From Candidatus Wolframiiraptor sinensis (GTDB taxonomy: Archaea > Thermoproteota > Nitrososphaeria_A > Caldarchaeales > Wolframiiraptoraceae): 37,253 nucleotides of DNA. The notes beneath the pieces were generated by a model. The model did not search any database. It had not been told where the DNA came from and saw only the letters and a program-made list of their open reading frames with translations. Position 1 is the stretch's first letter. Every line of letters begins with the position of its first letter. The stretch spans positions 1 through 37,253 of the forward strand of contig JALNKA010000009.1 in assembly GCA_023261815.1 (NCBI GenBank), read 5' to 3'. Position numbers and translations under genes: made by a program. This document shows, in pieces, positions 1 through 37,253 of the stretch.

Positions 1-650
1 CCCGCGAGGGCCTCGGGGGCGACCGGCTGCAGGGCGCTATCCCGTCGGGCTCGAGGGGCGCCTCCCGCCCGCCGGCGCTGGCTTCCGGATGTGGCTCGGC
101 TCCGATGTGGGGGGGTCGATGTGGGGGCGCCGCTCTGCGCTCGCCAAGCGGGGGCGGTGCTGGGCCGAAGGCTCCGCGCCGAAGAGGGGTGCCGATTGCG
201 GAACCGGATCCGGGCCGCTCCCCGGAAGCCGGGAGCCCTGGCCCGATGATGGGGGAGCGGCCTCCCAGGCACCACGCCCCAGGAGGGGTGGGGCAAGGGG
301 TGGCGCCCGAGGCCCAATAGGCCGGAGGCGCACGGGGAAGGCGGACGGCGCGCAGCTAACCCGGGAGGCGCCGCGGAGTCCGGGAGCATCAGCGGGGATC
401 ATGCTCACCCATAGCGGCGGCCAGCCCCTCCACGGCCCGGCCCCCTGCCACCCGCTCGCGGGGCCGGGGGTGACGCCATCGCACGGATCCGGGGAAGGGT
501 CCCCGGCGCCCCCGCCCATAGAATGGGGGTGGTGCGATGGCGTCCACCCTTCGGTCGGACCCGCCCCTGATGCCCGGGGAGCGGAGTTACCGGCCATCCC
601 GCCCCGCGATTTTTTGGGACGCTCATGTCCCCGCGTGGCGGGGGGCCATG
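1..650. ncRNA. Putative large structured non-coding RNA (identity unknown; probably truncated at the window start)
   Basis: About 75-80% GC in the lines I counted, far above the flanking genes. Many stems, e.g. GACGCCATCGCAC (472-484) pairs perfectly with GTGCGATGGCGTC (532-544) and encloses two hairpins. CCCGCC-C-CGCG/CGCG-T-GGCGGG encloses GGGAC/GTCCC near 598-643. The ORFs here are low-complexity G/P/R/A shadows. Oligo-T at ~610-615. Confidence 0.5.
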
Positions 651-671
651 GGCTGAGGAGGGGAGGAAGTG

Positions 672-1583
672 ATGGTGAGGAGGGTTTTCGTTGATACGGC
701 TTGGAACTCGAAGCCCCATACATGCTATGACCCTGCCGAGGACATGTTCTTTGAGGTCGAGGATCTCGCTGAGCTCGCCGGAAGATATGATGAGGTTTAC
801 ATTGATTGCGCGCTTTTCCCGAATATGTGGCCTCAGCTGAAGGCGTTGATAAACGATGGCGCGAGGGTCTTCTACTTCGCGTGGCCTTGGAAGTGGAAGA
901 GGCTACGCGAGAAATATGTTAAGGAGCTGAGGAAGAGGTTCGGCAGGGAGAAGACCGATTTCGGTGATGCCTATATCTTGTCGAGGATCCATGAGTATAA
1001 GCCGAGGCTTTTTAAGGGGATCACGCCTCTCGACGTGGAGTTCAAGCCATTATTGATGAAGGAGAGGACGCCAGCCAGGCAACTGATGAGGCTACGACGG
1101 ATGCTGGAGCTAGGCATAGATGTCGAGGATGAGATCAGGGATTGTGAGGAGCGGTTAATGGAGGTTCGCGGCGAGATAGTCGAGAATGCTGTGGAGAAGA
1201 TCCCGGGATTCATGGAGGTCGCCGAAAAGCTAGGACTAGATAATGAGGATGTCAATGCGCTGTCGGCATTAGCAGGGCTACTAATCTACCTGAGGTGGCC
1301 TTATGAGGTCATGTCAATGCATAAGGCGATAAGATACCTCGGATTATATAAGCCGGCCAAGGAAAACATTAGGAAGTTCGAGGAAAGATACGGGGAGAAA
1401 TACAGGAAGCGATATAGCGGGTATGCTAGGAGGTGCTTGAATTTGATGACGGCTGCTATATTGATCAAGAAGAAGGGAATCCTTAGGCCGAGGGCCAGGG
1501 ATGAGAAGGAGGTGCTGAGGAGGCTGCTAGGAATTCTGAAGACCCACAATAATGAGACTATTGCTGGTGGAGGGGCAGGATAA
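672..1583 (+). CDS. IS110-family/Nop-domain-like protein (RuvC DEDD-like N-terminus, coiled coil, Tnp/Nop-like C-terminus)
   Basis: N-terminal strand ending in Asp (VFVDTA), second acidic strand (VYIDC) and KTDFGDA matching the IS110 KTDxxDA motif. Helical middle region, then RYLGL resembling the IS110 AYxGL motif. Purine-rich SD upstream. Confidence 0.6.
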   Translation: MVRRVFVDTAWNSKPHTCYDPAEDMFFEVEDLAELAGRYDEVYIDCALFPNMWPQLKALINDGARVFYFAWPWKWKRLREKYVKELRKRFGREKTDFGDAYILSRIHEYKPRLFKGITPLDVEFKPLLMKERTPARQLMRLRRMLELGIDVEDEIRDCEERLMEVRGEIVENAVEKIPGFMEVAEKLGLDNEDVNALSALAGLLIYLRWPYEVMSMHKAIRYLGLYKPAKENIRKFEERYGEKYRKRYSGYARRCLNLMTAAILIKKKGILRPRARDEKEVLRRLLGILKTHNNETIAGGGAG

Positions 1584-1682
1584 AAGCCCTTATGAAGCCT
1601 GTGATCTGGCTTTAGATACTCCAGATAGTATGGGAGTAATGAAAGAGTTGGCGCAGGTGAAGGGCTATCCAGATGCCCCTCC
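1569..1682 (+). ncRNA. Candidate double kink-turn (C/D-box-like) hairpin RNA overlapping the 3' end of the IS110-like gene
   Basis: Nested pairings GGAGGGGCA/TGCCCCTCC, GGAT/ATCC, AGCCCT/AGGGCT, CCTGTG/CGCAGG and TACTCC/GGAGTA. ATGAAG (1592) lies opposite GTGA (1657-1660), and ATGAAAG (1639) lies opposite TAGA (1613-1616). A T-tract follows at ~1696-1702. Confidence 0.55.
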
Positions 1683-1711
1683 CCCGACACCACCCTCTTT
1701 TTCCCATAAGC

Positions 1712-1984
1712 TCACTCCTCGGCGGGCACGACGTGCCTGTAGTAGACCGCTTTGCCCGCTGTGGGCGAGTCCCGTATGATCTCGATTATGTCGCCGGGCT
1801 TGGCGCCGATCGCCTTAACGACCGGGTCCGAGGCCAGTATGCTTGGAAGTTGATGGGGCTTAATGCCATATTTTTTCAGAACCTGCTCGGCTTCCTCAGG
1901 GGACAGCACCCTGTGCTTCGGAACCAGGAAGTGCTCCAATATCGAGAACTCCTCTGAGGGAGGAGAATCCTTCTTCTTGGACAT
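1712..1984 (-). CDS. rpoH: DNA-directed RNA polymerase subunit H (Rpo5)
   Basis: [10 protein letters not shown]...LPSI...DPVV...[18 protein letters not shown]...YYRHV signature. Start placed at ATG 1984. Confidence 0.96.
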
Positions 1985-2137
1985 CTTCCCGCGAGAGGAC
2001 TCTTCAGGAGACAAGACATAAACTATGCTCAGCCACCTACTAATAAGTGTGAGTCCAGGTTATAGGGGAGAAAAGCTCAATTAAGCCATCCCGGCAACAA
2101 TCATGCGAAGAGCTTCTCCACCACGGTGGGCCGCGCG

Positions 2138-3364
2138 ATGAGGATTCTCAGGAAAATCGTCTCAGTCGATCGTAGTAAGTGCGTTGGCTGCGGCTTCTGC
2201 AGGAGCGTTAGCGTGTGCCATGCTAGGGGGAGGTGCATCGGCTGCCTAGCCTGCTATCATGCATGCCCCTATGAGGCCAGGGTTCTAAGGTTTGAGGAGG
2301 TGGAGTGCAGACCGGTCAGATTATTCATCGATGGCGTCGAGCACATGGCCCCTGAAGGAGTCAGCGTTAAGGAGGCCCTGGAGAGCATCGGCATAATGTT
2401 CGGGGAGCCGGGGTCGAGGGGCTTAACAGCTCCATGCGGCCTCGGGGGATGTTGGGCATGCGCGGTCCTCATAAATGGCGGTCTCGAGAGATCATGTATA
2501 ACCCCGATTAGGGATGGCATGAGAATAGAGCTCGATGTCGAGGGGCTGGAGCCGCTTAGAATAGTCCATGGCCCTCAGCCCCATAGGGTCGGCGGAAAGG
2601 CCACGCCATGGTGGGAGGTAGATGGATTACGCTATGTGGAGGCGGCCATCTGGCTAGCTGGATGCGATCTAAGATGCCCCCAGTGCCAAAACTATCACGT
2701 AACCTACGATAACTCCAGTGTTCCGATGACGCCGCGGGAGGCGGCTAAAAGATTGGCCGAGTGCAGGCGCATCTATGGAACATCGGGGCTCGCTGTGAGC
2801 GGCGGCGAGCCCACCCTTAACCGGAGATGGCTCATAGAGCTCTTCAGAAGCCTCAGGAGAATGATGCCGGAAGCGCGGCTCCACTTGGACAGCAATGGGA
2901 CGATATTGACGAGGGATTACGTTGATGAGCTTGTCGAGGCCGGATGCAATAATATTGGAATCGAGCCGAAGGCCTGCAAGCCGGAGACATACATGAAGAT
3001 AACCGGGATAAGGGATGAGGAGCTGGCGAAGCGGCTCCTCGAGAGCTCCTGGAGCATCCTCGAGTACCTCGTCTCCAGCTACTCCGATAGGGTTTACATT
3101 GGAGCGGGGTTCGCATATAATCCCGCCTGGATGACGCTTGAGGAGGTCGCGGAGATAGGCGACAGGATCGCTTCAATAGATCCAGATCTTCAGGTGACGG
3201 TGCTCGACTACTTCCCGGCTTTTAGGAGGAGGGATATCAGGAGGCCCACAGCTAGCATGATGCTCGAGGTCAAGAAAGTTCTCGAGGAGAGGGGCTTGAA
3301 AACGGTCATAGTCCAGACGGGTATCGGGCACATAGGGCCCGGAGACCGCATCGTACATTATTAG
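2138..3364 (+). CDS. Radical SAM protein (PFL-activating-enzyme-like) with N-terminal 4Fe-4S and 2Fe-2S ferredoxin domains
   Basis: CxxCxxC...CxxCxxCxxxCP ferredoxin motifs, CGLGGCWAC...SC (fer2-like), radical SAM motif CDLRCPQCQN, SGGEP and DSNG. Confidence 0.85.
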   Translation: MRILRKIVSVDRSKCVGCGFCRSVSVCHARGRCIGCLACYHACPYEARVLRFEEVECRPVRLFIDGVEHMAPEGVSVKEALESIGIMFGEPGSRGLTAPCGLGGCWACAVLINGGLERSCITPIRDGMRIELDVEGLEPLRIVHGPQPHRVGGKATPWWEVDGLRYVEAAIWLAGCDLRCPQCQNYHVTYDNSSVPMTPREAAKRLAECRRIYGTSGLAVSGGEPTLNRRWLIELFRSLRRMMPEARLHLDSNGTILTRDYVDELVEAGCNNIGIEPKACKPETYMKITGIRDEELAKRLLESSWSILEYLVSSYSDRVYIGAGFAYNPAWMTLEEVAEIGDRIASIDPDLQVTVLDYFPAFRRRDIRRPTASMMLEVKKVLEERGLKTVIVQTGIGHIGPGDRIVHY

Positions 3365-3422
3365 ACTGGCGTTCCTTTGGCCATAAAATTAAATCCGATT
3401 ATGAGCCACTATTTTCCTCTGG

Positions 3423-4658
3423 ATGGAGCAGGGCGATTGGAGGAGCATTTACAGGGAGGTCAGCGGCCTTCTCGGGCGCGGTAGGGCGAGGATAAGCAGG
3501 GATCAGGCGGAGATCGTCGCCGAGAAGCTCGATGAGCTGAAGAAGCTGTTTGTTAGGAGCGTCGTTGGAAATGAGCTCGACGAGGCCAATGAATGGTGCA
3601 TGAAGTTGAGGGAGATCTCCGAGGATATTAGGAGGGAGCTCAGGTTATTCGAGATAGTGTTTCCGCGGGAGCTAAGGAGCTTCCTAGAGGATCCAGAAGC
3701 GCATCTGCGAAAGAAGCTGTTCATATACGCCATGGATCTCGTTAGGAGAAGAATGACCTTGAGGTCCTTCGAGGAGAGGGCTCAGCGCGCGATCCAAACA
3801 TCACTTCAAACGAATATGAGAAGCATTTATCAATCCTGGATATTTCTCGTGATTCTAAGGGAGCTCGCGAATTACGGCGGCTGCCTACTATACCCGGAGC
3901 ACGGCTGCTTGAGCCTGGAGAGAAGCGGGAGGCAAAGGCTCGCGTCAATACCGCCCAATGCGGTGATTGAGACTGAATGCGGCGCGCTAAGCTTCTTCCT
4001 GGAGGCTCCGAGACCAATAACATGGGAGGATACTGGTGATTTAAGGAGAGCTTGGAGGCTTTACAAGGCCATGAGACCGGATATACTCATCTACGGCGGA
4101 AAAGTCCTGAACATACTGGATGAGAGAAATGATCCGCCAATAATGAGACCCGACGTGATCATAGAGTGCAAGGAGCTGGAGGATTGGCATAAGAGGATTA
4201 GGGAGCTGAAGGGGGACGATAAGCCGCTCTCCGCGGAGGAGTGGAGATGGATGTGGTTGAGGGGATTATGGAGGGGGCTCGGCAGGGAGCTCGGCGCGAG
4301 GACGAGACCGGAGGAGATTGAGATGGGCCCGAATGAAAGGATTCGGCTGAGAGAGCCGGAGCTCGTGAAGATCTATATGAAGCTCTATAGGCCGAGGGAG
4401 ATGCTCCTGATCTCCAGATGCGCGGCGCCCGATGAGGTGAAAAGGGAGCTGGAGTCGGAGGGAATAGAGGTCATAGATGATGTCGGATTTGATGGAGTGG
4501 CGCTAAAAGATGTCTCGAGAAAGCTATTGAACTACGCGAGGCCCGCCGAGGATGTGATCGTGTTAAGGGGAGAGTTGGCGAGATTCATAAGAATGAAGTC
4601 GAGCCTCCTCGGGAAGAGCCCCGAGAAGCTGATATGGGAGGCGATCGCATCACTCTAA
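3423..4658 (+). CDS. Hypothetical protein with a PD-(D/E)xK nuclease-like motif
   Basis: 411-aa ORF with host-like composition. Contains RPDIL...PDVIIECKE. Confidence 0.6.
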   Translation: MEQGDWRSIYREVSGLLGRGRARISRDQAEIVAEKLDELKKLFVRSVVGNELDEANEWCMKLREISEDIRRELRLFEIVFPRELRSFLEDPEAHLRKKLFIYAMDLVRRRMTLRSFEERAQRAIQTSLQTNMRSIYQSWIFLVILRELANYGGCLLYPEHGCLSLERSGRQRLASIPPNAVIETECGALSFFLEAPRPITWEDTGDLRRAWRLYKAMRPDILIYGGKVLNILDERNDPPIMRPDVIIECKELEDWHKRIRELKGDDKPLSAEEWRWMWLRGLWRGLGRELGARTRPEEIEMGPNERIRLREPELVKIYMKLYRPREMLLISRCAAPDEVKRELESEGIEVIDDVGFDGVALKDVSRKLLNYARPAEDVIVLRGELARFIRMKSSLLGKSPEKLIWEAIASL

Positions 4659-4672
4659 TTTTCAGGTAGAAT

Positions 4673-4744
4673 CATGATCAGCGCGGACTCATCCCTTTCA
4701 AGCCTCATCACCAGATCAGAAGCCGGACTCAAATCATCGTCATG
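4673..4744 (-). ncRNA. Box C/D guide sRNA candidate
   Basis: The minus strand reads C box ATGACGA, guide, D' CTGA, C' GTGATGA, guide, D CTGA, with terminal CATGA/TCATG complementarity. It is intergenic. Confidence 0.7.
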
Positions 4745-4801
4745 TAGAGAATGAGCAGCCCCATATTTCTACGTAACCCTTTCACGTATAGAATACGTCT
4801 G

Positions 4802-4893
4802 CGGGCCCGGCGGGCTTTGAACCCGCGACCCCCGGGTCTCTTCCAGAAAACCGTTAAAAGCCCGGTGCTCTATCCTGGCTGAGCTACGGGCCC
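4802..4893 (-). tRNA. tRNA-Lys(TTT) with a 17-nt intron at 37/38 (4838-4854)
   Basis: GGGCCCG acceptor stem, D arm AGCTCAGCCAGGATAGAGC, CCGGG-CTTTTA-intron-A-CCCGG and GCGGGTTCAAAGCCCGC T arm. Confidence 0.95.
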
Positions 4894-4940
4894 ACTAGCT
4901 GCTCAGCTTTTCTGGGGGAATATATAGTTAGTGGATCGGT

Positions 4941-6284
4941 TTAGCTTGGTTTCTCGGTTGTTGTCCATTTTACTCCTCTTCCGACGTGTTTCGTCTTCTC
5001 CCAGAAGACTTCCTTGAATATCTCTTGGTAGAATGCTCTTATCGCGGCTAGGGGCATCATGAAGTTCATGTAGAATATCATGTGCGGCAGGTATTTGATG
5101 AGCGCTTTTGCTGCTCCCATCCCCTCGAGCATCGCCCCCTTTATCCACGTATAATAGTAGATTGCGTTGAATGCTAGGGGGAGTATCGCCCACCATGGAA
5201 ACAGGTTGGCTGTGAGGCTCGTGGATGCTATCCCGAGGTATTCCAAGAGCCAGAGGATTGTTAGCGAGTATGCCACCCAGTTTAGGACGACCATGATGGG
5301 CGCAATTAGCATCGATATTATGGACATGGATTTTATCAGGCCGAGTCTCCTGATTATAGACGGCCTCAGCAGGATTCTCGCGTATTTTTCCAGGCTCTGG
5401 GTCCATCCTCTAAACCACCTCGTCCTCTGCCTCAGCCATGCTCTGAAAGTTGTTGGAGCTTCCTCCCAGTGCCTCGCATCTATGACCACCACCTTCCTGC
5501 CGGATAGATAGAATCTCACCGTTATCTCCGCGTCCTCGGCGAGGTTGAGCGGATCCCATCTTCCGACCTCGCTTATCGCGGATCTTCTAATGTAGTTTCC
5601 CGTGCCGCCGAGAGGCGTGAAGAAGCCCAGCCTCGACCTGCCGTTCAGCATAACCCTGAACCACCCGGCATATTCCATCGAGAAGATTCTAGTTATCCAG
5701 TTATCCGACTCGTTGATTATCCTAAGTATTGCTTGGACGGAATCGAGGGCGTGGTTCTCGATCGCCGACGCGACCTTCAGGAATGTATCGGCATCCGGCA
5801 CATCCTCGACATCGACTATTCCTATCACGTCTCCCTTGCAGAGCGCTAGCGAGTCGTTTAACGCGCTCGGCTTAGTCGGGAAATACTCCCTCCTGATGAG
5901 CGGGAGAACCCTTCCGGGGTAAACCTGAGCGTACCACGTCGCTATCCTCTCGCCGATCGGGTCCTCGGTCACGACTATTATCTCCTTACGGTCCAGGGGA
6001 TATTCCACGTTATTCACGCATACTTCGATCGTTCTCGAGAGTATCGGCTCATCCCTGGCCGGGATTATGAGGGAGATTGTCGGATACGATCTCGGGGTCG
6101 ACCCCGGGTTGAGGGGCTTCTTCACCCCGGCTGCTAGTATGGCTACGTGATAGATCCCCCAAGCTATGTAGATTATTGTCAGGCCGTATGCGACTATCAG
6201 GAGCACCTGCCTCGGATATAGCGCTAGCAGGAGTATTATCGCGAGTATGAGTGTTATGAATGCCGCCGGCTTAATGATCCGCAT
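4941..6284 (-). CDS. Processive GT2 family membrane glycosyltransferase (cellulose/PNAG-synthase-like)
   Basis: IIPARDE, KPSALN, DVED, GGTG, AEDAE and QRTRW (QxxRW) motifs, with N- and C-terminal TM helices. The start overlaps the upstream gene's end. Confidence 0.9.
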   Translation of the reverse strand: MRIIKPAAFITLILAIILLLALYPRQVLLIVAYGLTIIYIAWGIYHVAILAAGVKKPLNPGSTPRSYPTISLIIPARDEPILSRTIEVCVNNVEYPLDRKEIIVVTEDPIGERIATWYAQVYPGRVLPLIRREYFPTKPSALNDSLALCKGDVIGIVDVEDVPDADTFLKVASAIENHALDSVQAILRIINESDNWITRIFSMEYAGWFRVMLNGRSRLGFFTPLGGTGNYIRRSAISEVGRWDPLNLAEDAEITVRFYLSGRKVVVIDARHWEEAPTTFRAWLRQRTRWFRGWTQSLEKYARILLRPSIIRRLGLIKSMSIISMLIAPIMVVLNWVAYSLTILWLLEYLGIASTSLTANLFPWWAILPLAFNAIYYYTWIKGAMLEGMGAAKALIKYLPHMIFYMNFMMPLAAIRAFYQEIFKEVFWEKTKHVGRGVKWTTTEKPS

Positions 6285-7242
6285 GACCCGCTGCACCGAT
6301 GATCCTCGCTATCTCATTGACTATTCTGTCAACGGATTCGCGTATTTCTTCCACCTTGATCACCCTTATTTTCTCCGGGTTGAAGATCATCTCCAGCTCC
6401 GGCCTGAAGCTCGATGGCAATACTATTATCATCATCGAGTTCGGAATATCAGCGGCCTTCAACGACATTATGATGGGATACAGCTCGTCAGCGATCTTCT
6501 CCGGAGCTATCTCTATTACCAGAGGTTGATCTCCCTTAACATATATGGGCACGTTATAGGTTATGCCGCTCACTCCGCGCACCCGCGCGAATGTCGCGGC
6601 ATCGAGCCCTAGAGCTTTAAGCCTCTGAGCTATTGTCTCCACGGCGTCGAATACTTGGGAGAGCTTTTTGGCCTCCTCCGACAGCCGATAAACCGGATAC
6701 TTCTTAACCTCTAGCTGCTGAATCCTGTTCACATGGCCGTTCTCGCACTCGACCTCAATTACCGGTATCTGGAAGACCATCTTGCAATCGCCGCATACGA
6801 ATCCCAGCCCAGGCCTCCCGTAATCTATGCCAACTCTCTTCATCTCCTTGCCGCATTTAGGGCAGCGGTAAATGCCCGGGCTCGTCTGCGCGAACTCCTC
6901 AATGCTTCCAGTATGGCCGCAGTCATAATGTATCATCAGCTCCCTCTTCTCGATGTTCCTAGAGAAGCATCGGGGGCACTTGAGTGCTATGTGGAGGCAG
7001 GTGGTCCCGCATACCGCGCAGGATGGGAAAGAAACTTCTCTAGCAACCTCCATCAAACCCCTCTCATGATAGACTCTTATCTTCTCCTCCGGGACCTCTA
7101 TGCCGAATAACTCGTAAACCACCCCAATGCCCTGCCTAATACTGGGCTTAAACTCCACGAGCTCTCCCTTGCGCAGGACCTCATAGAGCGATGAAAAGAA
7201 ATGGACGTCTACGGATCTGAGCCCCTGAGAATCGGCGAGCAA
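6271..7242 (-). CDS. TackOD1-like multi-zinc-ribbon protein with a C-terminal restriction-endonuclease-like fold
   Basis: CAVC, CPRC, HYDCG, CPKC...GIDY, CGDC and CENGH pattern typical of TackOD1. C-terminal RGVSGITY motif. Confidence 0.7.
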   Translation of the reverse strand: MLADSQGLRSVDVHFFSSLYEVLRKGELVEFKPSIRQGIGVVYELFGIEVPEEKIRVYHERGLMEVAREVSFPSCAVCGTTCLHIALKCPRCFSRNIEKRELMIHYDCGHTGSIEEFAQTSPGIYRCPKCGKEMKRVGIDYGRPGLGFVCGDCKMVFQIPVIEVECENGHVNRIQQLEVKKYPVYRLSEEAKKLSQVFDAVETIAQRLKALGLDAATFARVRGVSGITYNVPIYVKGDQPLVIEIAPEKIADELYPIIMSLKAADIPNSMMIIVLPSSFRPELEMIFNPEKIRVIKVEEIRESVDRIVNEIARIIGAAGHADH

Positions 7243-7261
7243 TCTCTCCTCGGAAGAGGGG

Positions 7262-7277
7262 TAACCGATATCGGTTA
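7262..7277. promoter_or_regulatory. Perfect 16-bp palindrome overlapping the probable TATA box of the TackOD1-GT2 operon
   Basis: TAACCGATATCGGTTA, adjacent to minus-strand CTATATAA (~7275-7282). Confidence 0.45.
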
Positions 7278-7378
7278 TATAGTTTTGCTCCTATTCCTCC
7301 GGGCCACATAATGTTTTAGCGCTATCGGCCTTCTCGGCAGAAAAAGATGGAGGGGTGTTGTGGATGTGCTGCCGCCGA

Positions 7379-7612
7379 CTATTCCGCGATTATCGCCGTC
7401 TCGGTGGATTGGACTCCGCGCACTCTCTGCACTCTTTTGAGGACCAGATTTCCCAGCTCCTCGATCGTTTCAGCCTCGACCAGCGCGACGACGTCGTATC
7501 TCCCGCTCACGACCTTCGCCGACTTTACGTTCTTTATGCGTGAGAGCCCCTTAGCGACCGCCGCCGCGTTCCCCTTCAAGGCTCTTATGAAAACGTATGC
7601 TCTAACGGGCAT
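7379..7612 (-). CDS. Stand-alone Lrp/AsnC ligand-binding (RAM) domain protein
   Basis: AYVFI...VSGRYDVVALVE...GVQSTETAI, 77 aa, no HTH. Confidence 0.88.
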   Translation of the reverse strand: MPVRAYVFIRALKGNAAAVAKGLSRIKNVKSAKVVSGRYDVVALVEAETIEELGNLVLKRVQRVRGVQSTETAIIAE

Positions 7613-7619
7613 GATCCTT

Positions 7620-7853
7620 TCACCCCATCGCGACTAGGGTCTCGGTTCTCTCGACGCCCTCGATCGCCTGGATTTTCTCCATGACGAGGACCGCTAGCTT
7701 CTTGAGATCCTCCGCCTCCACCTCGACCACTGCGTCAAATCTGCCGGTTACCGGCGCCGCCGACTTGACCCCCTCGACAGACCTTACCCGCTCCAAAACC
7801 TCGCGGAGACCCGTCTTCGAGCATCTCAGCAAAATGTAAGCATATACTGGCAT
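7620..7853 (-). CDS. Stand-alone Lrp/AsnC ligand-binding (RAM) domain protein
   Basis: AYILL...VTGRFDAVVEVE...GVERTETLV, 77 aa. Tandem paralog of the adjacent gene. Confidence 0.88.
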   Translation of the reverse strand: MPVYAYILLRCSKTGLREVLERVRSVEGVKSAAPVTGRFDAVVEVEAEDLKKLAVLVMEKIQAIEGVERTETLVAMG

Positions 7854-7937
7854 TTACTCCTACCTCAATAGCATGAAATATTCATCTAAAGATAAGCTTT
7901 ATGCAGGGATGCGGTCGCGGCTTTGCATTCCTTCCCT

Positions 7938-8987
7938 CTAGACGTCGCCCGAAATGTTTAGAGCCGTGTAAATTGCCGCGAGGGTGGATGGAGCAGCGAG
8001 CTCCGTGGATAACGTTATCCCGGGCGCGAGATCAAGAACCAGGCTCGCGACCCTGTAGACCCCCTTTGGTATGCCCTCTCTCGATCCTATGAGCAGGTTT
8101 ACTCGCTCTCCTCTTGAGAACAGCTCCCGGATCCTCGGCAGCGCATCTCTCATCTGAAGGCCTTCTGGCTCGAGAACTATTATCGGCTCCTCTCTCCTCT
8201 CCCTCACGAGCTGATACAGGTCCTGCACTAGGACACGAGCTCTCTCAACCCTCCGCGCATAAATCTTCCTCTGAACATCATACCTGCTCTCAATCCCCTC
8301 CCTCACGCCAGCTATGAATGCTTCCAGCTCGAATGCATCGGCGGGCTTATTCGGCGCGATCACGAGCTCCCCAACCTCATATGATTGAACCGCGCGGCCT
8401 ATTCTTCTCCCAATCTCCCTCGCGCCCTCAATCGACCCCAGGTATGGCATCTGGACTATCGAGAGCCTGCTGAAGAGCTTGAAGCTCGGCCTCTTCCCCG
8501 GCGCCATCTTCCTCCACTCGCGCTCCCCCCTCGCCACACCTAACCCGGCTCTATCGAAGATTATCTCGACGTGTATCACGACATCCGGGTTCTCGAGATC
8601 AACCCTGGCCCCCGTCTCGGCTTGAACCGCTGCTCCAACCCTCACATTCACATCGAGGCTCGTGAAGTCGTGCCTGCCCCTTCTCACGGTCCTCACAGCG
8701 AAGCTATCACTCTCGGTGATCGCGCGCTTCGCGAGCTCTACCGCGGCCTCGGCAATCTTATTCAAGTCCGCCTCAACCACCGCGTCAATCTTGATCACGG
8801 ACTCGGCTTCCGGAACCTCCTTCAGGATCAGCTCCTTGAGTGCCTCGGCATCCCGACAGGACTCGACTATCACGAGGCCCTTCAGCCCGCCCGGGCACAC
8901 TCTAACCTCAGCGCTCGAATCGAGCTCCATCACCCTAGCCGCTGCAACCTTCTCTAAGTCGAGGGGAGTCTTCACCACGAGCCTCAA
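7938..8987 (-). CDS. THUMP-domain SPOUT RNA methyltransferase
   Basis: THUMP region SFAVRTVRRGRHDFTS...VDLENPD and SPOUT knot LEPEG...LIGSREGIP...DLAPGITLSTE. Start placed at the TTG following GGAGG. Confidence 0.85.
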   Translation of the reverse strand: MRLVVKTPLDLEKVAAARVMELDSSAEVRVCPGGLKGLVIVESCRDAEALKELILKEVPEAESVIKIDAVVEADLNKIAEAAVELAKRAITESDSFAVRTVRRGRHDFTSLDVNVRVGAAVQAETGARVDLENPDVVIHVEIIFDRAGLGVARGEREWRKMAPGKRPSFKLFSRLSIVQMPYLGSIEGAREIGRRIGRAVQSYEVGELVIAPNKPADAFELEAFIAGVREGIESRYDVQRKIYARRVERARVLVQDLYQLVRERREEPIIVLEPEGLQMRDALPRIRELFSRGERVNLLIGSREGIPKGVYRVASLVLDLAPGITLSTELAAPSTLAAIYTALNISGDV

Positions 8988-9106
8988 GATCGTGGCCTCC
9001 AGAAAGCCATCACAAGCCCAAAATAAAACATGATCCGCGGCGGCCCGAACACTATCGGAAAAAAGATATACGCATCCGTGCTTTATGAGATGAGGTGATC
9101 TATGGG

Positions 9107-9379
9107 ATGAGCCGAGATCAGCTAATAGGAGCCGTGATGATGATATGCGCAATTGCCGGGATAGCCGTCTACGGCTGGATAATGTTCTTCACGCCATGGT
9201 ACGAGATTCTCCTAAAGATAACGGGCTTCATAGCCGTCGCAGGAGTGCTGGGAATAATCGGCTGGATAGGATACACGCTCGCAACCACGCCGCCGCCCAA
9301 GCCGATAGAGGAGATAGAGAAGGAGCTCGAGAAAGAGCTCAAGGAAATGGAGACAAAGGAGGAAAAGGCGCAAAGTTGA
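9107..9379 (+). CDS. Small two-TM membrane protein (conserved archaeal type, function unknown)
   Basis: Two hydrophobic helices, then WIGYTLATTPPPKPIEEIEKE. SD GAGGTGA. Confidence 0.75.
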   Translation: MSRDQLIGAVMMICAIAGIAVYGWIMFFTPWYEILLKITGFIAVAGVLGIIGWIGYTLATTPPPKPIEEIEKELEKELKEMETKEEKAQS

Positions 9380-9439
9380 TAATATTCGCAGCCAACCTCG
9401 CTAACCTCCCAAAAAGAAGAAAAAAGATGATAGCTTATG

Positions 9440-9513
9440 CGCCCTGGCCGGGATTTGAACCCGGGTCACGGGCTCGACAGGCCCGTATACTAACCGGACT
9501 ATACTACCAGGGC
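9440..9513 (-). tRNA. tRNA-Asp(GTC)
   Basis: GCCCTGG/CCAGGGC acceptor stem, CGGGC-CTGTCGA-GCCCG anticodon arm and GGTTCAAATCC. Confidence 0.96.
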
Positions 9514-9600
9514 TCAGGATACCTCATATCGCAAGTACTTTATGAACCTTAAGGCCTCCTTCAATAACATCGCATGGAAATAAATAATGTGAAGGTGGAG

Positions 9601-9690
9601 AGCCCGGGAGGGGATTTGAACCCCTGTAGAGCGGGTCACCGCGCTGGGCTATTCTGCAGCCCGCCGCCTGTACCACTCGGCCACCCGGGC
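9601..9690 (-). tRNA. tRNA-Cys(GCA) with a 17-nt intron at 37/38 (9637-9653)
   Basis: GCCCGGG acceptor stem, GCGGG-CTGCAG-intron-A-CCCGC and AGGGGTTCAAATCCCCT. Confidence 0.94.
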
Positions 9691-9804
9691 TTCTGCCTCA
9701 TTCTCTTCTGCGGAGGCTCTATTTTTTAATATTTTCGCCGGCTTTTTCGGGTTGATGAGCTGTGGTTTTGCGGAGCTTATTTTAAAGGGCGGGTTTTTGA
9801 TTTT

Positions 9805-10596
9805 ATGGGTGCCGGGTTGCTGAGGCGCAGGAGCATCCTGAAGCTCTTGAGGGAGAGGAGGAGCATCAGGATTTTCAAAAGGTCTCGGATGCCCGATGAT
9901 ATCGCGAGGCTGATTATTGAGGCCGGCATTAGGGCTCCGAGCTACTCCTATCTCCAGGAGTACTCGATAATCATGGTATCTGATGAGAATCTCAGGAAGG
10001 AGCTTGCGAAGCTCTGCGAGGGCCAAGATGAGCTGATAATGAATGCGGCGGCCATCTTTCTCATCTGCGCGGACTTGAATAGGCCCGCGAGGATGCTCAG
10101 CCTGCTTGGGCACGCGAATGTCCTAAGGTCCAATAAGCATCCGGTAGAATCCATCTTCGCGGTGTTCGATGCAGGTCTCCTCACGGCCTTCATGATGATC
10201 GCGGCCGAGATAATGGGCTACGGCTCGGTCATACTAGATTATCCCATAGTTTACCCGAATGAGTTCGCGAAGCTCTTCCAGCTTCCCCATGGAGTCGTAC
10301 CTCTAGTCCTCCTCTGCGTCGGTGAGAGGGGCGAGTCTCCGCCCCTTAGGCCAAGGCTCCCCCTCGACTTGGTCTTCTTCAAGAATTCGTATCGGGAGGC
10401 TGATCTTGATGCTCTCAAAAACTATCTCAAAGAGTTTGAGGATGCGATGAGGAGGGAGGATTATGCGAGGAAGTATGTCGGCCTCAACATGGATTACATG
10501 GAGTATCTCAAGCTCAAGACGACGCTCAATGATGAATTGAAGAAGACCTATGACGCTGTTGAGAAGTTCCTGAAGGAGAACTTGATGAAGTTTTAG
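9805..10596 (+). CDS. Nitroreductase family protein (NfsA/Frp-like)
   Basis: RRSIRIF, RAPSYSYLQ, ICADLNR, DAGL...AEIMGYGSV and RPRLP. Confidence 0.88.
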   Translation: MGAGLLRRRSILKLLRERRSIRIFKRSRMPDDIARLIIEAGIRAPSYSYLQEYSIIMVSDENLRKELAKLCEGQDELIMNAAAIFLICADLNRPARMLSLLGHANVLRSNKHPVESIFAVFDAGLLTAFMMIAAEIMGYGSVILDYPIVYPNEFAKLFQLPHGVVPLVLLCVGERGESPPLRPRLPLDLVFFKNSYREADLDALKNYLKEFEDAMRREDYARKYVGLNMDYMEYLKLKTTLNDELKKTYDAVEKFLKENLMKF

Positions 10597-10645
10597 CGCG
10601 CTTCCCGGGAAGGTTAATTTAGCCTCGTGATCCTGACTTTACAGC

Positions 10646-11698
10646 ATGGAGGAGGCGGTCAGGATTTTAGCGGAGTATGCCGAGCTGGTCAATGAAGCGC
10701 TCGAAAAGCACATCCCGAGGAAGGTGGATGAGGGCTGGTTAAGAAAGGTCCTCGGAGACCCAGAGTACGCATATGAGGTCGAGTCCCTGAACAAGGGGGT
10801 ATTCGAGCCATTCTGGGACTTGGCGGATCGCGGTGGTAAGAGGTGGAGACCGGCCCTGATGCTCATGATTTACGAGGCGCTCGGAAGAGATCCTAGAGAA
10901 ATCGCGCCCCTTGCCGTGATCCCTGAGGCGATTCATAATGGGACCCTGGCTGTCGATGACGTGGAGGATAGAAGCGAGTTCAGGAGGGGAAGGCCCTGCA
11001 TCCACAGGATCTACGGCGAGGACATAGCGATAAACATGGGGAACACGATGTATTATCTCCCGCTCATAGCTTTGAGCGAGGTCGCGCCTGAGAAGAAGCT
11101 CATGATCCTAGAGGAGTATGTGAAGACTATGATACGGCTGAGCTTTGGTCAGGCCATGGATATCGCGTGGCACCGGGGCCTTGTTGAGAGCGTGAGCGAG
11201 AGCCAGTATCTCCAGATGACGCTCTTTAAGACTGGGGCTTTAGCCGGCTTCGCGGCCAAGATAGCCGCCATAATGGCCGATGCTCCTGAGAATACTGCTA
11301 ATATGCTTCAGAGGTTCGCGGAGCTCATAGCCGTCGCCTTCCAGATTCAGGACGATGTGTTGAACTTGGTTGGCGATGAGGCGAAGTATGGCAAGGAGAT
11401 AGGCGGCGATATAACCGAGGGCAAGAGGACGCTGATGATCATTCATGCGCTCAGAAATCTTCCAGCCGATGAGGCGCATAAGCTCAGGCGGATACTCGAT
11501 ATGAGGACTAATGATAAGCAGCTGATCAAGGAGGCGATAGAGCTCATAAAGAAGGCTGGAAGCATAGATTACGCAAAAAAGATCTCGGAGAAGCTCGCCT
11601 TAGAGGCTCTCGAGGCTCTGAGGAAGGGTCTGCCCGAGCCGAAGAGCAGAGAGAAGCTCGAGGTTCTAGCAGAATTCCTGGTAAGGAGAGAATTCTAG
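10646..11698 (+). CDS. Polyprenyl (geranylgeranyl) diphosphate synthase
   Basis: GGKRWRP, DDVED...RRG, GQAMD, KTG, FQIQDD and DITEGKRT. Confidence 0.93.
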
Positions 11699-11741
11699 GC
11701 GGCCGAGAAAATTTATCCCCCGATTAAGCCCACATGTATTC

Positions 11742-12236
11742 ATGAGCTCTGAGGTGAGGTTCGAGGTAATTGAGGTCAAGATCCCCGAGGGCTGTAACGT
11801 CATCTTCGGGATAAGCCACTTCATTAAGACCGTGGAGGACATCTACGAGGCCTTCGTGAATACTGTTCCCGGAGCAAAGTTTGGGCTGGCATTCGCCGAG
11901 GCCAGCGGCCCGTGCTTGATAAGGCATGAGGGGACGGATGAGGAGCTTAGGAGGCTGGCCGCCGAGACCCTGCTGAGAATAGGATGCGGCCACACCTTCA
12001 TAGTCTTCATGAGAGGTATGTATCCCATAAACGTGATGGAGAGGCTTAAGTCGGTCCCGGAGGTCTGCACAATCTTGGCCGCGACGGCCAACCCCCTACA
12101 GATAGTCGTCGCCGAGACGAGCCAGGGAAGAGGCGTTGTCGCGGTCATAGACGGCTATAAGCCGAGGGGAATCGAGACCGAGAAGGATATTAGGGAGAGG
12201 AGGGAATTCCTCAGGAAGATCGGCTACAAGTTCTAG
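11742..12236 (+). CDS. Adenosine-specific kinase / DUF355 family protein
   Basis: [36 protein letters not shown] and FLRKIGYK. Confidence 0.88.
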
Positions 12237-12292
12237 CCGGCTCACGAATCCCCACTCTTTTCCTTAAATAGAGTTTCAGCCAAATTATCTTC

Positions 12293-12691
12293 GTGCATGA
12301 ATGGGCTTTAGCCGAGGCAGTGGTATCAACGATCTCGAGGATGATCGCCGAGAGGAATTTGGGAGGAATTATTGACGTCGTGATCAGGATTGGCGAGCTC
12401 CAGCAGATAGACTTGGACGCATTCAAGTTCGCTCTGGATCAGCTCAGCCTTCAGCGCTCCCTGAATGCCAGGTTCGAGTTTAGGGGGGAGAGGGCGGAGT
12501 TCAAGTGCAGGGCCTGCGGCGCGATGTGGCCTTTCGAGAAGGAGAATCTCGACCCAGATGTCAAGGAGGCGATTCACGTGATCCCCGAAGTCGCTCACGC
12601 CTTCCTCAGATGCCCGAGATGCGGCAGCCCGGACTTCGAGGTAGTTAAGGGCAGGGGAGTATGGATTGAGAGCATTCGAGGAGGGAGATAG
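12293..12691 (+). CDS. hypA: Hydrogenase nickel insertion protein HypA
   Basis: MHEWALA start, GELQQID, CRAC...CPRC and GRGVWIESI. Confidence 0.94.
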   Translation: MHEWALAEAVVSTISRMIAERNLGGIIDVVIRIGELQQIDLDAFKFALDQLSLQRSLNARFEFRGERAEFKCRACGAMWPFEKENLDPDVKEAIHVIPEVAHAFLRCPRCGSPDFEVVKGRGVWIESIRGGR

Positions 12692-12692
12692 C

Positions 12693-13427
12693 GTGATCGA
12701 TCCGAGGATAAGCGTGATCGAGGAGAGGCTTAAGGGAGTCGGCCGGATAATAGCCGTCTCGAGCGGCAAGGGCGGCGTTGGAAAAAGCCTGATAGCCGCG
12801 ACCACAGCCCTAATACTCTCCAGCAAGGGGATCAGCGTTGGGCTACTCGACCTGGACTTCACCAACCCCTCGAGCAGCACAATACTCGGAGCAGGCTCAG
12901 TCCGCCCGATCGAGGATAAAGGCATGATTCCTCCAAAGATCCACGGCATAGAATATATCTCGATAACGTTTTTCGCGGGCGATGATGTGATGCCGCTCAG
13001 GGGGGAGGATGTTACCAACGCATTCATCGAGGTGCTCGCTCTCACTAGATGGGGAAACCTAGATTACTTGATAGTGGATACGCCGCCCGGCCTCGGGGAC
13101 GCGCTGCTGGACCTGCTCAGGTTAATCAGGAGGCTGATGTTCCTGGTGATCACAACGCCCTCGAGGCTCTCGCTCGAGACCGTGAGAAAGCTTCTGGCGC
13201 TGCTCCATGATGTCGGAGCACCGGTAATCGGCGTCGTGGAGAACATGCTCATCAATGACTCAGCCTCGGTGAGGAGCGAGGTGGAGAGAATGGGGGCAAG
13301 ATATCTCGGATCAATACCCTTCGACCCCGAGGTGGAGAAGGCTCTCGGAAGCCCCAAGAAGCTCTCGGAGACCAGATTCGCCGCGAGGCTCTCGGAGATA
13401 CTCGATCACGCGCTGAAGGCTACTTGA
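12693..13427 (+). CDS. Mrp/NBP35-family ATPase, probably ATPase-type HypB
   Basis: Deviant Walker A SGKGGVGKS, DLD, DTPPG and ENM. No CPxC after ENM. Directly follows hypA. Confidence 0.82.
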   Translation: MIDPRISVIEERLKGVGRIIAVSSGKGGVGKSLIAATTALILSSKGISVGLLDLDFTNPSSSTILGAGSVRPIEDKGMIPPKIHGIEYISITFFAGDDVMPLRGEDVTNAFIEVLALTRWGNLDYLIVDTPPGLGDALLDLLRLIRRLMFLVITTPSRLSLETVRKLLALLHDVGAPVIGVVENMLINDSASVRSEVERMGARYLGSIPFDPEVEKALGSPKKLSETRFAARLSEILDHALKAT

Positions 13428-13887
13428 GCCTTCCGATGGATATCAGGGGCTTCGAGCCAAAGAGCCTATTATGCTCCTTCATTATGCACCTATTCCAAAC
13501 GACGATCACGCCGTTTTCCCTCAGCATCTCGGCTGCCTCGCGGCTGTAGATCCCCTCCTGCATCCAGAAAACCCTTGGCCTGGGCTTCATGGAGAGAGCT
13601 TGTCTCGCGATCAGCGGGATGTCGCTCGAAGGCCTGAAAACATCCACGATGTCGATGGGCACCTCGATCTCTAGGAGCGACTTGTATGATTTTAGGCCTA
13701 GAACGCTCTCCACATTCGGGTTCACGGGAATTACCTCGTAGCCCTGCCTGATGAGGAACTTTGGGACGAAGTGGGATGGCTTCGACGGATCGCGCGAGAA
13801 GCCGACGACCGCTATCCTCCTAGCCTCCGATAAAATCCTCCTGAGCTCCTCGTCGCCGAGCCCATCCGGTGGAATTACCTCTGACAT
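13420..13887 (-). CDS. CoA-binding protein (YccU family)
   Basis: IAVVGFS, PVNP, DIVDVFRPS, WMQEGI and NRCI. Confidence 0.9.
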   Translation of the reverse strand: MSEVIPPDGLGDEELRRILSEARRIAVVGFSRDPSKPSHFVPKFLIRQGYEVIPVNPNVESVLGLKSYKSLLEIEVPIDIVDVFRPSSDIPLIARQALSMKPRPRVFWMQEGIYSREAAEMLRENGVIVVWNRCIMKEHNRLFGSKPLISIGRLK

Positions 13888-13951
13888 CAGCTTCCACAGC
13901 TTAATCGGATTGCCCTTCTTAATTTAGGCTGCTCCGCTTTTAAGTCGAGTG

Positions 13952-14026
13952 TGGGGCCGCTGGGATTTGAACCCAGGACCTCGCGGGCCCGAGCCGCGAA
14001 TCATGGCCAAGCTAGACCACGGCCCC
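13952..14026 (-). tRNA. tRNA-Pro(CGG)
   Basis: GGGGCCG acceptor stem, CGCGG-CTCGGGC-CCGCG and CTGGGTTCAAATCCCAG. Confidence 0.95.
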
Positions 14027-14101
14027 TGCAGCTGAGAGATCATGCTATTCATATTTAGGGTTAATCGCGGGTCTCGGGCCTATATTCAAGCTGAGAGGGG
14101 T

Positions 14102-14866
14102 CTAGGTGCCCTCGATTCTCGGGGCTATTAGGTATTCTAGTCTTCCGGATGGTATTGGAAATCCAAGCTTTATCGGCTTATTCGTCGTCAGCTCCATCAC
14201 CATCTCATCGCTCAGCGCTGAGCCGGCCTTCACTATCTTCTCGAGGTAGTTTATGCTGAAGTGCGCCCAAACCTCCTTACTCGCCTCTATCACGTATATC
14301 GCGGCGCCGTGCTTGGAGAATTTTATCTGGGCTCCGCCGAGCTCTCCCTTAGCCGATAATACGACCTCCTCGGGGCTTATCGTTATCTTCACGTAGTCGC
14401 TGAGGGCCTTGCAGTCCCTGATCGCATCCTTGACGGCTGATGAGCTTATCCTAGCCTTCGCGTCGAACGTGAGCTTCGGCGTAACGCTTCTAGCCTCCAC
14501 GGTCTCGAGCGTGTTGAACGTGAAGATCCTCTGCTTCGAGCCAGTTGCGTCCACGATCACGAGCTCAAGCCTTCTATCGCCCTCGTTATACGAGAAGATC
14601 ATGCTCTCGCCGCTCTTGACGTGCTTGAGGAGCTTCAGGAGCTCCGAGATATTCACGGTCATCTGGAGGTCGCCGTTGCACTCATATTCCTCGGCGGCAG
14701 AGCTCGAGAGCTCGAAGTCCACGAGCGATATGTGGGCGGGATCCATGGCCACGAGCCTAATCCCATCCGCCGTCAGCTTGAACGTCCCCTCATCCGCGAC
14801 CGCGTTTATGGCTTTAAGTAGGTCTGAGAAGTAGTCCGCGCTCGGCAGCTTCATCCTAAATGACAT
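14102..14866 (-). CDS. pcn: DNA polymerase sliding clamp (PCNA)
   Basis: AMDPAHISLV, FSINYL and C-terminal YLIAPRIE. SD GGAGG before ATG 14866. Confidence 0.95.
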   Translation of the reverse strand: MSFRMKLPSADYFSDLLKAINAVADEGTFKLTADGIRLVAMDPAHISLVDFELSSSAAEEYECNGDLQMTVNISELLKLLKHVKSGESMIFSYNEGDRRLELVIVDATGSKQRIFTFNTLETVEARSVTPKLTFDAKARISSSAVKDAIRDCKALSDYVKITISPEEVVLSAKGELGGAQIKFSKHGAAIYVIEASKEVWAHFSINYLEKIVKAGSALSDEMVMELTTNKPIKLGFPIPSGRLEYLIAPRIEGT

Positions 14867-15022
14867 ACTCCTCCCCTGGATGGAGACATGCATCTGGGCG
14901 TAATTAAGGTTTGATTCCACTGTGAGGCGGGCGGGCGGCTCAGGTTATACCCTGGAAATCGAGGGGGAAGTATCGGGCGAATATTGATATTGTTGTTGAG
15001 CGGGCTAGTTAGCTGGAGCCTG

Positions 15023-16567
15023 ATGAGCCTTAGACTCCAGCTCCTGGGGAGAATCGAGCTGAGCTCGGACGCGGGCGGAGCGATGCAGGAGATAAGGGAG
15101 GCATTTGACGAGCTTGAAAGTTTCCTCGAGAGGGCCGTGGAGAAGTATGGCGAGGAGGCCGCGGAGCTCCTGAGCTGGAATGTCGAGGGAAATCTTCTGA
15201 AGGTCTCGATTAGGTCTGGGAGGAGCCTCAGGGCGCATGACGTTCTCCTCAGGCTGAAGAATATTCTAGCTCAGAAAGTCGGGGCCAAGAGGATCGGCAC
15301 TAGGCGCGTCATCGTAGAAAGCCTGGAGGCGAGGATCAGCGGAGGCCATGTGGGGAGACAACGTGCAGAGGAGCTTCTGCAGGGAGTTGCCGAGGTGAGT
15401 GAGTCGAATGGAGACCTCGTTCTCATCTTTCAAAACTTGACCGAGCACGATCTCAAGGAGAGGGTGGTGGATAGAGCGCTCAGGCTCATTAGAGTTGAGG
15501 AAGCTCCTCCAGAGGGCGAGAAGCTAGCACCATTCGGGACTGTGCTGAAGAGGGGCGCTGAGAAGACGCATAAGCTCGTGGCAGATGTCGCGGCTGAGGC
15601 CGAGAGGAGGGGGTGGGTGAAGAGGTATCCAGGTAGAGGTCAATGGATCTACATGCCGCCCATGGCCGCGCTCATCAGGGCGATCATACAGCTGCTCGTA
15701 GAGCGGATTGCGAAGCCCCTCGGATTTGATGAGTGGATGTTCCCGAGGCTCGTGCCCATGGAGGTTTACAAGAGGCTGACAACGTATATCGAGCATCTGC
15801 CCGACGGGGTCTTCTACGTATGCGTTCCGCCGAGGGATCCATCGGCCTTCGAGGAGTTCAAGCGGGAGTTCAAGCTGAGGAGGGAGCTTCGGACGGATCT
15901 GCTGAAGAATATCCTCGGCGAGCCCGAGTACATTATGGAGGCGATCCAGTGCACCGCGTTCTACCAATTCTTCAGCGGCGAGATAGTCAGGCTCGAGGAT
16001 CTGCCGGTGAAGGCTTACGAGGTTATGGGCGGCTGGACGTGGAGGAATGAGGCCGGCGGCGTCGAAGGCCTCGTGAGGACGAACGAGTTCCTCAGAATGG
16101 AAATGGTCTTCCTCGGATCCCCGGATCAGGTGATAGAGCTGAGAAACCGCGTAACAGAGCTGACGATAGAGGTCCTCGAGAAGGATCTGGATATGGAGTG
16201 GAGGCTCGTCGCCGGAGCTCCATTCTACCTCTCGCCCCAAGAAGCTTCGAAAAGGCTGATAGACGTCTCACATGTAGATAAGATCCCAACGCTGGATGTG
16301 GAGGTTTACCTGCCCTACCGCGGCCCAAGAGATGAGGCCGAATGGCTTGAGATAACGGCGGCAAGCGTTCACAAGGACTTCTACGTGGAGAACTTTAGGA
16401 TAAAGGAGGCTAGAGGTCGGCAGATCTGGACAGGATGCGTCGGCCACGGGATAAGCAGGTGGGCAATTGGATTCCTAGCAAGGCATGGATTCGACTTCGA
16501 CGAATGGCCTGACTCAATAAAGAGCATCATCAAAAGGCTGCCGCAGTCACCGAGAACCATAACGTGA
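15023..16567 (+). CDS. serS: Seryl-tRNA synthetase, methanogen (rare) type
   Basis: N-terminal SGR..RAH..LLRLKN, PGRGQW, IQCTAFY, GWTWRNEAGG...RTNEFLRME and WTGCVGHGISRW. Confidence 0.9.
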   Translation: MSLRLQLLGRIELSSDAGGAMQEIREAFDELESFLERAVEKYGEEAAELLSWNVEGNLLKVSIRSGRSLRAHDVLLRLKNILAQKVGAKRIGTRRVIVESLEARISGGHVGRQRAEELLQGVAEVSESNGDLVLIFQNLTEHDLKERVVDRALRLIRVEEAPPEGEKLAPFGTVLKRGAEKTHKLVADVAAEAERRGWVKRYPGRGQWIYMPPMAALIRAIIQLLVERIAKPLGFDEWMFPRLVPMEVYKRLTTYIEHLPDGVFYVCVPPRDPSAFEEFKREFKLRRELRTDLLKNILGEPEYIMEAIQCTAFYQFFSGEIVRLEDLPVKAYEVMGGWTWRNEAGGVEGLVRTNEFLRMEMVFLGSPDQVIELRNRVTELTIEVLEKDLDMEWRLVAGAPFYLSPQEASKRLIDVSHVDKIPTLDVEVYLPYRGPRDEAEWLEITAASVHKDFYVENFRIKEARGRQIWTGCVGHGISRWAIGFLARHGFDFDEWPDSIKSIIKRLPQSPRTIT

Positions 16568-16613
16568 TCGATGATCAGATTCGGCGGCGCGCATCGCCTC
16601 ACGGTAAGCGGAG

Positions 16614-17576
16614 GTGGAGAATTCCGTGAAGTTAATGGTGCGGGGAATCTACTCGACGGCCCTAATCCATCTACTCTTATCCAGCGGCTTCACCTTAACG
16701 AGACCGACGAGATCCCAATCGGAGAGGTTCGGCGTATCATCGCGTGATCCGCCTGACGCCGAGATAACGGACTTAACATCCGATCGAAATTGCATCGAGA
16801 TAAGAGGCTCCTCTGAGGCCGTTGAATCCGTGATAGATGTCCTCCGCAAAACCTTCGCGGATCTGATAGTCTTGGGGGTTAAGGACTCGGGCGGCCTCCT
16901 GAGCGCGAGAATGGGCTTCCCTAATGACGCGAAGCTCAAGCTCGATGAGCTGAGAGCCACGATAGCCTACACAGTTCCATATCACCATTATTGCAGAGCC
17001 GGCGGCGAGGGGTTATCGAGCATGGTGACGATAGCTGAGGACATGGTGGAGAAGGGAGTCGTCCCAGCTGAAGAGATGTCTAGGAGCTTCCGCGAGCAAG
17101 TTCTAAGCATCTCCCCAAGAATCGGGTCCACGGTCAAGATCATCCACCTGAAGCCCGATGGAAGGAGGATAATCCTCGGACATGGTAGAGTTGTCGGGAG
17201 ATCCGACGGTTCGATCAGGCTCATGAGGAGGATAATGGGGTTCGGGATATATGATGGTCTTGGGATAGAGAAGTGCCCCGGAGACTATGCGATGACAGAG
17301 ATCTCGAGATTCCGCCCATGGATTAAGACCAGCTATTACAGCATCTCGGGCGCGCTCAAGGGCTGCTACTACAACATCTCGACGCCGGTCTCGGTATACC
17401 CGGATCACGTGCACTACTTCGACCTCGAGGTGGATGTAGTCGTCAAGCCGAGCTCAGGCCCGGAGATCGTGGACGCCGATGGCTTGGAGAAAGCTGTCCA
17501 GGAGAATAGGATAAGCGAGGAGCTGAAGAAGGCGGCTCTCAAGATCGCTGAGGAGATCGCTTCGAAGCAACCCTAG
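16614..17576 (+). CDS. FAU-1-like / DUF402 RNA-binding ribonuclease
   Basis: VRGIYSTAL N-terminus, HH, GIYDGL...GDYA, YYNISTP and DLEVDVV. Confidence 0.8.
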   Translation: MENSVKLMVRGIYSTALIHLLLSSGFTLTRPTRSQSERFGVSSRDPPDAEITDLTSDRNCIEIRGSSEAVESVIDVLRKTFADLIVLGVKDSGGLLSARMGFPNDAKLKLDELRATIAYTVPYHHYCRAGGEGLSSMVTIAEDMVEKGVVPAEEMSRSFREQVLSISPRIGSTVKIIHLKPDGRRIILGHGRVVGRSDGSIRLMRRIMGFGIYDGLGIEKCPGDYAMTEISRFRPWIKTSYYSISGALKGCYYNISTPVSVYPDHVHYFDLEVDVVVKPSSGPEIVDADGLEKAVQENRISEELKKAALKIAEEIASKQP

Positions 17577-18195
17577 CGAGCCTGGCATACCAGAGCTCAT
17601 ATGCTCCACCTCTGCTTTCTCCAACCTTAATCAGCGATTTAACCACCAAGTATGCCGGGATTATGCTTAGAGGGACATGAAGCACGTTAAATATCGCCGT
17701 GAAGATCATTATCAGGGGTAGGGCAGCCAGCTCATCTACTATTCTCAGGCCAAGGAAGGCTGAAATACTTGCTGCGGCAAATTCCAAGAAGCCGGGGAAC
17801 ATGTAAACCAGCACGAGATAATTAAATACGCTCATTAAGATGACTCTAATTATGCATCCGAAAATGATTCCCAAAATGAAGCCCATTCCTCGTGACGGCC
17901 TTAGCTTGAAGCCAGCCCAGAGACCGATCAAGGTCGAGAGCACCGCCGCGAATTTCATCGTAGGGCCTAGTGGTGAGAAAGCGCCCACAAAAAGCAGGAC
18001 AAGCCAGTAGACGGCCGCGGAGAATACACCAGCCGACGGGCCTAGCGTGAGGAAAGCAAGGAAAACTGGAACCTCCGCCAAATCAAATTTCAGGTAAGGG
18101 ATTATGGGAAATGGAAATGAAAGCGGCAGGACCGCTAAGAGGGCTGCTAGACTTGCTAGACAACTTGCTGCTGCAACCTGCTTGATAGTCCTCAT
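17539..18195 (-). CDS. ECF transporter S component (RibU/PanT-like)
   Basis: PFPIIPYLKFDLAEVP, LGP, multiple TM helices and IFN motif. Confidence 0.85.
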   Translation of the reverse strand: MRTIKQVAAASCLASLAALLAVLPLSFPFPIIPYLKFDLAEVPVFLAFLTLGPSAGVFSAAVYWLVLLFVGAFSPLGPTMKFAAVLSTLIGLWAGFKLRPSRGMGFILGIIFGCIIRVILMSVFNYLVLVYMFPGFLEFAAASISAFLGLRIVDELAALPLIMIFTAIFNVLHVPLSIIPAYLVVKSLIKVGESRGGAYELWYARLARVASKRSPQRS

Positions 18196-18229
18196 GGCAG
18201 GACGAGCCTGGTTCCAGTGAATTAATAAA

Positions 18230-18249
18230 TTTTGAGTAATTACTCAAAA
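18230..18249. promoter_or_regulatory. Perfect 20-bp palindrome upstream of the ECF S-component promoter
   Basis: TTTTGAGTAATTACTCAAAA, abutting the minus-strand TATA-like TTTATTAA. Confidence 0.5.
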
Positions 18250-18258
18250 ATGGGTAAC

Positions 18259-19095
18259 TTAACCAATGAGACCCGTAAAATAATCTTTCCAGACCTGCTC
18301 ATAGTCCTCCGGAGACCCGATATCAGCCCAGTAGCCGTTATATGGATAGGCATAGAGCTTTCCCCTCTCTATGAGCTCGGGAAATACGTGCTCTTCCAGT
18401 GAGCAGTAGGTCAGAGCGGGAATATAGTCTAGGATCTGAGGCTCGAAGACATATATCCCGGCATTAACCAGTCCCGAGATCGGTTGCTTGGGCTTCTCGC
18501 GGAAGGCTACAACCCGGTTACTTTCATCAAGCGATACTAAGCCGAATCTACTAGCATCCTCGACTTTAGCTAATGCCATGGTGGCGATGGCGTTCCTCTC
18601 CTCATGAAATCTCAGGAGATCGCCTATATTCAGGCCATTGAATAGCACGTCTCCATAGACTACTATGAATCTGCCATCGATCTTATCCTCCGCATTCCTG
18701 ATTGCTCCCGCGGTCCCGAGCGGGATCTTCTCCACGGAGTAATCTATCTTAACCCTGAGTGAGCCGCCATCCCCGAAATATCTTATGATGTGCTCGCTCA
18801 GATGGCTCACTGCCAGGATGAAGTGGTTGAGACCTTGATCTCTAAGCCTGCATATTGTGTGCTCTAGCAGGGGCTTGTAGCCGACGGGCATCATCACCTT
18901 CGGAATACTCTTGCTTAGGGGCCCCATCCCCACTCCTAGGCCGCCGCATAGGATCAAGCATTTCATGGATTCGCGGATAAGCTTCTCCCGAACCGCCTCA
19001 ATTATGAATGCTGTCCGCCGCCTAGCGGGTATCCTGCTACTAAGCTGCCTCCAAAGATCATCCGGAAATTCTATACTCGTTCTATGCTTCTGCAT
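18259..19095 (-). CDS. RHH domain fused to a sugar-phosphate nucleotidyltransferase domain (probable regulator)
   Basis: N-terminal RTSIEFPDDLW...TAFIIEAVREKL (RHH). Then LILCGGLG...PKVM, PLGTAGA, YGD, FREKP, NAGIY and WADIG. Confidence 0.82.
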   Translation of the reverse strand: MQKHRTSIEFPDDLWRQLSSRIPARRRTAFIIEAVREKLIRESMKCLILCGGLGVGMGPLSKSIPKVMMPVGYKPLLEHTICRLRDQGLNHFILAVSHLSEHIIRYFGDGGSLRVKIDYSVEKIPLGTAGAIRNAEDKIDGRFIVVYGDVLFNGLNIGDLLRFHEERNAIATMALAKVEDASRFGLVSLDESNRVVAFREKPKQPISGLVNAGIYVFEPQILDYIPALTYCSLEEHVFPELIERGKLYAYPYNGYWADIGSPEDYEQVWKDYFTGLIG

Positions 19096-19176
19096 ATCGC
19101 TAGAATATGTGGAGTAATTTACATATAATGTTTATGCAGACCGCCCCTCCCAAAAGCTTTTTCTAATGCGTGCATG

Positions 19177-19247
19177 AAGCATACCTTATTAAGATATGCT
19201 TATTACTACTAAGATGGTAGCTATTAAGATATGCTTATTAAGATATG
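19177..19247. repeat. Operator-like cluster of TAAGATATG(CTT) repeats in the divergent promoter
   Basis: Inverted repeat AAGCATACCTTA-T-TAAGATATGCTT (19177-19201, 1 mismatch). Perfect 19-bp direct repeat TATTAAGATATGCTTATTA at 19187 and 19222. A third TAAGATATG ends at 19247. Confidence 0.8.
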
Positions 19248-19293
19248 GTTAATAATCCCGAATATATCCATTCTCAAGTGAGGTGCTTAGGAT

Positions 19294-20313
19294 ATGCTGA
19301 GGGTCGGAGTAAATGGTATGGGGAGGATAGGGCGGCTATTTGCGCGGGCAGCCTTCCAGCATCCCGAGCATGGTAAGAGCTTCGAGATAGTAGCTTTTAA
19401 CGAGATAGCGGACAATAAGGTAACAGCGTTCCTACTGAGGTACGATTCTGTGCACAAAAAATGGGATAGGAAGGTGGAGGCGACGGATAAGGGCATAGTA
19501 ATCGATGGCCGTGAGCTCTTAGGATTCCATGAAATGGATCCTGCTAAAATCCCTTGGAATAAGGCCGAGGTTGATCTGGTGGTCGAAGCTACCGGCAGGT
19601 TCACGGATAGAGAGAAGGCGGCCCTGCATCTCAGGGATGGCGTGAAGAAGGTCTTGATTTCCGCGCCCTCGAAGAACGCCGATGTAACGATAGTGCCGGG
19701 CGTGAACGATGAGATGCTGGATGTCAAGAAGCACGACGTCATCTCCGGCGCATCCTGCACGACGAACTGCCTCGCCCCGATGGTCAAGGTACTGCTGGAC
19801 AACTTCGGGATAAAGAAAGGGTTCATGACGACGGTCCATGCTTACACGAATGATCAGAGGGTTCTCGACTTAGTTCACGAGGATCTTCGAAGGGCCAGGG
19901 CCGCGGCTCTCTCTATAATCCCGACGACGACCGGTGCGGCGAAAGCGCTTCACTTGGTCATCCCGGAGGTTAAGGGGAAGCTACACGGCATAGCACTGCG
20001 GGTCCCGGTTCCGGATGGCTCGATAACGGACTTGGTAGCGCTGCTCGACCGCGAGGTAACGGTCGATGAAGTGAAGAATGCCTATAAGAGGGCGGCCGAG
20101 GGCAGGATGAGGGGGATACTCGAGTACACGGAGGACCCGATAGTCTCGGTTGACATAATCGGCAACCCGGCCTCATGCATCATAGATGGGCAGAATATAA
20201 TGACTTTAGGGGACAGGGGTGACATAGTCAAGGTTCTGGGTTGGTACGATAATGAGTGGGGCTACAGTAATAGGCTCATAGACATAATTCTGCTGATCAA
20301 TAAGCAGCTTTAG
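19294..20313 (+). CDS. gap: Glyceraldehyde-3-phosphate dehydrogenase, class I (bacterial/eukaryotic type)
   Basis: GVNGMGRIGR, ASCTTNCLAP, TTVHAYT, IIPTTTGAAKA, RVP and WYDNEWGYS. Confidence 0.95.
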   Translation: MLRVGVNGMGRIGRLFARAAFQHPEHGKSFEIVAFNEIADNKVTAFLLRYDSVHKKWDRKVEATDKGIVIDGRELLGFHEMDPAKIPWNKAEVDLVVEATGRFTDREKAALHLRDGVKKVLISAPSKNADVTIVPGVNDEMLDVKKHDVISGASCTTNCLAPMVKVLLDNFGIKKGFMTTVHAYTNDQRVLDLVHEDLRRARAAALSIIPTTTGAAKALHLVIPEVKGKLHGIALRVPVPDGSITDLVALLDREVTVDEVKNAYKRAAEGRMRGILEYTEDPIVSVDIIGNPASCIIDGQNIMTLGDRGDIVKVLGWYDNEWGYSNRLIDIILLINKQL

Positions 20314-20327
20314 GCCTCCTTTACCTT

Positions 20328-21188
20328 CTAACTCTTTTTCTCCTGCTCGCCGCCAGCCTCGGATAAGAGTTCTGGAAGCCTTTCATAATCCTCAGGCTCC
20401 ATTCTCCATCCCATGCCTCCGAGAAGCTCGTCCAAGTGCTCCTTACTCATCGTCTTCGATAGCGATATTATGTTCTCATGGCGTATAACCCAGTTTATCA
20501 AGATCTGCGCAGGCGTCTTCCCATATTTTCTCCCAAAGCCCTCTAAAATCCTCCTGTAGGGATCTTTCAGGAGAGAGCCTTTTCCGAGAGGTCTATATGC
20601 TATGATCGTTATTCCGTTTCTTGCGCAGAAGGGCAGGATTTCATGCTCTATGAGCCTGTCTAGGGGATTGTAGAGAACCTGGTTCGAGACTATATCGTAT
20701 CTCGAGAGATGGTTCATCGCCTCCTCGAGCTCCTTGACGCTGAAGTTGCTGACGCCGATGAACCTGATCTTGCCCTCGTCAACGAGCTTCTCCATAGCTT
20801 TCATGGTCTCCCTAAGTGGTATGAATGGATTCGGGAAATGTATCTGGTATAGGTCGATATAATCCACCCCTAATCTATCAAGGCTTCTACTCAGAGACTC
20901 GAAGACATCCTTGAACTTCAGGTTGTAGGGCCATATCTTGGTTGCTATGAAGACCTCTTCTCTCGGGAACTCCTTGACCGCCTCTCCCACGAGCTCCTCG
21001 CAATGCCCAGCCCCATACATCTCGGCCGTATCAATGAGCTTTACGCCTCTCCTAATCGCGTACCTCACTATCTCCACAACCTCCACATCCCTAGAAAAAT
21101 CCGGGTAATCTCTTCCACCCATCTCCCATGTTCCAAGTCCTAGAGCCGGAATGAGGACATCCGTTCTTCCCAGCCTCCTAAGCTCCAT
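20328..21188 (-). CDS. Aldo/keto reductase
   Basis: LGLGTW, IDTAEMYG, IATK, DLYQIHFP and GVSNFS. Confidence 0.93.
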   Translation of the reverse strand: MELRRLGRTDVLIPALGLGTWEMGGRDYPDFSRDVEVVEIVRYAIRRGVKLIDTAEMYGAGHCEELVGEAVKEFPREEVFIATKIWPYNLKFKDVFESLSRSLDRLGVDYIDLYQIHFPNPFIPLRETMKAMEKLVDEGKIRFIGVSNFSVKELEEAMNHLSRYDIVSNQVLYNPLDRLIEHEILPFCARNGITIIAYRPLGKGSLLKDPYRRILEGFGRKYGKTPAQILINWVIRHENIISLSKTMSKEHLDELLGGMGWRMEPEDYERLPELLSEAGGEQEKKS

Positions 21189-21312
21189 CTCCCCTCAACA
21201 TCACTCTCGCCCTTCGGTATTGAAAAATCTTCTAGGGTGCGCCTCGGCAACGAGCATTGGGCTTAATGGTTTTAACTTCCCATAAGGGGAGTATTCTTGT
21301 CGGTGATGTGGA

Positions 21313-22542
21313 GTGTGCCCGGCCTTCAAGACCCTAGATGACGTGGATGTTCGCGGCAAGGTGGTGATCGTGAGAGCTGATCTGAATTCTCCGATAGACC
21401 CACAGACTGGGATGATACAGGATAATGAGAGGATACAGGCGCATGCCGAGACTCTTAAGGAGCTTGCTGAGAAGGGTGCCAGGGTCGTGGTTCTCGCTCA
21501 TCAGGGGAGAAAGGGCGATCCAGACTTCCTCCCACTCGAGCAGCATGCTAAGTTCCTCTCGAAGCATGTTGGCAAGCCGGTGAAGTACGTCCCAGATCTC
21601 ATCGGTGAAAAGGCTGTGGAGGCGGTTAAGAGCCTTAGAAGCGGCGAGATACTGCTCCTAGAGAATGTTAGGATTCTTGATGAGGAGACCGCGGAGAAGA
21701 GCCCGGAGGAGCATGCAAGGGGCGCATTAGTTTCGAAGCTATCTGGACTGGCGGATCTATTCGTCTTGGATGCGTTCTCGGCGGCTCATAGGGCTCATGC
21801 ATCAATAGTCGGGTTCGCCGCGGTTCTCCCCACAGTGGCCGGCAGGGTCATGGAGAGGGAGCTCAAGGCGCTCAGCGAGATACTCGAGAAGCGGAGCAGC
21901 ATAATACTCTTCATGGGCGGAAACAAGCCCGACGACTGCATAAAGGTCATCGAAGCACTTCTCAGCAGGCGCAAGCCCGAGATCAAGATTCTGCTCTCCG
22001 CCGGAATTCTAGGCCAGCTCTTCCTCGCATCCGAAGGTAGGAATCTCGGAGAGCCCAGCATGGCATATATCAGGAAGAAGGGATTTGAGCCCCTCATAGG
22101 CAAGGTGAGAGATCTGGCGACAAAGCTCGGAGATCGGCTGAGGAAGCCCATTGACGTGGCCTACGAGATCGATGGAAGGCGCGAGGAGATTAGGGTCGAG
22201 AATCTCCCGTCTCCAGGCCCCATCATGGATATAGGGAGCGAGACCGCCTCGACATATGCGGACATAATAAGATCCGCGAGCGAGGATGATGCGATAATAG
22301 TTAAGGGGCCCGCGGGAGCATACGAGCACGAGAACTTCAGGAAGGGGACTGCGGAGATCTACAGGGCTTTGGCGAGGTCAAAGGCCTTCGCCTTGATCGG
22401 CGGAGGCGATTCGTCGACGGCCATAAACCTCGTCGGGCTCAGGGTCGAGGACTTCTCATACGTCAGCCTAGCGGGCGGAGCCCTAATCCACTATCTATCC
22501 GGCGGCAAGATGCCCGGCGTTGAGATCCTGATGCGAGGCTAA
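21313..22542 (+). CDS. pgk: Phosphoglycerate kinase
   Basis: RADLNSP, AHQGR, LLENVR, DAFSAAHRAHAS, GGGDS and SLAGGA. Confidence 0.96.
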   Translation: MCPAFKTLDDVDVRGKVVIVRADLNSPIDPQTGMIQDNERIQAHAETLKELAEKGARVVVLAHQGRKGDPDFLPLEQHAKFLSKHVGKPVKYVPDLIGEKAVEAVKSLRSGEILLLENVRILDEETAEKSPEEHARGALVSKLSGLADLFVLDAFSAAHRAHASIVGFAAVLPTVAGRVMERELKALSEILEKRSSIILFMGGNKPDDCIKVIEALLSRRKPEIKILLSAGILGQLFLASEGRNLGEPSMAYIRKKGFEPLIGKVRDLATKLGDRLRKPIDVAYEIDGRREEIRVENLPSPGPIMDIGSETASTYADIIRSASEDDAIIVKGPAGAYEHENFRKGTAEIYRALARSKAFALIGGGDSSTAINLVGLRVEDFSYVSLAGGALIHYLSGGKMPGVEILMRG

Positions 22543-22637
22543 AAAGCCGCAAACAATACGAACTTCTCCTCAACCCCTTTTTCCCAATTCGTAAATAATG
22601 TTTTTCTACTTCTTTTGAGCTATAGCCGCCAAAAGGC

Positions 22638-24212
22638 ATGGTTTCAAGGAAGATTCCTCGAACGATGTCGACCCAGCATCCGGATAATGTCTCACTGCCG
22701 AGCTGGGTTAGCGGCGAGGTCATTCAGGGAGAGGATGAGGTTCATGAGGCATACTTCGCCTATAGCCAGCTTGGATGCATGGAGGTAATGTGGGATGCTG
22801 AGGGAAAGGACGTGGATACGCGCGTTATCAGGAAGCTGCTGAGCAAGTACGGCGACTTCTTCAGGGATCACGTAATAGGCGAGGACATATTCTTGACATA
22901 CCGCGTCCCAAACCCGAACATAGAGCTCGTTGAGCGAAAGATACTGCTTGAGTCCCTGATGAATATACCGATTGCCCGCGACATCGCATCAACCTTCTAT
23001 GGAAGGGAGGTGACACCGTTCTTCGAGGTCATCCTCCCTCTAACAACCTGCAGCGAGGACATGCTGAAGCTCAAGGGATTCTACGAGAAGGCCATAGCGG
23101 GCATCGGGGATATCAGGGTACACGGAGAGACGAGTGTCTCGGATTGGGTCGGCGAGTTCAAGCCCAAGGCGATCGACGTGATCCCGCTCATAGAAGATAT
23201 GGAGAGCATGCTAAGCATCGACTGCATAATTGAGCCCTATATATCAGCGGTTAAGCCGGAATCTCTCCGAGTATTCCTAGCGCGCTCCGATCCCGCTCTG
23301 AACTACGGCCTCGCATGCGCCGTGATCCTATGCAAGCTCGCGCTCTCGAAGCTGAAGAGAGTAGAGGAGGATACAGGAGTCGAGATCTACCCGATAATCG
23401 GCGCCGGAACCATGCCATTTCGCGGCCACCTGAATCCGGAGAATCTGCAGAATTTCCTAGATGAGTATAGGGGAGTTCATACCGTCACGATACAGTCCGC
23501 CATGAAGTACGATTATCCCGTTGAGGCCGTGAAGGAAGCTATTCGCGTGCTGAATGATCGGCTCCCCGGCGGCGAGCCCGAGCTCATCGAGCCTCACGAA
23601 GAAGAATTGCTGAGAAAGGTTCTCATCAAGTTTGCCAGAAGCTATCAGAGGACGATCGAGGCTCTGGCACCCATGATAAACTACGTGGCCCGATATGTTC
23701 CGCCGAGAAGAGCCAGGAAGCTTCACATAGGGCTTTTCGGCTACAGCCGCAGCGTCGGAAAAGTATCTCTTCCGAGAGCAATACCATTCGCCGCTGCGCT
23801 CTACACCCTCGGGATACCGCCAGAGTTCATCGGATTCAAAGCGCTCATAGACCTGAGCGAGGAGGAGTGGAACGCTCTAAGAAGATGCTACCGCAAGCTG
23901 GAGCACGACCTGTCCGTCGCCGCCGGATTGCTATCTTGGAATAACCTGAATATGCTGGCCGAGGCATGTCAGCAGTTAGCCGAGCTGGTCGGCATGAGTG
24001 CGGATGAGCTACGCAGCGCCATGAGCGACATCATAACAGACCTGAGCGCCGTCGAGGAGCAGCTCGGCCTGAGGGCTGGCCCGAAAACATTAACTCAAAG
24101 GCGCTACGAGAATGCTGTAAACGACTTTTTAGCAGCCATTCTAGAGGGGGATCAGGAGGAAGCAGGTAGGAGGCTCATAGATGCTGCCAGGCTGAGGCGC
24201 TGCTTGGGGTAG
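22638..24212 (+). CDS. ppcA: Phosphoenolpyruvate carboxylase, archaeal type
   Basis: IPRTMSTQHPDN, MWDAEGK, FLARSDPALNYG, PFRGH and RKLHIGLFGYSR...LPRAI. Confidence 0.96.
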   Translation: MVSRKIPRTMSTQHPDNVSLPSWVSGEVIQGEDEVHEAYFAYSQLGCMEVMWDAEGKDVDTRVIRKLLSKYGDFFRDHVIGEDIFLTYRVPNPNIELVERKILLESLMNIPIARDIASTFYGREVTPFFEVILPLTTCSEDMLKLKGFYEKAIAGIGDIRVHGETSVSDWVGEFKPKAIDVIPLIEDMESMLSIDCIIEPYISAVKPESLRVFLARSDPALNYGLACAVILCKLALSKLKRVEEDTGVEIYPIIGAGTMPFRGHLNPENLQNFLDEYRGVHTVTIQSAMKYDYPVEAVKEAIRVLNDRLPGGEPELIEPHEEELLRKVLIKFARSYQRTIEALAPMINYVARYVPPRRARKLHIGLFGYSRSVGKVSLPRAIPFAAALYTLGIPPEFIGFKALIDLSEEEWNALRRCYRKLEHDLSVAAGLLSWNNLNMLAEACQQLAELVGMSADELRSAMSDIITDLSAVEEQLGLRAGPKTLTQRRYENAVNDFLAAILEGDQEEAGRRLIDAARLRRCLG

Positions 24213-24269
24213 TGCTCGAACAGAGTCCGCGCGCAGAAATATATCATGGCTCACTGCCCTATTCCGCGG

Positions 24270-24722
24270 ATGACCAAGCTATGGTACTTCGCATATGGAT
24301 GGTCCATGGACAAGTCTCTTATGAGAAAGTGCATCGGGGATTGGCTCGATGCGAGGCGCGCGGTTTTAAAGGGCTTCGAGATAGCCTTTAACGCCTATTC
24401 CCCGGCTTGGAGGGGCGGCATCGCGAACCTCAGGGAGAAGGAGGGCGCGAGGGTCATCGGCGTCGCCTACATGATAACGCCCGATCAGCTCGTGAAGCTG
24501 GACGCATTCGAAGGCGTCCCATCGAGGGCGAGCAGGAGAATGATCTCGATCGAGGTTGAGGGGATTGGCGAGGTTAGAGCTGTGACGCACGTTGCCTCAA
24601 GCCCGAGAAACGGCTTCATCCAGCCATCAAAGGAGTATCTCTCGGCAATGTATAGGGGCGTCAAGCAGCACGGCATTCCAGACGAGATTATAAGAGTTCT
24701 TCAGAGGATTATAGGGAGATGA
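24270..24722 (+). CDS. Gamma-glutamylcyclotransferase family protein
   Basis: WYFAYGWSM (variant of YFAYGSN), GVAY...LDAFEG and PSKEY. Confidence 0.8.
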   Translation: MTKLWYFAYGWSMDKSLMRKCIGDWLDARRAVLKGFEIAFNAYSPAWRGGIANLREKEGARVIGVAYMITPDQLVKLDAFEGVPSRASRRMISIEVEGIGEVRAVTHVASSPRNGFIQPSKEYLSAMYRGVKQHGIPDEIIRVLQRIIGR

Positions 24723-24781
24723 CCAGAAAAAGGGAAGGATAAAATTATCCCGAGGGCATCCCCCCATGAGCTGGCGATGCG

Positions 24782-25447
24782 GTGATGAGCGACCTCATCG
24801 ATGTATTCGAGATCTTCCGCGCGTTGCGGGCTCACGGGTATCTGGGCGCGCTACTCATAGCAGTTCTAGGCAGCCTAGTCCCATTCCTGCCTGTCCCATA
24901 CCTGATACCGATAGTTCTCATGTCTAGGGCTTTGGATCCGTTTCTTCTCGGGATCGCCGCGGGTATTGGAGGCGCTTTGGGAAAGCTGACATCCTATTTC
25001 TTAGGCAGGTTCAGCAGGAGGCTTCTCAGCGAGGAGAGGAGGAGGAAGACCGCCGTCCTCGGAAAAGCTATCGAGAAATATGGAATGCTCGCGGTGTTCT
25101 TGTTCGCGCTCACGCCCCTTCCGGATGACGTCGTCTACATCCCGGTCGGGCTCATGGGGCTCAGCATAGCGAAATTCATGATAGCGAATATGCTGGGGAA
25201 AATAGTTCTCTCATGGATAGTCGCCTACGCTGGAAGGTTCTACTTCGACCTCGCCACGCTCTTCTTGGGAGAGGGCAATGGGCCCATAGTAACAATACTA
25301 GCTGTTGCCGCGATGGCGGCGATAACGGTGGTAATACTGAGAGTAGACTGGGAAGAGGTGATTGAGACCGGAAGGAAAAATGGATTCTGGGCAGCATTCA
25401 AAGCTATGCTAGTGCCTGCGAGTAGGAGGCGCGGGCTCCAAAGCTGA
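24782..25447 (+). CDS. VTT/DedA (SNARE-associated) membrane protein
   Basis: PFLPVPY, GGALGKLTSYFLGR and FALTPLPDD. Confidence 0.85.
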   Translation: MMSDLIDVFEIFRALRAHGYLGALLIAVLGSLVPFLPVPYLIPIVLMSRALDPFLLGIAAGIGGALGKLTSYFLGRFSRRLLSEERRRKTAVLGKAIEKYGMLAVFLFALTPLPDDVVYIPVGLMGLSIAKFMIANMLGKIVLSWIVAYAGRFYFDLATLFLGEGNGPIVTILAVAAMAAITVVILRVDWEEVIETGRKNGFWAAFKAMLVPASRRRGLQS

Positions 25448-25481
25448 AAAGCATATATGCCGCACATTGGCTCAATTGTGC

Positions 25482-26141
25482 ATGGCGAGAACCTACAAGT
25501 GGCTTGGCGGAATAGGGTACATCCTAGGATTGGTTCCCTACGTGAGTTTCATTTCACCGATTATCGTCGCGATAGCCTGGATCCTCATGGGCAAGGATAC
25601 GCGGGAGAAGATATTCACGGTTCTGGGAGTGCTGATGCTCGTGATGTTCGCCTCCGCGATCGCGCTCATCGCCTGGCTTTTCTTCTCGCTCATGATGACG
25701 GCGTACACTGTGGTGCCCGGCGCGCTGGAGCCGTGGAGAATGGGAGCGGCCATCTCCCAGGTCCTCAGCCAACTATGGGTTTTGATAACCGCCGCCCTCG
25801 TGATTGTTGGCCTCGCGATCGCGGTCTTCATACTCGATATAATCGCTCATTTCAGGGCTGGAAAGATCTTTGACAGCAGGTGGTTTAAGGCCGCTGGATG
25901 GATGAGAATCATACTGATAATAGCTTTAGTCGTGTCAATTCCGCTCACCATCTTCATGATAATCTCGGCCGGCCCCGGCGTGTTCTCGACAATTCCAGCC
26001 TTACCGGACTATGGCGCAATCGTACCCCTTCTGCTCACGATCCTCTGGCCCATGATAATAGTGCTGATCGTCAGCCTGCTCGCGACGATCTTCTCCGTAA
26101 TAGCGTTCTTCACGATACCAGAGGAGGCTTCGCCAGCATAG
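25482..26141 (+). CDS. Multi-pass membrane protein (DUF996-like)
   Basis: About 5-6 TM helices, KWLGGIGYIL start, FKAAGW and IAFFTIPE end. Confidence 0.65.
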   Translation: MARTYKWLGGIGYILGLVPYVSFISPIIVAIAWILMGKDTREKIFTVLGVLMLVMFASAIALIAWLFFSLMMTAYTVVPGALEPWRMGAAISQVLSQLWVLITAALVIVGLAIAVFILDIIAHFRAGKIFDSRWFKAAGWMRIILIIALVVSIPLTIFMIISAGPGVFSTIPALPDYGAIVPLLLTILWPMIIVLIVSLLATIFSVIAFFTIPEEASPA

Positions 26142-26213
26142 CCATCAGGCCGGATGCTATGAGGCAATAAACTTTAGATTAGGACTTGACAGTGTTCCCG
26201 TGGTGCCGCGGCG

Positions 26214-27485
26214 TTGAGCAGCTGGGGCGGGATAACCTCGTCCGAGATGGCCGCTATCGACGAGAACGCTGAGTGGCTTGGGGTCCCGAGAGCCCTGCTG
26301 ATGGAGAATGCCGGCGCCTGGGTCGCCAGGATAATCTATCAATGGCTCGGGGGAGTGGCGGGCGCGAGGATCGCTGTCATCTGCGGGACCGGGAATAATG
26401 GTGGAGATGGCTTCGCGGCCGCTAGGCATCTCGCCGGCTTAGGGGCGGAGGTCGCGGTGATCCTCGTAGGAGATCCCGAGAAGATTAGAACCGCGGAGGC
26501 TAGGGCAAATTTCGAGGCGGCTAGGGCCATGCGCGAGTCGATAAAGCTCTTCATCATCAGAAGCATAGAGGATCTTGAGAGGGTTAAGCGTGAGGTCGAG
26601 GAATCCGAGGTAGTTGTTGACGCGATATTCGGGACCGGAGTTAGGGGGCCGATCGCCGAGCCCTGGAGATCCGCGATACAGCTCATAAACTCCTCCAGAG
26701 CATTGAAGGTGGCCGTGGATATACCATCGGGCTTAAACCCCGATACCGGCGAGGCTGAAGACGTGTGCGTTCACGCAGATGTGACCGTGACATTTCATAG
26801 GCCGAAGCGGGGCATGCCCGCCGCCGCGGATTACTGTGGCGAGGTGGTGATCGCGCCTATCGGGATACCGCCGGAGGCGGAGATAATCATGGGGCCCGGG
26901 AACCTCAGGCAGGCTCTGAGGGCCATGAGGAGCCGCGCGGAGAATGTGATCCTGCTCGAGCCCCTGCCGGACGAGTCAAGAGCCCTGATGAGCGCACTCG
27001 AAGTCGAGCTCAAGCCCGCCGGCGTTCTTGAGGAAGGCGTGATCTACGCGGGCAGAAGAATCAATCTGCTTAAGGATCTCAAGGAGTACTCTTGGGCTGT
27101 GGGATTCGGGATATCCTCGAGCCCGAGGCTCATCTCGATAATTGGAGAGGATGAGGCATCCCAGCTCGGGATAAACATGAAGATGGGGCTGCGCGCGAAA
27201 TACGAGATATACTCTAGGAAGGCCTCGGAGCTCGAGAACATGATATACATCGTCGGGAGAGAGTTCGATCTACTGATCGGGAACTCTAGGTGGAGGTTGA
27301 GCTGGATGAATAGACCACTCGGCGAACGCGGTCTAAACACCCTGATCGCGGCGACGCTGGCACTTCTTGCGAGAGGAGTCGATTGTTTCGACGCCGTTTC
27401 GGCGGCCGGATACTTGGCGGGAATAGCGGCGGGCTCCGGATATGATGCCGCGCTAAATGAGCTGAAAAGATTTCTCAAAGATTAG
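26214..27485 (+). CDS. nnrE: NAD(P)H-hydrate epimerase with a degenerate C-terminal dehydratase-like domain
   Basis: LMENAG, CGTGNNGGDG, DAIFGTG, AVDIPSG and TVTF. Confidence 0.88.
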   Translation: MSSWGGITSSEMAAIDENAEWLGVPRALLMENAGAWVARIIYQWLGGVAGARIAVICGTGNNGGDGFAAARHLAGLGAEVAVILVGDPEKIRTAEARANFEAARAMRESIKLFIIRSIEDLERVKREVEESEVVVDAIFGTGVRGPIAEPWRSAIQLINSSRALKVAVDIPSGLNPDTGEAEDVCVHADVTVTFHRPKRGMPAAADYCGEVVIAPIGIPPEAEIIMGPGNLRQALRAMRSRAENVILLEPLPDESRALMSALEVELKPAGVLEEGVIYAGRRINLLKDLKEYSWAVGFGISSSPRLISIIGEDEASQLGINMKMGLRAKYEIYSRKASELENMIYIVGREFDLLIGNSRWRLSWMNRPLGERGLNTLIAATLALLARGVDCFDAVSAAGYLAGIAAGSGYDAALNELKRFLKD

Positions 27486-27557
27486 TCGGGTTCCCCTTTT
27501 CGCGGAAAATCATTCCTCATATAACGGGAAAGAAAAACGTGTTTTATGCTCTTTCGC

Positions 27558-28530
27558 TTACCGTGCCCTTGACCTGCGAATCACCAGAATCGCGGCGATG
27601 ACCACCACAATTATTATCGCGATGATTATGATCGGTATCATTGAGGCCATTTCGGGGCCCGCGGCTGTGGTGGCCGGCGCCTGAGTTGTCATGGGGGTCG
27701 TCTTGCTGGGAGCTCCTGTGGTCTGCGTTGAAGCCTCCGTCTTGGTCGGCGGGCCGCTTACCGTTGATTCTATCGTTATCGTATTGGTTACGGTGCTACC
27801 GGGGATCGTTATTGTCTTGGTTATGATCGTGCCGGGCGCGGTTATCGTCGTGACTATAGTTCGGCCCCTTTCCTCATATGTCGTGGTGTAGGTTGTGCCG
27901 GGTATAGTCGTGGTCTTTGTGACCGTGACCGGCTCTGTGATGAAGAGCTCCGGAACCGTTATGACCGTTCCACTCACCGTGTATCCGGGCATGGCTATGG
28001 AGATCGTTAAGGGCTCCCTTGCCTCGAACCTATTTATGATCGTGAGCGTTATCGCCCTGCAGTACTTCATTATCTCTCCATAAACTGGGACCGCGATGCT
28101 GAAGACCGTGCTTATCGGCCCCATGGATATCATGGTCAGAGCCTCGACGTAATCCATGCCCGTCGTTTTCAAGGTCGTCCCGCCCTCAACACTCGTGATC
28201 GTCGTCTCATATGTTGCCGCCGGGATCGCGTAGGCCGTCGTTATCCCCGGGAAAGTCATGACCGGAATCGTGATCTCCGTGACCGGCTCGCCCCTAACAA
28301 CCATGACGCACTCCTGATCGGGTCTCATCTCGACGTAGATGAGCCTGTAGCCGCCGTAGATTATCGTCGCGGCGCCGGTTGTCCCAGGCATCTCCACGAT
28401 CTCGGTCGTCGTGCTCGGCGGATAAGTTATCACAGTAGTCGTCGTGGTGGTGATAACCTGCTGAGCAAAACCTATTGATAAGACACACAATATCAGGATT
28501 ATCGCGATTTGGGATAAGAGCTTACTATGC
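27558..28530 (-). CDS. Thr-rich secreted cell-surface protein with a C-terminal membrane anchor
   Basis: Signal peptide, very Thr-rich body with TxPG repeats, and a C-terminal TM followed by RRSRAR. Confidence 0.78.
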
Positions 28531-28689
28531 ACGCTTCAGTCTCCTTTAGTCACCGTTATCGGGGGATTATGCTATTTAAGCCTTTAAAGATGGCTCATTG
28601 CTGGCCAAAGATCCCGGCGGCGCCCAGCGCTTTTAGCGGTTACCTCAGCTCCGAGTGAACAGCTTATCTCGGGGCCGGGGGTTAATGGT

Positions 28690-29231
28690 GTGGGGTTGGC
28701 GTCCGAGGTGAATAGGCTCAAGACCGGGGTTAAGGGGATTGACGGCCTCATCGAGGGCGGGGTGCCCGAGGGCTTCTTGGTCGCCGTCACGGTCGAGCCT
28801 GGATGCGGCAAGACGATCTTCTCGATACACTTCATCAATCAGGGGATACTGGATGGCGATAAGTGCATCTACATAACGACTGAGGAGAGCAGGGAGTCCA
28901 TCGTGAAGCAGGCCTCACAGTTCGGGATGAATTTCGAGGAGGCCATGGATGGGGGCAAGCTGATAATAGTTGACGCGCTGATGGGCAGGGAGGATAGGTG
29001 GAGCCTCAAGTCGCTGGACATGGAGGCGCTCGTAGAGAAGATAATCGAGGCGAAGAAGGAGCTTGGATACGGCAGGGCCAGGGTCGCGATAGACTCGCTC
29101 TCGGCCTTCTGGCTCGATAGGCCCGCGATGGCGAGAAGATACAGCTACTATCTCAAGAAAGTTTTATCGAAGTGGGACTTCACGATACTCGCCGTGAGCC
29201 AGTACGCGATAACGACCGCGGAGAGCTTCGG
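28690..29231 (+). CDS. KaiC/RecA-superfamily ATPase, 5' part (exon 1) of an interrupted gene
   Basis: RLKTGVKGIDGLIEGGVP, Walker A EPGCGKT, YITTEES, Walker B AIDSLS and SQYAITTAESFG. Homology ends abruptly after FG. Confidence 0.85.
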
Positions 29232-29419
29232 ATTAATAGAAGTATCAGATCGCCTAGCCTCATCCTTCGATCACCCTCTCAGCCCCCTCCCTATCTATCA
29301 CTATTATCCCATGTTCCATATTATGAGGTGTGGTCGCGTGAGCTGTTTTCCTTTGCGTCCATGAAGCCTTATAATCTCGGCCATTTTCATCGGCTTTCAG
29401 GGGCTGGGTCGTGGAGGGC

Positions 29420-29581
29420 GTGAGGCTCATAAATTTGACTCCCCACGAGATAACCATTTACATGGATCGAGGCGCGGTATCCATACCCCCCAGTGGACAG
29501 GTCGCCAGGATCGGCGATGTGTCCATCAACCGCGTGGAATACGGCGAGGTTGAGGAGGAGTGCTTTGGGGATGCTGGCTAG
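29420..29581 (+). CDS. Short, probably truncated virus-like ORF (NLTPH motif)
   Basis: Own translation: MRLINLTPHEITIYMDRGAVSIPPSGQVARIGDVSINRVEYGEVEEECFGDAG. SD GGAGG and upstream TTATAAT. Confidence 0.5.
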   Translation: MRLINLTPHEITIYMDRGAVSIPPSGQVARIGDVSINRVEYGEVEEECFGDAG

Positions 29582-29630
29582 GGAGGCCGGCGGGATGGGA
29601 GCCGAGCTGATGAAAGGAGAGTGATGGGCG

Positions 29631-30464
29631 ATGCCTAGGAGGAAGGGTGTGGAAGAACCTGTTATTAGGAGTTTTTGGCTTAACAAGGAGGTCTACGAGT
29701 TTGCTATTGACCTACATCAAAAACTTGGCATCTCTGGAAGAAGAATTAGCAGAGCCCTTCTTGAGGCTTTCGGAATATTGATCCGCGAAGACACTATATA
29801 CAATTGGCTGAATAAAGGAAGGAGTCCCATAGGGAATTGTGTAGGCCTTAGAGAATGCGAGGAACTAGCCTATTCATTAACAGCATATCTCGGGGATGGG
29901 ACGAAATGTATCCGCCATTATAACGGACATACACAATACATACTGACTCTTAAAGTGACAGATTATGATTTTGCCGAATATTTTGGATATGCTGTTGCAA
30001 AGGTGGTGGGAAGAGAGAAACCCTATAAACCGATCGTCCTGAATGAACATCATCATAAAAGATATGGATGTAAGAGGAGATTTGCAGTTAGTTTCTGTAA
30101 TAAAGCATTTTATGAGCTGACGTCTCAACGCCCTTGGGTCCTATACGAGTTTATATTACGCAAGTACCCCGCAGTCGCAATTTCAGGCTTTTTTGACGCC
30201 GAAGGAGGAGTTTGGGGACGCTATATCGGAGCGGAAAACAAGGACTATGAGTTAATACTTGTAGTACAGCAACTATTAAGTGATCTAGGAGTGCATTCAA
30301 CGATATACTATAGGAGAGACAGAAACATATATGCACTACTGATTTACAGAAATGACGCAATAATCGAGTTCTATAGAAAAATCTCCTTCAAAATCCAAAG
30401 AAAGCAAGAAAAACTGAAGAAGCTGGCTGAAGAGCTATTTTTGCGCCAAACAATGTACGCATGA
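29631..30464 (+). CDS. LAGLIDADG homing endonuclease (two motifs) with an N-terminal HTH
   Basis: YSLTAYLGDG and AISGFFDAEGG motifs, LKVTDYDF, ENKDYELI...LLSDLGV and QRKQEKL. N-terminal SGRRISRAL...TIYNWL HTH. Confidence 0.88.
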   Translation: MPRRKGVEEPVIRSFWLNKEVYEFAIDLHQKLGISGRRISRALLEAFGILIREDTIYNWLNKGRSPIGNCVGLRECEELAYSLTAYLGDGTKCIRHYNGHTQYILTLKVTDYDFAEYFGYAVAKVVGREKPYKPIVLNEHHHKRYGCKRRFAVSFCNKAFYELTSQRPWVLYEFILRKYPAVAISGFFDAEGGVWGRYIGAENKDYELILVVQQLLSDLGVHSTIYYRRDRNIYALLIYRNDAIIEFYRKISFKIQRKQEKLKKLAEELFLRQTMYA

Positions 30465-30589
30465 AAAAGAGGCTCTCCCACCCCCATTTTTCTTCTTCCT
30501 CCCAACTTTCATTCTTAATTCTAACTTAATTTTTGATCTAGATTCTAGGTTTTTCCATGTTCAAGTTTCGATACTAATGTAAAGTAGTT

Positions 30590-30848
30590 ATGGGGAATAG
30601 AGCACATAGCGGATGGCATAATCAGGTTCAGGAGGGTTCTCAGGGGCGGAGAGCTGAAGAGATTCGTGATAATCGAGAAGATGAGGCAGACGAATCATAG
30701 CAGATACCTGCATGAGGTCGATATAAGGCCCGGAGTCGGCCTCGTCGTGCTGGGAAGGGTTGATAGGAGAGCCGAGGACTACAAGCTCCCGCCGGACGTC
30801 ATGAGGAAAATTCTCGAGGCAAAGCGGAGGGCTGAGGAGATACTATGA
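30590..30848 (+). CDS. KaiC-like ATPase, 3' part (exon 2)
   Basis: WGIEHIADGIIRFRR...IIEKMRQTNH contains the KaiC C-terminal motifs ADGII and KMR. The stop overlaps the next ATG. Confidence 0.85.
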
Positions 30849-31710
30849 TCTGGGAGGATGTCAGAAAGCATTACCTCAGGCCGGAGGTGAGCAGGGAGAT
30901 CACCGAGTACTGCGCGAATAGATGGGTTGCCATTCACTGCGAGGAGGCGCCGGATGGGGTTAGGCCCATGATCAGGTATTGGGGCCGAGGCAAGCCCCTG
31001 ACGATTGAGCGCGAGAACGATATCGTCGAGATCCTAGAGAGGTTTTCCTCGATGAGGCCGAGGGCATTCTACGCTACAGCGCACATTTACAGGAGGCTGC
31101 AGTCAGCCGACGATCTAGCTGACCGCGAAAATATCGCGCGATCCTCGCCCACATGGGATATAGACTCGAGGGACGGTGATTGGAGGAAGGTCGTGAAGAA
31201 GGCCTTAGAGATAGTGGATGAGCTGGAGAGGCATGGCGTCGCGAAGTCCATCTTCTTCAAGTGGAGTGGGAGGGGCGCCCACGTCCACGTGCACCCAAGA
31301 GCCTTCAGCGATGATGTCCTGCGCAGGATTAGCCCTCTCGATATAGCATACTCTGTTACACAGCATATCGCTTGCAGGATAGAGCCCGAGGAGGGTGTCG
31401 TCGTTGAGAACAAGATCGATGTTCAGAGGGTCTTCACCGCGCCCCTCAGCCTTCATAGATCCGTTGATAGGGTGGCCGTCTGCACACCCCCAGATGAGCT
31501 GAGAGCTTCCACGTGGACTGGACCAGTCCCTCCGGATACAGGCATTTCCCGCATGCCTGGCGCGAGTATGAGGAGGGCGAGGGAGATGAGCTCGCGGAGA
31601 AAGCCTATGCCGCCATCGGGCCGTATATCGCCGGGCGAGCCAAGAGGAGGCGTAAGCATAAGCCGCTTGATCAGGAGATTCTGGAAGCTTTCAGGAAGCT
31701 CCGGCTATAG
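30845..31710 (+). CDS. Archaeo-eukaryotic primase (PriS-like) superfamily protein, frameshifted at ~31501
   Basis: WDIDS, SGRGAHVH and TAPLSLH motifs. Adding one base in GAGCTGAGAGC joins it to the frame ending ...EAFRKLRL at 31710. Confidence 0.72.
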
Positions 31711-32424
31711 CATCAGATCGAGTATCAGCGCTAAAACGTCGCCAACTAGGATGTAGAAGATGAAGCCCGCGGTTATCGGGATGAGCAGCGGCAGGCCCGG
31801 CGTAATCCAGCAGTCATCTCGCGGAATCTCCTCGAGCTCGATGCCGAAGATGTTGAAGTTGAAGTATCTTCTTCCCTCGCGCTCGGTCTCAAGGGGGAAC
31901 CAGAATCGCCTCCTCCTAGCATTTCTAGATCTTATCCCGAAGAGCATCGCCGCGATCTTCCTAATCCTCTTCTCGTGCTCGAACCCCTCGAAGATCCTCT
32001 CCCCCCTGGCCAGGGCTATCAGATTCCATGCGAGAAGCGCAAGTAGTATGAGGAGAGAGAAGATTAGGCCGTTCGAGAGAGATGAGAGGCCCGTGAAGGG
32101 ATGAATTCTCGCGGGCGGGCTGTATATCGGGAGGGCAATTGAGATGACTATTATGGCCTTGGCATCAGCGCCCCCATAAAAGCCGAAGAAGTAGAATGCG
32201 AGTGCCAGTCCAGCCGAGAGCACTATCGAGATCAAGATCAGGAGAAGCCTATTGAGGCTCCACCATGAGATCAGATCCGCTCCGGTCAGGATCGCGCCGG
32301 CCGCTCCGCAGATGATCCAGACCCAGTCATCGACCTCTCGAGCGATCCAGTCCCTGTAGGAGGCGTAAGAGAGGCCCGCGGCCAGGACCCCTATTCTTAT
32401 CGGCGTCAAGACCTCCTCCAGCAA
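31705..32424 (-). CDS. Prepilin/prearchaellin peptidase (A24, FlaK/PibD-like)
   Basis: ASYRDW..REV, YGGADAK, WITPGLPLL and multiple TM helices. Confidence 0.88.
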   Translation of the reverse strand: MLEEVLTPIRIGVLAAGLSYASYRDWIAREVDDWVWIICGAAGAILTGADLISWWSLNRLLLILISIVLSAGLALAFYFFGFYGGADAKAIIVISIALPIYSPPARIHPFTGLSSLSNGLIFSLLILLALLAWNLIALARGERIFEGFEHEKRIRKIAAMLFGIRSRNARRRRFWFPLETEREGRRYFNFNIFGIELEEIPRDDCWITPGLPLLIPITAGFIFYILVGDVLALILDLML

Positions 32425-32430
32425 GCCATT

Positions 32431-33291
32431 TCAGCCCTCCACCCTGTCGAAGGGCTTCATCACCTGCGGTATCGTATCAAGGAGGTCGGTCGCTATTATA
32501 TGGAGACCGAGCTTCTCGGCTGCCAGCTCCCCAGCCCTCCCGTTAATCCACGCTGCTGAGGCCGCGGCCCTGAAGGGGTCAACTCCCCATGCGAGAAATG
32601 CCGCCACTATCCCCGATAATACATCGCCCGTTCCGCCTGTTGTCATTGCTGGCGTTCCGGTCTCATTCACGGCCGCTTCCACACCATCCGAGATCACGTC
32701 AATCCTTCCCTTAAGCAGGATCGTAACCCCGTTCTTCTCAGCCTGCTCCCTGACCACCTTGACTCGATCTTGAAGGCTGCTCGGAGCCTCTACTCCGAAA
32801 ACCCGCTTGAACTCGCCCGCATGAGGTGTCAAGACAACTTTACTGCCGCCGACGTGCTTCAATATCCCCGGATAGAGCGCTCCGGCATCTAGGACCAGGC
32901 CCTTTCCAGCCGCGACAGCCTCCCTGGCCACGAGCTCTATTCCCGGCTCGCTCCCAGCCTCAAGCCCAGGGCCCATGACTATGGAATCAACTCTCGGAAG
33001 AACTTTCAAGGCCCTTCTGGCCGCACCCCTAGTGAGCTTCATGTCGGTCAGAGGTATCACTATCACCGCGGGCGAGAGGGCTCGAATGGGAGCCGCGATC
33101 TTCTCGGGAACCGCGATGTAGACGAGATCGACGCCGCACCTCATAGCAGCCATAGCCGCGAGAAACGGCGCGCCATGATACATCCAGCTCCCGCCGATGA
33201 CCAGTACAGCCCCATTCTCGCCCTTATGGGAGTCAGCCCTCCTCGGCTTAATGCTCCTCCTAACGAAATCCTCATCCACGATCCTATACAT
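32431..33291 (-). CDS. nnrD: ADP/ATP-dependent NAD(P)H-hydrate dehydratase
   Basis: SHKGENG, IGGS...GAP, GPGL, LDAGA, LTPHAGEF, LKG and GGTGDVLSG. Confidence 0.93.
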   Translation of the reverse strand: MYRIVDEDFVRRSIKPRRADSHKGENGAVLVIGGSWMYHGAPFLAAMAAMRCGVDLVYIAVPEKIAAPIRALSPAVIVIPLTDMKLTRGAARRALKVLPRVDSIVMGPGLEAGSEPGIELVAREAVAAGKGLVLDAGALYPGILKHVGGSKVVLTPHAGEFKRVFGVEAPSSLQDRVKVVREQAEKNGVTILLKGRIDVISDGVEAAVNETGTPAMTTGGTGDVLSGIVAAFLAWGVDPFRAAASAAWINGRAGELAAEKLGLHIIATDLLDTIPQVMKPFDRVEG

Positions 33292-33385
33292 GCCTCGCTC
33301 CAGCAGTGAAGTGCTCGACCAATATATTAGGCCGCCCACTAAGATGAGATAAAATAAGATAAAATTGGAGTAAGGGCTCCTCCCT

Positions 33386-33688
33386 CTACTTCTTCTTCGC
33401 GGCGCCTTTCTTCGGCGCTATCTTTATCTCAATGGTGCTGACACTTCTCGGCCTGCCGTCTTGGCCAACTCTGCCCTCCTCGGTCCCGATGCTGACGCTC
33501 TGGATCTCAGCGTCCTGTACGAACCTCCTCGTAACAACCTGGGCCACGTCCACTGCCTTGCTTATCGCCCTTCCACGAGCCTTCAGAACTACGGTCTTGC
33601 CCTCGGAGAGCGGCATCGTCGTTGCCAAGACGTAATTCATCGTCGGCTTTCTCCCAATGAGGACGACAGCCTCAAATGTCTCGCTCAT
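33386..33688 (-). CDS. albA: DNA/RNA-binding protein Alba
   Basis: IGRKPTMNYVLA, LKARGRAISKAVDVA and VSTIEI. Confidence 0.96.
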   Translation of the reverse strand: MSETFEAVVLIGRKPTMNYVLATTMPLSEGKTVVLKARGRAISKAVDVAQVVTRRFVQDAEIQSVSIGTEEGRVGQDGRPRSVSTIEIKIAPKKGAAKKK

Positions 33689-33761
33689 TCAATCACCTCA
33701 CGCGAGGCTAGAAGTATTACAGGAATGTTAAAAACATTTCCCTCCCGGAATGAAAGCCATT

Positions 33762-34145
33762 CTAGCTCGCCGATAGGCTAAATGGCTTGCCCTTTCTTAA
33801 GATCTCCTCCGGTACGCGGGATCTCCAGGCCGCTAGGAACCTCAGATCATCATTCTGATCCCTCAGGTCGTCTGGAAGCATTCTCGGAATCTCATTCTCT
33901 ATGGGATACCAGCGGCAGCAGCTCTCACAAAACAGCAGTCCATCAATTATCTCCGTCCGCCAGCACTCGGAGCAGGCCGGCTCGCCTTCAAGCTCATCGA
34001 GGCGCTTTAAGGCATAACCGCAGTAAACCTCGCACTTCGCTGGATTCAGCTCGACTTCGATTCTCCGAGTCCTGAATACATGAAGCTCCAGCGGGAAGCT
34101 CCTGCAGATCGGGCATGCAAGCAGATCCATTAACCGATACTTCAT
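33762..34145 (-). CDS. Trm112 family methyltransferase activator
   Basis: MKYRLMDLLACPIC...EIIDGLLFC..C.RWYPI...IPRMLPD. Confidence 0.88.
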   Translation of the reverse strand: MKYRLMDLLACPICRSFPLELHVFRTRRIEVELNPAKCEVYCGYALKRLDELEGEPACSECWRTEIIDGLLFCESCCRWYPIENEIPRMLPDDLRDQNDDLRFLAAWRSRVPEEILRKGKPFSLSAS

Positions 34146-34257
34146 CTTAAGGCAATTAATAGGGTAGCGGATTTAAGAGAATTATCCCCAGCGGAAAGGC
34201 GTGCTACCGCATTTCTCCGCTAAGGTTTTTATCGAGGAGAGGGTTTAAACATGATAC

Positions 34258-35136
34258 TTGTCCAAAGAGACTGATCACGAGATTAGGGTGACGGCGAGGG
34301 CGTTTCTCCCAGTCGGGCTATCCCTCGCGTTAAGCTGGCTGCTCACGTTGCTCTCCAAGGGCGCTGAGCTAAGCCTTCCCACGCCGATAATAACGCCTAT
34401 CGAGGAGCCCGAGCCAACAGCTCCTCCAGTCGGGGCACTCCTAAGTCCAGCGCCGTACCTCAACATGATGATAGTCCTTGGCCTGATAACGCTCTCAAGC
34501 CTGGTAATGCTATACCTCGCTAGAAAGAGGAGAAACGTGTTCAGGATACTCGCCGGGATTCTCATTTGGCTAATTTCCTTCGGCGTGACCGTGATCTACC
34601 TGATTAATGTCGCTATGATGGTGGATTGGACCCTCCTCAGATTCTGGCTTCCAGCCGGCGCTCTCACGGCCTCCCTCATCACGTATCTCATGCTCAGGGG
34701 AGAGGGGCTGATCGCATCCATACCAGCCGCCTACATCGCCTCGGGAGCTGGGGCAACGATAGGCATGAGCATACCATATTGGACATTCCTGGTCCTCGTG
34801 CTGGGGATCTCGGCCTATGACACGCTCGCCGTCTACAGGGGCCACTTATCCACCCTGACCAAGGAGGAGGCGATCACGCTGAAGGGGCTGACGATCGAGG
34901 TTGATGACCTAGTGATAGGCTTGGGCGACCTCTTCTTCTACTCCCTAACAGCCTCAGCGATACTCCAGTATATGGGTGTGGTTCCGGCGGCCGCGGCGAC
35001 TATCTCCATCCTCGCGGGATACGGAGCAACCCTACTACTTCTCAGGAAGAGGCGAATGCTTCCGGGGCTCCCGATACCGCTTCTCTCAGCCATTGGCTCA
35101 GCGATAGCCGCCAGACTGCTCCTAGAGCTTCTCTAA
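34258..35136 (+). CDS. Presenilin-family (A22) intramembrane aspartyl protease
   Basis: AYD, GLGDL and LPGLP (PAL-equivalent) motifs, with about 9 TM helices. Confidence 0.88.
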   Translation: MSKETDHEIRVTARAFLPVGLSLALSWLLTLLSKGAELSLPTPIITPIEEPEPTAPPVGALLSPAPYLNMMIVLGLITLSSLVMLYLARKRRNVFRILAGILIWLISFGVTVIYLINVAMMVDWTLLRFWLPAGALTASLITYLMLRGEGLIASIPAAYIASGAGATIGMSIPYWTFLVLVLGISAYDTLAVYRGHLSTLTKEEAITLKGLTIEVDDLVIGLGDLFFYSLTASAILQYMGVVPAAAATISILAGYGATLLLLRKRRMLPGLPIPLLSAIGSAIAARLLLELL

Positions 35137-35269
35137 TTCGAGCTCACGAGTACGCAATCTCGAGCTTAATGCCGGGTCTGAGAGAGGCGTGATGACTTTT
35201 TTCCGTCAAATTAACGGGATTTTCGCTAAAGAATTATATGTTCGCCCATTTTTTGAGCCGTAGTCTGGC

Positions 35270-37076
35270 ATGCGGCTGGAGGCGGAGATTTCCACGCTAA
35301 TCCCGAGCATTGAGGAGATTACGATAGAGGGCTTTAAGGAGTCATTCAGGAGGATCCTGGAGCTTAAGCGGAGATGCGGAATAGAGCCTATACTCGATAA
35401 TCCGCCGGATCTTCTGGAGCGCGCCAAGCTTTATGCGACGAGATTCAGAAATGGATCCCTCGGCTGGGCCTCGAATATCTAGCATAGATCCGAGGCCGGG
35501 ACAGCGGTCATCGAGAAAGATGAGGATCTTAGGATGGAGCATAAGCTACTGATGCGGAGAGTTCTCGAGCACATTCTCGCCCAGGGACCTTTAATCAAGG
35601 TGGATGGAATACTTGGGAAGCCCGGTAGCAGGGTTGAGCTGAGGTGCAGGCTCTACTGCGACCCCCAGTTCCCGGACATAGCGCACAGGTGGAGCCAGCT
35701 TGCATTCCCAGGAGACCCGTCAAGAGATCCGGATGTCGAGCTGATAGATATACCCCATTATCTCGGGAACCCCGTGAACCCGGAGACCGGGAGAATGCTC
35801 ATGGTCCTCAGATTCCCGAACCACGACTTCACGATAGTCACTTGCTCATCATATCAGGGCGAGGTGAAGAAGGGGTTCCTAAGCCACTGGATACTCCACG
35901 TCTATAAGAGGGGCGGGACAGGCGAGCACGCCGCCCTCAGAGAGTTCACGGTGAAGAGAAAAGACGGAAGCGAGAAAAGGGTGATCCTGTGCATCTGGGG
36001 CCTTACGGGCTCGGGAAAAATCGACTCATGGGCTCTACGTCTGGGATAAGGCGAACATCGACATCTACATCAGGGAGTTCGGGATAAACCCGCTCGACTA
36101 CGTCAAGGATCAGGAGATCAAGAATGATGACATAATAGCCATCTTCGAGGATAGGGTCATCGGATCCGAGCGAGGATCTTGGACGAAAACCGAGGACGTT
36201 GATCCGAGGCAGGTGGCGATCTGGAGAGCCGCCATGTCGCCCAGAGCACTCCACGAGGATACGAAGTTCGACGAGAATGGCAACCCGTCGCTCGCCGGAA
36301 AGCTCTACCAATACTACGGCATGTTCAATAAGAATGCTAGATCCGTCTTCTTCCTCGATGATACGGGCTACTTCAATGGCGATGTTGAGTCGAGCGGGCC
36401 GATGAACATGGCGATCTTCCTCTCCCCCGGCTACTTCACCGACTACGCGTGGGTCAAGATAACTGATCCAGCCTTCGCCGCGAAAGTCCTAGCCGATGGG
36501 AGAACCATAGGGCACCCAGCACAATCGAGGGAAGCCTATGGAGTAATCTTCTCGACGAGATACTGCAAGCCGTTCACGATGGGGGTTCCATCAACAAGCC
36601 ATGTCATCGGGTTTTACGAGATGCTGAAGAAGAGAATTGAGCTGGGAGACCCGATAGATATCTACCAGTTCAATACCACCGGGAGGATAATCGCGGAGTA
36701 CCGGTGGACGAGGATCAAGATTAACGACGAGGAGCTTGATGTGCCTCAGCCGATATTCAAGCTAGCTCCAGATGGCGTGATGAAGCCCGTTGGAGGAACC
36801 TCTCCAACAATAGAGGAGACGGAGCTCTTCATACTCCAAGCGGCCCGCGGCGCGGTCGAATACGAGCCCCACCCAATCTGGGGCGAGAAGGTCCTGATAC
36901 CGGTTGAAGTCGAAGGATTATCCGAGAAGAGGCTTAAGGAGCTCCAGCCGACGACGTATCTCCCGATGAGCGAGTTCAAGAGATTGCTGGAGGCGCAGGT
37001 GAAGCTCAGCAAACATTATCTCGATAAAGACTGCCCAGGCCTCCCACCAGAAATATACAACGCAATGGACTTTTAA
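35270..37076 (+). pseudogene. ATP-dependent PEP carboxykinase-like gene disrupted by an in-frame TAG (35480) and a +1 frameshift (~36018)
   Basis: The fragments join to give YQGEVKKG, GEH, WGLTGSGK(S)TH, NDD and KNARS. 35270 and 35534 share a frame. Removing one A from GGGAAAAATCG restores GKSTH and links to the frame ending at 37076. Confidence 0.72.
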
Positions 37077-37149
37077 AATTGTCCAAGTTCTTTTTCCTGA
37101 TCATCAACTGCATCGATTCCCCTACATCTACCCTTAAAGCCCTGTCTTC

Positions 37150-37253
37150 ATGTGGATGGGCTTGATGAGCCCGAGGAGAAGAGCTGGGGATAGGGGTGAT
37201 GGTAGTAGGAGCTTCATGATAGGCCTCGCGATAACCTTGATTCTGCTGCTGGG
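37150..37253 (+). CDS. Possible 5' end of a secreted or membrane protein (runs off the window)
   Basis: Open frame ...SRSFMIGLAITLILLL with a basic then hydrophobic start. Confidence 0.35.
   Translation, partial: MWMGLMSPRRRAGDRGDGSRSFMIGLAITLILLL

Follow-up and report, generated by a model that had tools for sequence, protein, structure and literature searches.

The window, by which we mean the whole 37,253-nt stretch analysed here (Candidatus Wolframiiraptor sinensis, GCA_023261815.1, contig JALNKA010000009.1, positions 1 to 37,253, forward strand), holds an intact copy of what is best explained as a multicopy, RNA-guided, site-specific selfish element, probably encoding a homing nuclease. 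We assign this reading a probability of roughly 0.55. Going beyond an earlier note on this DNA, we found that the element is multicopy and that the loop of its RNA matches each copy's own insertion site. IS110 recombinases, TIGR-Tas nucleases and box C/D snoRNPs have been linked only recently via a Nop-type RNA-binding scaffold. The family described here pairs a TasR-like protein lacking the recombinase serine with one dual-spacer RNA that resembles a single loop of a bridge RNA, and offers a directly testable biological role, namely selfish, site-specific spread. It could plausibly stand between mobile elements and guide-RNA nucleases and, if the gene-drive reading discussed below is true, would represent the free-living, mobile form of the IS110/TIGR-Tas/box C/D RNA-protein architecture.

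The protein family and its predicted architecture

The ORF that the earlier note had placed at 672..1583 (plus strand, ~303 aa) was confirmed by homologue search, alignment and a fold model as an intact CDS of a TasR/IS110-fold protein, 99% identical to database cluster P0001. Its start is either GTG 669 (304 aa) or ATG 672 (303 aa), the N-termini of homologues suggesting the latter, and its stop lies at 1581-1583. The search yielded 22 tblastn matches in its own genome, a 1.18 Mb MAG of 33 contigs, and 69 database homologues; given these and the confident fold model, the family is not a product of chance. Of 301 genomes sampled from the phylum, 18 matched the protein profile, and every one of these belongs to one of three families in a single order.

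The motifs VFVD, YID, KTDFGDA and YLGL, already recognised in the letters, are present and conserved. In the close-family alignment A1 (31 homologues at 43-80% identity) invariance extends to D9 of VFVD, D46 of YID, K95/D97/D100/A101 of KTDFGDA and L226 of YLGL; G225 and Y227 come close to it. D9, D46, D97 and D100 (codons 693-695, 804-806, 957-959 and 966-968) are also invariant or almost so in the broad alignment A3 (31 homologues). The RuvC domain is active-looking.

Structural comparison, which had been proposed as a check, was performed with an AF2 model of the protein (pLDDT 90.8, pTM 0.86) and revealed the RuvC fold and full-length matches to TIGR-TasR, the best structural match, followed by IS621 and ISCro4. 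The best 10 Foldseek matches were TasR 9mty, ISCro4 9t56 and IS621 8wt9/8wt6 (E 2.6e-6 to 5.6e-5, full length). VIA-align gave Z 16.3 for TasR 9mty (253 residues aligned), 14.5-14.8 for IS621/ISCro4 and 8.5 for plain RuvC. Sequence identity to TasR is 11-13%, and the A3 profile detected TasR 9mty in the PDB with E 3.7e-10 and IS621 with E 0.0023. The model comprises an N-terminal RuvC-like domain (aa 1-118, 669..1022; RuvC/resolvase matches at Z 8.0-8.5 over model residues 2-118), a long antiparallel, coiled-coil-like helix pair (aa 120-177, 1026..1199) that aligns with the coiled coils of TasR and IS621, and a helical Nop/Tnp-like C-terminal domain (aa 178-300, 1200..1568), all encoded on the plus strand. 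For the last of these we obtained Z 12 with the TasH C-terminal domain (model residues 119-298) and profile alignments to 9mty and 8wt6. The modelled architecture, RuvC plus coiled coil plus Nop/Tnp domain without the IS110 catalytic serine, is the TasR-like one that the earlier note had proposed, and like TasR the protein keeps the conserved acidic residues of RuvC. The homodimer prediction (ipSAE 0.00) says nothing for or against a dimer, for which the pseudo-symmetric shape of the RNA described below gives only indirect support.

Absence of the IS110 serine loop, likewise proposed before, is borne out by two observations: in the profile alignment with A3 the GL..P....SG serine stretch of IS621 falls on an unconserved, length-variable linker after YLGL, and the model has no beta-hairpin at the serine-loop position. 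The linker past YLGLYKP carries no conserved Ser and differs by at least 12 residues in length among subfamilies. Moreover, no Ser downstream of YLGL is conserved in the 31 close (A1) or the 31 broad (A3) homologues. The suggestion that the later RYSG serine might be catalytic is not supported, since the residue is not conserved: five members among others (P0019, P0024, P0049, P0051, P0058) have Asn or Gln there, and distant relatives mostly Asn.

These data bear on the main alternative, an IS110/IS1111-type RNA-guided recombinase in which another nucleophile (or water plus host repair) would replace the canonical serine; we regard it as rather unlikely. The protein shares its full-length fold with IS621 (8wt6/8wt9) and ISCro4 (9t56), as well as the KTDxxDA motif of IS110/IS1111 proteins. 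However, conservation is absent at and around the serine position, the hairpin is missing from the model, the family profile is nearer to TasR than to IS621 and the IS110 models fail: Pfam PF01548/PF02371 did not match the protein and NCBIfam NF033542 scored 10.2 bits against a cut-off of 140. Alignment of A1 by hhalign with 10 canonical archaeal IS110 proteins recovered the KTDxxDA motif alone (probability 0.4, 19 columns). In these 10 proteins the GLxPxxxxSG serine loop is invariant and the second acidic residue is Glu, whereas the window family lacks the loop and has Asp. Searches of Pfam, NCBIfam and PHROGs with the protein gave chance-level matches only, none above threshold; phmmer found no match in the PDB, and A1 against the PDB returned coiled-coil noise only, e.g. 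keratin.

The RNA module adjoining the gene

A structured, guide-like RNA module of ~150 nt (1557..1705, plus strand; MFE z -3.39) overlaps the last codons of the CDS. The earlier note had expected structured RNA on both sides of the gene; covariation bears this out for the 3' side. Compensatory changes were found at 27 of 32 base pairs, and 92.9% of cells are paired, a value that none of 500 shuffles reached, as against 81.0% after shuffling; slid controls gave 39-52%. The RNA model matched 18 copies in the window's own genome (E 1.8e-48 to 1.2e-10), and its matches lie directly 3' of the homologous gene at 10 of 16 loci of other genomes; 13 other genomes of the genus had no match at E <= 1e-5, and the distribution is patchy. 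The 5' side, a GC-rich segment (1..668, 69-78% GC in 200-nt windows) that belongs to the same ~4.2-kb insertion and runs on into contig C3, was not supported as a structured RNA: it had no Rfam match, and the first 300 nt of the window fold no better than shuffles (z +0.23 and +1.15 for the two strands). The long ORFs of this region had no Pfam match.

The consensus structure is a long stem broken by a single large, pseudo-symmetric internal loop. Each loop strand is framed by a UGGU-like motif before and a UUGAUG-like motif after ~7-10 variable bases. Both strands differ in every copy, and no loop is common to any two copies. In the window, invariant columns and covarying pairs delimit the 5' strand of stem P1 (1586..1597; 3' partner 1658-1666) with an asymmetric loop carrying an invariant GA, which, judged by eye against the K-turn consensus, may be K-turn-like. 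Loop strands S1 (1604..1616) and S2 (1639..1651) are joined by the apical hairpin P3 of the consensus structure (1617..1638), and the conserved loop-frame motifs of this copy depart from the family consensus. The module ends in a conserved pyrimidine-rich tail (1683..1705) with a T-run that is a probable archaeal terminator; there the repeat unit stops sharply, and next to it comes the right junction, where the rpoH flank begins. All these parts lie on the plus strand.

Rfam had no match around the gene at E <= 1, and the RNA itself gave chance-level matches only at E <= 10, as did the Rfam C/D models. A tandem guide array (dual-repeat or stem-loop, usually 5-15 units) adjoining the gene is the mark of TIGR-Tas; none was found near the gene, nor a TIGR-like one genome-wide with relaxed TRF, which can miss units that are about half variable, and the guide units behind each gene are single. 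The consensus structure has no second variable loop, and no second loop was found that matches the element ends. Contigs of the RNA-library run X18 touch the conserved part of the RNA (bin 1605-1691); contigs are unable to show transcription and the library may contain DNA, so we make no claim of expression.

In IS1111 elements the non-coding region lies 3' of the gene, and the position of our RNA is in favour of a recombinase. The seekRNA paper describes a sizeable non-coding region for both IS1111 and IS110 elements. As a recombinase, the protein would use the variable loop for target binding and would recognise the donor through a conserved internal loop or the 3' tail, with excision or copy-out followed by RNA-guided integration. 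Against this stands that just one variable loop was found, which behaves as target-binding, and that no further loop was seen to match the element ends; no counterpart of the IS110 donor-binding loop was found.

Loop strands, insertion sites and empty alleles

The window copy lies in a ~4.2-kb insertion that separates rpoH (RNA polymerase subunit H; 1712..2014, minus strand), the right host flank, from rpoB, which in relatives follows after ~108 nt. By comparison with three of three relatives, its loop matches 9 + 9 nt at the two ends of this insertion. The S1 core (1606-1614) equals the 9 bases at the left edge (G000 contig C3:8121-8129), and the reverse complement of the S2 core (1641-1649) recurs as the 9-mer just past the left half-site in the intact rpoB-rpoH spacer of the three relatives. 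The join of contigs C3 and C12 at this locus rests on a 127-nt identical overlap in the MAG assembly.

The same geometry recurs among the copies: at the site where a copy is inserted, the left half equals one strand of that copy's loop, and the right half is complementary to the other. We compared both loop strands of 16 parsed copies with the 200 nt downstream of each copy. Exact matches of at least 8 nt to the own flank were obtained for 11 of 32 strands and were without exception complementary, whereas tests with the flanks of other copies gave 17 of 480; with a minimum of 9 nt the figures were 8 of 32 against 2 of 480. Six of the 16 copies had no downstream-flank match of at least 8 nt, two of which, the window copy and C33:50305, were explained later. 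Against the upstream 1.6 kb, the loop strands gave four 10-nt same-sense matches, three of them at left junctions (C14:9087, C23, C33:50305). The fourth lies inside the CDS of C33:61433, a copy in which the matches of the two loop strands overlap and fall on one and the same strand.

The copy count and the empty-site comparison that had been proposed as checks returned the 18 RNA copies and, at 11 loci compared with related genomes, six loci that fit strongly on both sides and two that fit weakly, the window copy being one of these eight. At these eight loci same-genus genomes lack the whole module, their half-sites abut and the insert falls exactly between them. The matches amount to 10 + 11 nt at C14:9087, 10 + 9 nt with a 2-nt core on both sides at C23:17046, 9 + 12 nt at C9:60473 (contiguous in relatives, the locus being rearranged in the own assembly), 8 + 11 nt at C18:585, 9/10 + 10 nt at C25:3075 and 9-10 nt + 7/9 at C33:50305. 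For C18:585 and C25:3075 the RNA served to predict the left half, which relatives afterwards proved to carry. At the site of C33:50305 the relative G157 carries a full-length element of a divergent subfamily, whose own loop matches the site (12 + 9-10 nt) and which is flanked by an 8-bp direct duplication. The locus C4:36516 was uninformative, its flanks not being collinear in four of five relatives. Furthermore, contigs of two public hot-spring runs join positions 1464 and 2046 of L073, skipping 581 nt with 2 shared letters; the boundaries of this empty allele are exactly those predicted, and one of the two runs also holds contigs covering the insert.

The matched halves meet at a short shared core of 2-3 nt. 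Insertion exactly at this junction, as in bridge-RNA elements, would equally suit a recombinase, from which a precise empty allele is also expected by precise excision. Since a loop-to-site match is just as much expected of an IS110-type recombinase, it is by itself no proof of cleavage and repair. However, a recombinase needs a defined donor site, and no sequence is common to the left ends of the inserts; elements are also found in either orientation relative to the guide geometry, and the 8-bp duplication around the G157 element likewise argues against it. Insert size ranges from ~0.35 to ~4.2 kb, so that, with left ends unlike, the moving unit is not defined.

We also considered the module as a TIGR-Tas-like chromosomal system, not mobile, in which dispersed single-unit guides would act on nearby DNA, e.g. 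by repressing or cutting promoters, and the matches would be a sign of local regulation. Many of the right half-sites that are matched are intergenic, AT-rich and promoter-like, and a 2026 preprint (10.64898/2026.09.09.750476) reports transcriptional repression with nuclease-dead TasR. Nevertheless, this explanation is very improbable in view of the eight loci at which relatives lack the module and the half-sites abut, the coexistence of filled and empty alleles in public assemblies, the copies at contig ends and variably truncated, and the conserved acidic active-site residues.

Most copies in the own genome are truncated to a variable extent or have stop codons, which, along with the departure of the window RNA from the conserved frame motifs, would suit a decaying relic, an inactive IS110 or TasR descendant whose guide-site matches are fossils of past insertions. 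We give this explanation remote odds: the window ORF is intact and close to its database cluster, the invariant residues are kept across the 31 homologues of A1, compensatory changes keep the RNA pairs and the alleles are polymorphic. Moreover, loop-to-site matches are perfect over 9-12 nt though the copies differ by 13-30% elsewhere.

Two pairing models were rejected. A same-strand (H/ACA-pocket) model derived from C23 failed because one C23 core is palindromic and the other loci show opposite-strand pairing. A cis-RNA model, with the loop pairing to a read-through trailer, was dropped because relatives carry the matched sequences on both sides of the insert as pre-existing host DNA.

Proposed spread and relation to known RNA-guided systems

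Under the favoured reading of a selfish homing element, the S1-type strand, having the sequence of the left half-site, would pair with the bottom strand of the target, and the S2-type strand, complementary to the right half-site, with the top strand. By analogy, this geometry is the dual-spacer, opposite-strand one of tigRNAs and of one loop of an IS110 bridge RNA. With the element placed exactly between the half-sites, both halves are side by side only at an unoccupied site. As the most likely mechanism, an RNA-loaded protein dimer would cut such sites with staggered nicks, and the element would then be copied or captured into the break. The fold, the lack of the serine, the RNA structure, the matches of loop to site, the boundaries of the insertions and the filled/empty polymorphism are observed here, whereas RNA binding by the protein, cleavage and the way in which the DNA enters are inferences. 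The result would be homing, a gene-drive-like spread between genome copies or cells to which occupied sites are immune, and gene-less copies keeping the RNA could be served in trans. The stronger claim of a natural RNA-programmed homing gene drive, in which a TasR-like RuvC nuclease with one dual-spacer guide RNA would act against its own unoccupied locus, with no transposase or recombinase and with RNA-only copies served in trans, is advanced tentatively, at somewhat less than even odds. Under it the guides must be re-written or selected per site because the pair of each copy is different and perfectly matching. How each copy gains a guide fitting its new site is a difficulty for the favoured reading as well, since no two copies have a loop in common and drift alone cannot give rise to perfect matches of 18-21 nt. 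About 20 natural guide-target pairs in one genome could yield the targeting rules of this putative RNA-guided enzyme of ~300 aa from a thermophile.

Like homing endonuclease genes, the element interrupts the very site that it would recognise, so that only empty alleles have this site intact, and such alleles were found in relatives (eight loci) and in public runs (one locus); unlike in protein homing endonucleases, recognition would be by RNA. The guide-RNA nucleases TnpB and IscB promote the retention of transposons. TnpB is a RuvC nuclease whose gene ends, on the 3' side, in an RNA bearing the guide, and the present gene likewise encodes a RuvC nuclease-like protein together with such an RNA at its 3' end. 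Unlike TnpB/IscB, the element has no transposase partner; its guide lies inside the scaffold, whereas the TnpB guide is read from the flank.

As described for tigRNAs (Faure et al., Science 2025, PMC12045711), one motif pair frames each of the two short spacers of the RNA, which are directed to opposite strands of one site. The frame motifs, however, differ from the CCA/UG boxes given there. The unit further departs from TIGR-Tas in that the 3' end of the gene carries, in place of an array, one fused guide unit with a long closing stem, the guide is aimed at the site where the element itself is inserted, and gene and RNA form a unit that is both multicopy and polymorphic. Like the IS110 bridge RNA, the RNA is element-encoded and its loop strands match the target halves on opposite strands around a short junction core, but each copy has its own target, as opposed to one target per IS, and heterogeneous left ends.

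In archaeal box C/D sRNPs, Nop5 recruits fibrillarin, L7Ae binds the K-turns of the RNA, and the guides address rRNA or tRNA. According to two papers, Nop5 combines a Nop-type domain, a coiled coil and an inactive N-terminal RuvC-derived domain. The window protein resembles it in all three domains, and the RNA resembles C/D sRNA in its two guides within a pseudo-symmetric loop, a UGAUGA-like element and the asymmetric GA loop by the stem. In contrast to Nop5, the RuvC acidic residues are kept, and what the guides match is DNA at insertion sites instead of rRNA or tRNA. Of the idea of an intermediate between IS110 and C/D snoRNP proteins, put forward in the earlier note, the RNA partner adjoining the gene is supported; the multicopy state and the loop matching its own insertion site make the behaviour more like that of an IS110-type or homing mobile element than that of a snoRNP-like intermediate. 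A point against the favoured reading comes from another genome, L027, where a site-like sequence found 111 nt downstream of the RNA is unsplit, has 3 extra bases separating its halves and is apparently uncut.

Protein class and conserved residues

The open frame at window 669/672-1583 on the forward strand encodes 304/303 aa, and ATG 672 is its likely start because the N-termini of homologues read M-[VTS]-R-R-V; a GGAGG-rich stretch lies immediately 5' of the start codon. In the close-family alignment (31 homologues, 43-80% identity), residues D9, T10, D46, K95, D97, D100 and A101 were invariant, and the linker C-terminal to YLGLYKP contained no conserved serine, its length differing from one subfamily to another by at least 12 residues. 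In the homologues P0019, P0024, P0049, P0051 and P0058, Asn or Gln takes the place of the RYSG serine, and this column is mostly Asn in 25 more distant full-length relatives of the broad-family alignment, where S216, invariant in the close family, is also lost.

Searches with Pfam, NCBIfam and PHROGs yielded only chance-level matches to the window protein (NCBIfam NF033542, with its cut-off at 140 bits, scored 10.2), and phmmer found no match to it in the PDB. All 69 database homologues, which derive from Nitrososphaerota, Bathyarchaeia or Thaumarchaeota MAGs, are unnamed or labelled "hypothetical protein", and none has a precomputed Pfam domain. A profile search of 1.84 billion representatives returned 133 proteins at E <= 1e-3; 29 of these were scanned with Pfam, where no family reached its cut-off across the homologous part and a single protein gave a sub-threshold DEDD_Tnp_IS110 match.

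The AlphaFold2 model built on the close-family alignment (mean pLDDT 90.8, pTM 0.86) begins with an alpha/beta domain of five strands (aa 1-118), continues with a pair of long helices (120-177) and ends in a C-terminal domain built of helices. The earlier note had read RuvC-like acidic residues and a C-terminal YLGL motif in a TasR-like architecture and had proposed structural comparison to IS621 and TasR; all its motifs are present in the frame, and the model matches both proteins over its full length. The top ten Foldseek matches in the PDB were all TIGR-TasR, the RuvC-Nop effector of TIGR-Tas (9mty), or the IS110 bridge-RNA recombinases ISCro4 (9t56) and IS621 (8wt9, 8wt6), each aligned over the full length. 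The TasR-like reading was supported: TasR ranked first by VIA-align (Z 16.3, 253 residues, rmsd 3.8; ISCro4 14.8, IS621 14.7) and by the broad-family profile (E 3.7e-10; IS621 E 0.0023). The VIA-align analysis also matched the TasH C-terminal domain to residues 119-298 (Z 12) and RuvC resolvases to residues 2-118 (Z 8.0-8.5). In the broad-profile alignment, the catalytic-serine segment of IS621 lands on the unconserved linker past YLGL. The pattern G..P....S is invariant in ten canonical IS110 proteins from genomes of the same phylum, which align to the close family at KTDxxDA only; no canonical IS110 was found in the organism's own genome. The IS110/Nop5 preprint places the IS110 serine on a beta-sheet absent from Nop5 and Prp31. 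The C-terminal domain of our model has zero strands. Thus, judging by the fold, the profile and the missing serine hairpin, the protein very probably combines RuvC, coiled-coil and Nop parts without the recombinase serine, and TasR is its closest match.

Genomic copies and the 3' RNA module

The own genome is a 1.18-Mb MAG (33 contigs, 92% complete), in which tblastn found 22 matches to the window protein; many of them lie at the ends of contigs, and many are truncated or interrupted by stop codons. By blastn, the repeated unit begins at the start codon (about 669-678) and breaks off sharply at window 1705, and remnant copies show 5' truncation of varying extent or internal deletion with the 3' end retained. 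Among 301 sampled genomes of the phylum, the protein profile matched in 18, which belong to three families of a single order and often carry several matches each. A divergent subfamily is represented by a full-length paralogue (38% identity to the window protein), which lies at C17:28909-29556 and shares ~150 nt upstream, including a small ORF of about 85-89 aa, with C14:33580-33730 and C28:40908-41060, which belong to copies of the window's subfamily; this stretch may hold an upstream partner gene, or these copies may have the left part of the element in common.

The best-conserved part of the repeat is the last ~25 nt of the coding sequence with the following ~120 nt. The consensus of twelve copies folds into a long outer stem beginning within the coding sequence, stem P1, an asymmetric loop with invariant GA facing UGA, stem P2, a large internal loop and the apical hairpin P3, followed by a pyrimidine-rich tail closing in a T-run. 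The window copy adopts this fold (z -3.39). Read by eye against the known consensus, the asymmetric GA loop may be K-turn-like, and UGAUGA may correspond to box C. No match to the RNA was found in Rfam. The covariance model identified 18 copies in the own genome (E 1.8e-48 to 1.2e-10) and a match in 10 of 16 loci fetched from other genomes by protein, each RNA match starting about 30 nt or less from the point where the protein match stops; the other six loci are mostly partial matches. In 13 other genomes of the genus (70-95% complete), the RNA was found in none at E <= 1e-5. Covariation was counted on the 29-row model alignment, one row of which is an antisense match of the window copy. Paired cells amounted to 92.9% against 81.0% in shuffles (0 of 500 as high) and 39-52% when the partner was slid by 1-3 columns, and compensatory changes occurred in 27 of 32 pairs; the fitting of this alignment to the model biases these figures towards the structure. 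Independently of that fit, RNAalifold recovered these helices from 12 copies aligned with MAFFT.

Loop strands and insertion sites

The larger finding of this analysis is a 3' guide RNA encoding each copy's insertion site. Both strands of the internal loop (S1 and S2; window 1604-1616 and 1639-1651) are framed alike by a UGGU-like motif, 7-10 variable bases and a UUGAUG-like motif, and the variable cores differ in every copy. Loop strands were parsed in 16 of the 18 copies, leaving out C13:5252 (insertion in P3) and C4:24647 (without the 5' half). Of 32 strand tests on the copy's own 200-nt downstream flank, 11 gave an exact match of at least 8 nt, in every case complementary, compared with 17 of 480 for the flanks of other copies; at 9 nt or more, the counts were 8 of 32 and 2 of 480.

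We compared eleven loci with same-genus genomes without the insert. Along the top strand of the site, the sequence of one loop strand is followed by the complement of its partner. Reverse-complementing such a site restores this order with the two loop strands exchanged, therefore the two apparent configurations are one recognition geometry, relative to which the element is inserted in either orientation. At C14:9087 (~350-nt insert) the left half-site equals S2 over 10 nt and the right is complementary to S1 over 11 nt, the halves sharing three bases, and at C23:17046 (579-nt insert) 10 nt equal to S1 and 9 nt complementary to S2 abut in three relatives, a 2-nt core being found on both sides in the own genome. 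At C9:60473, rearranged in the own genome, relatives carry 9 nt equal to S2 and at once 12 nt complementary to S1. For three copies at contig edges, the left half was predicted from the other loop strand: in relatives, 8 of 8 positions adjoin the right 11 (C18:585), 9 of 10 with one indel adjoin 10 (C25:3075), and, weakly, 6-7 of 9 adjoin 8 (C14:597). At C33:50305 the left half matched over 9-10 nt and the right half at 7 of 9 positions; at C5:34147 the junction showed a match for the right half alone (9 nt), and C4:36516 yielded no information. The site of C33:61433 departs from the opposite-strand geometry of the other loci, as both loop strands match one strand and overlap. Its right flank (C33:61190-61440) contains a separate nested ~180-nt repeat, and the overlapping one-strand matches are to the site as it stands in the related genome G159. 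The copy count and empty-site comparison that the earlier note had suggested thus show a multicopy element and, at several loci, abutting half-sites in relatives.

At the window copy, rpoB starts ~108 nt after rpoH in three same-genus genomes. In the own genome, the left part of this spacer adjoins rpoB on contig C3, and this contig overlaps the first 127 nt of the window exactly. Homology with the relatives ends directly after the 9-mer C3:8121-8129, which is identical to the S1 core (window 1606-1614), and the 9-mer that follows in all three relatives matches the S2 core (window 1641-1649) perfectly when reverse-complemented; therefore the window RNA loop specifies the left and the right end of a ~4.2-kb insertion. 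In the own genome, the right half has merged with the similar tail of the element just ahead of rpoH. The insertion comprises a 1.8-kb AT-rich part with a 197-aa ORF, a 1.28-kb GC-rich part, the gene and the RNA, and may be one element or a nest of insertions. The AT-rich segment (C3:8038-10000, or 1039-3000 of the fetched locus L009; 34-44% GC) forms the left part of the insertion parting rpoB from rpoH, and its ORF (L009 2052-2645) matched no Pfam family. The GC-rich part (window 1-668 and C3:~10000-10738; 69-79% GC against 54% for the genome) is unique in the genome; it gave no Rfam match, its long ORFs gave no Pfam match, and its first 300 nt in the window folds no better than shuffled sequences.

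A replicate was found in the related genome G157, where the site of the gene-less copy C33:50305 is occupied by an insert of 1.2 kb. Its gene is intact, encodes ~300 aa and belongs to a divergent subfamily of the broad-family type. The insert has its own RNA module (covariance model E 0.018), whose loop strands match the same site (left 12 nt, right 9-10 nt), and is flanked by an 8-bp direct duplication. The C23 locus is polymorphic for filled and empty states: in contigs from two public hot-spring runs, position 1464 of the fetched locus L073 is followed directly by 2046, skipping 581 nt, with two letters common to both sides and exactly at the boundaries deduced at C23:17046, and one of the runs also holds contigs spanning the insert. 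We assign a probability of roughly 0.9 to the joint reading that the 3' RNA is real and stands in this guide relation to the site.

Possible mechanism and nearby features

Short duplications at insertion sites measure 2, 3, 3 and 8 bp, and the left ends of the inserts are heterogeneous. Between the T-run and the right junction lies a variable filler of 5 to ~105 nt, often closing with an imperfect repeat of the site centre. In our proposal, the protein, presumably a dimer, would bind the pseudo-symmetric RNA, and the loaded protein would recognise only unoccupied sites, where the halves abut; a hydrolytic staggered cut would then be followed by repair-mediated copying or capture (homing). PMC12045711 describes TasR and Nop5 as dimeric and gives a TIGR cleavage rule, the cut falling at the fifth base of each spacer. 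By analogy, this rule would give a stagger roughly the size of the 8-bp duplication. In the main rival reading, the element would recombine in an IS110-like way, through a nucleophile and a mode of donor recognition that have gone unnoticed. Hydrolytic cutting with homing is the simplest chemistry, because the RuvC site is intact and the serine is missing, and we consider the odds on homing by RNA-guided cleavage to be near even. In its working, the element resembles a single-loop bridge RNA (IS110) or a stem-loop tigRNA (TIGR-Tas), but the catalytic serine that helps define the former is missing, no donor loop was found, and neither was the guide array that defines the latter. In the searched literature on TIGR-Tas, tigRNA, IS110, bridge RNA, Nop5/snoRNA, archaea and homing (including PMC12045711, 10.1101/2024.06.21.599552, 10.1101/2025.10.25.684509, 10.64898/2026.10.21.760802 and 10.64898/2026.09.09.750476), we found no report of an element, whether TasR-like or IS110-like without the serine, that directs a single guide at its own insertion site. 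A word search of supplementary text of PMC12045711 found none of the taxon names tried; members of this family may still be listed in its table S1.

Several additional features were observed. A MAG contig of KUA_Bin06 (L027) carries an unsplit site-like sequence at about 1014-1033, 111 nt 3' of its RNA module, with 9 nt equal to one loop strand, 3 extra bases and 8 nt complementary to the other; this may be either a second target or one left scarred and resistant. A second short repeat encoding a small protein adjoins several RNA-only copies in either orientation (C23:17330-17500, C33:50580-50720, C9:~60700-60860) and may represent cargo or a further mobile gene of small size. At window 4801-4893 on the reverse strand, ARAGORN reported a tRNA of 93 nt whose four-base "anticodon" it left undetermined (Rfam tRNA 55 bits), probably an intron-containing archaeal tRNA. 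Genome-wide TRF identified a tandem repeat at C9:209164-209333 (period 21 nt, 8 copies, 81% match).
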